DNA from: Candidatus Poribacteria bacterium
GTDB lineage: Bacteria; Poribacteria; WGA-4E; PCPOR2b
Assembly: GCA_965208675.1 (NCBI GenBank)
Contig: OZ242351.1
Location: 1,632,001 to 1,696,000, forward strand
Direction of reading: 5' to 3'
DNA length: 64,000 nucleotides
The position numbers and the translations under genes were made by a program. Below the pieces are notes generated by a model. It saw only the letters and a list, made by a program, of their open reading frames with translations. It did no database searches and had not been told where the DNA came from. Below are positions 1-64,000 of this stretch, one piece after another. Positions within the stretch are counted from its first letter, which is position 1, and each line of letters begins with the position of its first letter.

Positions 1-2
1 GT

Positions 3-3000
3 CTGTTCGCACGACGAATCTTCCCGCCGCAGGAGTTCGAGTTCATTCTGAACCGCCTCCATCTGAGTCGTGCTGAACGTCGCAACGCCGAGCGTGAAAT
101 TAGGGCGGTTGCGGGCATGTTCCATCACCCGCGCCGCGACGAACCGCGCTTCCGCTTTGTTTCTTCCACTCCGGCCGCGGTCATAAGCAGTATCTTGTAG
201 GTAATGGTAAATTAACCCGACCTCCTCCTTCGCGGCGTCCGGGCTTGGAAAGAGTTGCAGCTTATTTTCATAAAATTCAATGTTCGACACCGTAATTAGC
301 GATTCGTGCCGGCTGCGGTAGTGCCAACGCAGCATACGGGTCGGTGCGTTCTGCGCGCTAAATAGACCCAGTATGCTCTCCATATCGCCGGCAAGGTTTT
401 CTTCCGCGTCGAGATCCTCGTCATCATCCGCTATGTGTTTATCGAAAAAACGGGTTGGCGGAAGCTGGCGGTTATCTCCAACGACGACGGCTTGGCCGCC
501 CCGAATAATCGCTCCGAACGCGTCGACGGGTTTGACTTGGCTAGCCTCGTCAAACACCACCCAATCAAAATCAACACTGTTAGGCGGCAGGAATGTTGCT
601 ACCGACAGCGGGCTCATCATGAATACCGGTTTGATCGCTTGTATCGCATTCCCCGCTTTGGTCATTAGCTGGCGAATTGGCAGATGCCGCCGCTTTTTCT
701 CAAATTCACGCCTGAGCAGTCCCAACTGCCCGCTAGACGCTTCGTACTGGGGCAAATTACTCCTATGTTCGTATGCAACATTTGCCTTGTTGTATTCAAG
801 CGAGAGACGGTCTAAATCCTTGAATCGTTCGACCGCAAACTGGTGTGCATCACCGGTAAAACTTGCAAGGATTGGCCGTTCCCGCATTGCAGTCTCAACT
901 TGTGCGCCGTGCCAAACATGTTTAAGCAAATCCGGCAAAAACTGGCTCGCCTCTTGCCAATCACTCGCAACCCTAACAATCTCGTCAAAGCCGCTATCAT
1001 TCAGCGCTCCGGCTAAGTGATTAAAGTTGACGACTTCTTGAAGCCGCTCAGATTCTTTTTTCCAACCTTCGAGAATGTGCGCTTGCTCCGTAAATGGACG
1101 CGCTTTTAATTCATTTTCAGGTCCAAATCGCACGGTTTCGTCGAGTTGAATCATTTCAACAACAGTTCGAAGGAGCTGCGGATGCCGATTATAGTGTTCC
1201 TCAACCGCCGCAACCAAGGACCGAAGTGTTGCCGAATCCGGGTTTGACGCGAGGTAGTCAATTAACGCTTCCGGCAATTCCCCGCGTTCCACCGATTGGT
1301 GCAATGTCAAAAGGTATTGGGAGATCTCTTGAAGTCCGCGCCAGTTGGAAGACTTTCCTTCCCAGCGCGTACCGTACAACTGTTTACCGACGCCTTGAAT
1401 CTTTTGAAGGCGCGGTCGTTCACGCTGCGATTCCAGAATCGCGTCCACAAGTCGGAGCCGCACACCCTGTGCTTTGGGCAGTTCCAGCTTACACAACCCA
1501 GCAAGTTCATTGCGGGCGCGTCGAAATTTCCGCGAAAACACGCGCCACCACTTGTCTCCCTGCGCCGCCAACACCTTACGAATCTCCAGAACGCTCTGCT
1601 CCCAGGCTGCAGGGATGAGGATATTATCGTATTCTTGGTGAAGTTGGCTCAATCGTGCTCCCGCCTTCAACCCCGCCTCCAAATCATCGGATTGCGCCAC
1701 CCATTCGGGAGACTTGACAAGGACGCCCTCCATGTTCGGGGCGCTTAACGCACATTGTGCCGCGTGCATGACACTCTCGACAGCCTCACGGGTGCCGGGC
1801 GTCCCTAGTTGAAGATGCTGCGCCAGTTTTAGCGACGCGTCCTGGAGCGCTATTACCGCTTCTCTCGCCTCCACGGACAAACGTCCCACTTGAATTCTGT
1901 CATTTGGAAGAAAGATGCTGCACTGGCTGCCCCAAAACGGGTGATGTATCGGTATGCCCATCCGCTTGATAAGGATTTGCAGCTCCTCGGTGCGGTCCAA
2001 ACCCTCCGCAAAATCCGCCGCAGCGTGCCGGAATTGACTCGAGTCTAGCGTCGGAAGTTCCACCTCCGAAAGGCGGCGCTCTACCGCCAAAAGTTCCCCA
2101 TACGCCTGAAACGGTGTGATGCCGCTCTCGCCTATGGGCATGTTAACTGCACGGCAGTAGCTGTTTAAACGGTCGCGGTTTTTGAGGAGCGATTGTACTT
2201 TCTCATCAAGCGTTGTCGTCTTTGACCGGCTGAGCGCAAGCGTACGGTTTAGTTCATCAACGACCGCTTTTTTGTTCATCTTATGGCTGTGCAGCTCTAA
2301 ACACGCATCCCCAATCCCGACTTTATCCAGGTTGCGCTTAACGACTTCCAACGCCGCCATCTTTTCCGCAACAAACAGCACCCGTTTTCCATTTGAGATG
2401 GCTTCCCCAATTAGGTTCGTAATGGTTTGAGATTTTCCGGTGCCCGGCGGGCCCTGAATAACAAGATTTCGGCCTTCGCTTACATCGTGAATTGCCAATG
2501 CTTGCGAACTATCCGCATCAACGACATGATGCGTCTCACCGGGGTTGAGATGTTCGTCAATGGGAGAATCAACAGGAATGGTTGAACTTGGTTCTTGAAA
2601 GCCCGTTGCTAACGCAGATTGCAAGACCGAATGCTCAGGCAGCGCGTCATTGTCCCAATTCGTGCTTTCTAAGTCGCGATACATCAGAAACTTCGCAAAC
2701 GAGAAAAATCCGAGCACAATCGCAGAACCATTAACTGACCAACGGCAGATATCGTCATGTGGCGTATCCATTATTGACGCACTAACGGTTTGAAAATAAC
2801 CCTGAACATCAAGCTCATCAAGGTCATCCGCATCAAGAAGGTCAGGTAGGTGGATGCCGAACTCAGATTTTAACTTCTCCTGAAGAGAGAGGTTCGTTCC
2901 GAATTCCTCCTCCGTGTAACCGATTCGGAAACGCGCGCGGACACTGGCGCGGCTGAGTTCCACCGGAATTAGAACTAGCGGTGCGCGGCGCAGTGTATCA

Positions 3001-3410
3001 CTCGATTCGGATTCGTACCATTCGAGCATGCCGAGCGCGAGATACAGTGTGTTGACCCCCTGTTCTTCGATCGCTGTCCGCGCTGTATAGTACGTGTTTA
3101 GCAGCCGCCTCTGAAGCTCCGTCGGCGAATAGTGTGTTTGGAGTTTGCTATCGGTATGTCGAGCAGGGCCGGCTTCCGTTTCATCTTCTTCAAACAGTTG
3201 AAAGTCATCATCCGCATCAAGTTCGGGCTTGGGAAGGAAAGACATATCCTTTCCCTGTTGTACAAGGATTTGATAGACACTTGCAGGGGATTCATCCACG
3301 ACCTCAAGCCCTCTCGCTTTGAGCAGCCTGTAGTTAATCAAAGGGTTGCGCAAACTCAGGTCGAGCAGTTCTTTTCGTGCTTCATCCAACTTTGTTTGAA
3401 TGGTGTTCAT
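3..3410 (-). CDS. DUF4011-domain superfamily 1 helicase (Hhe/DUF3320-type), 3' end outside window
   Basis: Absent from the ORF track because it runs off the edge. Manual translation from ATG 3410 gives MNTIQTKLDEARKELLDLSLRNPLINY and EEQGVNTLYLALGMLEWYES (DUF4011), Walker A QGPPGTGKSQTITNLI at ~2410-2460, and FDWVVFDEASQ...VVGDNRQLPPT at ~450-570. Frame was checked at the start, the Walker A and the edge. Confidence 0.88.
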   Translation of the reverse strand, partial: MNTIQTKLDEARKELLDLSLRNPLINYRLLKARGLEVVDESPASVYQILVQQGKDMSFLPKPELDADDDFQLFEEDETEAGPARHTDSKLQTHYSPTELQRRLLNTYYTARTAIEEQGVNTLYLALGMLEWYESESSDTLRRAPLVLIPVELSRASVRARFRIGYTEEEFGTNLSLQEKLKSEFGIHLPDLLDADDLDELDVQGYFQTVSASIMDTPHDDICRWSVNGSAIVLGFFSFAKFLMYRDLESTNWDNDALPEHSVLQSALATGFQEPSSTIPVDSPIDEHLNPGETHHVVDADSSQALAIHDVSEGRNLVIQGPPGTGKSQTITNLIGEAISNGKRVLFVAEKMAALEVVKRNLDKVGIGDACLELHSHKMNKKAVVDELNRTLALSRSKTTTLDEKVQSLLKNRDRLNSYCRAVNMPIGESGITPFQAYGELLAVERRLSEVELPTLDSSQFRHAAADFAEGLDRTEELQILIKRMGIPIHHPFWGSQCSIFLPNDRIQVGRLSVEAREAVIALQDASLKLAQHLQLGTPGTREAVESVMHAAQCALSAPNMEGVLVKSPEWVAQSDDLEAGLKAGARLSQLHQEYDNILIPAAWEQSVLEIRKVLAAQGDKWWRVFSRKFRRARNELAGLCKLELPKAQGVRLRLVDAILESQRERPRLQKIQGVGKQLYGTRWEGKSSNWRGLQEISQYLLTLHQSVERGELPEALIDYLASNPDSATLRSLVAAVEEHYNRHPQLLRTVVEMIQLDETVRFGPENELKARPFTEQAHILEGWKKESERLQEVVNFNHLAGALNDSGFDEIVRVASDWQEASQFLPDLLKHVWHGAQVETAMRERPILASFTGDAHQFAVERFKDLDRLSLEYNKANVAYEHRSNLPQYEASSGQLGLLRREFEKKRRHLPIRQLMTKAGNAIQAIKPVFMMSPLSVATFLPPNSVDFDWVVFDEASQVKPVDAFGAIIRGGQAVVVGDNRQLPPTRFFDKHIADDDEDLDAEENLAGDMESILGLFSAQNAPTRMLRWHYRSRHESLITVSNIEFYENKLQLFPSPDAAKEEVGLIYHYLQDTAYDRGRSGRNKAEARFVAARVMEHARNRPNFTLGVATFSTTQMEAVQNELELLRREDSSCEQ

Positions 3411-3559
3411 ATCATTCGCTAACAATACATCACCGCATAACGTCCAATAGCTCTACAAAAGCAAGGTGTAAAACACACTCTTTCTGAAGTTTCCTTAAAC
3501 CTTAACGCCAACTGAGAGCAGAGATTGTACGAAATAATTAAGTAGATTCAACTCAAGTG

Positions 3560-4435
3560 CTATGGATTCCGGAGCGTGTTCAACAGCGTCTCTCCAATGG
3601 TTGCCGGGCTTTCAGCCACGACGATGCCAGCCGCTGTCAGAGCGTTAATTTTCTCTCCCGCTGTGCCGTGTCCGCCAGCGATAATCGCCCCGGCGTGCCC
3701 CATCCGTTTTCCCGGCGGCGCCGTCTGTCCCGCAATAAAACCGACGACCGGCTTGCTCATGTTATTTTTCACGAAATCAGCCGCAGTTTCCTCCGCGGTG
3801 CCGCCAATCTCGCCAATCATGACCACCGCTTCCGTATCCGAGTCTTCTTCAAACAGTGCCAGGACATCAACGAAACTCGTCCCGATGACCGGATCGCCGC
3901 CAATGCCGACGCATGAGGATTGCCCGAGACCGAGCTTCGTCAATTGATACGCCGCCTCGTATGTCAACGTGCCGCTGCGGGAAACGATGCCTATCTTTCC
4001 GGGCTGAAATACAGAACCGGGCAGCACCCCGATTTTGCACTCGTCGGGCGTGATGACGCCCGGACAGTTAGGGCCAATCAGACGAATCGGCTTCCCTTCC
4101 AAATAGCGTTTAACCTTCACCATATCAAGGACGGACACACCCTCCGTTATACAGACCACTAGACCTATCCCTGCGTCGGCGGCTTCCATAATGGCGTCCG
4201 GAGCGAACGGCGCAGGCACATAAATCGTGGACGCATCCGCACCGGTCGCACTAACCGCTTCGGCAACCGTATTGAAAACAGGAATTCCGTCAACATCGCC
4301 TCCCCCCTTGCCCGGGCTAGTACCGGCGACAATCTTTGTGCCGTAAGCCACACTCTGCTGCGCGTTAAACCGCCCTGAACGGCCGGTAATGCCTTGAACA
4401 ACCACCCTTGTTTCCTTATTCACAAGAATGCTCAC
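3560..4435 (-). CDS. sucD: Succinyl-CoA synthetase alpha subunit
   Basis: [25 protein letters not shown] and the GKRMGHAGA phospho-His motif. Probable GTG start at 4435 after AGGAG. Confidence 0.96.
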
Positions 4436-4536
4436 TAAATCTGACTCCTTTCGACTCAAACAAATTTTACGTTTTCACCTGCCGCTGCAACTATTGTCCC
4501 TATTCGCTCATGCGGCGCTTTCGGTTTTTCAGCTGT

Positions 4537-5970
4537 TTAATACGCCCTAGCGAAGATAACATCCTGCTCGGAAGAATCGCCGCACACTATGCACTTTCCG
4601 CTCTCTCCATTTTGATCAAAGGGAATACAACGCGTGGTGGCTTTCGTATCTGCCTTGACTTTTTCCTCGCACGCGATGCCGCCGCACCACGGCGCGCGGG
4701 CAAACCCCTGATCCACCGCTTCCCGAAGCGAATCGTAATCAGTCGGTTCATAAGTGTGTTCGTCGCGAAATTCGGTGTTGCGGACAAGCAAATCACTCTG
4801 GATCCGGTTGAGCAAATTGGTGACGGTGTCGGAAATGCACGCAAGCGGGGTAAATGACTTGCCTTCACGACCGGGTTGGTCGCGTCGAGCTAGCACCGCC
4901 TGTGCCTTCTGAACATCTCTGGGACCAATTTCAATTCGCAGCGGCACGCCCTTCAACTCCCATTCGTTGAACTTCCAACCGGGAGAGTATTCATCGCGAT
5001 CGTCGACCTTTAGCCGTACGCTATTGCCAATGGCGGTTTTGACCTCCTCTACTGTACGCATCACCTCAGATTTTTCTGCGTCTGTTTTCCAGATTGGTAC
5101 TACCACGACTTGGATGGGCGCAAGCCGCGGCGGTAAAATGAGCCCCTGGTCATCGCCGTGCGCCATAATGATTGCGCCCACCATGCGCGTGCTCACGCCC
5201 CAGCTTGTTGTCCAACAGTATTGCTGTACCCCATTTTCATCTTGATATTGAATATCAAAAGCTTTAGCGAAATTCTGCCCGAAGTAATGGGAGGTGCCAG
5301 ACTGCAGCGCCCGCTTATCGCCCATCATGGCTTCTATGCTATAGGAAGCCTCTGCGCCGGGGAATTTCTCGCTTTCGCTCTTGCGGCCGGGAATCACCGG
5401 TATTGCAGCATCGTTGGCGGCAAAGTCGGTGTACACATCGAGCATGCGCAGCGTCTCTTCATGCGCCTCCTCGGAAGTCGCGTGGGCGGTGTGGCCCTCT
5501 TGCCAGAAAAACTCCATAGTACGTAGAAAAAGGCGTGTGCGGAGTTCCCACCGCACAACATTCGCCCACTGATTGATGAGCACCGGCAGATCTCGATACG
5601 ATTGAATCCATTGGCTGTACATGTGCCCAATGATAGTCTCGGAGGTTGGACGCACTGCCAGCGGCTCTTCCAACTCTTTACCTCCGCCGTGCGTAACAAC
5701 GGCTAGCTCCGGTTTGAAGCCTTCGACGTGCTCTGACTCCTTTTCGATGAAACTCATCGGGATGAAAAGGGGGAAGCAGGCATTCTCATGCCCCGTCTCC
5801 TTAAAGCGCCGGTCCAGTCCCTCTTTCACGTTCTCCCAAAGCGAAAAACCGTAAGGGCGGATGACCATACAACCCCGCACTGGGGCGTAATCCGCTAGTT
5901 GCGCCTGCCGAATCACATCGGTATACCATTCTGAATAGTCTTGGCTGCGGGGCGTTATCTTCTCTCTCAT
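4537..5970 (-). CDS. proS: Proline--tRNA ligase (eukaryote/archaeal-type)
   Basis: RPTSETII, QWANVVRWE, FLRTMEFFWQEGHTAH, SWGVSTR and C-terminal FARAY. Confidence 0.96.
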   Translation of the reverse strand: MREKITPRSQDYSEWYTDVIRQAQLADYAPVRGCMVIRPYGFSLWENVKEGLDRRFKETGHENACFPLFIPMSFIEKESEHVEGFKPELAVVTHGGGKELEEPLAVRPTSETIIGHMYSQWIQSYRDLPVLINQWANVVRWELRTRLFLRTMEFFWQEGHTAHATSEEAHEETLRMLDVYTDFAANDAAIPVIPGRKSESEKFPGAEASYSIEAMMGDKRALQSGTSHYFGQNFAKAFDIQYQDENGVQQYCWTTSWGVSTRMVGAIIMAHGDDQGLILPPRLAPIQVVVVPIWKTDAEKSEVMRTVEEVKTAIGNSVRLKVDDRDEYSPGWKFNEWELKGVPLRIEIGPRDVQKAQAVLARRDQPGREGKSFTPLACISDTVTNLLNRIQSDLLVRNTEFRDEHTYEPTDYDSLREAVDQGFARAPWCGGIACEEKVKADTKATTRCIPFDQNGESGKCIVCGDSSEQDVIFARAY

Positions 5971-6044
5971 ATATTTTTCTCCAAGTTACTAGGTCCCGTT
6001 GACATTTGACAAATTGAAACCATCTCCCCAACGTAGTAAGCATA

Positions 6045-6150
6045 AAAGTAGTAGGCACACTCCGTGTGCCGTAACTCAAACCTCAATCCGAGCAACTAAC
6101 TTCAAACCAATACACGAATATCACGGCGCACGGAGTGTGCATGCTACTTT
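6045..6150. repeat. REP-like inverted doublet (GTAG family)
   Basis: The 28-bp arms AAAGTAGTAGGCACACTCCGTGTGCCGT (6045-6072) and 6123-6150 are inverted with 3 mismatches. Each arm has an internal hairpin. Confidence 0.8.
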
Positions 6151-6195
6151 CAAATCAACAATAACGTATCTAGAACATTCGCAAAGATTTTCGTT

Positions 6196-7107
6196 CTACA
6201 AGTTCTCCGTCACCCATTGTTCTACCTTCGCCAATTTTTCTTCATCTATACTGAATTCCTGTGCTTCAGTTGGGAATAGCCCCTCCTCAACCTCTTGCTT
6301 GTACTGGCATATCGCTTGAAATGTCAAAATTTCGTAGTCCTCATATGCCTTCGTATAAGTTAGGGCAAGCGCACCAATACCCAAAATGTCGTGGATGACG
6401 AGCACTTGGCCGTCGCAGTCGCCGCCCGATCCAATGCCAATCGTGGGGATTCTCAATTTCTCGGTGATTATCTTGCTAATTTCCCTTGTGACCATCTCAA
6501 GAACAATCAGTTTCGCACCGGCATTCTCCAGAGCCAACGCGCTTTGAATTAACGACTTGCCTTTTGAATACGTCCTGCCGCGCACCAACCGGCGCGAGCC
6601 GTGAAATTGCGGATTGTGGCCGATATGGGCGCAGACATCTATGCTGTTCTCCGCTAATGCCTTGACAACCGCTTCCTTTTCCCACCCCTCCAACTTGACG
6701 CCGTCAGCTCCGTACGAAAGCAACGTTTCTGCGTTTTCCAACGCCTGTCCAGGAGTATCATAGGTCTTGTACGGCATGTCGACGAGGAGGTATGCGGTGG
6801 TGACGCCTCTGCGTACAGCCTTCAGATGGTGAAGCATATCCGCCATCGTGACTTCAGTGTCGCTTTCATAACCCAAAACGTTCATTCCCACGCTGTCGCC
6901 AACGAAGATTATGTCTATTCCAGCCTTGTCCTCCATGAGTGCGGTTGGATAGTCATAGCAAGTTAACATCGTGAGTTTCTGATTCGCCCGCTTCTTTGAA
7001 AGCAAGAAATTGATGTCTTTCTTGGCCTTCGAGCGGCTGGAAATGGAGCGCGATGGGCGTTTATTCTGTTGATTATTCGGTTTCACTTTGGTCAACCTGG
7101 CCTGCAT
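6196..7107 (-). CDS. panB: 3-methyl-2-oxobutanoate hydroxymethyltransferase
   Basis: MLTCYD, VGDSVGM, VDMPY, VKLEG, TIGIGSG and DGQVLV. The basic N-terminal extension makes the start uncertain. Confidence 0.93.
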   Translation of the reverse strand: MQARLTKVKPNNQQNKRPSRSISSRSKAKKDINFLLSKKRANQKLTMLTCYDYPTALMEDKAGIDIIFVGDSVGMNVLGYESDTEVTMADMLHHLKAVRRGVTTAYLLVDMPYKTYDTPGQALENAETLLSYGADGVKLEGWEKEAVVKALAENSIDVCAHIGHNPQFHGSRRLVRGRTYSKGKSLIQSALALENAGAKLIVLEMVTREISKIITEKLRIPTIGIGSGGDCDGQVLVIHDILGIGALALTYTKAYEDYEILTFQAICQYKQEVEEGLFPTEAQEFSIDEEKLAKVEQWVTENL

Positions 7108-7230
7108 TCCAAGATTAGTTCAAAATTATCGTTCAAACGAACGGACAGTGAGCACGATAGGGTACTCTTCAGTTTTCAAATCTATCGCGCACCTTATCCA
7201 GCCGCAAAATCTATCGTCATTGCAATCCGC

Positions 7231-8424
7231 TCAGTTGTTCGTTTTGTCCGTCAATCCAGCTATGCCCGGCAGCTCTTTCCCCTCAAGGTATTTGAGCGTA
7301 GCGCCGCCGCCTGTAGAAACGTGTGTGATTCGGTCCGCAATGCCCGCTTTATTCGCGGCAGCGACGCAATCGCCGCCCCCGATTATGCTGACCGCTTTCG
7401 ATTCGGCAATGCGCTTGGCAATCTCGATTGTACCCTTCGAAAATCGTTCAAACTCGTAGACTCCCAATGGACCATTCCAAAACACGGTTTTTGCCGCATT
7501 AATAATATTCCCGTACTCTACGATTGACTTGGGGCCAATGTCTAATCTCTCCCATCCGTCGGGGATTCCCTCGCGTGGAACAATTTGTGATTCCGCATCT
7601 GCACTCAATTCCTTTGCAATGAGGTGATCGTGCGGCAAATGAATAGGGATGTTCCGGCTCAATGCTTTTCTCAGTAATCCAATCGCAATTTCAAGATTTT
7701 CCGATTCTACAACGGCCTTCCCAACAGGCATTCCCATAGCTTTGAGAAAGGTATTGGTCATCTTACCGCCGACAATTATCTCATTAACCTTATCCAAAAG
7801 GTTTTCAATCATGCCAATCTTATCAGAAATTTTGACTCCGCCAAGAATAGCAACAAACGTGCGTTCCGGATTTTGAAGGGTTTTGTTAAGATGCCTGAGT
7901 TCCCTCTCCACCAATAACCCGGCGGCGGACTGGTCGAAGAATCGGGTAACACCTTCAGTCGATGCATGAGCCCGGTGTGCCGTGCCAAAGGCGTCATTCA
8001 CATATATGTCCGCGAGCGATGCAAGTTCTTTTGCAAATTCAGGATTGTTCGCTGTTTCCTCCTTATGAAATCGGACATTCTCAAGTAGAAGGACGCCGCC
8101 ATCCTGAAGTTGAGAAATGGACGATTCCACTTCAGGTCCAACACAATCGAGGGCATGCATTACACGCTGCCCCATCAGGCGGCTGACATGCTCTGCAACC
8201 GGGGCGGTCGAGAATGCAGAATCAAACCCGTTAGGCCGCCCCAAGTGCGTTATCAAGATGATTTTGGCGCCGTTCGCAATTAGATGTAAAATCGTCGGAA
8301 GTGCAGCCCGGATGCGAGTGTCATCGGCAATTCGCGTCCCCTCCATCAACACATTGAAGTCAACACGCACCAGCACACGTTTTCCAGCCACATCTAAATC
8401 GCGTAACCCGAGTTTTTCCCCCAA
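7231..8424 (-). CDS. pgk: Phosphoglycerate kinase
   Basis: VRVDFNV, HLGRP, NDAFGTAHRAHAS, WNGPLGVYE and STGGGA. Confidence 0.96.
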   Translation of the reverse strand: MGEKLGLRDLDVAGKRVLVRVDFNVLMEGTRIADDTRIRAALPTILHLIANGAKIILITHLGRPNGFDSAFSTAPVAEHVSRLMGQRVMHALDCVGPEVESSISQLQDGGVLLLENVRFHKEETANNPEFAKELASLADIYVNDAFGTAHRAHASTEGVTRFFDQSAAGLLVERELRHLNKTLQNPERTFVAILGGVKISDKIGMIENLLDKVNEIIVGGKMTNTFLKAMGMPVGKAVVESENLEIAIGLLRKALSRNIPIHLPHDHLIAKELSADAESQIVPREGIPDGWERLDIGPKSIVEYGNIINAAKTVFWNGPLGVYEFERFSKGTIEIAKRIAESKAVSIIGGGDCVAAANKAGIADRITHVSTGGGATLKYLEGKELPGIAGLTDKTNN

Positions 8425-8595
8425 ATTTACATCTCCTTGAAATTGTGTCGCGTAAGGCTGGATTAAGTTAAATGTTACGTGCCATCGGCTGTCTTCCTCT
8501 TTTTGAGAATCGCCCTACTATTGCTGCTCACCCGGTTTTGGTGTGCCCTGTAAGCAGAGTTTGTGTCCAGCCTAACTGTCATGGCGTTCGGTTAG

Positions 8596-9831
8596 TTACA
8601 TCGGTTCAACCACAATGCCCATGAACAACATGGACTTCGTCGCGTTGTCATAAATCGCAAAAAAGAACGGGCGGTCTACAATGAAGCTTGGCGGGGCAGA
8701 CTCAACACCTACGACAACAGTTACCGCCGCCGCTTCGGTGCCCTCTTCGTTGACCTCCACGAAGGCTTTGTGCCGAACTTCGCTAATGAACAAACTTGGT
8801 CCCATGCCGCTGAAATCCGCTCCGCCACCGAAAGCGATGTCCATCCCGAGTGTTTTGAGTGTGTCATTAAGCTGCACCTCATATTCCAGCTTGAAACGCG
8901 GGAGTATTATCATGCTGTCATCCGTACCTTCACGAAACTGCGGCAACCAGTTTGACCAACTTTCAGAATTTAAAACGCCCAGAAACTCATCTAAATTCGT
9001 GCCGCGGTCGGGCAGGAAGATATACATGTTCACATTCCCATCCCCGTAGGGTAAACTCGCTGCCTCGAATGTTTCGCCGCGAAAGTATGGGTACGCTCCC
9101 TCTCGGGTCATCATCGGTACCTGCTTCTCGCTCCCATCCGATAACCGGAAAATACCGTCCCGTGTTCTTGACTTGTCGAACTCCTCCTTCCAACTACCTT
9201 TGAAGTATATGGCGTTAATCAACATAATCAGCGTCCGGGGATCGATACTTTGAACAATCTTTTTAACTTTCCCCTTCGTGTTTGTCTCTACCCAACCGTT
9301 GATGACTTCCGGCGTTTCCGGCGCACCAAAATCGAGAACCGTGATTTCCGCATCAAAAAACTCACGGTTTCGATTTAAAAAATCAGCGTTAAATTCAACG
9401 CCCTGCCGTCCCCAAATCGAATTTGCGATCGAAAGTTGGACTTCTGATCCACGGTTTTCGAGGCTCTCTCGCAAGGCGGCGTTCGAGCGGTTGACGGAGT
9501 CTCTGTCCAACCCTTCTATTTCTAATACCTCCGCCATGGCGAGTTGTGTTTCTCCAACAGCCCCGTTGTAAGTCATGGTGAGCGCTATCGAGATGCTCAA
9601 TGGAGAGATGAAGATATTCGTTCCCGGTTCGCGTGATTGGACATCCGAAAGCAACTTAAAGCCAAATCTCGTGTTTGCCGTAGCAACGCTTGAAAAAGCT
9701 GGATCGCTAATGATGTCCAAAACATCTCCGATATTGTCCGGTGGAGAGTCACCATCGGAACAACTGAGCAGGCACAGCAACATAATACCCGCAAATCCAA
9801 TAAGAATCTGATGATGCCAAGGTATTTTCAT
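8596..9831 (-). CDS. Serpin family protease inhibitor, predicted lipoprotein
   Basis: NIFISPLSI, NAIYFKGSW, hinge EEGTEAAAVT and DRPFFFAI. Lipobox-like LLSC follows a hydrophobic N-terminus. Confidence 0.93.
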   Translation of the reverse strand: MKIPWHHQILIGFAGIMLLCLLSCSDGDSPPDNIGDVLDIISDPAFSSVATANTRFGFKLLSDVQSREPGTNIFISPLSISIALTMTYNGAVGETQLAMAEVLEIEGLDRDSVNRSNAALRESLENRGSEVQLSIANSIWGRQGVEFNADFLNRNREFFDAEITVLDFGAPETPEVINGWVETNTKGKVKKIVQSIDPRTLIMLINAIYFKGSWKEEFDKSRTRDGIFRLSDGSEKQVPMMTREGAYPYFRGETFEAASLPYGDGNVNMYIFLPDRGTNLDEFLGVLNSESWSNWLPQFREGTDDSMIILPRFKLEYEVQLNDTLKTLGMDIAFGGGADFSGMGPSLFISEVRHKAFVEVNEEGTEAAAVTVVVGVESAPPSFIVDRPFFFAIYDNATKSMLFMGIVVEPM

Positions 9832-9832
9832 T

Positions 9833-11008
9833 TTACCTTCCCTGTGCTGCAGCCACCGCTTTTTGGGCGGATTCTGTTAGCCCGTCGGCGGTGATTAAAT
9901 TCAAACCGGAATTAGCAAACAGTGCTTTCGCCAACTCAACATTTGTGCCTTCTAACCGCACAACTAGCGGCACGTTTAAATCGATCTGCTTAATCGCTTC
10001 AATAATCCCGTTGGCGATCGTGTCGCATTTCACAATGCCCCCGAAAATATTCACTAGAACCGCTTTCACATTTTCATCAGCGAGAATCAGGCGAAAAGCG
10101 TGTTCAACACCTTCGGTTGTGACGCCTCCGCCGACATCAAGGAAATTCGCGGGTTCCCCGCCGTGCAGCTTAATTAGATCCATCGTCGCCATCGCCAGCC
10201 CGGCTCCGTTGACCATGCAGCCTATGTTCCCGTCAAGGCTGATGTAACTCAATCCCGACTGTTTGGCTTCCAGCTCTCTCGGATTTTCTTCGTGCGGGTC
10301 TCGCATCGCTTCGATATCTTTATGCCGCCACAGCGCGTTGTCGTCGAAATTCAGCTTAGCGTCGACTGCAAGCAGATCGGGTCCGGTGTCAGTCTTTGTG
10401 ACTGCGAGCGGGTTAATCTCCGCAAGTAAGCAGTCGCAGTCAACGAAGGTGTTGTACAAACCGCTCATCATATCGGTTGCCTTGGAGATGAGACTTTCGG
10501 GAAGGTTCAAGCCGTAAGCCAGTTTTCGTGCTTGAAAGGCTTGAAAGCCGACTGACGAATCAATCACCTCATTGAGGATTTTTTCAGGACAAGTCGCGGC
10601 AACCGCTTCAATGTCCACACCGCCCTCTTCGCTTCCCATCATTACCAACCGCGAACTCGCTCGATCAAGGACAATGCTGAGGTAAAGTTCCCGCTCAATC
10701 TCTTGCGCCTCGGCGACCAGACATTTTCGAACCCGCTTTCCGCCCGGGCCCGTCTGATGCGTGACCAGTTGCATGCCGAGAATTGCCTCAGCATGCTCAC
10801 GGACCATTTCGGGGCTAGTGGCGAGCTTGACGCCGCCTCCCTTCCCGCGTCCACCGGCGTGAATTTGGGCTTTCACAACATACGTAGGACAGTCAAGCTG
10901 CCGAGCGACCTTCTCTGCTTCATCGGGAGTGGACGCTACTTGTCCGCGCGGGACATTTACGCCGTGGGCTTCTAGTAAATCTTTCGCTTGATATTCATGT
11001 ACGTTCAT
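9833..11008 (-). CDS. sucC: Succinyl-CoA synthetase beta subunit
   Basis: [42 protein letters not shown] and [10 protein letters not shown]. Confidence 0.97.
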
Positions 11009-11168
11009 TCCTATCCTCCAAACAAGTTAGGCTAAATGGAAATAATACGCAACACCGAATGCGCATCCATCGCACAGATACGTCAATAACATTTGCTTGC
11101 ACGGGAAGGCTTCCGAATAGCTGCCGGCGGCGCAATGGCGCCGTTTTGCCAATTTAAAATGCCGCTAA

Positions 11169-12173
11169 TCAAAATTCGTCTAATTGAACAATTCGATGTT
11201 CATCGTAGGATTTTCGCGCCGCTAATGCCATCACAATTGACGCACGCCCGTCAACGCCCCCCACAAGCGGTTGTGTATCCTTCTGAATCGAAGTGATGAA
11301 TGCTTTCATTTCAGCTAAATATGACGCTTGGTATCGTTCGATGAAAAAGTATAACGGCTGTGCACTGTGAATCCCGCTTGTGTCGGCATGAATATGGGTA
11401 TCTGTCGTGTTGTTTTCAATGCGCATCATACCCGCGTCGCCGAATACCTCTAGCCGCTGATCGTACCCGTACACTGCCTGGTAACTGTTATCAATGGTTC
11501 CAATTGCGCCATTGGCAAATCGAATCGTGATGACTACCGTATCAAGATCGCCGGACGCCGTAAAATCCGAGTGAACTAACACTCCGCCTGTAGCGTAGAT
11601 TTCGACGGCCTCACTGCCCATGATGTACCGAGCCATATCAAAATCGTGAATTGACGTTTCCAAAAAAACGCCGCCCCATGTGCGCACGTAATCTGGCGAC
11701 GGCGGTTCAGGATCGCGGCTCGTGATGCGCAAGACATGGGGTGTACCGACTTTGCCCGCATTTACCATTTTCCACACCCGATGGAAGTTGACATCAAAGC
11801 GTCGATTAAAGCCAATCTGTAACTTCACTCCCGTTTTTTCAACCGCTGCCAATGCCAAATCGATTGCTTTAAGGTCAAATCCAATCGGCTTCTCACAGAA
11901 AATGTGCTTCGATGCTACAGCTGATTCTCGAATAATCTGTGGATGAGTTGGGGAGGGTGAACAGATGACTACCGCGTGAATTGTTGGGTCAGTTAGGATT
12001 TCTCCATAATCTGATAACGCACTCGGAATCCGGAACTGTTCGGCCGCCTCTTCTGCCGCCTGTACACGAGTGTCCGCCACAGCTACCACATCGGCATCAG
12101 GAATTTGGTGCGTGATATTTTCAAGGTGAATTCTGCTCATACGTCCGGCACCGATGACCCCAATTCTTAACAT
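11169..12173 (-). CDS. iolG: Inositol 2-dehydrogenase (Gfo/Idh/MocA family)
   Basis: GVIGAGRM, CEKP, GFNRRFD, ITSRDP, IHDFDM and YGYDQRLEVFG. Confidence 0.85.
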   Translation of the reverse strand: MLRIGVIGAGRMSRIHLENITHQIPDADVVAVADTRVQAAEEAAEQFRIPSALSDYGEILTDPTIHAVVICSPSPTHPQIIRESAVASKHIFCEKPIGFDLKAIDLALAAVEKTGVKLQIGFNRRFDVNFHRVWKMVNAGKVGTPHVLRITSRDPEPPSPDYVRTWGGVFLETSIHDFDMARYIMGSEAVEIYATGGVLVHSDFTASGDLDTVVITIRFANGAIGTIDNSYQAVYGYDQRLEVFGDAGMMRIENNTTDTHIHADTSGIHSAQPLYFFIERYQASYLAEMKAFITSIQKDTQPLVGGVDGRASIVMALAARKSYDEHRIVQLDEF

Positions 12174-12197
12174 TTAAAATCCTCCGCAACTCACATC

Positions 12198-12286
12198 GTA
12201 CGCGGGAAATCCTGCCCCGATACAATCGTCGAAAGCCGGGCATCATTCACCGCTAGACCCGCCGTAGGCGGGGCATCTTGCCCCGC
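12198..12286 (+). repeat. REP-like GTAG palindrome with a degenerate tandem copy
   Basis: GTAG-GCGGGGCA-TCT-TGCCCCGC at 12264-12286, and degenerate GTACGCGGGAAATCCTGCCCCG at 12198-12219. Confidence 0.55.
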
Positions 12287-12517
12287 ATTGCTAATGCAAT
12301 TTTGATAATTTTCTAACCATACTCACCTTGAAGATCTGTACAGCTTGCCAGCCAAAGCAAAAAGGGGTTTTTCGACAATAAGGCCGAATCAAGCGGGTTC
12401 TTTCGACATGAAAGTTCAAAATTGCGATAATGGCGTATACAACGGTTGTTTTTCAAGGCGGGTTTTACTCGGTGAGCTGAAGTTTGGGTGCAGGTAAGTC
12501 CTTATGCAGCAACGCTT

Positions 12518-13483
12518 TTAGAGATTTATCTGTTTCCCTTTTGCAAATGAATCACTTGCCGCCATCGTAAGGCGGGTGGTCTGAAGTGCATCGCTATAAG
12601 TTGAACGGATTTTGGAGGCATCTCCACTTTGAACGGCGTCAATAAAAACACGGTCTTCGCGCAGGTATCCATCTGAACTATTTTCCCATGTCTCAGTGCT
12701 GCCGGAGCGATTGATACTGACAGAACTTCCATTTACTTCGACGAATACATCGCGGCAAAAAACTTCAAGCTTTATCCGTCCCCAAGCTGGCAATATGCAC
12801 GCCGAAGTAATGTTCGCAACCGCACCGTTTGCAAATCCAATATTAACCACGCTCATGTCATCAATGTCGTAGTTGGGAATATCGCTCATGCTCCCCTTTG
12901 CGGCGAACCCGTGTACGGAAATGGCTTCGCTGCCGACAAGGTAACGGCAAAGATCGAAAATGTGCGTTGTCTGTTCAACGTGTTGACCCCCTGACTGCGC
13001 TCGCACCCGCCACCATCCAACCCCCGGCATGCCGCCCATCCAATAGCCCAATGCCCCAACGATTTGCTCGTCTTTTAGGGCGGATTGCGCCCGCTCTACA
13101 TTCCCTTGGTATCGCCAATGGTAACCGACGCTGGTAATAATCCCGCTTCTTTCGATGGCTTCGTGAATTTCAATCGCCTGCTCCAATCGTACGGCAATCG
13201 GTTTTTCGACAAAAAAGGGAATCCCCAAATCACAAGAAATCTGCTCCTGTTCGCCGTGCGCAAAGGGAGGCGTACAGATGTAAACCGCGTCAAGTTCTTC
13301 TTTGTCGAACATCTCTTTATAGTCGGTATAGGGTGTTGCTCCAAATTCCTCCGCTCTTCGCTCGGCTTGCTTCTCTAAAATGTCGCACATCGCGGTGAGT
13401 TGAACATCCTGGAATCCTGCTAGATTTTCCAGATGGCCGCCCGCCATATGCCCCACGCCGATTGCGCCGACTTTAACTTGCAC
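12518..13483 (-). CDS. Gfo/Idh/MocA family oxidoreductase
   Basis: Rossmann GAIGVG, CTPPFAH, VEKP and GGQHVEQTTHIFD. Confidence 0.9.
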   Translation of the reverse strand: MQVKVGAIGVGHMAGGHLENLAGFQDVQLTAMCDILEKQAERRAEEFGATPYTDYKEMFDKEELDAVYICTPPFAHGEQEQISCDLGIPFFVEKPIAVRLEQAIEIHEAIERSGIITSVGYHWRYQGNVERAQSALKDEQIVGALGYWMGGMPGVGWWRVRAQSGGQHVEQTTHIFDLCRYLVGSEAISVHGFAAKGSMSDIPNYDIDDMSVVNIGFANGAVANITSACILPAWGRIKLEVFCRDVFVEVNGSSVSINRSGSTETWENSSDGYLREDRVFIDAVQSGDASKIRSTYSDALQTTRLTMAASDSFAKGKQINL

Positions 13484-13487
13484 CCGC

Positions 13488-14285
13488 TTATTTCCTCCGC
13501 TGCAGCCACTGCTTCATGTATTGCGCCGATTTTAGCAACTCCACCTCACCTGGTCCAGGCACACTGCATTCAAGCACCATATGGTGTTGATAGTCAATCT
13601 TTCGTAACGCCTTAAAACCTGATTTGAAATCCGTATGACCGTAACCAGGAGGTTCACGAGTGCTGTCAGCCAAATGAACATGTTTTATGTAATCGCTGTT
13701 GGCTTTGATACTGTCTGCAATATTCCGTTCCTCAATGCTCATGTGGAAAAAGTCCGCCATAATTGCAACATTCGGGTTGTTTACTTGCTTGCAGATTTCA
13801 ACGCCGTCGGCCAGGGTTCGCATATAGTGAGTTTCGTAGCGATTCAGCGGTTCCAAGAGGATTATGGAACCAACCTCTTGGGCATACCCGCCAAGATCTT
13901 TTAGGAGGTGGACAAGCAACTCAGTCTCAAGCTGCCGCGCAGATTTGTAAGGGCTCAAATCCTGGATTCGCGGCGTGCCAAACGCGGGGACAACAACCAG
14001 TCCGATGGCGCCGATATTTGCAGCCGCCTTGAGTAATGTACGAATTCCTGCAACCGTTCTGCCGCGTTCATGCGGATCGCTGTCCAACAACATGCCTGGA
14101 TACCCTGCACAGACTGCGCTCGGTTTGACCGGGTGATTCTCCGTAGCCTTAATGATTTCATCTTGACGCTTCTCTAAATCGCCGCCGCCAAACTCAATGC
14201 CCTCATAGCCGTATGCCGCAAGATTATCTAGTTTTTCGGGAAGGTCTTTTCCCGGTACGAGCCCTTCTTGGCTTCCTAATTTCAC
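13488..14285 (-). CDS. Sugar phosphate isomerase/epimerase (xylose isomerase-like TIM barrel)
   Basis: LEPLNRYE, DFFHMSIEE, HVHLADS and PGYGHTDF. GTG 14285 overlaps the rsmD stop and follows GGAGG. Confidence 0.9.
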   Translation of the reverse strand: MKLGSQEGLVPGKDLPEKLDNLAAYGYEGIEFGGGDLEKRQDEIIKATENHPVKPSAVCAGYPGMLLDSDPHERGRTVAGIRTLLKAAANIGAIGLVVVPAFGTPRIQDLSPYKSARQLETELLVHLLKDLGGYAQEVGSIILLEPLNRYETHYMRTLADGVEICKQVNNPNVAIMADFFHMSIEERNIADSIKANSDYIKHVHLADSTREPPGYGHTDFKSGFKALRKIDYQHHMVLECSVPGPGEVELLKSAQYMKQWLQRRK

Positions 14286-14857
14286 TCGCTTTCCCTCCAT
14301 TCGAAAAATGATAGCACAGTATCGCCGTACGCTTCCTGTCTATTCACTATCAACCCTGTGGTTGACACCGTCGGCAGATTTAGTTCTTTGCTTCTTCGGT
14401 GTTCCGTAACGAGCCTCCCTGATCGAGAAAGTATTCGATTTTTAGCAACAAGTTCCAAGCAAGTGTTGTAGATATCGGCGTCATAAGGCGGGTCAAAGTA
14501 AATCAGATTGAATTCTGCTTGATGCCTTCCGAGGTAGTTCAGCCCTTTCTGGGCAGTCAGGTTGATGAGTTTTGCCTGTGGGTCGTTGCGGTAGATGCCG
14601 CACTGTTCCAGGTTGGCGGCAATCACCCGCATACAATGGTAATCGTGATCAATAAACGTTACCGATTTTGCTCCCCGGCTCAACGCTTCAATGCCGATGT
14701 TTCCTGTTCCTGCACAAAGATCTAGAAAATTAGCGCCGTTGACGCTTTCCCGAAGGATACTAAACAACGCACCTTTAACACGGTCCGAAGTCGGTCTTAT
14801 CTTTGCCCTTTTTACCGATAAACGCCTTCCCTTGAATGCTCCGGCGATGATTCTCAT
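14282..14857 (-). CDS. rsmD: 16S rRNA (guanine966-N2)-methyltransferase
   Basis: MRIIAG, RPTSDRVK, LDLCAGTG, EALSRGA and FDPPY. Confidence 0.93.
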   Translation of the reverse strand: MRIIAGAFKGRRLSVKRAKIRPTSDRVKGALFSILRESVNGANFLDLCAGTGNIGIEALSRGAKSVTFIDHDYHCMRVIAANLEQCGIYRNDPQAKLINLTAQKGLNYLGRHQAEFNLIYFDPPYDADIYNTCLELVAKNRILSRSGRLVTEHRRSKELNLPTVSTTGLIVNRQEAYGDTVLSFFEWRESE

Positions 14858-14911
14858 AGTGAGGACCTTGATGGCGATTTCAGGTTTTCAACGTGTAGCA
14901 AATATAGGCAG

Positions 14912-14940
14912 ATTATACTATAGCTAACCTTACACGTCAA
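14912..14940 (-). promoter_or_regulatory. Sigma-70-type promoter of the rsmD operon
   Basis: TTGACG-17 bp-TATAAT on the minus strand. Confidence 0.7.
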
Positions 14941-15047
14941 CCCAAAATACTTGAGCTTTAACACATACCAATCGAGGTTGCAGACCGCCGTCGTTGAAGA
15001 GATATTAACAAGGGATTTGTAATGATTCGCCATTAATCACCTGAGAT

Positions 15048-16052
15048 TCAATTCCACGGCAGCGGTACATCCAACCGCTGGATTACTGCGCGCGCCGAAT
15101 CTTGCTCCACGTTGCCGTAGCGGATACCTTCACGCCGATGTGTCTGGAAACGCTCTTCCTCAATGGCGCCGGGAAGCAGCGCGCGCTCGGTGCCGGGCAT
15201 CGGTTCATAAGTTTCCCGCACATCACGCACGTACCTATCCACTTCCGTGTGGAAAACCGCCTCGGGAACGACGGTATCCACATGGATGGCAAGCACCATT
15301 CCGCCAAGTTGGGCATCCCGCCAATGTTGCACATTTGAATTAGCAGGAGGAATCGTAAAGCCCGTTAAACCGCCGCCGAGTAAACTCGCCACAGCGACGT
15401 AGCCGATACTCTTGAAAAATGCAGCGGGAATTTTAGAGAGCAGCTCATCAAACTCGGCGCCGCGCTGGTAATCCGCTAGGATACACGCCGCTGCGTCAAG
15501 CACCAGTGGCGGTTCGTCCGCCGAGGGTATGGCAAAGCAGATTGGCGGGTTACCGATATAGCCAAGCTGGGGCTTTACTTCCTGTCCACCTGCGTTCCCG
15601 TGATCTTGGTACCCCTGCACCGAAAAACCGATGCATCCCTCATCCATACACATTCGCGCGTAATGCCCCGCTGATCCGTAGTGGCCTATGTGCCGCACCA
15701 GCCCCATTCCGATGCCGACTTTCTTCGCCTTAACAATTGCCTTTTCGGTAGCACGAACCATCGGAAGATAACCCAGTGTTCCATCGCCGTGTAAAACCAC
15801 AGCGGTTGGAGTCTCGTGGAGAAGGCGAACGTCGGGTTCAGGATTAATGTGCCCATTCTCGAAACTACTGCAGTATCCATTGACCAACCGCGTCCCATGA
15901 CTGCGCACGCCGCGGAGATCGGAATTTACGAGCAATCGGCTAATCAAAGCCGCATGATTTTTGTCCAGTCCAACCTTCTCAAAACAAGCCGTGGAAAAGG
16001 CAAGGAGATTGTCTTCCTGAACTCGAATGAAAGTTTCTGGCGGTTGATTCAT
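15048..16052 (-). CDS. Ldh_2 family (malate/L-lactate/sulfolactate-type) oxidoreductase
   Basis: SDLRGVRSHG, GHYGSAGHY, GNPPICFAIP and LLPG. Confidence 0.85.
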   Translation of the reverse strand: MNQPPETFIRVQEDNLLAFSTACFEKVGLDKNHAALISRLLVNSDLRGVRSHGTRLVNGYCSSFENGHINPEPDVRLLHETPTAVVLHGDGTLGYLPMVRATEKAIVKAKKVGIGMGLVRHIGHYGSAGHYARMCMDEGCIGFSVQGYQDHGNAGGQEVKPQLGYIGNPPICFAIPSADEPPLVLDAAACILADYQRGAEFDELLSKIPAAFFKSIGYVAVASLLGGGLTGFTIPPANSNVQHWRDAQLGGMVLAIHVDTVVPEAVFHTEVDRYVRDVRETYEPMPGTERALLPGAIEEERFQTHRREGIRYGNVEQDSARAVIQRLDVPLPWN

Positions 16053-16292
16053 TGATGCTACCTCTTAAAGTAAAGGGTGAAATAAAACCTTGCGGCATGT
16101 ACAACGGTGTGACCAGTATGGGTGGTGTATCACAGCGGCTGGGTAAAGCGTTACCTTGGGCACGGTAACAGAGACGCTATCTGCACTTTGCTCAAAATGA
16201 AGCGCAATCTAATCTGGCTCAACCGAAATTGCCGACGACCTTAATTCCCCCATTGCGGAGTTGCGCCCTCCGCCGCAGCTATTTCCGTTTCA

Positions 16293-17438
16293 CTAAGGCC
16301 CTTCCTCATAAAACTCGCGCAAGCGCCGCTTGGGCAATTCTCGGTACGGACGGTGCGCTAATGCTGCTTCGTCCAATTCAAGTCCGAGACCGGCACCTGT
16401 TGGGAGTTGGACATAACCGTCCTTAACTTTAATGGGATTGACCGAAATCTCATCACCGCAAACCGTGAAGTTGACAAAATATTCAGTAATCAGGAAGTTG
16501 GGCATTACAGCACACGCTTGTAGTGTTGCAGCGAGTCCTACCGTTGTGCTGTTGTAATTGTGCGGCGCCATCGTAACTAAATACGGCTCAGCCATCGCCG
16601 CGATTTCTTTAAGTTCTAATATACCTCCGCAGTTGCAAACATCGGGATTGAGGATGTCGGCTGCATTTTTCTCGAAGACCTCTCGAAACTCCCCTTTCGT
16701 GTAGAGTTCTGCACCGGTCACAACGGGCAGGTTTACAGCGCGTCGGACTTCGGCTAGTGCATTAACGCTTCGCGCAGAGACTGGCTCTTCATACCAAAAC
16801 GGGTTGAATTCCTCCAGTACACGGGCGAGGCGGATGGCGTGCATCGGGGCGAGCCGGCGGTGTACCTCGATTAGCAGCTCCACATCCGGCCCCACGGCGT
16901 CTCGTACAGCGCGAACGCATTCGACAGCCGCGGCTTCATCTTCACGGCTGAGATGCGTCCGCCAAGCGCCTGGAAACGGATCGAATTTCATGGCGTTGAA
17001 CCCCTGTTCTACCAATCGTGCAGCACGTTCAGCGTTCGCCTCAATCGTTCGCCCGCTCCACCCGTTGGCGTAAACTCGAATCTTGTCCCGGCATGCCCCG
17101 CCCAGCAGGTTGTAGACGGGCGTGTTCAACGCTTTGCCTACAATGTCCCAGAGTGCTTGCTCGATACCGCTGATTGCGCAGTAGAGGTCCATGGCCCCCC
17201 GCTTATTCGCGAAGTCGTGATATGCCATGAAAGTAAAATGCTTGATGTTGAAAGGACTCCGCGCAATAAGGTAACGTGAAAGCTCCTGAACGTAGATTTC
17301 GATCGCCCGATCTCGGTCAGACTGCGTGTAACATTCACCCCATCCAAAAATCCCTTCGTCGGTCTCCACCTTTACAAATAGCCAGTTTTTCTCCTGCCCA
17401 GGGTGTACGAGAAATGTCCGGACTTTTGTTATCTTCAT
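16293..17438 (-). CDS. Mandelate racemase/enolase-family dehydratase (galactonate dehydratase-like)
   Basis: FVKVETDEG, ISGIEQALWDI, VYANGW, KFDPF, WYEEP and APHN. Confidence 0.88.
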   Translation of the reverse strand: MKITKVRTFLVHPGQEKNWLFVKVETDEGIFGWGECYTQSDRDRAIEIYVQELSRYLIARSPFNIKHFTFMAYHDFANKRGAMDLYCAISGIEQALWDIVGKALNTPVYNLLGGACRDKIRVYANGWSGRTIEANAERAARLVEQGFNAMKFDPFPGAWRTHLSREDEAAAVECVRAVRDAVGPDVELLIEVHRRLAPMHAIRLARVLEEFNPFWYEEPVSARSVNALAEVRRAVNLPVVTGAELYTKGEFREVFEKNAADILNPDVCNCGGILELKEIAAMAEPYLVTMAPHNYNSTTVGLAATLQACAVMPNFLITEYFVNFTVCGDEISVNPIKVKDGYVQLPTGAGLGLELDEAALAHRPYRELPKRRLREFYEEGP

Positions 17439-17471
17439 CTCGCGCCTCTTTCTATGCCGATGATAGGCGTT

Positions 17472-17500
17472 ATTTTAGCAAATTTTCTACCCTGTAGCAA
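17472..17500 (-). promoter_or_regulatory. Sigma-70-type promoter of the dehydratase gene
   Basis: TTGCTA-17 bp-TAAAAT with an extended -10 TG, minus strand. Confidence 0.55.
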
Positions 17501-17534
17501 GAGCAACCGCGGTTTCCTTCACAGCAGTTTTCGC

Positions 17535-17563
17535 TTGATTTAGTAAGGTGTTCATGATAAGAT
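17535..17563 (+). promoter_or_regulatory. Divergent sigma-70-type promoter of the MazG-like gene
   Basis: TTGATT-17 bp-TAAGAT with an extended -10 TG. Confidence 0.5.
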
Positions 17564-17639
17564 GAAACGTATTCAAAAGGCCAATTCACAACGACAAATT
17601 GTAGCGAGACCAATCAATTTTTTCAGGTAGAAGCAGAAC

Positions 17640-17975
17640 ATGAAACACAACAAATTGGTGAGAGACAAAATTCCCGATATCATCCGGGGAAATGGCGACA
17701 AGCCCGTAACCCGTAAATTGGATGCCAATTCGTTCAAACGCGAGTTATGGAGGAAGTTACAAGAAGAAATTGCAGAATTCTTGGAATCACAAAAAGTAGA
17801 GGAACTGGTTGACATCCTCGAAGTCGTGTATACCTTAGCTAGTCTTGAAGGCATCTGCTCATCCCAACTAGAGGAAATGAGAAAGCAGAAACGAGGCGAA
17901 AACGGCGGATTTGATAATCAGATTTTTCTTGTGGAAACGAATTTAGCACAGGACACGCAGCATGTTGTTGCTTAA
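17640..17975 (+). CDS. Nucleoside triphosphate pyrophosphohydrolase (MazG/PRA-PH-like)
   Basis: NKLVRDKIPDII, KLQEEIAEF, EELVDILEV and KRGENGGF. Confidence 0.88.
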   Translation: MKHNKLVRDKIPDIIRGNGDKPVTRKLDANSFKRELWRKLQEEIAEFLESQKVEELVDILEVVYTLASLEGICSSQLEEMRKQKRGENGGFDNQIFLVETNLAQDTQHVVA

Positions 17976-18259
17976 CCATTTTCGCAGATGGACTTAATCT
18001 ACAGATTGGGAAGGTTAAATGCCTGGATCGTTCAAAATCGGGCATTTCAAGCGTTTCCAACGGTATCACATTCGTATGCGGAAAACGGGAAAACCGCAAA
18101 CTCCGTACCAAGACAGGCGGCAAATTCAGGGCAAAATGTATGCGCTGACTTTGCTAATTAAGAGGAAGTATTTTTTAGACTTCGTTTTGCCAAAAGTGTT
18201 GAGTGGGTTTATTCTTCTTGATTCGATTTCTCAGTCGCAAGATATAGGACAATTCCAAA

Positions 18260-18997
18260 ATGAAATCCATAGGGGTTATTCCCGCACGCTACGCGTCAAG
18301 TCGGTTCGAAGGTAAGGCGCTGGCGGACATTTTTGGCAAGCCGATGGTGCAGCACGTGTATGAACGGGCGTCGCGTGCAAAGACGCTGAACGGGGTCATT
18401 GTCGCAACCGACGATAAGCGCATTTACGATGCAGTCGCTGGCTTCGGCGGAGAGGTCCTCATGACCGCACCGAATTGCCCCACTGGAACAGAGCGGGTTG
18501 CCATGGTTGCGGAAATGCTGGATTGCGATGTCGTCGCCAACATTCAAGGCGATGAGCCGCTGCTTGAGCCAGCCATGATTGACCAACTCATCCAACCCTT
18601 TCTAGATAATCCCGCCGTAGAAGTGAGTACGCTGAAACAGAGAGTTGAAAATGAAGCCGATTACCGGGATCCCAACGTTGTAAAACTTGTAACAAGCCTT
18701 GATGGATTCGCGCTTTATTTTTCGCGAGGTGCTGTCCCCGGTAATCTGTCGAATAAATGGATACAAACCAACCCAATTTTTCGGCATGTGGGGCTTTACG
18801 CCTACCGCCGGAAAACGCTCCTCTCGTTCACAAAATGGGATCGGACGCCGTGTGAAATCTCGGAAGGATTGGAACAGTTGCGCTTTCTTGAACACAGTGT
18901 ACGCATTCGTGTTGTCGAAACGGAATATCCCACGATTGGCGTTGATACACCGGCCGATCTAGAGCGTGTAATTTCAATCTTGAAATCGTGCAAGTAA
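18260..18997 (+). CDS. kdsB: 3-deoxy-manno-octulosonate cytidylyltransferase
   Basis: IPARYASSRFEGK, NIQGDEP, ALYFSR, HVGLYAY and LEQLR. Confidence 0.95.
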   Translation: MKSIGVIPARYASSRFEGKALADIFGKPMVQHVYERASRAKTLNGVIVATDDKRIYDAVAGFGGEVLMTAPNCPTGTERVAMVAEMLDCDVVANIQGDEPLLEPAMIDQLIQPFLDNPAVEVSTLKQRVENEADYRDPNVVKLVTSLDGFALYFSRGAVPGNLSNKWIQTNPIFRHVGLYAYRRKTLLSFTKWDRTPCEISEGLEQLRFLEHSVRIRVVETEYPTIGVDTPADLERVISILKSCK

Positions 18998-19138
18998 ATC
19001 ACGTAATTAGCATTACTTAAATATCTGTGTTGTGCAGTTTGACCGAGTAAAATGGACTAATGAGAGTAGGTATTTTTTTGAGTGTTGGGTAAACGGAAGG
19101 AAAGGCTCAAAAACGGACAAGGGAAAGAGGTTAATGAA

Positions 19139-20746
19139 ATGGCAAGACATATTTTTGTTACTGGTGGCGTAATTTCCGGCATCGGAAAAGGAATTACAAC
19201 CGCATCTCTTGGACGCCTACTCATCAATCGCGGGTTCAAGGTTATGGCAATTAAAATTGACCCGTACCTTAATTTAGATGCCGGTACAATGAATCCGTTT
19301 GAACATGGTGAAGTGTTTGTGACGCGGGACGGTGCGGAAACCGATCTCGATCTCGGCAATTACGAGAGATTCACGGGAATTGACCTCAATCAAAACTCTT
19401 ATATTACCTCCGGCTCGGTATATAGCGAGGTGATTGCGAAAGAACGCCGCGGCGATTATCTCGGAAAAACCGTGCAACTGATTCCGCATCTCACTGATGA
19501 GATTAAGGGACGCATATATCAGCTGGGGCGTGACAACGACGCGGAAGTGATTATTACGGAGATTGGCGGAACCATCGGAGATTTTGAGACACCTCCGTTT
19601 GTAGAAGCTATTCGACAGATGGCGGTAGAGGTTGGCCGCGAGAATACGCTGTTCATTCATGTGTCGCTAATCTATACCCTTCCCAACGGCGAAAGCAAGA
19701 GCAAACCGACCCAACACAGCATCCGAACGTTGCAAGAGTACGGTATCCAACCCGATCTCCTAATTTGCCGCACAAGTCACCCCATAGAAGAGGGAATGCG
19801 AAAGAAAATTTCGCTCCTCTGTGGACTTCAGGAGGAGTACATCGTTGAAGGCCTCGACACCAATTTAGTCGATGAGATTCCGCTGAACTTTGAACGGCAA
19901 GGTATGGCGCATTTGGTGATAAAAAAATTACGGCTGGAAGATCGGCCGCCAATAAATACCGAGTGGGCAATGATGGTTGAAAAACTGAGATCCCCAAAAC
20001 AAAGCACCCGAATCGCAATCGTGGGCAAGTACGTGAAAGGTTCAGATACCTACCTCAGTGTACAAGAAGCGCTCAAGCACGGGGGAATTGCCAATGAGTC
20101 CGCCGTAAATATCAAGTGGATTGACTCTGAGACGCTAATTGATAACCAAAACTTCGCCGAACAATTCCAGGGAATCGACGGCATTCTCGTCCCCGGAGGG
20201 TTTGGTGTGCGAGGCATTGAAGGCATGATTATTGCCATTCGCTACGCCCATGAGAATAACATCCCCTTTTTCGGACTATGCCTCGGCATGCAGTGCATGG
20301 TGATCGAGTTTGCGCGGCATGTTGCGAATCTGAAGAACGCAAATAGTTCTGAATTTGATCCGGAAACGCCCCACCCCGTTATCGATTTGATGCTAGATCA
20401 GCAAGACAAATCCAATCTTGGCGGTACCATGCGGTTAGGGCTCTACCCGTGCGTCCTGAAGATGAACACCAAGAGCTATGCAGCCTACGGCCAACCGATC
20501 ATTCTTGAACGGCATCGCCATCGATACGAGCTGAATAATCGGTATCGGGATCAACTTGAATCAGAGGGGCTGTGTCTGAGCGGCTTATCTCCCGACGATA
20601 GCCTCGTTGAAATTGCTGAAGTCGCCGACCACCCTTGGATGGTCGGTTCCCAGTTTCACCCTGAATTTCAGTCCAAACCGCTGGTTCCCCACCCACTGTT
20701 TCGTGATTTCATTCAAGCCGCCTTACAGTATCAACAGGGTCGATAG
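19139..20746 (+). CDS. pyrG: CTP synthase
   Basis: IFVTGGVISGIGKG, DPYLNLDAGTMNPFEHGEVFV, GLCLGMQ, ERHRHRYE and QFHPEF. Start moved to ATG 19139. Confidence 0.97.
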   Translation: MARHIFVTGGVISGIGKGITTASLGRLLINRGFKVMAIKIDPYLNLDAGTMNPFEHGEVFVTRDGAETDLDLGNYERFTGIDLNQNSYITSGSVYSEVIAKERRGDYLGKTVQLIPHLTDEIKGRIYQLGRDNDAEVIITEIGGTIGDFETPPFVEAIRQMAVEVGRENTLFIHVSLIYTLPNGESKSKPTQHSIRTLQEYGIQPDLLICRTSHPIEEGMRKKISLLCGLQEEYIVEGLDTNLVDEIPLNFERQGMAHLVIKKLRLEDRPPINTEWAMMVEKLRSPKQSTRIAIVGKYVKGSDTYLSVQEALKHGGIANESAVNIKWIDSETLIDNQNFAEQFQGIDGILVPGGFGVRGIEGMIIAIRYAHENNIPFFGLCLGMQCMVIEFARHVANLKNANSSEFDPETPHPVIDLMLDQQDKSNLGGTMRLGLYPCVLKMNTKSYAAYGQPIILERHRHRYELNNRYRDQLESEGLCLSGLSPDDSLVEIAEVADHPWMVGSQFHPEFQSKPLVPHPLFRDFIQAALQYQQGR

Positions 20747-20824
20747 TTTAAAATTAGCGGCCCCGTTAGACAACCTACACCCAAGCATGCGCCGTACCAG
20801 ATGAATCTTGGGAAATGAGGATAT

Positions 20825-22756
20825 GTGAGCACATTCTCGAACACCGAATCTAACAAGAACCCGGCTAGTATTCCTTTTAGAGTGTTCGTCATTGGCCTTG
20901 CTTTGGCGCTCGTAAACACCTATTGGGTTGCGACAAATGACCTTATCATTGGTCCGCTGCATAACTACATGTCGCTCTTTAGTAATGCCATTTTCACCCT
21001 GTTTGTCCTGATTCTCCTGAATTTCGTTCTGAAGAAACTCCTACCAAAAACCGCCCTGTCCGACTCCGACCTTCTAGTTGTCTACGTTATGGTTGTTATG
21101 GTGACGACGGTGTCCGGACACACCAGCATGAACAAGTTGGTGGGTACGCTTGCCCACCCATTCTGGTTTGACACAGAGGAAAATGATTGGCGGAATCTGT
21201 TCTGGCGGCACATCCCCGATTGGTTTGCCATACAAGACAAGAACGTGCTGCAAGGTTTTTTCCTCGGTGAGGCCTCCTTCTTCACGCGACATTATTTCAC
21301 GGCTTGGATTGTTCCATTGCTTTGTTGGTCCGCCTTTATGTTTGTTCTCTATTTCGTCCTCATCTGCATAAACACGGTTATCAGGAGACAGTTTACTGAC
21401 CACGAACGCCTCACCTACCCGATTACGTGGATGCCATTGGAGATGGGGCGCGACACAACCGCTTTCCTAAAGAGTAAATTAATGTGGGTGGGATTCGGCA
21501 TCGCGGCTGGAATTAGTCTGCTGAATGGCCTACACGTCTTATATCCTGCTGTACCGTCTGTCCGTGTTGGGTGGCAGCATTTCAATTTTCCCGACAAACC
21601 GTGGAGTTACATGCGCGGGACACTCATCTCATTCCAGCCTTTCGTCATCGGATTGTCCTTTTTTATGCCGCTCGACCTTGCTTTTTCCGCCTGGTTCTTC
21701 TACATCTTCAAAAAAGTGACCTTGATTTTGATGGGGGTTGCCGGGTGGCGAAACCTTTACTTTGATGAACAGGCACAAGGTGCCTGGACTGCGTTGGGCA
21801 TCTTGGCGCTATGGGTCGGGCGAAATCACCTCAAGCGGGTTATCACCCACGTAGCAACCGGAAAGGCAGGCATTGACGATTCGAGAGAATCTATGTCTTA
21901 TCGGGCTGCGATTTTAGGTATCATCGGCGGGGTGTTGTTCTTCCTCTGGTTTGCTTACAGTGCAGGTTTCTCTTATTGGGTTATTCTGCTCTTTTTGGGG
22001 CTATACTGTTGCGGCGCCATCGGTTTGACAAAGGTCAGAGCCAGCCTTGGCGTAGCTGTACACGAACTGCTTTGGGTGGATCCTGGGCGGACAATGGTCA
22101 CATCTATCGGTACCCGAGCATACGGCCCCCGAAACTTGACCATTCTCAACTTCTTCTATTGGCTAAATCGAGACCAGCCGGCGCATCCGATGCCAAATCA
22201 ACTAGAAGCTTTTCGCATCGGTGAACAATCCAATATCAACAGCCGGCAACTCGTGTGGGCGATGTTAATTACCCTCGCTGTTTGTATTCCGGCAACTTTC
22301 CTAATCTATCTCAACATAGAGTATCGGGAGGGTGCGTCAAATTCGAGGTCTTTTATTCAGTGGGTCGGAGTGGAAAGTTTTGGACGGCGTCTTCAGCCGT
22401 GGTTGACTTTTCCGACCGGTCCAAATTACTTCACGATTGGCGCAATGGGCTTAGGATTTGGCGTGACCACTTTTCTCCTAATCATGAAGATGAAGTTTCT
22501 CTGGTGGCCATTTCACCCGGTCGGTTATGTGCTCGGGGTGAGTCCGGCAGAGATGGTCTACATCTGGGTGCCGGTGCTAATCAGTTGGTCGTGCAAGCTC
22601 GCCATCCTCAGGTACGGCGGTTTACGCGCTTATCGCAGAGCCATACCATTCTTTGCCGGATTGATACTGGGCGACTATTCCATGGGCTGCATTTGGAGCA
22701 TCATCAGCGCGGTGTTTAATATTTCAACCTACAATATGGCTTGGCACGGACGCTAA
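20825..22756 (+). CDS. Polytopic membrane protein, DUF6785/DUF6784-like (putative transporter)
   Basis: Many hydrophobic segments, RRQFTDHERLTYPI, WWPFHPVGY and PFFAGLILG. Paralog at 52012. Confidence 0.75.
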   Translation: MSTFSNTESNKNPASIPFRVFVIGLALALVNTYWVATNDLIIGPLHNYMSLFSNAIFTLFVLILLNFVLKKLLPKTALSDSDLLVVYVMVVMVTTVSGHTSMNKLVGTLAHPFWFDTEENDWRNLFWRHIPDWFAIQDKNVLQGFFLGEASFFTRHYFTAWIVPLLCWSAFMFVLYFVLICINTVIRRQFTDHERLTYPITWMPLEMGRDTTAFLKSKLMWVGFGIAAGISLLNGLHVLYPAVPSVRVGWQHFNFPDKPWSYMRGTLISFQPFVIGLSFFMPLDLAFSAWFFYIFKKVTLILMGVAGWRNLYFDEQAQGAWTALGILALWVGRNHLKRVITHVATGKAGIDDSRESMSYRAAILGIIGGVLFFLWFAYSAGFSYWVILLFLGLYCCGAIGLTKVRASLGVAVHELLWVDPGRTMVTSIGTRAYGPRNLTILNFFYWLNRDQPAHPMPNQLEAFRIGEQSNINSRQLVWAMLITLAVCIPATFLIYLNIEYREGASNSRSFIQWVGVESFGRRLQPWLTFPTGPNYFTIGAMGLGFGVTTFLLIMKMKFLWWPFHPVGYVLGVSPAEMVYIWVPVLISWSCKLAILRYGGLRAYRRAIPFFAGLILGDYSMGCIWSIISAVFNISTYNMAWHGR

Positions 22757-22845
22757 ATACCTATTCGAAAGACGTACATTACGATTTCCGATTCAACTTA
22801 GACGGAAGGCACCGCCATATTTTCAATCCCGGAGTTTAAGACATT

Positions 22846-23610
22846 ATGAGACTTGAAAACAAAGTTGCAATTGTTACCGGAGCAGCTCAGGGTATGGGTT
22901 TCGCAACAGCAAAGATTTTCAACCAACACGGAGCTAGGGTTGCCATGATTGACGTGAACACTGAGAAGCTCCTGCAGGCGGGTAAAGTTGTTGAATCCCT
23001 TGGTGCGAAGCCGCTGACGCTCGACATCGACATCAGTGATTCCACGGCGGTAAGACAGGCGGTCCAAGACGTATACAACGCTTGGGCACGAGTAGACGTG
23101 TTGGTCAACAACGCGGCAATCCAGTCACCCGGCGGTAATTTCGTTAACGCAACCGACGAGGTCTGGGACCGCTATTTGGCGGTCAACGTCAAAAGCGCCG
23201 GGTTTCTGGTCAGAGAAGTCATTCCCTTGATGCAGCAGCAGAAAGGCGGAAGCATCATCAACATCGGGTCGATTTCTGCGATGGTTGTTTTCCCCGGTCA
23301 AGCAGTATATGCCGCAACCAAAGGGGCTATTCTGCAGTTGACCCGCGCCATCGCGGTAGACTTCGGTAAGGACGGGATTCGCGCGAACTGTATCTGTCCC
23401 GGTCCGACCCTCTCCGGTCCCCTAGCGAACGGGATTGCCGAAGATGGTGCGTTAAATCCGGAGTTAGAAAATTTGGCGAACATGCATCCGCTTCAACGTC
23501 TCGCACAACCTGAAGATATCGCTCATGCCTCTCTATTTTTGGCTTCGGACGAGTCTCGGCATGTCACTGGGGTTGTGCTGCCCGTGGACGGCGGCTTTAC
23601 CGCCAGATAA
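22846..23610 (+). CDS. SDR family oxidoreductase
   Basis: TGAAQGMG, NNAA, YAATK and VDGG. Confidence 0.92.
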   Translation: MRLENKVAIVTGAAQGMGFATAKIFNQHGARVAMIDVNTEKLLQAGKVVESLGAKPLTLDIDISDSTAVRQAVQDVYNAWARVDVLVNNAAIQSPGGNFVNATDEVWDRYLAVNVKSAGFLVREVIPLMQQQKGGSIINIGSISAMVVFPGQAVYAATKGAILQLTRAIAVDFGKDGIRANCICPGPTLSGPLANGIAEDGALNPELENLANMHPLQRLAQPEDIAHASLFLASDESRHVTGVVLPVDGGFTAR

Positions 23611-23647
23611 AAAAATATTCCACTAGCCAATAACCACTGATTTTCCC

Positions 23648-23677
23648 TTGACACGTGGATTTACCATCTGTTAAGAT
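23648..23677 (+). promoter_or_regulatory. Sigma-70-type promoter
   Basis: TTGACA-18 bp-TAAGAT with an extended -10 TG. Confidence 0.6.
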
Positions 23678-23682
23678 TTAGA

Positions 23683-23768
23683 AAAGATACCGCTCTGTTT
23701 AAAATTTAAAATATTACCATTTAACGGCGAGGTGAGGGCGCTGTGCGGTGCCCCCCTCGCCTTTTTTT
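23683..23768 (+). ncRNA. Candidate ~85-nt small RNA
   Basis: Lies between the promoter above and an intrinsic terminator, with no credible ORF. No family recognised. Confidence 0.4.
23726..23768 (+). terminator. Intrinsic terminator
   Basis: GC-rich hairpin GGCGAGG...CCTCGCC followed by T7. Confidence 0.75.
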
Positions 23769-24298
23769 ATCCGACAGCGCGGAACATGCCTGAATAATCA
23801 GTCGGACCGGCGCCGAACGCGTCGAATTAGCGAAATAAATGAGATTGGCATTGTGGCATAAAATCAAAACTAAAAAATCAGAATTTCAACCCAAACTCTG
23901 CGAAGTGTCCCGAAAAGGGAAACGCCGATTAGGGTCACAAAAGGACACTTTAGGGCACATTGAAGCCGGTGAATTGAGGCAAGGGCCGGACATGCCGCCG
24001 AGCCAATGTTTGACGAGATTCTCAAGCGTTTGGATATTCTAAAATCAACCCAAAATTCGCCGATGGCAGAGAGTGTCCCCAAGGCCAAAATCACATTGGT
24101 AGGGACACCTTGGGACACCGTGAAAGACATAATCTCAATCGCAAATCCTACCGCGAACAACCAAAACTCAACAGCCAACGCCGAAATTTACGAGAATTTG
24201 CAATACGCATAATTAAAGTAGAAGGCATACGCCGTGTGCCGTAATTGACGTCACGATGTCAACATTGTGTTGACGTTTTTAAACGATAGGATTTTGGA

Positions 24299-24327
24299 TT
24301 GAAAGCGTAAGTTTTTTTTGATATAAT
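24299..24327 (+). promoter_or_regulatory. Sigma-70-type promoter with T8 in the spacer
   Basis: TTGAAA-17 bp-TATAAT with an extended -10 TG. Conserved in copy 2. Confidence 0.7.
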
Positions 24328-24502
24328 ACCGGCAGCTTGCATGTCCTTTCCAAACAACCTGAATTTGGAGTAGCGTTTTTGAGAGCGCGCAAGTTTGGCG
24401 GCGCATGGATGGGCTTGTGATGTGTGATTGTAATTGGAGCATAACTTATCATCTACAAAGGATTGTCCAACGTAATCAATCCGTAGAAAGGGAGGCAATG
24501 TC

Positions 24503-25294
24503 ATGTCCAGTATTGAAAGGATGATTTTAATTGGATGTGTATCTTTATTTGCTCTTGGATTCGTGCTGCAAAGTTCCTACGCCGCGATTGATCCAAACAC
24601 TATTGTTGGCGTTTGGACTTTTGAAGAAGGTGAGGGTGAGGAAGTCAGGGATATCTCGGGTAACGGAAATGACGGGATGTTCTTGGGCAACCCCAAATGG
24701 GTTGACGGAAAATTTGGCACTGCTCTGGATTTCAAGAGCTTGGGTGATGTTGTACACATCCCCGAATTTGGTCTAGTCGCACCTCAAAAAGAGGCAACAA
24801 TAACCTTTTGGACAGAACTTGGAGATACACAGGATTGCGACATCCTAAGTTTTGACCCGCTTGATGGAGCGAACCGTATCACCATCCACTTTCCTTGGGG
24901 CAACGGTGTTGTTTGGCAGCACGGCACCGACCAGCATGTTGCAGCAGGCGGAATGCCGAAGGAAACGCTGAATAACTGGGAATTTTGGGCTTTTATCGGG
25001 AGTACCAGAGGGAACTACATGAGAATCCTGCGAAATATGGAAGAGTTTGATTTGAGGGAGGATACAGCTACGGCGAAGCCCGCTTTTGTCGCTTCTGAAC
25101 AAACTTGGAGCATTGGCGGCCGACAAGGGTCGTCGTATACAGGAATCATTGATGAAGTCGGGGTGTTTGAAGCGGCTCTCAGCGACGAGGATTTGACTGA
25201 AATTATGGAAAATGGTCTGGAAATTACCGCATTTGCAGTCCACCCGTCGGAAAAAATGACGACCTCTTGGGGAAAGATTAAGCGAAAAAACTAA
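24503..25294 (+). CDS. Secreted LamG-like jellyroll protein (LamG-A1)
   Basis: Signal peptide ending SYA, WTFEEG...DISGNGNDG, GKFGTALDF, GIIDEVGVF, C-terminal AVHPSEKMTTSWGKIK. GGGAGG RBS. Confidence 0.88.
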   Translation: MSSIERMILIGCVSLFALGFVLQSSYAAIDPNTIVGVWTFEEGEGEEVRDISGNGNDGMFLGNPKWVDGKFGTALDFKSLGDVVHIPEFGLVAPQKEATITFWTELGDTQDCDILSFDPLDGANRITIHFPWGNGVVWQHGTDQHVAAGGMPKETLNNWEFWAFIGSTRGNYMRILRNMEEFDLREDTATAKPAFVASEQTWSIGGRQGSSYTGIIDEVGVFEAALSDEDLTEIMENGLEITAFAVHPSEKMTTSWGKIKRKN

Positions 25295-25316
25295 TTTCCT
25301 GTTGCTAAGCCATATG

Positions 25317-25643
25317 CGAAGCCTTTAACGCTTACCTAAACGGCGTACCGGTTCTTACAACGGAAAGTTTTGATGGGCCGCCTTTCCGAAGCACTAATCC
25401 CAAACCGATGACAGCACTCTACATGATTTATCCGGAACAACCAATCCAAATCGGTGTGGGTAAAGGTTGGGGCGGTGAAAAGATTTCAGGTATCTTAATG
25501 CAATCGTTGATGAGGTCGTGATTTACGAGCGCGCGATTTCGCGCGGCGAACTTAACGAACTCATGGACTTCGACTAGCCGACGGTAGCCGTTGAACCGAA
25601 GGATAAGTTCACCGTCAGATGGGCTGAAATCAAGAACGAGTAA
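25317..25643 (+). pseudogene. 3' remnant of LamG-B
   Basis: Copy of 27800-28128 with a 1-nt deletion (GAAAATGAT to GAAAAGAT) and TGG to TAG. The 5' part is deleted. Confidence 0.85.
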
Positions 25644-25863
25644 AGGCAACTCACCTTTAAGGATGTCTAATCGAAGAGGCCGGTCCTGCGTAGTTACCAA
25701 TGTGCGTGGTCCGGCTTTTTCCGTTTTGACCACCTCAACACGCTAGAAGGCGGGCAAAGAGGGTGTCTAGTATTGCCATTCCGAAACTACCTTTAAACAG
25801 AAGAAGGCATGTGCATAAACGTTGAAAAAACCATTACAAATTATGTACAAAAGGTAGGTGGGA

Positions 25864-25971
25864 ATGAAGTCTAGCGCTGTGGCAAGGCTGACTGTCATGT
25901 GTACCGGTTTCGTGGTTCTTTGGTCCATCCACGCAGGATCTAGGCGTGTGCCGGACATACTGTCGAGCTAG
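25864..25971 (+). pseudogene. 5' remnant (signal peptide) of a third secreted gene, LamG-C
   Basis: MKSSAVARLTVMCTGFVVL, then stops at codon 36. Homologous to 28349-28394. Confidence 0.55.
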
Positions 25972-26192
25972 TGTTTGACGGGATTCTTAAGTATTTGGAT
26001 ATTCGAAAATCAACCAAGATTTTTACGGCGGACGTGTGCGTCACCAAGGACACAATCGCACGGGGTAGGACACTCACGCGAATTACGGCAGCCGTCGTAT
26101 GCTGTTAAAGTAGCAGGTATACCCCGTATGCAGTGTTTCACGTGCCAAAACCAACATCGTGCTGACGATTATTTAAACGATTGGATTTTGGC

Positions 26193-26221
26193 TTGAAAGC
26201 GCGAGTTTTTTTTGATATAAT
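26193..26221 (+). promoter_or_regulatory. Sigma-70-type promoter with T8 in the spacer
   Basis: TTGAAA-17 bp-TATAAT with an extended -10 TG. Confidence 0.7.
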
Positions 26222-26397
26222 ACCGGCAACTTACATGTCCTTTCCAAACAACCTGAATCTGCAAAAGCGTTTTTGAGAACGCTCAAGTTTGACGATGTAT
26301 GGATAGGCTTGTCATGTGTGCTTGTAATCGGGGCATAACTTAACATCTACAAAGGATTGTCCAATGTTATCAATACCGTAGAAAGGGAGGCAATGTG

Positions 26398-27189
26398 ATG
26401 TCAGGTATTGAAAGGAAGATTTTAATTGCATTTGTAGTTTTATTTACTCTCGGTTTCGTGTTTCAATCCTCGTACGCCGCGATCGATCCAAACACCATAG
26501 TTGCCGCATATACTTTTGAAGAAGGTGTGGGTGAAGAGGTCAGGGATATCTCGGGTAACGGAAATGACGGAATGTTCTTGGGCAACCCCAAATGGGTTGA
26601 CGGAAAATTTGGCACCGCTCTGGATTTCAAGAGCTTGGGTGATGTTGTACACATCCCCGAATTTGGTCTAGTCGCACCTCAAAAAGAGGCAACAATTACC
26701 TTTTGGACAGAACTTGGAGATACACAGGATTGCGACATCCTAAGTTTTGACCCGCTTGATGGAGCGAACCGTATCACCATCCACTTTCCCTGGGGTAACG
26801 GCGTTGTTTGGCAGCACGGCACCGACCAGAACTTCGCAGGCGGCGGAATGCCAAAGGATACTCTGAATAACTGGGAATTTTGGGCTTTCATCGGGAGTAC
26901 CAGAGGGAACTACATGAGAATCCTGCGAAATATGGAAGAGTTTGATTTGAGGGAGGATACAGCTACGGCGAAGCCCGCTTTTGTCGCTTCTGAACAAACT
27001 TGGAGCATTGGCGGCCGACAAGGGTCGTCGTATACAGGAATCATTGATGAAGTCGGGGTGTTTGAAGCGGCTCTCAGCGACGAGGATTTGACTGAAATTA
27101 TGGAAAATGGTCTGGAAATTACCGCATTTGCAGTCCACCCGTCGGAAAAAATGACGACCACTTGGGGCAAGATTAAGGAAAAACAATAA
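26398..27189 (+). CDS. Secreted LamG-like jellyroll protein (LamG-A2)
   Basis: Near-identical paralog of 24503-25294, ending AVHPSEKMTTTWGKIK. Confidence 0.88.
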   Translation: MSGIERKILIAFVVLFTLGFVFQSSYAAIDPNTIVAAYTFEEGVGEEVRDISGNGNDGMFLGNPKWVDGKFGTALDFKSLGDVVHIPEFGLVAPQKEATITFWTELGDTQDCDILSFDPLDGANRITIHFPWGNGVVWQHGTDQNFAGGGMPKDTLNNWEFWAFIGSTRGNYMRILRNMEEFDLREDTATAKPAFVASEQTWSIGGRQGSSYTGIIDEVGVFEAALSDEDLTEIMENGLEITAFAVHPSEKMTTTWGKIKEKQ

Positions 27190-27270
27190 TTTCCGGTTGC
27201 CTAAGCGATTTGCGTAACCTAACACAAAAACAGTTTAAGTCATGAATTCATCTTCTAAAGGAGGTTTACC

Positions 27271-28128
27271 ATGTTTCGTATTGCTTACATTATTGCGGTC
27301 TTGGGCTTGAGTGTAGTCGCAAGCATCGGTTCGGCAGATGTGATGGATGGTGTAATTTCCGTCTGGAATTTTAATGATGGTACCGCTAATGACCTGTTTG
27401 GCCGCAACAACGGAATTGTGAACGGCGGTGTCCAATTCGTTGAGGGCAGGATTCAAATGGGCGTTGACCTGAATGGGATAGATGCATCCGTCGATATTCC
27501 CCACGGGCCCACCATGGATCCGATGGAAAATGCCTGGAGCGTTGCCGCATGGGCGTTCATTCGAAATGGTGGAGACGCTTGGCCCATTGTTTGGAAGGGT
27601 GAGCAACTCGGTGGAGGCCCACTCTTTATGTTTCGTTTATGCACCAACAGCAACGTCGCTCTGACATGGGGCGCCAATAATGTCAAAGGTTCTGTACACA
27701 ACGAGAAAGAGCCGGGCGCAATCACGGCAGAGGGATGGTTCCATTCTAATCGCGTGTACAAGACCGGTGAATGGATCCACGTAGCGGAAATCGCGAACGG
27801 CGAAACCTTTAATGCTTACCTAAACGGCGAACCGGTTCTTACAACGGAAAGTTTTGATGGGGCGCCGTTCCGAAGCACTGATCCCAAACCCATGACTGCA
27901 CCCTACATGATTTATCCGGAACAACCAATCCAAATCGGTGTGGGTAAAGGTTGGGGCGGCGAAAATGATTTCAGGTATCTTGATGCAATCGTTGATGAGG
28001 TCGTGATTTATGACCGCGCGATTTCGCACGACGAACTTAACGAACTTATGGACTTCGACTGGCCGACGGTAGCCGTTGAACCGAAGGATAAGCTCGCCGT
28101 CAGATGGGCTGAAATCAAGAACGAGTAA
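27271..28128 (+). CDS. Secreted LamG-like jellyroll protein (LamG-B)
   Basis: Signal peptide, WNFNDG, GEWIHVA, AYLNGE, DEVVIYDRAIS, C-terminal AVEPKDKLAVRWAEIK. AGGAGG RBS. Confidence 0.88.
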   Translation: MFRIAYIIAVLGLSVVASIGSADVMDGVISVWNFNDGTANDLFGRNNGIVNGGVQFVEGRIQMGVDLNGIDASVDIPHGPTMDPMENAWSVAAWAFIRNGGDAWPIVWKGEQLGGGPLFMFRLCTNSNVALTWGANNVKGSVHNEKEPGAITAEGWFHSNRVYKTGEWIHVAEIANGETFNAYLNGEPVLTTESFDGAPFRSTDPKPMTAPYMIYPEQPIQIGVGKGWGGENDFRYLDAIVDEVVIYDRAISHDELNELMDFDWPTVAVEPKDKLAVRWAEIKNE

Positions 28129-28162
28129 AGGCAACTCACCTTAAGGATGTCTAATCGAAGAG

Positions 28163-28204
28163 GCCGGTCCTGCGTAGTTACAAATGTGCGTGGTCCGGCT
28201 TTTT
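28163..28204 (+). terminator. Putative intrinsic terminator after LamG-B
   Basis: Imperfect hairpin GCCGG...CCGGC followed by T5. Conserved in copy 1 (~25679-25720). Confidence 0.5.
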
Positions 28205-28348
28205 CCGTTTTGAACACATCAAACCGCATAGAAGGTGCGTAAAAAGGGTGTCTAGTATTGCAATTCCTAAACTACCTTTAAACCGGAGAAGGCATGTGCA
28301 TAAACGTTGAAAAAACCATTACAACTTTTGTACAAAAGGTAGGTGGGA

Positions 28349-28572
28349 ATAATGTCTAGTGCTGTGGCAACGCTGACTGTCATGTGTACCGGTTGGTAGG
28401 TTCGTCATATACAGGCATTATTGACGAACTTGGGGTTTTCAATGCAACCCTTAGCAACGACGATATTCAAAGTATTATGGACAAAGCGTTGGTCCAGACC
28501 GCCTTGGCTGAAGCGGTCTCCCCATTAAGCAAGCTGACCACTACTTGGAGCCAAATTAAAACGCGGGACTAA
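28349..28572 (+). pseudogene. Internally deleted LamG-C
   Basis: Signal-peptide start (MSSAVATLTVMCTG) joined out of frame to a LamG C-terminus, GSSYTGIIDELGVF...AVSPLSKLTTTWSQIK. Confidence 0.75.
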
Positions 28573-28782
28573 CTAAGGAAGAGACGGAATGCCATCCCGT
28601 CGTACGAATCAATCTGGTGCTCTCTCTCTTCGATCGGAAAAGGAACTGATAATGGCTGGTCACCACGTTTGGGGCTAAGTTTGTCCCACATTCATATACC
28701 TAATGCCTAAGTTCCGAAGGCATTAATCTTATCACAAAGGAAACCACTGGATAACCGCTTATAGGTTATTGGGAGGTTAAGG

Positions 28783-29775
28783 ATGTATTACAGATGGAAA
28801 CTTGCGATTCTCATGTTATCTGGCGTCGTACTGTTGAATGGCATTTTGTTATTAATGAGCGTTCGGGCGCAAGCCCCCCAAAAAGGGACAATCGCTTTCG
28901 CTACGCCTCGTCCTCCTGCAGGCAATCTCTGGTTAATGGATGCCGATGGCGAGAATCCGCGCGCAGTGCCGAACGTTAAGGGAAGCGTCTCGGGTATGAC
29001 ATGGTCCCCGGATGGTCGAAAGATCGCCTACTACAGCGGTGTAGAGCCGAACAACGATGAGATCTTTGTGATCGATGCCGATGGCGAGAATCTCACAAGG
29101 CTGACAGAGCACCCCAAGAACGACAGATGGCCAACGTGGCATCCTAACGGTCAAAAGATTGCATTCGCCTCCAAAAGGGATGGGAACTTGGAAATTTACG
29201 TAATGAACGCTAATGGTGAGGCAAAGCAGAATATAACCAACCACCCGGACGCAGATTTCGACCCGTCATGGTCGCCGGATGGTCGAAAGATTGCGTTTTA
29301 CACCTCCCGGGACGGTAATGCGGAAATCTATGTGATGGACGCCGACGGAATGGATGCACAAAACCTCACCAACCATAACGCTGAAGACATCCAACCAGAC
29401 TGGTCGCCAGACAGTCAAAAGATTGCTTTTGTCTCTGACCGCCGGGACGGCAATAACATCTTTGTGATAGGCGTAGATGGGAATAACCTAAAGCGGCTCA
29501 CAAATGTGCCTCAACCAGACACTGAGCCTGCGTGGTCGCCAGATGGTGAAAAGATTGTCTTTACGAGCGCTCGAGGTGGAAAAGTTGACATTTGGGTGAT
29601 GGATGCAAACGGAAAGGGTGAACCTGAAAAACTCACAAAGGAAGCTCACTGGAACCGTTCGGCAGATTGGTTTGACCCCGCCTTTGCCCAGCGATTTTCC
29701 GTTTCACCCGCTGACAAGCGCCCTTTGACCTGGGGTTGGCTCAAGAGGTTCGGACGTGCCCTACCTCAGAAATAA
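28783..29775 (+). CDS. Secreted TolB-like PD40 beta-propeller protein
   Basis: Signal peptide, repeated WSPDGRKIAF/EIYVMDADG, C-terminal SVSPADKRPLTWGWLK. Confidence 0.9.
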   Translation: MYYRWKLAILMLSGVVLLNGILLLMSVRAQAPQKGTIAFATPRPPAGNLWLMDADGENPRAVPNVKGSVSGMTWSPDGRKIAYYSGVEPNNDEIFVIDADGENLTRLTEHPKNDRWPTWHPNGQKIAFASKRDGNLEIYVMNANGEAKQNITNHPDADFDPSWSPDGRKIAFYTSRDGNAEIYVMDADGMDAQNLTNHNAEDIQPDWSPDSQKIAFVSDRRDGNNIFVIGVDGNNLKRLTNVPQPDTEPAWSPDGEKIVFTSARGGKVDIWVMDANGKGEPEKLTKEAHWNRSADWFDPAFAQRFSVSPADKRPLTWGWLKRFGRALPQK

Positions 29776-29910
29776 AGCAGTTTAGTTAGGGTTACAAGGT
29801 GGTGCCAGAGGGTAGTGTACGATAGGCGGCGCTGGACTGTGACCACTGTTGCGGCAATCCAAAGGAAGAGAATTTCTTAACAAAAAAATAAGCTAAATAG
29901 GAGGTTTATC

Positions 29911-30891
29911 ATGTATTCTAGAGTGAAGTCCGCGTTTTTCTCGTTGTGCACTGCAATCCTGTTGAACCATGTGGGGCTTTCATTACCTGCCTTGGCACAA
30001 GCGCCCGATGAACCGACCATCGCCTTTGCCACATCGCGCGGAGGCGGTAGTCTCTGGCTAGTTGACCCGGATGGTGACAATGCGCGCGCTGTGCCGAACG
30101 CTCCCGGGGCGTCTCTTGGAATCGAGTGGTCGCCGGATGGCCGAAAGATTGCTTACTACGCTGAGGTAGATGGGAACATTGACGTGTTTGTGATAGATGC
30201 TGATGGACAGAATCTCCTAAGAATGACGGAACACCTAAAAGCAGACAGGTGGCCCACATGGCACCCTAACGGTCAAAGGATGGCTTTTACATCCAAACGT
30301 GACGGAAATCTTGAAATTTACGTGATGGATGCCAATGGCGAAGGAAAGCAGAATATTACCAACCATCCCGATGCCGACTACGACCCGTCGTGGTCTCCCA
30401 ACGGCCGCAAGATTGCTTTCTACACGTCCCGCGATGGAAATGCTGAAATCTACGTAATGGACACCGACGGGCAGAATCTAACCAACCTGACAAACAACGA
30501 TGGTGAAGACATTCAACCGGACTGGTCGCCGAATGGTAATAAGATTGTTTTCGCCTCCGATCGGGCGGGGCCTGACAACATTTTTGTCATGGACGCAGAT
30601 GGGGGAAATGTCGATCAGATTACGGACGTACCCACACCTGATAATGAGCCTGCATGGTCACCGGATGGGAAACAAATTGCCTTCACTGCCGCGCGGGATG
30701 GAACCATCGATGTCTGGGTGATGGATGCCGATGGGGATAATCCCGCCAGCCTGGAGGGCGGTGGCTGGAATCGTAATCCGTCGTGGTTTGACCCGGCTTT
30801 TGCAGGGGAGTTCGCCGTTTCTCCCGCAGGCAGACACACCTCCATCTGGGGCAAACTCAAACATCAGGAGCGAGTAACATTTTGGCGATAA
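29911..30891 (+). CDS. Secreted TolB-like PD40 beta-propeller protein (paralog)
   Basis: Same repeats, C-terminal AVSPAGRHTSIWGKLK. Confidence 0.9.
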   Translation: MYSRVKSAFFSLCTAILLNHVGLSLPALAQAPDEPTIAFATSRGGGSLWLVDPDGDNARAVPNAPGASLGIEWSPDGRKIAYYAEVDGNIDVFVIDADGQNLLRMTEHLKADRWPTWHPNGQRMAFTSKRDGNLEIYVMDANGEGKQNITNHPDADYDPSWSPNGRKIAFYTSRDGNAEIYVMDTDGQNLTNLTNNDGEDIQPDWSPNGNKIVFASDRAGPDNIFVMDADGGNVDQITDVPTPDNEPAWSPDGKQIAFTAARDGTIDVWVMDADGDNPASLEGGGWNRNPSWFDPAFAGEFAVSPAGRHTSIWGKLKHQERVTFWR

Positions 30892-31105
30892 TACCGTTTT
30901 ATAGACGGGCGTTCATAGTTAGTGTATTCACAACGGTAATCCGAGAAGTAATTCCGGTCATCAGCCCGCAAGGAATTTCAATTTGAATTTGAATTAGAGT
31001 AACACATGGGGAGGCATTCTATTTTTCTTGGGAAGTCACTCTATATGCACCCAATTCACAAGAGGGTGGTGGCAAGGTCTCCGATTGTAGAGCGAGGGCA
31101 ATCCT

Positions 31106-32098
31106 GTGGCAAGCATCCATATTCCAAAACCGTGGAACATCCCCGAGCGGGAAGTTACACCAGAAGCGGATTTTATAAACCGCCGCCGCTTCCTTACAAG
31201 CATAGCCGGTGCAGGACTTTCGATAGCTGGCGCTTCAATCCTTGGGTGTGAAAGTAACTCAGAATCAAAGACTCCGACCAAATCTGACGTCAACTTCACA
31301 AACTTCGAATCAGTTGAGCGGAATCAAAATTTTGCAAAAGTCGGCCGCCCGCTAACCGATGAAGCGTCGGCAGCCAAATACAATAACTTTTATGAATTCG
31401 GGGGTACAAAGTCCATTTGGAAAAAGGCACAAGCCCTGCCGACTGAAAACTGGAAGGTGGAAGTTACTGGCATGGTCCAGAATCCTCGAACCTATGATCT
31501 GGACGATATTAAGAAGAAGTTCCCGCTAGAAGAGCGCGTCTACCGTTTCCGCTGCGTTGAGGCTTGGGCAATGGTTGTTCCGTGGACAGGGTTCCCAATG
31601 AGATTGCTTATTGAAGACGTGCAACCTGCATCAACGGCGAAGTTCGTGCGCTTTACTTCGTATTACAATCGCAAAGTTACCAAAGGCCCGTTTTGGCCGC
31701 CTGCGTCTCGGCTACCCTGGCCGTATACAGAAGGTCTCCGCATAGACGAGATGGAAAACGAACTAGCGTTCTTTGCTGTCGGCATCTATGGGCATGCACT
31801 TCCAAAACAACACGGTGCACCCATCCGCGAAGTGGTACCGTGGAAATACGGTTTCAAAGGCGCTAAATCAATTGTCAAAATCGAGTTCGTCGACAAGCAG
31901 CCCGCTACATTTTGGAATACCCTCCAACCGACCGAATACGATTTTGAAGCCAATGTCAATCCTAATAAGCCTCACCCGCGTTGGTCGCAAGCCACAGAAC
32001 GTATGATTGGCCCCGGGCGCGCTTCTTCATGGGAGAGGCGCCCAACCCTTCTCTATAACGGTTACGCTGAGTATGTCAAGCATCTTTATGCCTCATAA
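31106..32098 (+). CDS. msrP: Protein-methionine-sulfoxide reductase catalytic subunit
   Basis: Tat motif NRRRFL, YNNFYEF, YRFRCVEAW, PWKYGFKGAKSI and HPRWSQATER. Confidence 0.92.
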   Translation: MASIHIPKPWNIPEREVTPEADFINRRRFLTSIAGAGLSIAGASILGCESNSESKTPTKSDVNFTNFESVERNQNFAKVGRPLTDEASAAKYNNFYEFGGTKSIWKKAQALPTENWKVEVTGMVQNPRTYDLDDIKKKFPLEERVYRFRCVEAWAMVVPWTGFPMRLLIEDVQPASTAKFVRFTSYYNRKVTKGPFWPPASRLPWPYTEGLRIDEMENELAFFAVGIYGHALPKQHGAPIREVVPWKYGFKGAKSIVKIEFVDKQPATFWNTLQPTEYDFEANVNPNKPHPRWSQATERMIGPGRASSWERRPTLLYNGYAEYVKHLYAS

Positions 32099-32117
32099 AG
32101 ATTGCGAGAATACAGTG

Positions 32118-33827
32118 TTAATTGTCGATTGATGAAACAGCCGAGTCGCGAGTTTCAGACTCGTCGGTGTCTTCCTCCGAGTTTTCCAGCCCCAATGACG
32201 CCTCCTGGCTGTCCAAATAGTTATCTACGGCATGCCTGACAAGTTCAGATAATCCTTCATCCTTTGAGTTTGCCAAGCGATTCAATCGCATTACCTGAAA
32301 ATCCGTAATCGAAACAACTTTGGGATTATGTTTACGGCGATCTTTCACAGCTATCGTCGTCGTTGAATCTGCGATCTCTCCAAACTCGCCTGCCTTTATC
32401 AGGCGCACCGCTTCCTGCAACTGCTCGTCATGTTCCAAATCATAGATTGGGTCATGACCAACATTGGCATTGAAAGTCCTAAAGACATTAACCTTAACCA
32501 AAGATAGATCAATTTCAATGTCATTTTCCAAAAGTATGTCAATCAATCGGGGTAACTCGGCTTGAATCTTGGAAAACTCTTTCGGAGTTTCGCCGAGTCG
32601 CTTTTCTTCCTCTTCAACCCAATTCTCGACAAACGCTTCAACATGATCACGCGCTTTTTCAATCTTCACAGCGTCGAGGATATCCAGTGTAGGATCAACA
32701 ACAATATTGGGAATGATACCCTTTTCATTGATTGATACGCCATTTGGAGTATAATAGGTCGAAATCGTTAGCGATATCCCGCCGCCTCCCTTTTCAAGGT
32801 CATAGTGCCGCTGGACAACGCCTTTGCCGTAGGTTTTTGTACCCAGCAATATTCCCCGCTTGGTGTCCTTGATAGCTCCGGCTACAATTTCAGCGCCGCT
32901 AGCGCTAAACCCGTTAACAAGAACAATCAGATTCACTTCAGGGTCGCAAAGCACGGTGGGGCGTGCCGAGTACGCTAAGTTGAAATCCTCGTTTCGCCCT
33001 TGCGTAGACACAATCACTCCTTCGGAGATAAAGGCATCTGCTACAAAGTAGGCTGCGTCAAGGAGCCCGCCGGAGTTATTTCTGAGGTCTAGAATGAGGA
33101 ATTTTAGCCCATCCCCTGCAGTCTGCTGAAGTTCCTCTAAGTTAGCCTGGAATTCTTGACTGGTTCTTCCGGTGAATCGACTGATTGCGATATAGCCAAT
33201 ACCATCATCCAACATCGCTTGCTCAACGCTATTCGGCTTGATTACCTCGCGCGTCAACGTCACATCAAACGGCTCAGGATTCCCACGGCGCCGGACGGTA
33301 ATCGTGACTTGAGTCCCAACTCTTCCTCTCAAAATATCCACAACATCGTGGAGTGACTGTCCGCCAGACACAATATTGACTGGGTCACCATTCACCTTAG
33401 TAATATAATCTCCGGCTTGTAAGCCAACCCGCAACGCGGGCGAATTCCGTAATGGGCGGGAGATTTTCATATATCCCTTATCCTCATAAATTTCGATTCC
33501 GAGTCCGCCAAATGCCCCATCGTAAAGATCTTCCACCCCGCGTTGCCGAATTCTTGGCGAAAGATAGCGAGAATAGGAATCGCCTAGGGCGGCAAGGGCG
33601 CCTTTGATTGCGCCTTCGTACATTTTTTCGCGTTCCACTTCCTTATAGAAATTCCTCTCCGATTTCTTAATGACTTCGTTTAAAGCCCTCATCATGATGA
33701 TGGAATTCCGCTTCCCATCCCGATCGCTGAAGGCACGTTTTCCTCCTACCGGTATGAAGAGGAGCGAAGTAATCGCTGCAACAATCACCGCGATGATGAT
33801 TACCGCGTGTTTTTTGGAATGAAACAT
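32118..33827 (-). CDS. S41 family carboxy-terminal processing protease with PDZ and a C-terminal RHH-like extension
   Basis: N-terminal TM/signal, GGLGIEI (PDZ), LDLRNNSGGLL, SASGAEIVAGA and GTKTYGKG. Confidence 0.9.
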   Translation of the reverse strand: MFHSKKHAVIIIAVIVAAITSLLFIPVGGKRAFSDRDGKRNSIIMMRALNEVIKKSERNFYKEVEREKMYEGAIKGALAALGDSYSRYLSPRIRQRGVEDLYDGAFGGLGIEIYEDKGYMKISRPLRNSPALRVGLQAGDYITKVNGDPVNIVSGGQSLHDVVDILRGRVGTQVTITVRRRGNPEPFDVTLTREVIKPNSVEQAMLDDGIGYIAISRFTGRTSQEFQANLEELQQTAGDGLKFLILDLRNNSGGLLDAAYFVADAFISEGVIVSTQGRNEDFNLAYSARPTVLCDPEVNLIVLVNGFSASGAEIVAGAIKDTKRGILLGTKTYGKGVVQRHYDLEKGGGGISLTISTYYTPNGVSINEKGIIPNIVVDPTLDILDAVKIEKARDHVEAFVENWVEEEEKRLGETPKEFSKIQAELPRLIDILLENDIEIDLSLVKVNVFRTFNANVGHDPIYDLEHDEQLQEAVRLIKAGEFGEIADSTTTIAVKDRRKHNPKVVSITDFQVMRLNRLANSKDEGLSELVRHAVDNYLDSQEASLGLENSEEDTDESETRDSAVSSIDN

Positions 33828-33874
33828 AACAACTCCCTCGGTGTACGATTTGTTAGTCTCGTGCGATTGCGGTA

Positions 33875-33903
33875 ATTATAGCACACCGTATGTTACACCG
33901 CAA
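33875..33903 (-). promoter_or_regulatory. Sigma-70-type promoter of the S41 protease gene
   Basis: TTGCGG-17 bp-TATAAT with an extended -10 TG. A direct repeat CGGTGT (x2) overlaps the -35 and spacer. Confidence 0.6.
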
Positions 33904-34075
33904 TGATGAAAGTGAAATCAGATCAAACGGACAATAGGAACGAGGTGCGCATGAAGGCACCGAATTTTATGCCATTTTCAGTCTAATGTTCTTTTCACCC
34001 CAAAATGCCCAACAAGGTTTCATGCTGTTTCACTATTCCCTCACTGGATTTCCTAAATTGGTGTTTCACGTACTT

Positions 34076-34996
34076 CTATCTTTCCGGTTGAGTTTTCCAC
34101 CGATTATGAAGCCACAACCACTGGGATGGGAACTGGTGTATATAACCCTCTAGAATTTTCAGAAGGCGAGCTGTATTGATCTGAACATCTTGTTCAAAAT
34201 CTCCCGAGATTTCAAGTTCAACCGGCGGCGAGATAAACACGCGATGCCGATCATCGCACTGCCGTAAATCAATCGAGAATAGAATCGGCGCCCCTGTTTT
34301 GAGCGCGAGCGTGGCTGGCCCCCGAACGGCGGAGGCGTCTTTGCCAAAGAACTCAACAAATACCCCGTCTCTCCCAGCATCTTGATCGGCGAAAAAACCC
34401 ACCGCAAATTTGTCCCGAAGCGCACGGAGTGTTTCCCTCACAGCTTGCTGCCGAGGTATCAGTTTTAAGCTCAAGTGCTGACGGTATTTCCACACAAGTG
34501 AATTGAGAAAACTGTTTTTGATTGGCAGCGCGATTGCCATTGCACGGTTTGGAATCAATACACCGTAAACTAGGGCGAGAAGCTCCCAATTCCCGAAATG
34601 CGGCAGAAACACGATGGCGCCTTTTCCGAGATCGAGCGCATTTATGAGGTTCTCTTTACCGCCAACTGTGACCTCCGCCCAGATATTATCGAAGGTCAAA
34701 TTTGGAAACCGGAGAAATTCCAACGCTGTCTTACCGAGATTGCGGAAGTTTTCCCTGCAAATTTCCTTCCGTTCTCTGCCCGATTTCTCAGCGCCAAACG
34801 CTATCCGCAAATTTTCCAACGCAATATTGCGGCGTCTCTTGGATGCGAAGTAGAGCACATCACCGATTCCGCTGCCCAAGAACATCGCCAACCGCTTTGG
34901 GAAACGGCGGGCTATCGCAGCTAAAACCCAAACGCAAGAATAGATTAACCATTCAACTATCAAGGACTTTGCACCAAACCGTTGAAGATGGTTCAA
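34076..34996 (-). CDS. Lipid A late acyltransferase family (LpxL/HtrB-like)
   Basis: HFGNWE, ADQD, VEFFG and PSQWLWLHNRWK. Confidence 0.88.
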   Translation of the reverse strand: MNHLQRFGAKSLIVEWLIYSCVWVLAAIARRFPKRLAMFLGSGIGDVLYFASKRRRNIALENLRIAFGAEKSGRERKEICRENFRNLGKTALEFLRFPNLTFDNIWAEVTVGGKENLINALDLGKGAIVFLPHFGNWELLALVYGVLIPNRAMAIALPIKNSFLNSLVWKYRQHLSLKLIPRQQAVRETLRALRDKFAVGFFADQDAGRDGVFVEFFGKDASAVRGPATLALKTGAPILFSIDLRQCDDRHRVFISPPVELEISGDFEQDVQINTARLLKILEGYIHQFPSQWLWLHNRWKTQPER

Positions 34997-35032
34997 AACC
35001 TCACTCGCCGGACGCGTTAAGTTCGATGCTGG

Positions 35033-35320
35033 TCAGCCTACGAATTCGTCGGCCCGCTTTGCCAACTCAAAATCTAACGCGCTGATACCACCGGCATCGT
35101 GTGTCATAAGATCAATCGTTACGCGGTTGTAAACGTTAAACCACTCAGGGTGGTGGTTCATTGATTCGGCGACTAGTGCAACACGAGCCATAAATCCAAA
35201 AGCTTCGACAAAAGAACTGAACTGAAACTGCTTGTGGAGTTTGCCATTCACAACAGTCCAACCTGATAGATTATCTAGTTCTGCGTCAATTTCAGTATCG
35301 TTAAGTTTTTCGGCCACCAT
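35033..35320 (-). CDS. phhB: Pterin-4-alpha-carbinolamine dehydratase
   Basis: [13 protein letters not shown] and THDAGG. Confidence 0.92.
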
Positions 35321-35408
35321 GCAATTCCTTTCATAAGTTCGCTGAAAATATATTGTAAACTCAATTCCACTTTAGCATTTACATGAAACCTAACCTGATT
35401 TAGTCGGC

Positions 35409-35437
35409 ATTGTATTCAGATTACCCTAGGAAGTCAA
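35409..35437 (-). promoter_or_regulatory. Sigma-70-type promoter of phhB
   Basis: TTGACT-17 bp-TACAAT on the minus strand. Confidence 0.6.
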
Positions 35438-35499
35438 GTCAAATTCAATGCCTTCGCGCAAAGCAAGGCTGGTAGAACAAATTATTGCCAAGGTTCTTG

Positions 35500-35528
35500 T
35501 TGACAGAAGATTGCAATTGTTGTAATAT
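35500..35528 (+). promoter_or_regulatory. Sigma-70-type promoter of the membrane protein-secA operon
   Basis: TTGACA-17 bp-TAATAT. Confidence 0.5.
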
Positions 35529-35612
35529 ATAGCCGCGCAAAATTCCACGTCACAAAGCCGCTGAAAATTTCGTGGATGCTAGTCATTGACTTAATTGCAA
35601 CTGGAGGAAAGC

Positions 35613-36830
35613 ATGGCGGAACTACACAATGATTTTCGTGATATTTTCCGGGTCGGACGTTACGGGTTTAGTGGGAAGAAAATTTCTCTGCATTTTTTGG
35701 GACTTGTGCTGGCATATCTCATCTATGAAATACTTGTTTATCTTAGCCTCTTAATAGCGGGCGGCACTGCGGCAAAAGACTTTTGGGATAAGTATGGATT
35801 AATGCCGGTGCTCCCCACTGTCAATGGTGACTTTGAGACCATCACTATCGCGGCAATGGGAATTGGCACGCTTGTGCTCTTTTTGTTGTTCTTTTCGATG
35901 AGCACAATGGTTTCCAAAATTACTATGCAACAATTGCGGGGCGATCACTTTTTCTCGATTGGAGAGTCCATTGGCTTCGCAAAGAAAAATTGGAAGGTAG
36001 TTTTCGGAACGTTCATCGGTTTAATCGTAATTTTTGTGTTATGCGCGGTAGCGCCGATTATTGTGGGGCTGCTCGGCAGGATTCCTGTCGTTGGTGACAT
36101 TATTGTTATGCTCGCGTCAATCTTGACTCCCTTCGCCTTCATGCTTGGATTGTTGATGGCCTATCTAGTGGTTGTTTTTGGAGTGAGTCTGTTTCTTGTG
36201 CCTTCAGTAGTTGCCGCCGCCAATTCGGATACCTTTGAAACTGTATATCAGCATTTCTCCATTATTTGGAATCAACCTTGGCGCCTCGTCGTCTACGAAA
36301 TCCTTCTGTTTGGCGTGAAAGTGATTTGCTCGGTTATTTGGGCGTTTTTCTGCTTGGCGGGATTTGTTATTGCAATGTTGCCGGTCCGTCTGCTGATTCC
36401 AACGGGTATGAAGATGATTATGGGTCAGGCTGACAAATGGCTTGGAGGTTTGATTGGTAAACTTGCTGAATTGCCATACATTGAGGTTGTCAAAGTATTC
36501 CATCTTGCCGAACCCGCAAATCTTCCAATTGTCCTCAAAATCGCATCAGTTTTCATAGCGCTTTCCCTCTTGGGCATCATGGGTCTGATTATAGCTTACT
36601 TGCTCTCGATAGCCTCGGCCGGGAATACGCTCATTTACACCATGCTGAGAAGGCGAGTAGACGGAGAAGATTTGTTGGAGGTGGAAGAGGAGAATGTGGA
36701 CACACCCACACCACCGGAAACTCCGAGTCAAGGCGAATCCCAACCGGAGGCGGCGCAACCGGAAACGGACGAGATTTCAGAAGATCGGTCTGGCAGTGAA
36801 GAAAGCACGAATAATGATGCAACCAAATAA
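35613..36830 (+). CDS. Hypothetical polytopic membrane protein with an acidic C-terminal tail
   Basis: About 7 hydrophobic segments. GGAGG RBS before ATG 35613. Confidence 0.8.
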   Translation: MAELHNDFRDIFRVGRYGFSGKKISLHFLGLVLAYLIYEILVYLSLLIAGGTAAKDFWDKYGLMPVLPTVNGDFETITIAAMGIGTLVLFLLFFSMSTMVSKITMQQLRGDHFFSIGESIGFAKKNWKVVFGTFIGLIVIFVLCAVAPIIVGLLGRIPVVGDIIVMLASILTPFAFMLGLLMAYLVVVFGVSLFLVPSVVAAANSDTFETVYQHFSIIWNQPWRLVVYEILLFGVKVICSVIWAFFCLAGFVIAMLPVRLLIPTGMKMIMGQADKWLGGLIGKLAELPYIEVVKVFHLAEPANLPIVLKIASVFIALSLLGIMGLIIAYLLSIASAGNTLIYTMLRRRVDGEDLLEVEEENVDTPTPPETPSQGESQPEAAQPETDEISEDRSGSEESTNNDATK

Positions 36831-36885
36831 AAATATTATACGTAATGGATTCATAACAGATGTTATACAAAGGTGATGACGGCTT

Positions 36886-39639
36886 ATGTTTCAGAGCGTT
36901 TTAGCCAGAGTTTTCGGCAATAAACAGGACCGGGACGCGAAGCGATTTCAGCCAATCGTTGAAGCGGTAAATCAACAGGAGTCTGAAGTCAAACGCTTAT
37001 CCGATGCAGAATTACGGTCAAAAACACCGCATTTTCGCGAAAAAGTTGACGCCGGCGCAGACCTTGATTCGCTCTTGCCCGAAGCATTTGCTGTTGTGCG
37101 TGAAGCCGCTATTCGGACCTTAGCCCAACGTCACTACGATGTGCAAATTATGGGGGGGGTTGCCCTCCATAATGGCAATATTGCTGAAATGAAAACAGGT
37201 GAGGGAAAAACCCTAACCTCGACGCTTGCGGTTTATTTAAATGCGCTAACGGGAAAAGGCGTTCATGTTGCTACCGTCAATGATTATCTTGCTAAACGCG
37301 ACGCGGAATGGATGGGAAAGATTTACAACTTTCTCGGCCTTTCTGTCGGACTGACGCTTAGCATCATGCCCGATGAGCTGAAAAGGCTTGGATACAAAGC
37401 GGACATTACCTACGGTGTGCATAGCGAATTTGGTTTTGACTACCTTCGTGACAACAAATCAACACACCTTGATGGAAGGGTCCAGCGTGGACACTATTTC
37501 GCGATTGTCGATGAAGTTGATAGCATTCTTATTGATGAAGCCCGCACTCCGCTAATTATAGCCGAACCCCACGGCGAACCAGTCGAACTTTATGCCAGGC
37601 TTGACCGTACGGTGCGGCAACTCCACGCGGGAAAACACTATGAAATCGATGAAAAAAGCAGTAAGCGCGGCACAGTCAGCCTAACGGAGGATGGTGTCGA
37701 TGAAGTTCAGCGTCTTCTCGGCGACACCGTTCTTGATGGGAGAGATCTTTACGATTCCACCAATATGCATGTCGTACACCATGTCAACCAAGCATTAGCA
37801 GCTCATCACCTCTGGAAACGAGATGTTGACTACGTCGTCGAAAACGGAGAGGTCATCATCGTAGATGAGTTCACGGGGCGAAAGCAACCCGGCAGGCGAT
37901 GGAGTGAAGGCCTCCATCAAGCCATGGAATCGAAAGAACGAGTCAAAATCGTTCAAGAAAGCCAGACCGGCGCAAAAATCTCCTACCAGAACTATTTTCG
38001 CACCTATGAGAAACTAGCGGGAATGACTGGAACCGCGGAGACGGAAGCCGCGGAATTTGCTCACATTTACCGTCTTGATGTTGCCGTCATTCCGACGAAC
38101 GAACCGATGATCCGAATCGATAATTCTGACCAAATTTACAAGACGGAGGATGCAAAGTTTCGAGCAGTGCTTCAAGACATAATCGAACAGCATGAACACG
38201 GGCGTCCTGTGCTGGTAGGGACAATTTCGATCGAGAAATCGGAAAAATTGAGCAAAATGCTTCGCGCGAAACGGCGCGACATTCGGCATCAAGTATTGAA
38301 TGCAAAAGAACATGACCGTGAAGCAACAATTATCGCCCAAGCGGGATTGCCCGGTGCGGTGACCATCGCCACTAACATGGCAGGGCGTGGAGTCGATATC
38401 TTGCTCGGCGGCAATCCCGAAGGCATGGTGATGGAAAGCCTGCGCAAAAAAAAGACGGATCCGGCAACCGTTGAAGAGGATTCGGAGGAGTGGAAAGCCG
38501 CCTTTGAAGAAGCCAAAGCCGTTTGTGACGGAAATCGAGAGGAAGTCCTGAAGTCGGGTGGGCTGCACATCATTGGAACAGAACGGCATGATTCACGGCG
38601 AATCGACAACCAATTGCGTGGACGTTCAGGGCGGCAGGGAGATCCTGGTTCGTCTCGGTTTTATCTCTCGCTCGAAGACGACCTCATGCGAAAATTCGGC
38701 TCCGATCGCCTGTCGGGCATGATGGATAGAGTCGGTATGGAAGAAGACATTCCGATTGAGCACCCGTGGGTAACCAAGGCTATCGAAAAAGCACAGCGGC
38801 GGGTTGAAGAACGGCACTTCGAGATACGGAAAAACGTACTAAAATTTGACGACGTGATGAATACGCAACGTCAAACCATCTATGATATGCGAAATAGCAT
38901 TCTCGAAGGCGAGAATCTCAAGAACACAATTCAGGATATGATTGAAGATTCGCTCGACGATCATTTTGAAGCCGACCTGCCCGACCGCGAAGAGGACCGC
39001 GACATTGATAGTCTTGTTACTTGGTTAAGCCATACCTTTCCCATAAATCCCGCGGATTGGGAAACCCCACCTGATAAAATGAGCCGGGAAGAGTTTCGAG
39101 AACAGACTTCAAAATTGCTGCTCGAACTCTATGAGAATCGCGAAACCGAGATGGGAGTTGAGCACATACGAGCTCTTGAACGCCTCGTGCTGCTCGATCG
39201 TATTGACAGTCACTGGAAAGATCATTTGTATAACATTGACTACATAGAGGAAGGTATCCACCTCCGTGGGTATGGCGGTAAAGACCCTATTGTTGTCTTC
39301 AAGAACGAAGCCTATGCGGTGTTTGAAACCATGTATCAGCGAATTGAAGAGGAAGTCAGCGAGTACATGTTTAAGGCGCGTATCGTTGATACAGAGACCC
39401 AAATTCGGCAGGCTAAGTCAAGGCATGCCGCGCAGGGCAGAGCAGGTTTTCGCTCCCGCCGCACTATGCCGCAACATGGGCGCCGTCGAGACGCAATACC
39501 GCAACCAAGCGAAGGAAGTGCGATCGATTCCGATGCCTTTGCGAGGCAGCAAGCCGCCGACCGGGTGCCGAAGGTAGGACGCAATGAAGCGTGTCCGTGC
39601 GGAAGCGGCAAAAAGTACAAAAAATGCCACGGCGGATAG
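36886..39639 (+). CDS. secA: Preprotein translocase ATPase SecA
   Basis: [44 protein letters not shown] and [17 protein letters not shown]. Confidence 0.98.
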
Positions 39640-39791
39640 GTGAGTAAGCCAGTAAACACCGGTGTATTGCATTTCCCGAATTGCGGCGATTTTTCAAATA
39701 AATACAGAGATATATTCGGTCAATTCATCCCAATTTCGAAACGTGTTTTTCGTACGCTTCATAATATAGCTTCCATTTGATGAGGGTGGCT

Positions 39792-39977
39792 ATGGACTCA
39801 CGAGAAGAAATCAGCCAAGAGTTGCTTGATATTTTGGCTTGTCCGGCGTGCAAAGGCGATATTGAATATGCACGTGAGAATCAAAAACTGATTTGTACTG
39901 GCGAGTGCAAGCGATGTTACCCGATTCGTGATGGTATTCCAGTGATGCTGATTGATGAAGCCGAATTGCCAACATGA
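39792..39977 (+). CDS. Trm112 family protein
   Basis: LLDILACPACKG...YPIRDGIPVMLIDEA. Confidence 0.9.
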   Translation: MDSREEISQELLDILACPACKGDIEYARENQKLICTGECKRCYPIRDGIPVMLIDEAELPT

Positions 39978-41152
39978 AGATATTATTTTTGAGCCTTAGA
40001 TTCCCGTTTCCGCCTCACCGGGGAGATCGAATTCGAGCCTTTCATTTCAGCAAGCAGCTTGCTGAACACCATTCTCTAACTTTTGTCTCGTTTGTGGAAT
40101 CGGACCAGGAAATTTCTGATGTCAAGCAGATGGAAGCATTTTGTGACCGTGTTGAATGGGTACGTTTTCACCGAAATCGAGCTTGTCTCAATGCACTAAT
40201 CCACAGTTTTTCTAGCCAGCCATTACAACTTCATTATTGGTATGCCTCGCAAATGCAGCGAAAGGTTGATAGGCTGCTGGAACAGTATGACTTCAATTTG
40301 ATTCATGTTCAACTCTTTCGCATGGCGCAATATGTCTCCCACCGTCATGGGATACCGAAGATGCTAGACTTGTGTGACTCGCTCGCGTTGAACTTGCAGC
40401 GCCGATTGGTTTTGGATCGAAGTCTAAAACGGCCGCTGGTTAGGCTTGAAGAACGCCGTGTCCGTGAATATGAGGTTGAGATTGCGAAGTCATTTGATTG
40501 GGGGACGGTAGTTGCAGATTGCGATCGAGATTATCTGCTTGAACAGGACGATTCCCTGAATCTTTCAATTGTGCCGATGGGCGTCGATTTAGAATTCTTT
40601 CAACCCACTTCAACAGCGTATCAACCGCATCTGCTCTTCACAGGTACAATGAGCTACTTTCCAAATTGGGACGCCGCGATATTTTTTTATGAGCAAATCC
40701 TCCCGCTGATTCAATCCAAACACCCCGAGATAATCTTTAATATCGTCGGCAACCACCCGCCAGAGCAGATTAAGCGGCTATCCAATGGCAACAATGTTGT
40801 TGTTACCGGACACGTTCCCGATATACGCCCCTATTTTGAACAGGCTGCTGTGTTTGTGTCACCGCTGCGGTCGGGATCGGGGGTTCAGGTGAAAAATCTG
40901 GAAGCTATGGGAATGGGTGTTCCCGTTGTCACAACTTCGATTGGCGCACAGGGGTTGGAGGTAGAAGCTGGGAAAGACATTCTCATCGCAGATGCACCAG
41001 AAGACTTTGCGAAGCACGTAATTGATTTAATTCAATCACCCGATCTGCGCCAAAAAATTGGGGACGCCGGAAGACAGCTTGTCGAAACCAAATATAACTG
41101 GCCAATTCTAGCTAAACGTTTAGAAGCAGTTTACTCTCGGATTTGCAACTAA
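39974..41152 (+). CDS. GT4 family glycosyltransferase
   Basis: FPFPPHRGDRIR, FTGTMSYFPN and KNLEAMGMGVPVV. Confidence 0.9.
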   Translation: MKILFLSLRFPFPPHRGDRIRAFHFSKQLAEHHSLTFVSFVESDQEISDVKQMEAFCDRVEWVRFHRNRACLNALIHSFSSQPLQLHYWYASQMQRKVDRLLEQYDFNLIHVQLFRMAQYVSHRHGIPKMLDLCDSLALNLQRRLVLDRSLKRPLVRLEERRVREYEVEIAKSFDWGTVVADCDRDYLLEQDDSLNLSIVPMGVDLEFFQPTSTAYQPHLLFTGTMSYFPNWDAAIFFYEQILPLIQSKHPEIIFNIVGNHPPEQIKRLSNGNNVVVTGHVPDIRPYFEQAAVFVSPLRSGSGVQVKNLEAMGMGVPVVTTSIGAQGLEVEAGKDILIADAPEDFAKHVIDLIQSPDLRQKIGDAGRQLVETKYNWPILAKRLEAVYSRICN

Positions 41153-41191
41153 CAAACTCAGAATATATCAAAATAGATTAAAGGAAGGAAG

Positions 41192-43195
41192 ATGCGTGAG
41201 CGAAAAATTAGGCTAGGTTTTTCAATTATAACGGACATATTTTTAATTAACCTAGCTTTCCTATGTGCTTATCAAACCTGCAACCTACTCGGATTAAATT
41301 TACTTGAGTTGTTCAATCTTTCTGAAAATGAATCTTCGCCGTCCTTATGGGCTACTCAATCACCAGGCCGGATTCTTTTTATCATCGCTTTAACCGTTAC
41401 CGCAATCCGGATGTGTACCTTTTTCGCCTTCCAACTTTACAAACCGGTTTGGCGTTACGCGAGCGTTCGGGAATTTTGGGCGATTGTTGGAGCCGCATGT
41501 TCAGGTACCATTGCCCTTATTCTTATTCTGTATTTCGTTAATCTTTTTCAATCCTGGGCATTCTTTCTAATTGACGGATTATATAACATCACTTTCGTGG
41601 GCTTGGCAAAATTTTCTTTTCGCATTGCTGAAGAATATAGGCGAAGGGATGTCGCTCCTCCCAAAACCAGAGTATTGATTGTCGGCGCAGGCGCTGCTGG
41701 GGTCGGCGTTTTAAGGGAGATTCGGAATCATCCTGAAAAAGGGTATGTTCCCATCGGCTTTATTGACGACCATCCCCGTAAAGTCGGGAAAAGCATTCAG
41801 GGGCTTGATGTCCTTGGTACGACGCGTGAATTGGCATACATCGCACGCAAACGGCAAGTTGGCGAGATTGTTATCGCCATGCCCTCCGCTTCAGGAAGTC
41901 GAATTCGTGAAATTATTCAACAGTGCGAATACAAGGGTTGTAAATTCAAAATCGTCCCTAGCATCCATGCAATTCTCGCAGGACATGTAAGTATCAGCCA
42001 AATTCGGGAGGTACGGGTCGAAGATTTGCTGAACCGACCAACGTCCCGTATTGATTTGCCCGAAGTATCCAAATACTTATCCGGCAAACGGGTGATGGTG
42101 ACGGGCGCTGGTGGTTCAATCGGGTCAGAACTCTGCCGGCAGGTAGCAAAATTTAACCCCGAACTTCTCATTCTCTTTGGGCGTGGTGAGAACAGCATCT
42201 ACCACATTGAGAACGAACTTAGCGAGAATGAACCGAATCTTAATCGTGCGATGATTATTGGTGATATTCGAGATTGCTCGAAGGTTGACCAAGTCATCGC
42301 AAAATATCGCCCGCAGATTATCTTTCATGCGGCAGCGCACAAACACGTAAAGTTTATGGAGATTCACCCGGACGAAGCCGTCAAAAATAACATCATAGGT
42401 ACCAAGAATCTGGTGGATGCCGCAATTAAACATCATGTTGAAGCGTTTATTTTGGTGTCATCAGACAAGGCGGTCAATCCAACAAGCGTCATGGGCGCTT
42501 CAAAGCGTGTCACGGAAAAACTCATTCAGTGTAAGGCGAAACGGAACGGCACCGAGTTTATCGGCGTTCGATTCGGAAATGTAATCGACAGCCGGGGAAG
42601 TGTATTGCCAAAGTTTAAGCGGCAGATTATGAAGGGAGGGCCCGTAACTGTTACGCACCGTGACGTAATTCGATACTTCATGACAATTCCGGAGTCGGTT
42701 CAATTGCTTATTCAGGCTGGCGCGATGGGCATCGGTGGTGAAATCTTCATTTTGGATATGGGTGAACCAATCAAAATCTTGGATCTGGCGCGGGATTTAA
42801 TCAGGCTTTCCGGGCTGGAAGTGGACCGCGACATCAAAATTGAGTTCACGGGCTTAGAACCGGGTGAGAAATTATACGAGGAACTTTTGACCGTTCAAGA
42901 AGGGGTTACCGCTACGAAGCATCAGCGTATCTTTGTCGCTCAACTCGAAACGATTGAGGAAAAAAAGTTGTTGGCTAAAATTGATGAACTTGCCGAAATG
43001 GCGAACCACTTGGATACGGAAGGGATTATCGCCGAACTTCAGCAGATTGTGCCGACCTACGAACCCAATCGAGCGATTGCAAAGACCTCATACGACGAGA
43101 AAATTAAAAAATCAGAGGTTCAGGTGATTAATCTGGCAAATAGTCGAAAACTCGACGGAAAGCGCGAGTTTGGAAGTGCTTCCGAACGCATTTAA
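41192..43195 (+). CDS. Polysaccharide biosynthesis nucleoside-diphosphate sugar 4,6-dehydratase (CapD/PglF-like)
   Basis: N-terminal TMs, TGAGGSIGSE, HAAAHKHV, SSDKAVNP, RFGNV and GEKLYEEL. Confidence 0.92.
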   Translation: MRERKIRLGFSIITDIFLINLAFLCAYQTCNLLGLNLLELFNLSENESSPSLWATQSPGRILFIIALTVTAIRMCTFFAFQLYKPVWRYASVREFWAIVGAACSGTIALILILYFVNLFQSWAFFLIDGLYNITFVGLAKFSFRIAEEYRRRDVAPPKTRVLIVGAGAAGVGVLREIRNHPEKGYVPIGFIDDHPRKVGKSIQGLDVLGTTRELAYIARKRQVGEIVIAMPSASGSRIREIIQQCEYKGCKFKIVPSIHAILAGHVSISQIREVRVEDLLNRPTSRIDLPEVSKYLSGKRVMVTGAGGSIGSELCRQVAKFNPELLILFGRGENSIYHIENELSENEPNLNRAMIIGDIRDCSKVDQVIAKYRPQIIFHAAAHKHVKFMEIHPDEAVKNNIIGTKNLVDAAIKHHVEAFILVSSDKAVNPTSVMGASKRVTEKLIQCKAKRNGTEFIGVRFGNVIDSRGSVLPKFKRQIMKGGPVTVTHRDVIRYFMTIPESVQLLIQAGAMGIGGEIFILDMGEPIKILDLARDLIRLSGLEVDRDIKIEFTGLEPGEKLYEELLTVQEGVTATKHQRIFVAQLETIEEKKLLAKIDELAEMANHLDTEGIIAELQQIVPTYEPNRAIAKTSYDEKIKKSEVQVINLANSRKLDGKREFGSASERI

Positions 43196-43250
43196 CATAC
43201 CTTAACCGACTTATGTTCGATTTCCAAATTCTTATCTTATTCGGTAATTT

Positions 43251-44120
43251 ATGAAACGTAAGAGATTCTTCAAATTCTTGATTATCGGTGGAGCCCTCTT
43301 GGTATTGATACTGGTCGTCCGTTCGGTTACCACCAAGGGAGGACAGTTTGGTGAGAAGGTTGCTGTTGTCGAAATCATCGGTGCGATTTCAAAGTCGGAT
43401 AAGTTAATTGAGCAAATTCACCGATTTCGAGACGATCAAACGGTTAAGGCGATTGTTGTACGCATTGATTCCCCGGGCGGAAGTGTCGGCGCAGTGCAAG
43501 AAATTCACACCGAATTCACAAAACTGGAAAAACCGGTTGTTGCTTCTATGGGAAACACAGCAGCGTCAGGCGGGTATTACATCGCGTGTGCCGCGGATCA
43601 AATTGTTGCAAATCGCGGCTCCATTACCGGGAGTATCGGCGTTATCCTGCGGTTTATGAAGTTGAAAGGGCTTTACGAAAAGGTGGGCTTGGAAGATCAG
43701 GTCGTGAAAAGCGGCGAGTTTAAGGACACCGGTTCGCCTGCCCGCGGGCTTACCGACGCGGAACGCGCCTTATTACAAGACACCATTGATGACGTTCACA
43801 GCCAATTTGTAGATGCGGTGTTTGAAGGGCGTAAAGCCCATCTTGCCCGCGAGGAAATCGCTGCACTTGCTGACGGCCGAATCTTCTCCGGACAACAGGC
43901 TTTAGACTATAAGCTGGTAGATGTTCTCGGCAACCTGCCGGACGCAATCAAGCTTGCGGGGACGCTTAGTGGCATCTCTGGCAAACCCAAGGTTATCCGT
44001 GATAAACGCAAAGTGCCTTTAATCGAACGCGTCTTAGGAAACACGAGCCAGCAAAATTTAGGGCGTTTTCTTAGCGCGCCGGGGATTTCATTTCGGTATG
44101 AATTCGATTTGGGAGATTGA
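43251..44120 (+). CDS. sppA: Signal peptide peptidase SppA (short form)
   Basis: RIDSPGG, AASGGYYIA, TGSIGV, KSGEFKD and ADGRIFSG. Confidence 0.92.
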   Translation: MKRKRFFKFLIIGGALLVLILVVRSVTTKGGQFGEKVAVVEIIGAISKSDKLIEQIHRFRDDQTVKAIVVRIDSPGGSVGAVQEIHTEFTKLEKPVVASMGNTAASGGYYIACAADQIVANRGSITGSIGVILRFMKLKGLYEKVGLEDQVVKSGEFKDTGSPARGLTDAERALLQDTIDDVHSQFVDAVFEGRKAHLAREEIAALADGRIFSGQQALDYKLVDVLGNLPDAIKLAGTLSGISGKPKVIRDKRKVPLIERVLGNTSQQNLGRFLSAPGISFRYEFDLGD

Positions 44121-44226
44121 TGCGGATTCAGCATTGAAATTTCATTTGATGCTTTCCGCAGCATACATGTAATTTTGTGAAGCCCTTTGGTGTGGTGTTT
44201 GAAGGAGGTGGGCCGGAAACGCCGAT

Positions 44227-45294
44227 GTGGGGACAATACAGCAGCATCCGTTGCCGCATTCTATGGCAAACTCCTACCAAGTGAATCATGATTGGGAACG
44301 CACCGCGCGGCATGTCTTAAGGACTAAAGGGGTTGTGCTCGTTATTGGCAGCACCGATGTTGGGAAATTGACCTTTTGCAGGTTTTTGGTTGACCAAGGC
44401 GCAGCGAAAGGATTAAAGGTCGCTTTTGTTGATGCCGACATTGGGCAGTCGCAGATTGGACCGCCTACTACAATCGGGTTGAAGGTATTCCATCATTCTT
44501 CGGCATCGAATCCGAATGAATTGTATTTTGTGGGATCCGCGTCTCCCGACAATCACCTGCTTCAATGTGTAACGGGCACGCATTTGATGGTTGACGCAGC
44601 ACACAAAGCTGGCGCCGAGTTTGTCGTTATTGATACCACCGGTTATGTTGAAGGTGCGGCCGCAGTTGCACTCAAAAGACACAAAATTGAAATAATCCAG
44701 CCACATCACCTAATCTGTATCCACCGATCCAGCGAATTAAATCCAATCATAGCGGGATTTGACGGGCTTAGCACTATCCAAATTCACCACCTTTCACCGC
44801 ATAGGGATGCGGCTTCCAAGAGTGTTGAATCTCGAAGAAAATACCGCGAAACGCGCTTCGCGCATTACTTCGCTGATGCAGTTCGGGAGCGTGTAAACAT
44901 TGACCAAATTCGCGGGCAGCGGTCGCACTTTTTCATTGGACGGAGGGCGAATACAAAAGAACGGGAAATCCTCTCTGATTTTGCCGGCGAAGACGTTCGT
45001 TATGCGGAATGGGGCAATCGATCGCTTTCGCTTGTTACGCCAAAAACGCTTTCAAAACTGGCCCAAGCACGGGTGAAAAGCCAATATAGTCTGACCTCCT
45101 TAGTTTCCGAAACCCCTATGTATTTTGAGCAGCGTCTAATCGGTATGCTTGACGACTCAATGAAAACGCTTTCTATTGGCGTCATTGAATCCGTTGATTT
45201 TCTATCTAATGAGCTGCAGATTCTTTGCAAACCCAATTGTGCGTCTGCGACAAAAATAGTTCAGTTTGGACTACACAAGGAAAAAGGGAATTGA
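44227..45294 (+). CDS. Clp1/Grc3-family polynucleotide 5'-kinase-like protein
   Basis: Walker A GSTDVGKLT, DADIGQSQIGPP, IDTTGYV and an RRKYRE lid. Start may be ATG 44263. Confidence 0.82.
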   Translation: MGTIQQHPLPHSMANSYQVNHDWERTARHVLRTKGVVLVIGSTDVGKLTFCRFLVDQGAAKGLKVAFVDADIGQSQIGPPTTIGLKVFHHSSASNPNELYFVGSASPDNHLLQCVTGTHLMVDAAHKAGAEFVVIDTTGYVEGAAAVALKRHKIEIIQPHHLICIHRSSELNPIIAGFDGLSTIQIHHLSPHRDAASKSVESRRKYRETRFAHYFADAVRERVNIDQIRGQRSHFFIGRRANTKEREILSDFAGEDVRYAEWGNRSLSLVTPKTLSKLAQARVKSQYSLTSLVSETPMYFEQRLIGMLDDSMKTLSIGVIESVDFLSNELQILCKPNCASATKIVQFGLHKEKGN

Positions 45295-45341
45295 AAGGCT
45301 GATCGATTCATGTTCTACACATTACGAAAAACACACCGATT

Positions 45342-46058
45342 ATGTGGGATAATACTTACCTGCTTACCGAGCTCCCTTCAGAAGCCGAGACAGAAGAGGA
45401 AGTTGAATTCATTCGTGATGTGCTAGAACTCCGTCGAGGCGCAGTTGTTTTGGATTTGTGCTGTGGGAATGGACGGCATGGACAGATGCTTGCGGACCAA
45501 AACGTAACTGTCATCGGCTTAGACAGTTCGCGCCTTCTGCTGGACGAAGCGCGAAAAGACATACTTTCAACGGAATACGGCATCCATTTTATTGAAGGAG
45601 ATATGCGCCATATTCCACTCAAATCATCGTGCGATGCAGTCATCAACCTTTTTTCGAGTTTTGGATTCTTTGGCGAGGAGGGAAACCGACAGGTTCTTTC
45701 AGAAGTTGCCGCAGTCCTCAAGCCCGGTGGAAAATTCCTGGTGGAATACTGGAATCCCCATGCCGTCGTTGATTTGGATCGGTCACGAAATTGGTGGTGG
45801 ATCTCTGAATCCATGCTTGCTCTCGCAGAGGTTGAATACCATCCCGAATCTGGGTGTCTCTCAGACTATCGAACGGTGATTGAACTATCCTCCGGAACCA
45901 TTCAAAAGGCGGTCAATCGACTTCGGTTCTACTTTCCAACCGAACTCAAATCAATGTTGGAGGATGCCGCTTTGAAAGTATGTGCGACGTACGGAGATTT
46001 CGATTATAGCCCCTTCCTGATTGATGCGAGGCGGATGATTACAATCGCAGAAAGGTGA
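45342..46058 (+). CDS. Class I SAM-dependent methyltransferase
   Basis: VLDLCCGNGRH, GDMR, FSSFGFF and LKPGGKF. Confidence 0.9.
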   Translation: MWDNTYLLTELPSEAETEEEVEFIRDVLELRRGAVVLDLCCGNGRHGQMLADQNVTVIGLDSSRLLLDEARKDILSTEYGIHFIEGDMRHIPLKSSCDAVINLFSSFGFFGEEGNRQVLSEVAAVLKPGGKFLVEYWNPHAVVDLDRSRNWWWISESMLALAEVEYHPESGCLSDYRTVIELSSGTIQKAVNRLRFYFPTELKSMLEDAALKVCATYGDFDYSPFLIDARRMITIAER

Positions 46059-47875
46059 TTTTGATGCCGACGTTTCTGCGCTTCGCAAAGTATCTGAAGC
46101 CGTACATCGGTTCAATTGGATTGGCGTTCATGTGTGCGTTGGTGATGGCTATCTGCGAAGTGGGCTATTTTCAAATTCTGGGCGACACAACGGACGCACT
46201 CAAGCTGATTGAAACTAACACTGGTGACGGTCCAATACATGTCCGATATTTCTATGTTAAAGATGTCTTCGAAGGAATTGAAATTCCACTTCCGGACGCT
46301 GATGCAGCCATCACCCTTGTAGTTTGGGTATTGGGAGGGATTTTTACACTCGTAATAATCAAGGGGGCATTCACTTATTGTAACGACTATTTGATGGCAC
46401 GGGTTGGGAATAAACTCATTATCCGAGTTCGCAACGAGATGTATGAGCGAATTGCCTTTGCACCATTGGGGACTCTGAAAGAGCACCGCACAGGAGACCT
46501 AATGGCACGAGTCACAGACGATGTACGCACCTGGCAGTATACAGCCGGATCGACCGCAAATGTTATGCGGGATGTTGTGCTATTGCCCGTCTTCGTTGCC
46601 GTGCTGTTGTTCAAGAGTTTCCAGATGACTGTCTTGGTGTTGGTTCTATTTCCGTTACTTGGTCATCTGATTAGCCGGTTTGGACGGCGTATCCGCGGCG
46701 CAAGTACCGAGATACAACAGCAGACAGCGGATGTCTCTTCGCAGTTGAAAGAGACCATCTTCGGCATTAAAATCATTAAAAGTTTTACAGCGGAAAACCT
46801 AGAGTGCAGTCGATTTAAAGAAACCAATAGGCGCCAATATCGGTCAGCAATGCGACGCTCTCGATCTACTGCGATGCTGCCGCCGCTCGTCGAATTGATT
46901 AGCGCGGTCGGAATTGCAACAGTTTTTGGATTGGGATGTTGGCAGGTAATTCAAGGAGGCATTACAACCGGTTCGTTTATTGTTTATGTGGCGATGATTG
47001 GCAGGATGTTCAAACCAATCAAGACGGTTGGGCAATTCAATAACGTCCTGCAACAAAGCCTCGCTTCGGCAGAACGAATATTCTATGTGCTCGACTTCGA
47101 GAAAGAAGGCAACGAAGAGGACAAATTACCTCAACTGCCGCCTGTACGCGGTGAAGTCGAATTTCGCGACGTAATTTTCGGATATGACCGAGACGATGAG
47201 ATAATTAAGCACATTAATTTTTGTGTCAAACCGGGCGAAGTCATCGCCTTGGTTGGACCGAGCGGCGGCGGTAAAACCACGTTAGTCAATCTCTTGCCCC
47301 GCTTCTACGAATTGGATTCAGGAAAAATACTGATTGACGGGTATCCGATTGACCAGGTTTCACTGGATTCTCTCCGTCGGCAGATAGCGATTGTACCGCA
47401 AGATACAATCCTTTTTGGCGGAACGGTGCTGGATAACATCATCTATGGCCAACCGGCAGCCAATCGCGGCGACGCCATTGCAGCGGCGAAACAAGCCAAT
47501 GCTCACGAATTTATCGCCCAAATGCCCAACGGATACGATACACCAATTGGTGAATCCGGGATCAAATTATCCGGCGGGCAACAGCAGCGCATCTCAATTG
47601 CGCGGGCAATCTTGAAGAACCCGCGCATTCTTATACTTGATGAAGCAACTTCAGCACTAGACAGCCAGTCAGAAGCGCTAGTCCAACAATCACTCGGGTA
47701 CTTGATGCGGGGACGAACAACCTTCGTCATCGCCCATCGATTATCCACCGTCGTTAACGCGGACAGAATTCTTGTGCTCAAGGGCGGCAGAATCGTCGAA
47801 AGCGGGACGCACCAAGAGTTGTTAGACAAGGACGGAATTTATCGGACATTGCGTCAAATGCAGCGGCAGGAATAA
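46055..47875 (+). CDS. ABC exporter, fused permease/ATPase (MsbA-like)
   Basis: TM domain, GPSGGGKTT, LSGGQQQR, ILDEATSALD and IAHRLST. Confidence 0.92.
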   Translation: MILMPTFLRFAKYLKPYIGSIGLAFMCALVMAICEVGYFQILGDTTDALKLIETNTGDGPIHVRYFYVKDVFEGIEIPLPDADAAITLVVWVLGGIFTLVIIKGAFTYCNDYLMARVGNKLIIRVRNEMYERIAFAPLGTLKEHRTGDLMARVTDDVRTWQYTAGSTANVMRDVVLLPVFVAVLLFKSFQMTVLVLVLFPLLGHLISRFGRRIRGASTEIQQQTADVSSQLKETIFGIKIIKSFTAENLECSRFKETNRRQYRSAMRRSRSTAMLPPLVELISAVGIATVFGLGCWQVIQGGITTGSFIVYVAMIGRMFKPIKTVGQFNNVLQQSLASAERIFYVLDFEKEGNEEDKLPQLPPVRGEVEFRDVIFGYDRDDEIIKHINFCVKPGEVIALVGPSGGGKTTLVNLLPRFYELDSGKILIDGYPIDQVSLDSLRRQIAIVPQDTILFGGTVLDNIIYGQPAANRGDAIAAAKQANAHEFIAQMPNGYDTPIGESGIKLSGGQQQRISIARAILKNPRILILDEATSALDSQSEALVQQSLGYLMRGRTTFVIAHRLSTVVNADRILVLKGGRIVESGTHQELLDKDGIYRTLRQMQRQE

Positions 47876-48066
47876 ATCAGTAAACTTGATGCAAGGATTA
47901 CACGTCTCAATGAAAAGTTAAGAAAATTTCACCCAACAAATTTTCTGCATAAAAAGCGTTGCTCGAATACGAAGGTTATTTTGCTATGACACTTTTGGAA
48001 TCTTGCGTTGATGAGCAAGACTGAATTGTAATTCAATGGAAAAGTGTCAAGGAATATGGAACCCGA

Positions 48067-49455
48067 ATGAAAAACATCGCAGAAGACAAGAACCCTATGA
48101 GGTTTGATGATATTTTATCCAAGATTAAACAGAAGAATCGAGGCGATCGAATCGTGGCAAGTCGTGACGAATTCACGGATAGTCCAGTTAGGGGCGTTGC
48201 CAATATTAATGGCGAACTCGAATTTGGGGAAGATGACGAATTTGTGTCCGCGTTGCCCACTGATGAATCCGATGATAATGAGATTGATGATGAAGAAAAT
48301 GACGATCTGATCTCGTCATTTAGAACTCGCGGCGATGTCGCAGACAGCACGAAGGACGAAGCATTTTCGTATCTTCAGGAGATAGCCCGCACACCGCTGC
48401 TCACGCCCAAAGAAGAGGTTAAACTCTTCGAGAAATTTGAAGAGGGCAAGCAGTGGATTACGGAATTATTTGACCAGCTCCCCATCTCAATACTGGACGA
48501 AGTTCGCCCAAAAGCGAAGCCAAAGCGCGGCGCAAAACAGAAGTCGCCGAATGGCATTTGGTGGAGTCCCATGAACCTCGCCACAACCTTGGAGCAGATT
48601 CACGCAGAAATCAAGATTTATCAACGCGGCCAAACCGATGACGCCATCGAATCAAGAGATGCCCGCGAAGTGTGCGAATTCCTTGACCAACTTTGGATTG
48701 AACTCGGCAAAGCAGCCCAAAAGATTCAAGAAGCCAAACTTAAGCTTGTTGAGGCAAACCTTCTACTCGTCGCGAGCATCGCGAAACAACACAATTTCAA
48801 TCGATCGTCGCTCTCATTTCTGGATCTGATGCAGGAGGGAAGTATAGGATTGATGAAGGCGGTCGAGAAATTCGACCTTCAAAGAGGGTATCGCTTCAGC
48901 ACTTATGCGACTTGGTGGATTATGCAAGCGATTAAGCGGGCACTAGATCAACAGAGCCAGACAATTCGCATTCCGTGTTACGTCGGAGAAACCCGGCGGT
49001 CTATCAAGCAGGCCCAAACAAAACTTGCGAGGGACCTCGAACGCGAACCGGACATAAAAGAGATTGCTGAACTCGTCAAGATGACTGAGAGTCGTGTGGT
49101 TGAAATTCTTCAAAGTACAAAAGGTACAATTTCGCTTGACTCTCCGCTCAGCGATTCATCGCCCGATGCTACCATCTCTGACCTGCTTGCTGACGATTCC
49201 CAAATAACACCCGAAGAGGAACTGCTTTGCAGTTCGGAGAAAGAATCGCTCGAAAGGGTGCTCAACACCTTGGCGCCCCGTGAAAAGCATGTCATTAAAC
49301 TGCGTTACGGCTTGCAAGACGGCACAGAATACACGCTCGCCGAAATCGGGCGCCAACTTGGCATTAGCCGGGAAAGAGTCCGCCAAATCGAGGACGAAGC
49401 GCTTCGTAAACTGCGGCATCACACGCGCGTGCAGTATCTCGAAGAACTGCTCTAA
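48067..49455 (+). CDS. Sigma-70 family RNA polymerase sigma factor (RpoD-like, atypical)
   Basis: Region 1.2 YLQEIARTPLLT, region 2 DLMQEGSIGLMKAVEKFD and FSTYATWW, region 4 SRERVRQIE. Confidence 0.9.
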   Translation: MKNIAEDKNPMRFDDILSKIKQKNRGDRIVASRDEFTDSPVRGVANINGELEFGEDDEFVSALPTDESDDNEIDDEENDDLISSFRTRGDVADSTKDEAFSYLQEIARTPLLTPKEEVKLFEKFEEGKQWITELFDQLPISILDEVRPKAKPKRGAKQKSPNGIWWSPMNLATTLEQIHAEIKIYQRGQTDDAIESRDAREVCEFLDQLWIELGKAAQKIQEAKLKLVEANLLLVASIAKQHNFNRSSLSFLDLMQEGSIGLMKAVEKFDLQRGYRFSTYATWWIMQAIKRALDQQSQTIRIPCYVGETRRSIKQAQTKLARDLEREPDIKEIAELVKMTESRVVEILQSTKGTISLDSPLSDSSPDATISDLLADDSQITPEEELLCSSEKESLERVLNTLAPREKHVIKLRYGLQDGTEYTLAEIGRQLGISRERVRQIEDEALRKLRHHTRVQYLEELL

Positions 49456-49568
49456 CGCGCCATTTTTGTATCGCTTTCGCCCCCTATTGTTTCGAGTCGC
49501 CCTAGCGCTTATTGGGCTAGGTGGCAATAATTGGCGGAAGAAGCGGAATACTTCGTAGTCTCTTTCCG

Positions 49569-50522
49569 CTAGCGGTCCGCCGCCCGCGATGCAGCAAGTT
49601 CACGGAATCGGCTGATCGTTTTTTGGATTCCCTCTTCCATCGAATACATGGGCGTGAATCCGATTTCTTCTGCAACTGGCGTAGCGTCATAGTCCCATGA
49701 GATTCCAAATACGCCCTGTTTAAGCGTAATCTTCGCATCGGGTACAATCTGCTTCAAATATTCGGCGGCTTCGCGCACCGGGCGAATGCCGCCGCTGACA
49801 TTGAAAACCCGCGTGCGCGTCGTTGGACAGGTACACGCCATCAAAATGGATTGGGAGACATCTTCAACATATTGCCAATCCACAGCGTCGTCGCCAAAAG
49901 GCACAACACTCGGCCTCCCCATCGCGACATCTTCAATCATTTTTGTCGAAAATGAACTCATTCCCCGCGTTCGCCCAACCCCGTACACCGCTGTAAACCT
50001 CAGTCCGATGATGTCCACGTTGTAGTTGTCGAAGTAGAAAGACGCATACCTTTCGTTCAGGGATTTGCAAGCCCCATAAATGAACTTTGGGTAATGCGGC
50101 GCGTCATTTTTAATCTGCTGGTGGTTGTAATCTTCTGGCGCTCCAAAAACTGCAACTGTGCTCGCCCACACAACGCGTTTTAGATTGAAGATGCGCGCCG
50201 CTTCGAACATATTGATTGTGCCTTCGCATACCACCTTTAATGCCTGCGGCGGATTGGCGTCGCATGCTGGCACCTGCCACGATGCAAGATGGATAATCCG
50301 ATCGACTTTATGTTCCTTAACCGTACGCAAGACGTGCGGTACATCAGTAATATCCCCTTGGACAAAGGTGAAGCCTTCAAGTTGTTGAGGCGACAATACC
50401 AGCTTAGGAATGGTTAAATCGTGTATCGAATCAAAAACGATGAGTTTCTCGCCGGCATTTAGGAGATCACGAATCACGTAGGATCCGATGCACCCCATGC
50501 CACCGGTGATCAAATACGCCAT
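49569..50522 (-). CDS. NAD-dependent epimerase/dehydratase
   Basis: ITGGMGCIG and YGACK. Confidence 0.9.
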   Translation of the reverse strand: MAYLITGGMGCIGSYVIRDLLNAGEKLIVFDSIHDLTIPKLVLSPQQLEGFTFVQGDITDVPHVLRTVKEHKVDRIIHLASWQVPACDANPPQALKVVCEGTINMFEAARIFNLKRVVWASTVAVFGAPEDYNHQQIKNDAPHYPKFIYGACKSLNERYASFYFDNYNVDIIGLRFTAVYGVGRTRGMSSFSTKMIEDVAMGRPSVVPFGDDAVDWQYVEDVSQSILMACTCPTTRTRVFNVSGGIRPVREAAEYLKQIVPDAKITLKQGVFGISWDYDATPVAEEIGFTPMYSMEEGIQKTISRFRELAASRAADR

Positions 50523-50548
50523 CTTCTTTATGCCCCTTCTTCAATCTC

Positions 50549-50875
50549 TCAATCTTGGTATCTCGGTGAGTTTACGTCCACAAGAATATCGTTGCCTTCG
50601 ACTGCCACAGGATACGTAACAATCCGTTCTTTTCCCGGCCAGACGCATTTGCCCGTTTTCACGTCGAACTGCCATAGATGCAGCGGACACGTAATGACCT
50701 GATTCTCCAAAAATCCGTAGTGTAAGACGCCGCCGAGATGGGGGCAGATATTATTCATCGCATAGTATTCCCCATCGACGTTGTAGATTCCGACAAAGAC
50801 ACCCTCTACCTTGACACCGATTCCGTTTCCGGGTTCAACTTCATCGGTTGTAGCAGCCTTCAAAAACCGAGACAA
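50549..50875 (-). CDS. Rieske [2Fe-2S] ferredoxin
   Basis: CPHLGG...CPLHLWQFDVKTG. Confidence 0.9.
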   Translation of the reverse strand: MSRFLKAATTDEVEPGNGIGVKVEGVFVGIYNVDGEYYAMNNICPHLGGVLHYGFLENQVITCPLHLWQFDVKTGKCVWPGKERIVTYPVAVEGNDILVDVNSPRYQD

Positions 50876-50958
50876 TTAAATTAATGTCCTTTCTCTCAAA
50901 TATTGATAAGACTTGCTGAACACATCATGCCATCCCATCCGGCGTGGAACGGATACGC

Positions 50959-51783
50959 TCACGAGCCATTGGCAGCCGAAATATCTAAATTCGCCTTCAT
51001 GTATTCGTAGCACTTCTTTTGGCCTCGCCCATCGTTCTCGCGCCCCTCATATTCGCAACACCACGAGCCTTGGTAGCCGGCGGCTTTAAGACAGTGAATC
51101 GCTTTCGTGAGGTTTATTTCGCCCTCGCCAAGCACCTCGCCGCGATACTCACTGCGCATTCCCCTGCCGTCCTTCAGATGTAGATGCAGCGTGTAAGGCG
51201 CGATAATCTCATAATACCGCTCGACCGTTCCCAAGTCGTGTCCAAACCAGCGGTAGTTCATCGTATCAAGGGTAGCACCGACATATTTGGATCCGATGCG
51301 CTCAAACAACTCAACTTGGCGATCTCCGTCGTTAGTTACAAACCCGTGATTGTCCACGGCGAGATAAACTTCTTCAGTCTCAGCGAACTCGACGCAGAGG
51401 TTCAAGCAGCCGGCCATCGCCTCAATCCATCGGTTCTCAGGCACGCTTTCTTTCGGCGAACCACCCTCAGTGCGAATCGCCGCGGCGCCCAAGATTTTTG
51501 TTAGTCTGACAATTCGCCGCATTCGATCTACCTGAAATCGAACAGCCTCCTCATCTAGGACAACGAAGTCGTTTCCCGCTGCAAAAGCGCAAACGTTTAG
51601 TCCGTAAGATTCGACCTTTTTGCGAATCGCCTCGGCGTTTTTCTCAGGGACGTCAATCCCCGGATGCCAAACATCGTTCACCTGCAGTTCAACATTGTCG
51701 AAGCCTGTATCACTGACAAATTCAAGAAATTCATCGAATGAAAAATCGGGGAAGTTGTAGTGAACCATACCCAGTTTTGGCAT
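50959..51783 (-). CDS. Sugar phosphate isomerase/epimerase (TIM barrel)
   Basis: DNHG, LDTMN, HLHLKD, LGEGEI and CEYEG. Start reset to ATG 51783 after GGAGGAG. Confidence 0.88.
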   Translation of the reverse strand: MPKLGMVHYNFPDFSFDEFLEFVSDTGFDNVELQVNDVWHPGIDVPEKNAEAIRKKVESYGLNVCAFAAGNDFVVLDEEAVRFQVDRMRRIVRLTKILGAAAIRTEGGSPKESVPENRWIEAMAGCLNLCVEFAETEEVYLAVDNHGFVTNDGDRQVELFERIGSKYVGATLDTMNYRWFGHDLGTVERYYEIIAPYTLHLHLKDGRGMRSEYRGEVLGEGEINLTKAIHCLKAAGYQGSWCCEYEGRENDGRGQKKCYEYMKANLDISAANGS

Positions 51784-51844
51784 CATTACTCCTCCGCGTA
51801 TGTGTAACTGACCGGCTCTCTGTATAAGCGGGATGCGTGCGAAC

Positions 51845-51873
51845 ATTATACAGTCCAAGCGATAATGTGTCAA
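51845..51873 (-). promoter_or_regulatory. Perfect-consensus sigma-70 promoter
   Basis: TTGACA-17 bp-TATAAT on the minus strand. Confidence 0.8.
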
Positions 51874-52011
51874 TTGCGAAGTCGGTACGCCTTATCCCGC
51901 ATGGCAGTATTAATCTGTTGATCTTCATGGGGCGGCGTGTTACCATATTTCGAACGATCCAATTTCGGTTTACTGCACTGAGACCCCATCTCCTGACATG
52001 CCACATGCCCG

Positions 52012-53907
52012 ATGAAACAAAATCCCCGTCCACCCGCCAAGTCCTACCGCGCGTTGATTGTCGGCGCGTTGCTTATCCCTCCCAACCTTTATTGGACAAT
52101 GCTGTCGGAAACCGTACACAATTTGTTTTTCTTCTCGGTTTTTACGCTCTTTTTCAACGTCGTTTTCACACTCTTCGTCCTAACCCTACTCAACGCGCTG
52201 CTCAAGCGCTCCAGCCCAAAGTTAGCGTTTGATTCGAGTGAGCTGTTAATTATCTACACAATGCTCTCCATCGCCACCGGAATTTTCGGGCATGACCTGA
52301 TGCTCGTAATGGTTCAGCATTTGGCGGGATTCGGATTTGCGTCGCCGGAGAACGAGTGGTTGGTGTTTTACGGGCGATACGTGCCCCACTGGCTCACCGT
52401 CTACGACGAAAGGGCACTTCACGGATATTTCCACGGCGGAGAATCGCTGTACACGGTACGGAATCTCAACGCTTGGCTCATCCCTTCAGTCTGTTGGGGC
52501 GGATTTCTCATTGTGCTCCTCTTTGTTCTTGCCTGTATCAACACAATAATCCGGAAACAGTGGACGGAGAATGAAAAACTGTCGTATCCAATCATACAAC
52601 TACCGCTTGAATTAACCGGCTCCGGCGCGGGGACGCTCGGCAATCGGTGGTTGTGGTTTGGATTCACAATTGCCGGAGCAATCAGTCTCAACAGAATTCT
52701 GCATGCGTTTTTGCCGGTATTTCCTGTGCTCCGGCTAGGATACAATCTCACACCGCTGTTTGTGACAAAGCCCTGGAATGCCCTGCTTCCGTACCCTGCC
52801 GGCGGGTTATTCATCGAAATCGAACCTTTCGTCGTGGGACTAAGCTACTTCCTGCCGCTAAGCCTGGCATTCTCGACATGGTTCTTTCTGCTGTTCTCGA
52901 AAGCCGAACTAGTCTTTCGAAACGCGGTCGGCATCTGGGCGACACCTGGGCCGTTCCGCAGTTATGCGACAGCGGGGGCGTGGATGGTTGTAGCCATAGC
53001 AGCATTGTGGATGAGCCGCAAGCACCTAAAACAAGTATACACCACCGCTCGGCATCAAATCACAAATGACAAACGGGGCGAGGAACCCATGACTTACCGG
53101 AGTGCGCTGATTGGGATGGTGTGCGGCACCGGCGCCCTCATCCTGTTCCTAGCCTATATTGGGATATCTTTGCCCATCGCAATCCTCTTCCTAACAATCT
53201 ACGTGCTATATGCGCTGGCTATTGCACGAATACGCGCCGAAGTCGGTCCACCGGCTCATGACGCGGAGTTCATGGGGCCGGAACAGTTAATCCTCAACGC
53301 GCTGGGTGCTCGCCGCGTCGGCCAACGGAGCATTGCCATGTTTAGCTCCATTTATTGGATGAGCCGAGCATATCGTTCACATCCCGTCGGACACCAGCTC
53401 GAGGGGTTCAAAATCGCACAAACCGTGGGGGCGTCGAGTCGAAAATTCCTGACCGCAATGATGGTCGCATCAGTCGTAGGCACGATCTGCGGTTTTTGGG
53501 CATTTCTAACCGCCATGTACCGCTATGGCGCTGGAAACGTTGCCCACAATATAGGCGGCGAAGCGTTTCGCCGATTGGAGGTCTGGTTAAAAATGCTGGG
53601 CTCGCCGGAGCCATTCATGCTCAGAGAGGTCGGGTTGGGGGCGGGAATCACCATACTGCTCACCGCACTGCATCGCCGTTTCGTCGGCTTTCCGTTCCAT
53701 CCGGTCGGCTACGCTGTCGCATCGGGTGCGATGATACATCACTTGTGGTTTTCAATTCTGATTGCGTGGGCGATCAAATGGAGCATTCTAAAGTTCAGCG
53801 GTATACGGCGCTATCGGCAGTTGGTGCCGTTTTTCTTGGGATTGGTCTTGGGCCAGGTTGTCGTTGGATGCCTCGGGATCATCCTGCGAATCCTATTACT
53901 TGAGTGA
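52012..53907 (+). CDS. Polytopic membrane protein, DUF6785/DUF6784-like
   Basis: RKQWTENEKLSYPI, FPFHPVGY and PFFLGLVLG. Paralog of 20825. Confidence 0.75.
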   Translation: MKQNPRPPAKSYRALIVGALLIPPNLYWTMLSETVHNLFFFSVFTLFFNVVFTLFVLTLLNALLKRSSPKLAFDSSELLIIYTMLSIATGIFGHDLMLVMVQHLAGFGFASPENEWLVFYGRYVPHWLTVYDERALHGYFHGGESLYTVRNLNAWLIPSVCWGGFLIVLLFVLACINTIIRKQWTENEKLSYPIIQLPLELTGSGAGTLGNRWLWFGFTIAGAISLNRILHAFLPVFPVLRLGYNLTPLFVTKPWNALLPYPAGGLFIEIEPFVVGLSYFLPLSLAFSTWFFLLFSKAELVFRNAVGIWATPGPFRSYATAGAWMVVAIAALWMSRKHLKQVYTTARHQITNDKRGEEPMTYRSALIGMVCGTGALILFLAYIGISLPIAILFLTIYVLYALAIARIRAEVGPPAHDAEFMGPEQLILNALGARRVGQRSIAMFSSIYWMSRAYRSHPVGHQLEGFKIAQTVGASSRKFLTAMMVASVVGTICGFWAFLTAMYRYGAGNVAHNIGGEAFRRLEVWLKMLGSPEPFMLREVGLGAGITILLTALHRRFVGFPFHPVGYAVASGAMIHHLWFSILIAWAIKWSILKFSGIRRYRQLVPFFLGLVLGQVVVGCLGIILRILLLE

Positions 53908-54059
53908 AACCTTATGAACGTACGTGTTTCGTCTTTCGCTTGATGCACTCGTTTGAAGTGTGGTATGCTTATGGCAAAATTTGGAGGCACGCGAAAAAAC
54001 GAATCGACTTTCCGAGAATTATTCGTAACTGTTTTGCAAACCCCGTTTGGAGAATTTGA

Positions 54060-54422
54060 ATGAATAGAATATTATGGATTATTGTCCTTATCATTTTCGC
54101 AGTCTTTTTCGGTCTTTTTACCTTTCTCAAGGTGCCAATCGCAATCACCCAAGATGAAATAATTGTCGCTGTAAACGATGCTATCGCTGAAACGAATTTA
54201 ACGGTGGATAAAGCAGAGGTTCAGCGGGGAGTGGAGAAATCAATCGAGAAGTTGGAAGCGCGGCAATCAAAACGGCTTAGGTATCTGGTATCCGCTTATT
54301 TCGTTATCTGGCTCATCCTTATACTCTACACGCTTCGGATTTCGCATACCCAGTCTCAGATGCGCAAACGTTTAGATCAGCTGCAAGCCAGCCTTAAACC
54401 GCAGGGAACAGACCCACACTAA
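54060..54422 (+). CDS. Small membrane protein with a CcmD-like C-terminus
   Basis: Two TMs. YLVSAYFVIWLILILYTLRI followed by a basic coiled stretch. Confidence 0.55.
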   Translation: MNRILWIIVLIIFAVFFGLFTFLKVPIAITQDEIIVAVNDAIAETNLTVDKAEVQRGVEKSIEKLEARQSKRLRYLVSAYFVIWLILILYTLRISHTQSQMRKRLDQLQASLKPQGTDPH

Positions 54423-54532
54423 CTCCCTCTTGCCAAGGTCTTGTTTTTTCCCCTCAATACCAAGGAGCGGCTAGGGGAGGTTGAATCGGCGCGTTGACAC
54501 ACCCCCTCTTTCTCCCCCTTGGCACGGGGGAG
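54421..54532. repeat. Degenerate palindromic intergenic element between convergent genes
   Basis: CTCCCTCTTGCCAAGG...CCTTGGCACGGGGGAG imperfect inverted repeat. Confidence 0.4.
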
Positions 54533-54544
54533 GATTTTTCTGTT

Positions 54545-56395
54545 TCATTCCACACCCCACACGAAATTACCGTCAATATCGCGCACCTTCAAGAATGAGT
54601 AGCTACGTAAGCCATCGCCATCGTTTACGGTATATTGGATTTGACCAACAAGAGTTCTAAAAATCTCACGGACAAAATCTATCGTTGACGGGAGCATTGA
54701 ACGAATCAGCTCAATTTCCGCCCCTGAATCCTCACCTTCAAACACGACTGGTACCTGTTCCGCAAGCGTATCCACCATCTGTTCAAGCGACCGGGCTGGA
54801 TTAGAGTAAACCATGTTATTGACCGTCTCTGGCGCCATACTACGGAGTTCTTTAAATTGGGTCTGTGTTAACAGGTTTTCCGCTGTACCGTTCGCACAAT
54901 CAAGCGCAAGTTTCAGGTCTGCGGGTCCGGTTGAAATCAACACGTACTGATCGGTCACGACGTAGCTCGGTTGATATGGAACGTTTGGAAGTTCAGCCGT
55001 GCGAATCTGGTGCCCGGCATGGTCGACCGTCTCCCAGTTCAGCGCCAGGCCCATGATTGCGCCCAAAGTCATCGCAACCGTATCTGTTAATTGTCCGAGA
55101 CTATCTCCCGCTTTTTCGCTGTCTGACGTTTGAATTGAAAGCAGGAATTGCGGCAATGCGCCGCCTGTACCAACGCCCATTGGGGGCGATAACATGGTGA
55201 ACCCCGTTTGGAAGAATGCAATTTCATTTCCCATCCACGAAAGTAGATCACTTTCTATGTCGATGTCCATCATTGCCTGAATCTGCTCTAGGCTGCCGAA
55301 TGCCTCTCGGCTCATTTCAGGCGGCATGGACGCGACGAAGTCCATCAGCATCTGCCAGAGTTTGGGAAGATTAATGAGATTGAACGCATTATAAGAAATG
55401 ACGTCAGCGTGCGCGAACTTTATGGATTCGTGGTGCGTCGGTTCGGCCAACAGCATCATCCGGAAGTTGTTGGCTGTCGCGTTGGGATTGAGTTTGATGT
55501 AGCTCTGCGACACAATCCCATTGTTCGTGAGGTGCGTAACCCCGCTCACCCATTGCACCAGGTCCAACCACTTGATCGCCCGATCCGCTAGTAATCTGAC
55601 CTCGTCATCCAACTCGCCGCGGACCATTGGATAAAACGACTCTGCCAATTCAGGGATTGAGCTTAAATCGAGGTAGAATACCGTCTGAAAATCGGTCACG
55701 CTTTCACCCTGAAATCGGTCGATGTGTTGGACAAATTTCGGGTCTTTGGCGAGGCTAGCGTCCGACTTGCCTAGGTAGAGGTCTATTGTCCGGCGCATTG
55801 ACGCTTCCCCCAAGCTGGCAACCAGAAAGCTGTCGATCAGCCCGCATGAAATGACTAGGTTCGGTTCAGGCTCGGCTGACATAAAAAAGTACCCGTTGTA
55901 TTCGCGGCGTTCCGCCTCTGGTATGTTCGCCATTCCGACCATAATCGCCGCCGACAGTATCTCTCCGAGGTCATCTGATTGATCTATATTGACCATAAGC
56001 GTTGGGGAAAATTCACTCAGATCCCGGAACTTGGGAACGACAATTAGGATTTCCTGACCAAGTAGGCGTGAAAGGATTGAGAAGCTTGGCTTGATGAGGC
56101 GGCGCATTTCCTTTATCTCGGTTTCTCTTTCAAAAACCCCTTGCAGTGGCTCCCAGATTGGCGCTTCAAGAAGTTGCTGCCACGCTCGGGAGTTTTCAAT
56201 CAGCGCGAGTGCTTCGGCGGCGTCCTTTATTTGCATCACGAGTAAGGCATCTGCCGGCGCAAGGTCCATGAGGGATGGAGTAGGCGCCGCCTCAGCTACA
56301 GGTTCTACGTGCGGTTTCACACCGCATGAACAGATGCTAATGAGAAATATGAGAATAAATGCGAGGATATGATATGTGCTGTTTCTTTCGGTCAT
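54545..56395 (-). CDS. Hypothetical lipoprotein (DUF3352-like)
   Basis: Lipobox-like ICSC, LLSWMGNEIAF and PSYVVTDQYVLIST. Confidence 0.65.
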   Translation of the reverse strand: MTERNSTYHILAFILIFLISICSCGVKPHVEPVAEAAPTPSLMDLAPADALLVMQIKDAAEALALIENSRAWQQLLEAPIWEPLQGVFERETEIKEMRRLIKPSFSILSRLLGQEILIVVPKFRDLSEFSPTLMVNIDQSDDLGEILSAAIMVGMANIPEAERREYNGYFFMSAEPEPNLVISCGLIDSFLVASLGEASMRRTIDLYLGKSDASLAKDPKFVQHIDRFQGESVTDFQTVFYLDLSSIPELAESFYPMVRGELDDEVRLLADRAIKWLDLVQWVSGVTHLTNNGIVSQSYIKLNPNATANNFRMMLLAEPTHHESIKFAHADVISYNAFNLINLPKLWQMLMDFVASMPPEMSREAFGSLEQIQAMMDIDIESDLLSWMGNEIAFFQTGFTMLSPPMGVGTGGALPQFLLSIQTSDSEKAGDSLGQLTDTVAMTLGAIMGLALNWETVDHAGHQIRTAELPNVPYQPSYVVTDQYVLISTGPADLKLALDCANGTAENLLTQTQFKELRSMAPETVNNMVYSNPARSLEQMVDTLAEQVPVVFEGEDSGAEIELIRSMLPSTIDFVREIFRTLVGQIQYTVNDGDGLRSYSFLKVRDIDGNFVWGVE

Positions 56396-56468
56396 TTGAA
56401 TAGCTCCTAGTATGAATAGGGTGGTTCAAAAAAGGTTGGAATTGAAATATGGATTCGGACTACCCAAC

Positions 56469-57113
56469 CTACACACTTTTGATACCTTCAGAAGACGGAG
56501 AAAATACGTCGCTGAACCTTGGCAGCCACTTTGTGAACAGCGCCACGGCTTCTTCATCTTGACGGGTCAGAGAGAACATATAGCGGCCTTTACCCGCATA
56601 CGACAGTGTATAGCGACCGTGGGCTGTTGGCCCCATAGCAACCATTCCAACCGCTCGTCCGATGTTGAACCGACCTCTTGGTGCGGACCACTTGTCGATT
56701 GCCCCATAACGCGAACCTGCGCCAAGCGCTATTACTCCAAGCGCATTGCCGCCGAACGCGAAAATGCCCACGGAGTACCCACCAAAGGCAAAGATACCGA
56801 CGGAGCCCGCTCCAAATGCGACCACACCAATAGAGCATGGACCAACAGCGATCACGCCAACTGTCACAATTCCGACTGCGATTATCCCGATAGTGATGAA
56901 CCCGAAAGTCTCTTCGCCCATCGGGGAGTAGAAACCAAAATTGACGATTGAGCGGATGAACGGCGGAAGTTCCGAGTTTGTTGCTCTAACTAGCATGGGG
57001 ACGAAAAACAGCGAAAAAGCGACGCCAAATGAAATTGAAACGCCTATATTCCATCTACGAAAATAGGCGTCAAACGTCTCTTGAAAAGATTTGGGGCACA
57101 TTTCTCTTGACAT
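56469..57113 (-). CDS. Hypothetical membrane protein with Gly-periodic repeats
   Basis: GIIAVGIVTVGVIAVGPCSIGVVAFGAGSVGIFAFGGYSVGIFAFGGNALG. ATG 57113 follows GGAGG. Confidence 0.75.
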   Translation of the reverse strand: MSREMCPKSFQETFDAYFRRWNIGVSISFGVAFSLFFVPMLVRATNSELPPFIRSIVNFGFYSPMGEETFGFITIGIIAVGIVTVGVIAVGPCSIGVVAFGAGSVGIFAFGGYSVGIFAFGGNALGVIALGAGSRYGAIDKWSAPRGRFNIGRAVGMVAMGPTAHGRYTLSYAGKGRYMFSLTRQDEEAVALFTKWLPRFSDVFSPSSEGIKSV

Positions 57114-57255
57114 AAACTCTAGGCCTCCTTCCACGCAGCAACGCCGTGCAATTGAGAGCTATAGCTAATCGTTGGTGTTGAATGGCGGGGCGACGAGACT
57201 TTTTACGGGGCGGTTCTGGATCTCGCTAAGTGTGCTTCAGATTTGAGGTGAAAAA

Positions 57256-57906
57256 TCAAGGAGTGAAGTTCTGGTTCGCATCAAAAAGAGGTATCAAGTC
57301 CTTATCCAAGCCAAAAGCTGCATACACGCCCTCTACCAAACTGTAAGCGACCTGATCTGGAATAAAATCCGGGTTCACTGTCTGTTTGGACACAATCGGT
57401 GCAGTCGACGTGTACACATTTCGCTCATGTTTTACTGTTCCAAAAAGTGGATTGAGGGGATGTCTTCCCACCAATAGAAAACCACTGAGATTATGATACT
57501 CCTGCTGCACATGAACCAGAGTATTTATGCCAGCGGTTTGGTAAATTTCCTTGACCAACCGCATAAACGTAACTGGATACTCACAGACCCCATACGGGTA
57601 CAACCAGTTCAGATGGGAAGGGATTCCGCTTTCTGCCTTGTACCACTGAAACTGTATGCGAGACAGTGGACTTTGAAGCTCGAGTAGACCGTTCCGCGAA
57701 AGTACGACTTCATAACCCCAAGCATCTATCCCTTTTATTCCTTGCAGCGAAGGTTCTATACGCGTGACGCCTATGAAGCCAAATCCAGTTCTGCGGACAT
57801 TGGGCGGATTTCGCAGTATGTCACGAATACCTTGATCATCTGTGTGGACGGCGTTGGGATTGGATGTAATGGCTTCTGCGTGGATCCGATAATAAGCTCC
57901 GTTCAA
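57256..57906 (-). CDS. Hypothetical protein coupled to the AlbA_2 gene
   Basis: The TTG start overlaps the upstream TGA (TTGA) and has AAGGAGG 5 nt upstream. 216 aa, globular. Confidence 0.75.
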   Translation of the reverse strand: MNGAYYRIHAEAITSNPNAVHTDDQGIRDILRNPPNVRRTGFGFIGVTRIEPSLQGIKGIDAWGYEVVLSRNGLLELQSPLSRIQFQWYKAESGIPSHLNWLYPYGVCEYPVTFMRLVKEIYQTAGINTLVHVQQEYHNLSGFLLVGRHPLNPLFGTVKHERNVYTSTAPIVSKQTVNPDFIPDQVAYSLVEGVYAAFGLDKDLIPLFDANQNFTP

Positions 57907-58547
57907 GATAGCCTCCTTAGGACTTCATCAAATCGTCGTTCGAATAAACCAATTAGATCCGCGATGTCCCGTTGTCCTAGGGCACTGCCGGAAAGGTTGT
58001 CCAATTTATCATGAAGCTCACGAATGCCAGATGGTAATTGGCGGGCCGAAAAGTCATCCCTGAGATCGGTCATACGGTATTCTCTCGTGTGATTTCCATA
58101 CCGTCGAACAAACTGGATGGCGTTTTCCAACAGTATACTGTGAGGGCGTACTTCACTCGGAGGGATATGAATAATCACAAGCGTGATGTCGTTTCCATTG
58201 CACGTAATTGAACGCGGCTTAACTTCCAGTCCCCGAATGCGCGGGTCAATGAAATCTAGGCAAATGCTGTTAATGCTTTCCGCCACCCTCTCGGGCTCAC
58301 CCACGGAGCAAAAGCCCGTTGCTAGCTCATCCGTTGCGTCCACGCCGATCAGAATGTATCCTCCTTCTGAATTTGCCATCGCAGTAACATCCTTGCATAT
58401 CTCTCGTCTCAGCTTTATTCTGGAACCGCTGAGAGGGTATTCCCGCTTAAACTCAATCCACTGATTTTCTTCCTGATTTCCTATCAAACCCGCCAGTTCC
58501 TGGTCTGGGATGTCTGCAATGAGGCGATAACAATCGTCAAAATTCAT
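57903..58547 (-). CDS. Schlafen/AlbA_2 domain protein
   Basis: EENQWIEFKRE, KDVTAMANSEGGYILIGV and IHIPPSEVRPH. Confidence 0.88.
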   Translation of the reverse strand: MNFDDCYRLIADIPDQELAGLIGNQEENQWIEFKREYPLSGSRIKLRREICKDVTAMANSEGGYILIGVDATDELATGFCSVGEPERVAESINSICLDFIDPRIRGLEVKPRSITCNGNDITLVIIHIPPSEVRPHSILLENAIQFVRRYGNHTREYRMTDLRDDFSARQLPSGIRELHDKLDNLSGSALGQRDIADLIGLFERRFDEVLRRLS

Positions 58548-58817
58548 TCAATCTAATTGGATGCTTTGAAGAGGTTTACGGTTCCGATAGCAATGTTCGT
58601 CAATTTGGGAATGATAACATATTTTGGGTACATTTAAAAAAGCCTTGAGTGTCCCAAGTTTAGCTGTTTCTTCAAGTTGAATCTCAATTGCCTCAAGGAG
58701 ATTTTTTCTTTCCTGTTCAACATCGCTTCCGCAACTTGCAACATCTAGCTCTGGACAGTAAGCGGTGTACATGTTGCCTTCTTGCCAAATTTCTTCCGTA
58801 ACGACGAGGTTCTTCAC
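58548..58817 (-). CDS. HicB-family antitoxin-like protein, probably C-terminally truncated
   Basis: EGNMYTAYCPELDVASCG...KNLLEAIEIQLE. The tail after TLKAFL looks non-homologous. No hicA seen. Confidence 0.7.
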   Translation of the reverse strand: MKNLVVTEEIWQEGNMYTAYCPELDVASCGSDVEQERKNLLEAIEIQLEETAKLGTLKAFLNVPKICYHSQIDEHCYRNRKPLQSIQLD

Positions 58818-58911
58818 TTTCGACCCCAAATACTGGTTAATAGTTCTCGTGAAATAAAACGGCAGGACCTGTATCTACCGTCAAGGATAGGCGCAGACAT
58901 GCTTATTAACA

Positions 58912-58940
58912 ATTATAGCACTCAACTCAGGATTGGTCAA
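58912..58940 (-). promoter_or_regulatory. Sigma-70-type promoter of the hicB-AlbA_2 operon
   Basis: TTGACC-17 bp-TATAAT with an extended -10 TG, minus strand. Confidence 0.7.
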
Positions 58941-59138
58941 AGTCTATTCAAGAGATTTCGCATTTCACAGTATTCACAGTAAAATGAAACGGATCGGGCA
59001 TCGCATTGAGTATCGGGAACCGCTAAACGCAGTGTGGAACTGCATCTCATTCTGTTTTATCCAAAAACAGAAAATCGAAACTGTGAAACTTCGCCGCTTC
59101 TTCGAGTACGGAGAAATTCAATGGCGGCACAAATCTCC

Positions 59139-59351
59139 GTAGGTTGGGTTGAGCGGTTTTGGTGATATCCAACGTATTTGAAGCGTTCAGGGGGGCAAGG
59201 CAAATATCCACAAGACGAAGATTTTATCCCCAAATGCCAGCGAAAATTACAGTGTTTACGGTCCATAAAAAAAGGGGAATATTGCAACAGTGCTAGTCAA
59301 CGGGCGGGTTTAGAGGCGTTGGGTTTGGCGAACTCGCTCAACCCAACACAC
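59139..59351. repeat. REP-like inverted doublet (GTAGGTTGGGTTGAGCG family)
   Basis: GTAGGTTGGGTTGAGCG at 59139 and CGCTCAACCCAACACAC at 59335. A further degenerate copy lies at ~62048-62083. Confidence 0.7.
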
Positions 59352-59366
59352 ATTCACTGTAGAATT

Positions 59367-59970
59367 TTATTGGGTTAAATTTTTTTGATAGGCATGTATT
59401 GGCCTTTTGATTGTCCCTTTAACGGGTCTTTCAGTCGGCATTGCTTGAATCTCGTATTGCGACTTTGGATTCTTGTTCCGTTTTCGAATTCGAAAGTGAA
59501 GTCCCTTAAATTTTCCTTGATTGTTTTGTCGAAGTGCTTCTAAGGGCTGTGCGATTGATTTCGCGCGAATGGATAACTTAAACTCAGCACCTGTGCCAGA
59601 CTCTTGAACTCGCAAAGTGGGGGTATACCCTCGGGATGTTAGGACGATCGTCGGTTCGCAGACAACTCCAAGCTCTATCCACTCAATTTCAACGATTAAC
59701 CACGGGACAACCTTTTGCGCCATAGGTGAAGACCATAAATTGCATTAAAGGCAGGAGTTTGCTAAAGGATCTGTAATTCGTGCGCGCGCTTGAATAACAT
59801 ATGTTTCCAGGAGTACAGCCAATACTACCATTATTGTCGCATCTTCCTATCCGCGGTTGATCCAGGACACGTTGCGAAGGAATGTGCATGCCCGGTTTGT
59901 CCAACCACAATGATTTCCAGTTTTTAATGTAGGTGATTAGATACAATCAATTCGTGTAACAAGGACTTCA
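59367..59970 (-). pseudogene. Hypothetical protein; 3' part (59367-59723) open, 5' part interrupted
   Basis: The open part contains TSRGYTP and AKSIAQPLEALR. The same frame continues upstream through stops at 59745-47, 59847-49 and 59937-39. Confidence 0.5.
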
Positions 59971-60053
59971 CAAACCTCCAAATTCTTCTATTATTTTTCA
60001 GTTTGTCCGAAATTCGTCAAATGTTTTGCAGCAAAACCAACCATTTTGACGAT

Positions 60054-61457
60054 TCACCCGCTTACGGACAATTTCAGGTCTTCAACGCGTTTCCACAATT
60101 TGTCACGATCTTCTCCACGCGGCTGCGGAATCAGCATACTACTCCAAAGCCTTTTCAGTTCGTCAGCACCGCTCTCGTCAAGCTCCTCTAGACCAATTAT
60201 CCACTGTTGAATTCTGCGTCCGCAACGGACCGCCTCTTTCCTCTCCTCATTACGCATTGCCCAGTCACCCTTTGCGTTGCGTACCAACAGGAGATACCGC
60301 CAGGGAGCTTGATGCAGACGCCATTCTAACCTGCCAAGTCCCTTTAACGCTGTACGGACCCCATTGGCGGTCGGAGTTGCCACATTCGGAAGGTTGTTGT
60401 CGAGTATGGTTCTCGCGAACTCGGCTAGCAACTGTTGGCCTATAGGCCAAAACAAAAGGGAATCTGTCATCTCTTCACCCTCGACTAATTCAATGTGATG
60501 AACCCGCATCAGGGGTGGAGATTTTTGAAGATCGGGAATTTCGGCGATTAAGGCATTCCAATACATCTCCAATTCTTCGTAAAGCGCATCAATGTAGTCT
60601 TCGGGGGGACGAAACCGCTTGAAATTCTTCAAATCTTGTCCTTGGTCCAAAATTGGGCCCCATCCTCTTGGCGTTCGGCGTACCGAACTAAGCAGCGCTA
60701 TGTTCATCTCGTACAAGGTTTCGAGGCTAGTGAAATACGGATCAATACTCTTGAGGTTTTTTCCTTTTTGTGTTTTTATACGCCTTGATTCTATCTGTCT
60801 GCCTTCAGATTTGAAGAAATTATGCTCGGTAATCAAGCGCCGTGTGAGAATTGCAAACGTATCGTCTTCATCCATTATGATGTTCGTTGCCGCATCCGTC
60901 GGTTTGGCATAGCGGTTAAGATTGGAGAACAATCGCCGGTACTTTGGCAAGAAGTCGGACTCTTCTCGACTAGGTACAATGACTATTACGGAAAGTTCAT
61001 CGTTCTCAAAATTTTCAGGAGCACCATCGGAAATTGGATTGTTTCGATCAAGCAAAGTCTTGATGGCTGAGAGGCGATGCTGTCCATCAAGGGCATAATA
61101 TTTCTGGGTTCCATCGAACTTCAAGACACCAAAAGACTCGTTGAGTCGCTGATCGTCATGAAAAATTGCGAAATGTGGATCGTCAGTAATCTCAACAGGA
61201 TAGAACATCGGATTGCCCTCTAACGCGGCCACGACCAAAGAGGAGAAGAAACGGTTGGGTTGGTGTCTCAGATATTCGACGATTTCCTTATTAACTCGGT
61301 CGTGTCGTAGGACTCGCTGAATTGCTTCATCAAGGGTGCGATCTTCATAAACTTCAGAAGCAAATTTCACGTTTTCACTTAGTTCTCGCGCACTCATCTT
61401 GACGACATAGTAACTAAACGTACCCATTCTCGAACGTAATGCGGGATATATATTCAT
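60054..61457 (-). CDS. DGQHR-domain (DndB-like, ParB/sulfiredoxin superfamily) protein
   Basis: AIQRVL, FFSSLVVA, YALDGQHRLSAIK, RRLFSNLNRYAK and IMDEDD. GGAGG RBS. Confidence 0.9.
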   Translation of the reverse strand: MNIYPALRSRMGTFSYYVVKMSARELSENVKFASEVYEDRTLDEAIQRVLRHDRVNKEIVEYLRHQPNRFFSSLVVAALEGNPMFYPVEITDDPHFAIFHDDQRLNESFGVLKFDGTQKYYALDGQHRLSAIKTLLDRNNPISDGAPENFENDELSVIVIVPSREESDFLPKYRRLFSNLNRYAKPTDAATNIIMDEDDTFAILTRRLITEHNFFKSEGRQIESRRIKTQKGKNLKSIDPYFTSLETLYEMNIALLSSVRRTPRGWGPILDQGQDLKNFKRFRPPEDYIDALYEELEMYWNALIAEIPDLQKSPPLMRVHHIELVEGEEMTDSLLFWPIGQQLLAEFARTILDNNLPNVATPTANGVRTALKGLGRLEWRLHQAPWRYLLLVRNAKGDWAMRNEERKEAVRCGRRIQQWIIGLEELDESGADELKRLWSSMLIPQPRGEDRDKLWKRVEDLKLSVSG

Positions 61458-61497
61458 CAGAGACTTCCTCCATTGAGCTTGATGGTTTATCGCACCA

Positions 61498-61880
61498 TCA
61501 GCCCGGTTTTGAACTTCCTATTATCGCGGGGATATGTCTATATTTTAGATTTGCCGGCGGGCCAGAGCATTCATCCAAACAGGTTTCTAGCTCATCAATT
61601 CGATTGGCATGAACGATTGTAAACCAAAATTTTAGATTATTGCCAAAACATCCCTTTGCTAGCTTAACTCCCCGCCTGGTGCGGTCACAGGGTTCGAGGA
61701 ATCGCCTGCGAAGACAGTTTAATTTTCCCACGCAGGTAATTTCATAGAGAGTCTTAAACGAATTTCGGTTGAATTTCAGTGTCTTGAACGTCACACAGAT
61801 AGCATACGCACCCCGGTTTTCAGGTACACGGTCTCGCTCAAGAGAAACTGACTAGGTCTTTGACCAGCCAGTTCCACCTA
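61498..61880 (-). pseudogene. Degenerate GIY-YIG nuclease
   Basis: In-frame extension gives VPENRGAYAIC...LYEITCVGKLNCLRRRFLEP, matching GIY...YIG...R spacing with degraded motifs. In-frame TAG at 61852-61854. Confidence 0.6.
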
Positions 61881-61969
61881 TTACAATCCATAAAATAAGG
61901 TGTGAATTGCAACGGTGTCAATCATCGGGCGGGTTTAAAAGGCGTTGTGTTTAGCCGATTGAGCTGCAA
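61881..61969 (+). repeat. Direct repeat of 59256-59341
   Basis: TCCATAAAA...ATTGCAAC.GTG...CGGGCGGGTTTA..AGGCGTTG.GTTT is shared by both sites. Confidence 0.7.
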
Positions 61970-62140
61970 TTTGTTACTAGGTGATGACTTGAAGACTATC
62001 GCACTCCCTGTTCGGTTGCTTGATCCTTCGCTATCCGCTAAGTTGAAAGTTGGGATGCGCAAGCCCGCTCAACCTAACCCACACTTACTGAGTGAGAGGT
62101 AACACATTGTTTGCACATAGACAGTCTAGAGTCGAAAGGG

Positions 62141-64000
62141 TCAATCTGCCAATGACTGCATGAACGAATCTGAACCGAAATTCAGGATGAATGCGGCATA
62201 TTGACTTTCAAATAAATCTTGAAGATAATCGTCTAGTTCGACATTGGAATCGCCAGTGTCCTTTTCCTGCGTGAATTTGTAGTTGCGCTTTTTCGTGATG
62301 GTATAGAGGAAGAGGGTATGGAAATAAACCGAGGCGATATATTTTCGGCTGGCTAAATCAAGCTGTTCTTCATTCGGATTTTTGGGCTTAAAATTCATGA
62401 ACACGGTGCTATCCATATTGACATAGATTTTCTCTAACTTCTCCCCATCAACCATGGGATACATTACAGTGGAATAATCTATTGTTTTTGACGTTGCGTT
62501 TTGCACTTGCTCCCAAGTTACTGTGTTATCCTTTTGTTCTTGATAAGTCAATATCAATTCTGGCAAACCTAAATTGGGAATGTCGATAGTTTCTGGCTTC
62601 TTTGTTTTCTCCTGAGGGGCCTTCGGCTCGCTTATTCTTACCCAAAAGGCTTCAGACTCAAATTCGCCGCTCGGATCGCACAGACTTGCCTGTATTTTTG
62701 CAGCATCTCCCACTTGTGTGGTTTCTTTCGGGTTTAAATGGATTTTTATGGTACCTCGTTCAGGACTACTTCTGTTTATATTGAACATGTTCTCAATTTG
62801 GTCGACTTTCCCAGGGGCATTGCCTCCACTGGAATTGTTCGTTTTGAAACCGAGAATAGCAAGTTTCAATTTACCGGGAGCTTCAATACGGTCAAAATAG
62901 TGATCTTCCACATCCGTATCAAAAAGAATTGTCTTCTCGCCACCAATTGGCACTGCCACCGGTTTATCGGCATCACCTTTGGCCCGTCGCTGAAAAAATG
63001 ATGGAAATCTTTTCGGGTTAAATGGTAGCGGATCTTCTCGCCGCTTGTTTTTGGCCTTGCCCTGACCTTTTTTCGGTTTTCCGTTATTCTGTTGGTCCAA
63101 TTTCAAAGTTTGAGAGAGTAGTTTCATCAGGTCACTATCCATTGGCAGACTCTGCGTTAACGACCTCAGCATGTCTTTTGTATCCTTACTCTCCACCGAT
63201 ATGGATTCTTTTCGGTTCCTCTGAATTTCCGCCAAGCGTCCGTTCTTACCCCCAAGTTTTTCAGCGAGGAATCTTCGCAATTGCCTTGTTTCTTCACCAT
63301 CTTTCAATCGGTCACGAGAAGCCATGGATAACTCTTTACGAAAATTATAGTCCATGTTTGCGCAATCAACATGTATCAGGAGATGCTCCTTGAGCAAATT
63401 CAATTTTAAGGAACGGGTTATGAATTCAGAAGTGTAGTGTCCGTGGACTTGCCCATTAACGGAAAACAGCACAGACATGTTATTCTTAAAAAATTCGCTA
63501 CGAATGACCTCCTTGGTTTCCTTTACGGATCTATCGTCTAGTTTTGTTTTGAAGACATAGCACGTTACTTTCATTTTCCCGAAAAGTTTGTCGTCAAAGT
63601 CTTCAGAAAAATATGTCTCCACATACTTGCTGTCATCCTGTTCTAATCTGCGTTTTAATCCGTATAAAGCCCTTTGCAAAGCACGATCGTGAGGATATCG
63701 TTTTTCCTTATCAACAGTAATCACCGGCAGAGTCGGTTCAAAGAGATATTCATTTATACTTCGGTTCAAGTCCCTCGAAATGACCGAGCGAATTCCCTTT
63801 GGCAGATCGTAGGAGTAGAGTTTGATTACGGTGCCAGTGCGGAAAACCCTATTGTTCAAGCCAAGGTTCTGTTGCTCGGAGCGAAAAGACGGAATTGTCC
63901 CATTAATTTTCAAGAATTCGTACCACGTATTCTTCTTGGTTTTCTTCTCCTGCGCACTGAGAGGATGTTGTCGAATAAGCGTGAATCCAAATTTACCCGT
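62141..64000 (-). CDS. Large hypothetical protein, probably the C-terminal part of a GHKL/MORC-like ATPase family protein; 5' end outside window
   Basis: The frame is open to the edge (TGKFGFTLIRQHP...). Contains LFSVNGQVHG and MASRDRL. The ATPase motifs themselves are not in the window. Confidence 0.6.
   Translation of the reverse strand, partial: TGKFGFTLIRQHPLSAQEKKTKKNTWYEFLKINGTIPSFRSEQQNLGLNNRVFRTGTVIKLYSYDLPKGIRSVISRDLNRSINEYLFEPTLPVITVDKEKRYPHDRALQRALYGLKRRLEQDDSKYVETYFSEDFDDKLFGKMKVTCYVFKTKLDDRSVKETKEVIRSEFFKNNMSVLFSVNGQVHGHYTSEFITRSLKLNLLKEHLLIHVDCANMDYNFRKELSMASRDRLKDGEETRQLRRFLAEKLGGKNGRLAEIQRNRKESISVESKDTKDMLRSLTQSLPMDSDLMKLLSQTLKLDQQNNGKPKKGQGKAKNKRREDPLPFNPKRFPSFFQRRAKGDADKPVAVPIGGEKTILFDTDVEDHYFDRIEAPGKLKLAILGFKTNNSSGGNAPGKVDQIENMFNINRSSPERGTIKIHLNPKETTQVGDAAKIQASLCDPSGEFESEAFWVRISEPKAPQEKTKKPETIDIPNLGLPELILTYQEQKDNTVTWEQVQNATSKTIDYSTVMYPMVDGEKLEKIYVNMDSTVFMNFKPKNPNEEQLDLASRKYIASVYFHTLFLYTITKKRNYKFTQEKDTGDSNVELDDYLQDLFESQYAAFILNFGSDSFMQSLAD

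Follow-up and report, generated by a model that had tools for sequence, protein, structure and literature searches.

The window, a 64,000-nt stretch of a Candidatus Poribacteria genome (contig OZ242351.1 of assembly GCA_965208675.1, positions 1,632,001 to 1,696,000 of the forward strand), contains a two-gene cassette in which a Schlafen-type nuclease gene (ORF1) runs into an overlapping gene for an unnamed partner protein (ORF2). The relevant features, in window coordinates, are:

57174..58634, strand not assigned: the two-gene cassette, approximate extent (in blastn, the same-genus genome G002 matches 54549-57173 and resumes at 58635)
57256..57906, minus strand: ORF2, 216 aa with a TTG start, an unnamed alpha/beta partner domain
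57903..57906, minus strand: TTGA overlap of the ORF1 stop and the ORF2 start, with ORF2 in the -1 frame
57903..58547, minus strand: ORF1, 214 aa, a single-lobe prokaryotic Schlafen (AlbA_2) RNase domain with a helical tail
57906..57974, minus strand: helix at the C-terminus of ORF1 (roughly residues 192-214), whose homologue in fused proteins precedes the partner domain
57912..57918, minus strand: AAGGAGG Shine-Dalgarno sequence of ORF2, 5 nt before the TTG and inside the last codons of ORF1
58371..58385, minus strand: TAMAN, the Schlafen box (SAFAN-like) of ORF1, from the sequence
58446..58469, minus strand: catalytic motif E27-x4-E32-F-K34 of ORF1, from the sequence
58548..58829, minus strand: HicB/UPF0150-like ORF whose stop abuts the ATG of ORF1 (PF21748, E 0.056, below cut-off)
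58611..58638, minus strand: promoter-like site with an extended -10 in the cassette leader, a consensus match only (9/12 with TG)
60054..61457, minus strand: DGQHR-domain gene (TIGR03187, E 1.6e-29; PF14072)
62141..64000, minus strand: 3' part of a HATPase-like gene (814 aa)

The ORF coordinates, strands, TTGA overlap and AAGGAGG site given in the original prediction were all confirmed in the sequence. A PF04326 match (E 2.8e-16; 60.5 bits, cut-off 25.3) spans residues 27-156 of ORF1, which shows the hallmarks of prokaryotic Schlafens (pSlfns): a PF04326 domain of more than 100 aa, the catalytic Ex4(E/D)xK motif (E27-NQWI-E32-F-K34) and a SAFAN-like box (TAMAN). The Ex4ExK nuclease motif is as defined in PMC13056530, and the SAFAN-like Schlafen box as described in bioRxiv 10.64898/2026.05.29.728809. 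Residues E27, K34, A58 and N59 are invariant across 61 aligned homologues. The nuclease half of the model of a fused relative matches SLFN11, SAMD9 and DIP2311 (E 1e-4 to 1e-6). The earlier description of ORF1 as a 214-aa AlbA_2 domain with an intact E-x4-EFK motif, a SAMAN-like box and a helical tail is therefore borne out by the PF04326 match and the sequence. The GHKL ATPase that follows the Schlafen domain in Schlatpases (the 'HisKinase' pSlfn classes) was not seen, as no HATPase Pfam match was found in ORF1, in ORF2 or in 105 scanned distant relatives.

In the fused relative's model (overall pLDDT 88.6, pTM 0.57), a helix at residues 210-225 (pLDDT 91-95) follows a low-confidence linker and lies directly before the partner domain; the pTM implies no fixed domain packing in the monomer. 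The homologous C-terminal helix of ORF1 could dock onto ORF2. ORF1 carries this candidate docking helix only in the window's junction type; elsewhere it has been deleted or lies outside the reading frame.

ORF2 has no match in Pfam, PADLOC or NCBIfam, as anticipated for a 216-aa protein of no known family. Its best 20 non-self matches are stand-alone proteins (180-250 aa, 68-84% identity), and the top fused match is 66% identical. In other proteins, this domain comes after Schlafen, TIR, TIR+TPR, FRG+TPR or DGQHR domains on the same chain. Searching for fused versus split homologues, as had been proposed, recovered the ORF2 domain behind the nuclease in many relatives: among 77 longer homologues, AlbA_2 is present in 61, TPR repeats in 14 (examples of which carry an additional TIR or FRG domain) and a DGQHR/DndB domain in 2. 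A profile search gave 312 representatives (E <= 0.001). AlbA_2 was found in 51 and TIR in 4 of the distant relatives scanned (105 of the 150 listed, excluding short fragments and proteins already seen). In P0143, P0219, P0221 and P0225, the TIR domain lies immediately before the partner domain, and in a separate clade (P0083, P0088, L028-L040) a TIR or FRG domain at the N-terminus is followed by TPR repeats and then by the partner domain. These TIR/FRG + TPR and direct TIR architectures look like unexamined defence proteins.

The AlphaFold2 model of ORF2 (pLDDT 93.6, pTM 0.91) has a predicted fold that is only weakly TBP-like. Foldseek ranked TBPs top (best E 0.017, TM 0.23), and VIA placed an AdoMetDC-like fold first (Z 6.6-6.7, rmsd 3.8, 122 aligned) with TBP below it (Z 5.1, rmsd 9.0, 118 aligned). 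No fold match reached E <= 0.001 in the PDB or viral models, or Z >= 8, and the AdoMetDC-like and TBP rows may reflect merely a common arrangement. Among solved structures there was no sequence relative (one row, E 0.82), and the ESM Atlas neighbours are unnamed clusters. No relatives were found in viral contigs, JGI metagenome contigs or phage records, nor any of the partner in plasmids, where one search matched the AlbA_2 part only.

The split is genuine and conserved, and is not a frameshift error. Contigs X1 and X3 (from one sample, possibly the source of this genome) cover the stretch with 0 differences and 0 gaps. Contig X6, from another study and 92.5% identical, covers 57806-58650 with 63 substitutions and 0 gaps and keeps the split; the X5 run stops short of the junction. 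Within the last 31 codons of ORF1 (57909-57996), 7 of 8 X6 substitutions (counted among the listed 40 of 224 substitution rows) are synonymous in the ORF1 frame and all 8 alter an ORF2-frame residue, indicating that the ORF1 tail is translated to its stop. Three other nucleases of 214-215 aa (61-85% identity) terminate where ORF1 does. The two outcomes that would have spoken for an artefact, an indel near 57905 and uniformly fused close homologues, did not materialize, with X1, X3 and X6 gapless at the junction and the best 20 matches stand-alone. The halves do sum to nearly the length of the fused homologues, which are common, as would be predicted if a fused gene had been misassembled or had recently become a pseudogene. 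This explanation is scarcely credible and largely refuted by the gapless contigs, including the divergent X6, by the homologues with the same end point and by split clades that are old and under purifying selection.

Fused relatives of about 440 aa, with a Schlafen domain followed by the partner domain, are widespread. Among 176 Poribacteria genomes, 42 contain ORF2 matches, at 53 loci. Fused forms comprise 11 intact genes, 2 with an insertion in the partner half, 1 with an internal deletion and 9 behind long, mostly TPR-like N-termini (judged from translations). Split forms comprise 14 intact pairs (excluding G003, and leaving out G098c, whose nuclease falls in a run of N), 4 pairs with a broken nuclease and 1 with both halves broken. 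Another 6 loci are partner-only within split clades, 1 is a distant partner-only locus and 4 are unclassifiable. The partner half of the fused gene is broken by a ~220-nt element with short repeated ends in G018 (L018), and by a ~1.2-kb transposase-like insertion in G031 (L022).

In a partner-domain tree of 93 rows, two split clades are nested among fused genes. Clade 1 (22 rows, support 99/96) contains the window, G003, G060 and 19 proteins known as gene calls only; clade 2 (21 rows, support 100/98) has the fused gene of G092 as its sister. P0050 and P0062 (679 aa), in which the partner domain lies behind a DGQHR/DndB domain, are sister to clade 1. In an AU test, which used a quick tree and a group chosen after the first tree, the partner-domain data rejected a single split clade (p about 1e-48) and the nuclease-domain data did not (p 0.155). 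At the level of sequence, these data show at least two fissions in separate Poribacteria lineages, with differing junctions, and the placement of the pair shows that it arose by fission from a fused pSlfn architecture that was already there. The suggestion of an undescribed system accordingly holds for a split variant with an unnamed partner, and fails for an unrelated new system. The nuclease and partner trees conflict within clade 2, suggesting that halves may have been exchanged inside this clade.

At the window junction, 11 extra bases relative to the fused gene of G006 end ORF1 and leave a ribosome-binding site (RBS) made from Glu-Glu-Ala-type codons; the ORF1 frame was probably ended by this 11-nt insertion, which may have originated as a tandem duplication. 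G003 keeps the window type and adds an earlier in-frame stop followed by an ATG, an arrangement that fits many 197-aa plus 248-aa protein calls, and G060 is without the 11 extra bases. The frame of the G003 nuclease gene is shifted at its 5' end (L016:9120-9290) by a ~46-nt tandem triplication, possibly an assembly feature. In clade 2 the overlap is ATGA (once GTGA) and lies further upstream, and the linker helix is deleted.

An internal RBS of equal strength, lacking a start, is already present in the fused gene of G006, and the TTG in that of G061, so the ORF2 site appears to be partly inherited, probably having begun as Glu-Glu-Ala/Val codons of the fused gene. A site inherited from fused codons is by itself no proof of design. 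Of the proposal that the overlap and RBS reflect deliberate coupling and not a frameshift, the genuine split therefore stands and the RBS as proof of design does not. Genome-wide, 27 of 65,343 TTGA sites have an AAGGAGG ending 4-9 nt upstream.

A fused protein could still be made by programmed -1 frameshifting or read-through, given the -1 frame of ORF2, which the window shares with clade 2, and the TTTAAAG heptamer that occurs within the overlap at 6 of 13 clade-2 loci. We consider this very unlikely, since the slippery heptamer is absent from the window's 19-nt overlap and from the other 7 clade-2 loci, leaving no conserved site, the open overlap in G161 is only 1 nt, the X6 tail substitutions listed above all change the ORF2-frame residue, and the G003 type carries an in-frame stop.

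The cassette site in G002 holds other DNA, and the cassette is unmatched in G001. The cassette occupies one edge of a variable island that carries DGQHR, HATPase-like, GmrSD_N-HNH, sspD, sspC and sspB genes, the last four past the window (window-equivalent 64.6-73.6 kb; G000:C1:1696000-1705600). From the DUF3352-adjacent genes to sspD, the content varies among G001, G002 and G003, pointing to a defence hotspot. In a neighbour scan of 65 of 112 representatives from split and solo loci, the G003 and G060 neighbours include SspC/D, type II RM and HNH genes, and clade-2 neighbours are mostly housekeeping genes (e.g. lpxD, spoU, pfkB and tatC). The predicted defence-like island is thus seen at the window locus (ssp, DGQHR, GmrSD_N-HNH). 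In the window, 1.5 kb separate the cassette from the DGQHR gene upstream of it; the solo partner gene of G060 (L118:5500-7681) lies ~115 nt behind a DGQHR gene. A link of the partner to phosphorothioation-associated genes is possible. The HicB-like ORF at 58548..58829 has many related copies in the compared sequencing runs and is present in G002 without the cassette; it is best taken as a neighbour of the module. Its 3' end extends into the cassette leader, and a sigma-70-like site (11/12 match, 58912-58940, minus strand) precedes it.

Translation signals in the split pairs favor the partner. ORF1 has no detectable Shine-Dalgarno sequence (anti-SD duplex +0.1 kcal/mol), and the ORF2 site forms a duplex of -10.8 kcal/mol with the 16S tail of this genome; 0.75% of random 15-mers (n = 2000) reach -10 kcal/mol or lower. 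With the same 16S tail, the partner RBS is the stronger one in 13 of the 14 intact split pairs (mean -8.5 against -3.8 kcal/mol for the nuclease), although 13 of these 14 pairs come from a single clade, so that p-values for the comparison overstate its significance. Fused gene starts average -6.8 kcal/mol (10 of 11 scored). Together with the TTGA and ATGA overlaps, this partner bias provides the coupled operon and antitoxin-biased translation signals of a type II toxin-antitoxin pair. Promoter-like sites numbered 4 against a chance expectation of 4.0; the -10 stretch of the one in the cassette leader recurs upstream of the G003 nuclease gene.

After fission, the nuclease diverges faster than the partner in both split clades, the reverse of fused genes. 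The nuclease is the more conserved half in 36/55 and 130/171 fused pairs, but in only 2/78 clade-2 pairs and 1/45 clade-1 pairs, the nuclease/partner pairing in clade 1 being deduced from contigs of equal length. Values of dN/dS in clade 2 are 0.35 for the nuclease and 0.24 for the partner (78 non-independent pairs), compared with 0.20 (12/55 pairs usable) and 0.28 (38/55), respectively, in fused genes, ratios that show both halves to be under purifying selection. In 4 of 6 independent clade-2 pairs, the nuclease pN/pS is 0.40-0.51. Of 38 screened stand-alone nucleases, 37 retain the catalytic motif, and the sole miss shows the motif further forward.

Loss in the split clades is one-sided. At 10 loci (9 events) an intact partner stands next to a nuclease that has been broken or deleted, whereas an intact nuclease with a broken or absent partner was found at 0 loci, despite a separate ORF1 search; both halves are broken at 1. 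This is the pattern of a type II toxin gene, which is not kept without its antitoxin gene, with the caveat to the 10-to-0 count that two fused genes have a truncated partner. In these genes (G018 and G031) the nuclease is intact and about 60% of the partner is left, indicating that losing the full partner is not always lethal. In G089 and G087 (L089:4928-5650, L090:4946-5668), a shared in-frame deletion joins the first codons of the nuclease to the partner, and 7 synonymous and 2 non-synonymous changes separate the two partners. Five solo-partner genomes were searched and yielded distant Schlafens only, with no close nuclease. A solo partner under purifying selection without a close nuclease needs another job.

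The last observation raises the possibility that the partner is selected for a job of its own, perhaps with other effectors in trans, and that the costly nuclease is uncoupled, weakly expressed, relaxed and often lost, the halves acting separately. Faster nuclease divergence in both clades, the clade-2 pN/pS values, the weak nuclease RBS, frequent nuclease breakage and the selected solo partners are all in keeping with this. Against it, the nuclease dN/dS is well below 1, the motif persists in nearly all stand-alone nucleases, the intact coupled pairs endure, and a close intact split-type nuclease without a partner was not found. On balance we think this unlikely.

The translation signals and the one-sided loss suggest instead that the partner now restrains the nuclease like an antitoxin. 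Our leading interpretation, held tentatively and just short of an even chance, is that an excess of partner restrains the nuclease in a toxin-antitoxin-like manner, probably in phage defence. A fused Schlafen-partner gene would have split into two translationally coupled genes, the stop in the nuclease frame leaving a Shine-Dalgarno sequence and a TTG for the partner, which would be made in excess over the nuclease. Bound by the partner, possibly through the tail helix of ORF1, the nuclease would stay inactive. Release would come from a trigger, most likely a phage infection that the partner senses or that depletes it; the free nuclease would then oligomerize and cut tRNA, arresting translation. 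The module would in effect work as a type II toxin-antitoxin pair, with an auto-restrained single-chain pSlfn as its ancestor. The conserved split with its 14 intact pairs, the partner-biased RBSs, the loss pattern, the ssp defence context and the partner domain's fusion to TIR in 4 of 105 scanned distant relatives favor restraint. Other observations weigh against it: one-sided loss is also expected of a merely costly nuclease, truncated partners occur in G018 and G031, solo partners are under selection, and the trees conflict within clade 2. The restriction of the docking helix to the window type, the fused model's pTM of 0.57 and the clade-2 housekeeping context likewise count against restraint, as does activation of the nuclease by the fused domain, through oligomerization, in Cash and RzAgo. 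A 1:1 complex prediction of ORF1 and ORF2 with their own alignments scored 0.00 against a mark of 0.32, with controls that were not folded, and counts neither for nor against restraint.

Type II toxin-antitoxin pairs include a toxin-first order, as in HigBA-like systems. The module resembles these in having two coupled genes with the RNase first, a stronger partner RBS and orphan partners that persist. It differs in that its partner is large (216 aa), is without a Pfam DNA-binding domain, derives from a fused domain and is the more conserved half, and its neutralizing role is putative.

Restraint must also be weighed against a trans-acting sensor-activator, in which a nuclease without activity of its own is bound, and assembled into the active oligomer, once the partner senses a phage cue. 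Characterized pSlfns depend on the fused domain for activation, as far as described in PMC13056530, PMC13462974 and bioRxiv 10.64898/2026.05.29.728809; the last two describe activation through oligomerization in Cash and RzAgo. The partner domain is common to Schlafen, TIR and DGQHR fusions, and truncated fused genes with an intact nuclease exist. However, such an activator predicts symmetric loss of the halves, contrary to the 10-to-0 count, and the partner is the more conserved half after fission, whereas pSlfn5 sensors are the more variable half in the account of PMC13056530. We regard the activator as improbable and retain restraint by excess partner as the working interpretation. A broader proposal, speculative and rather doubtful, is that fission repeatedly turned an auto-restrained single-chain Schlafen into a toxin-antitoxin-like pair with RBSs retuned for regulator excess, the freed partner being an undescribed, portable regulatory domain, common to Schlafen, TIR, FRG/TPR and DGQHR proteins and still selected for acting on effectors in trans.

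Prokaryotic Schlafens have been classified as pSlfn1-55 (Perez Taboada et al., Nat Microbiol 2026, PMC13056530), and are described there as trigger-dependent tRNases of which 97.1% are fused, with 173 'pSlfn_only' proteins. The closest known class to this module is pSlfn8 ('pSlfn.TBP-like'; 89 proteins, defence score 0.82), which is not among the architectures that the available text of PMC13056530 gives as tested. Shared features are an N-terminal AlbA_2 domain with Ex4(E/D)xK, fused relatives of ~440 aa like several of the pSlfn8 genes listed there, weakly scoring TBPs as the partner's top Foldseek rows and the location of clade 1 in defence islands. Unlike pSlfn8, the nuclease and partner here are encoded as two ORFs that differ in frame and are separated by a stop, and the single polypeptide of that class is found only in the fused relatives. 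Two pSlfn8 members compared with the partner showed no significant homology (HMM E 0.15 or no match; hhalign probability 0.6%, in one case over 124 columns).

Characterized prokaryotic Schlafens are sensor-fused, according to the available text of PMC13552941. Like RorSlfn5, Cash (Schlafen-Csx15, PMC13462974) and RzAgo (SLFN-pAgo), which are described as single-lobe Schlafen tRNases that are inactive until triggered and whose activity depends on oligomeric state, the module has a single-lobe Schlafen domain. Those proteins are described as single chains with Ig-like, Csx15 or GHKL-Ago sensors, whereas the regulator here is another domain encoded by a separate gene, with no ATPase, CRISPR or Argonaute link seen. 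No description of the split was found in the open literature, subscription journals falling mostly outside the scope of the search. In sum, the module is a genuine split form of a fused prokaryotic Schlafen that is conserved and has arisen twice; it bears toxin-antitoxin-like signatures and includes an uncharacterized partner domain.

For most of the 55 architectures, the available text of PMC13056530 leaves open how the nuclease is controlled by its partner domain. Natural splits beside fused versions (50-66% identical) offer a direct test of whether the partner inhibits or activates the nuclease, as each half can be expressed alone with no engineered cut. They also provide a traceable case of a toxin-antitoxin-like pair born by fission, and the partner draws attention to an unnamed domain also employed together with TIR and other effectors.

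Several minor features surround the cassette. An Rfam scan of 56-64 kb gave no match, and the cassette ends carry no informative repeats. The interval 59139-59347 contains short sequences that recur many times in this and related genomes, together with a perfect 13-nt inverted repeat, and is possibly a miniature mobile element. At the island edge, a genus-conserved 221-aa ORF (56469-57134, minus strand) is membrane-like, has no Pfam match and contains glycine-rich repeats.
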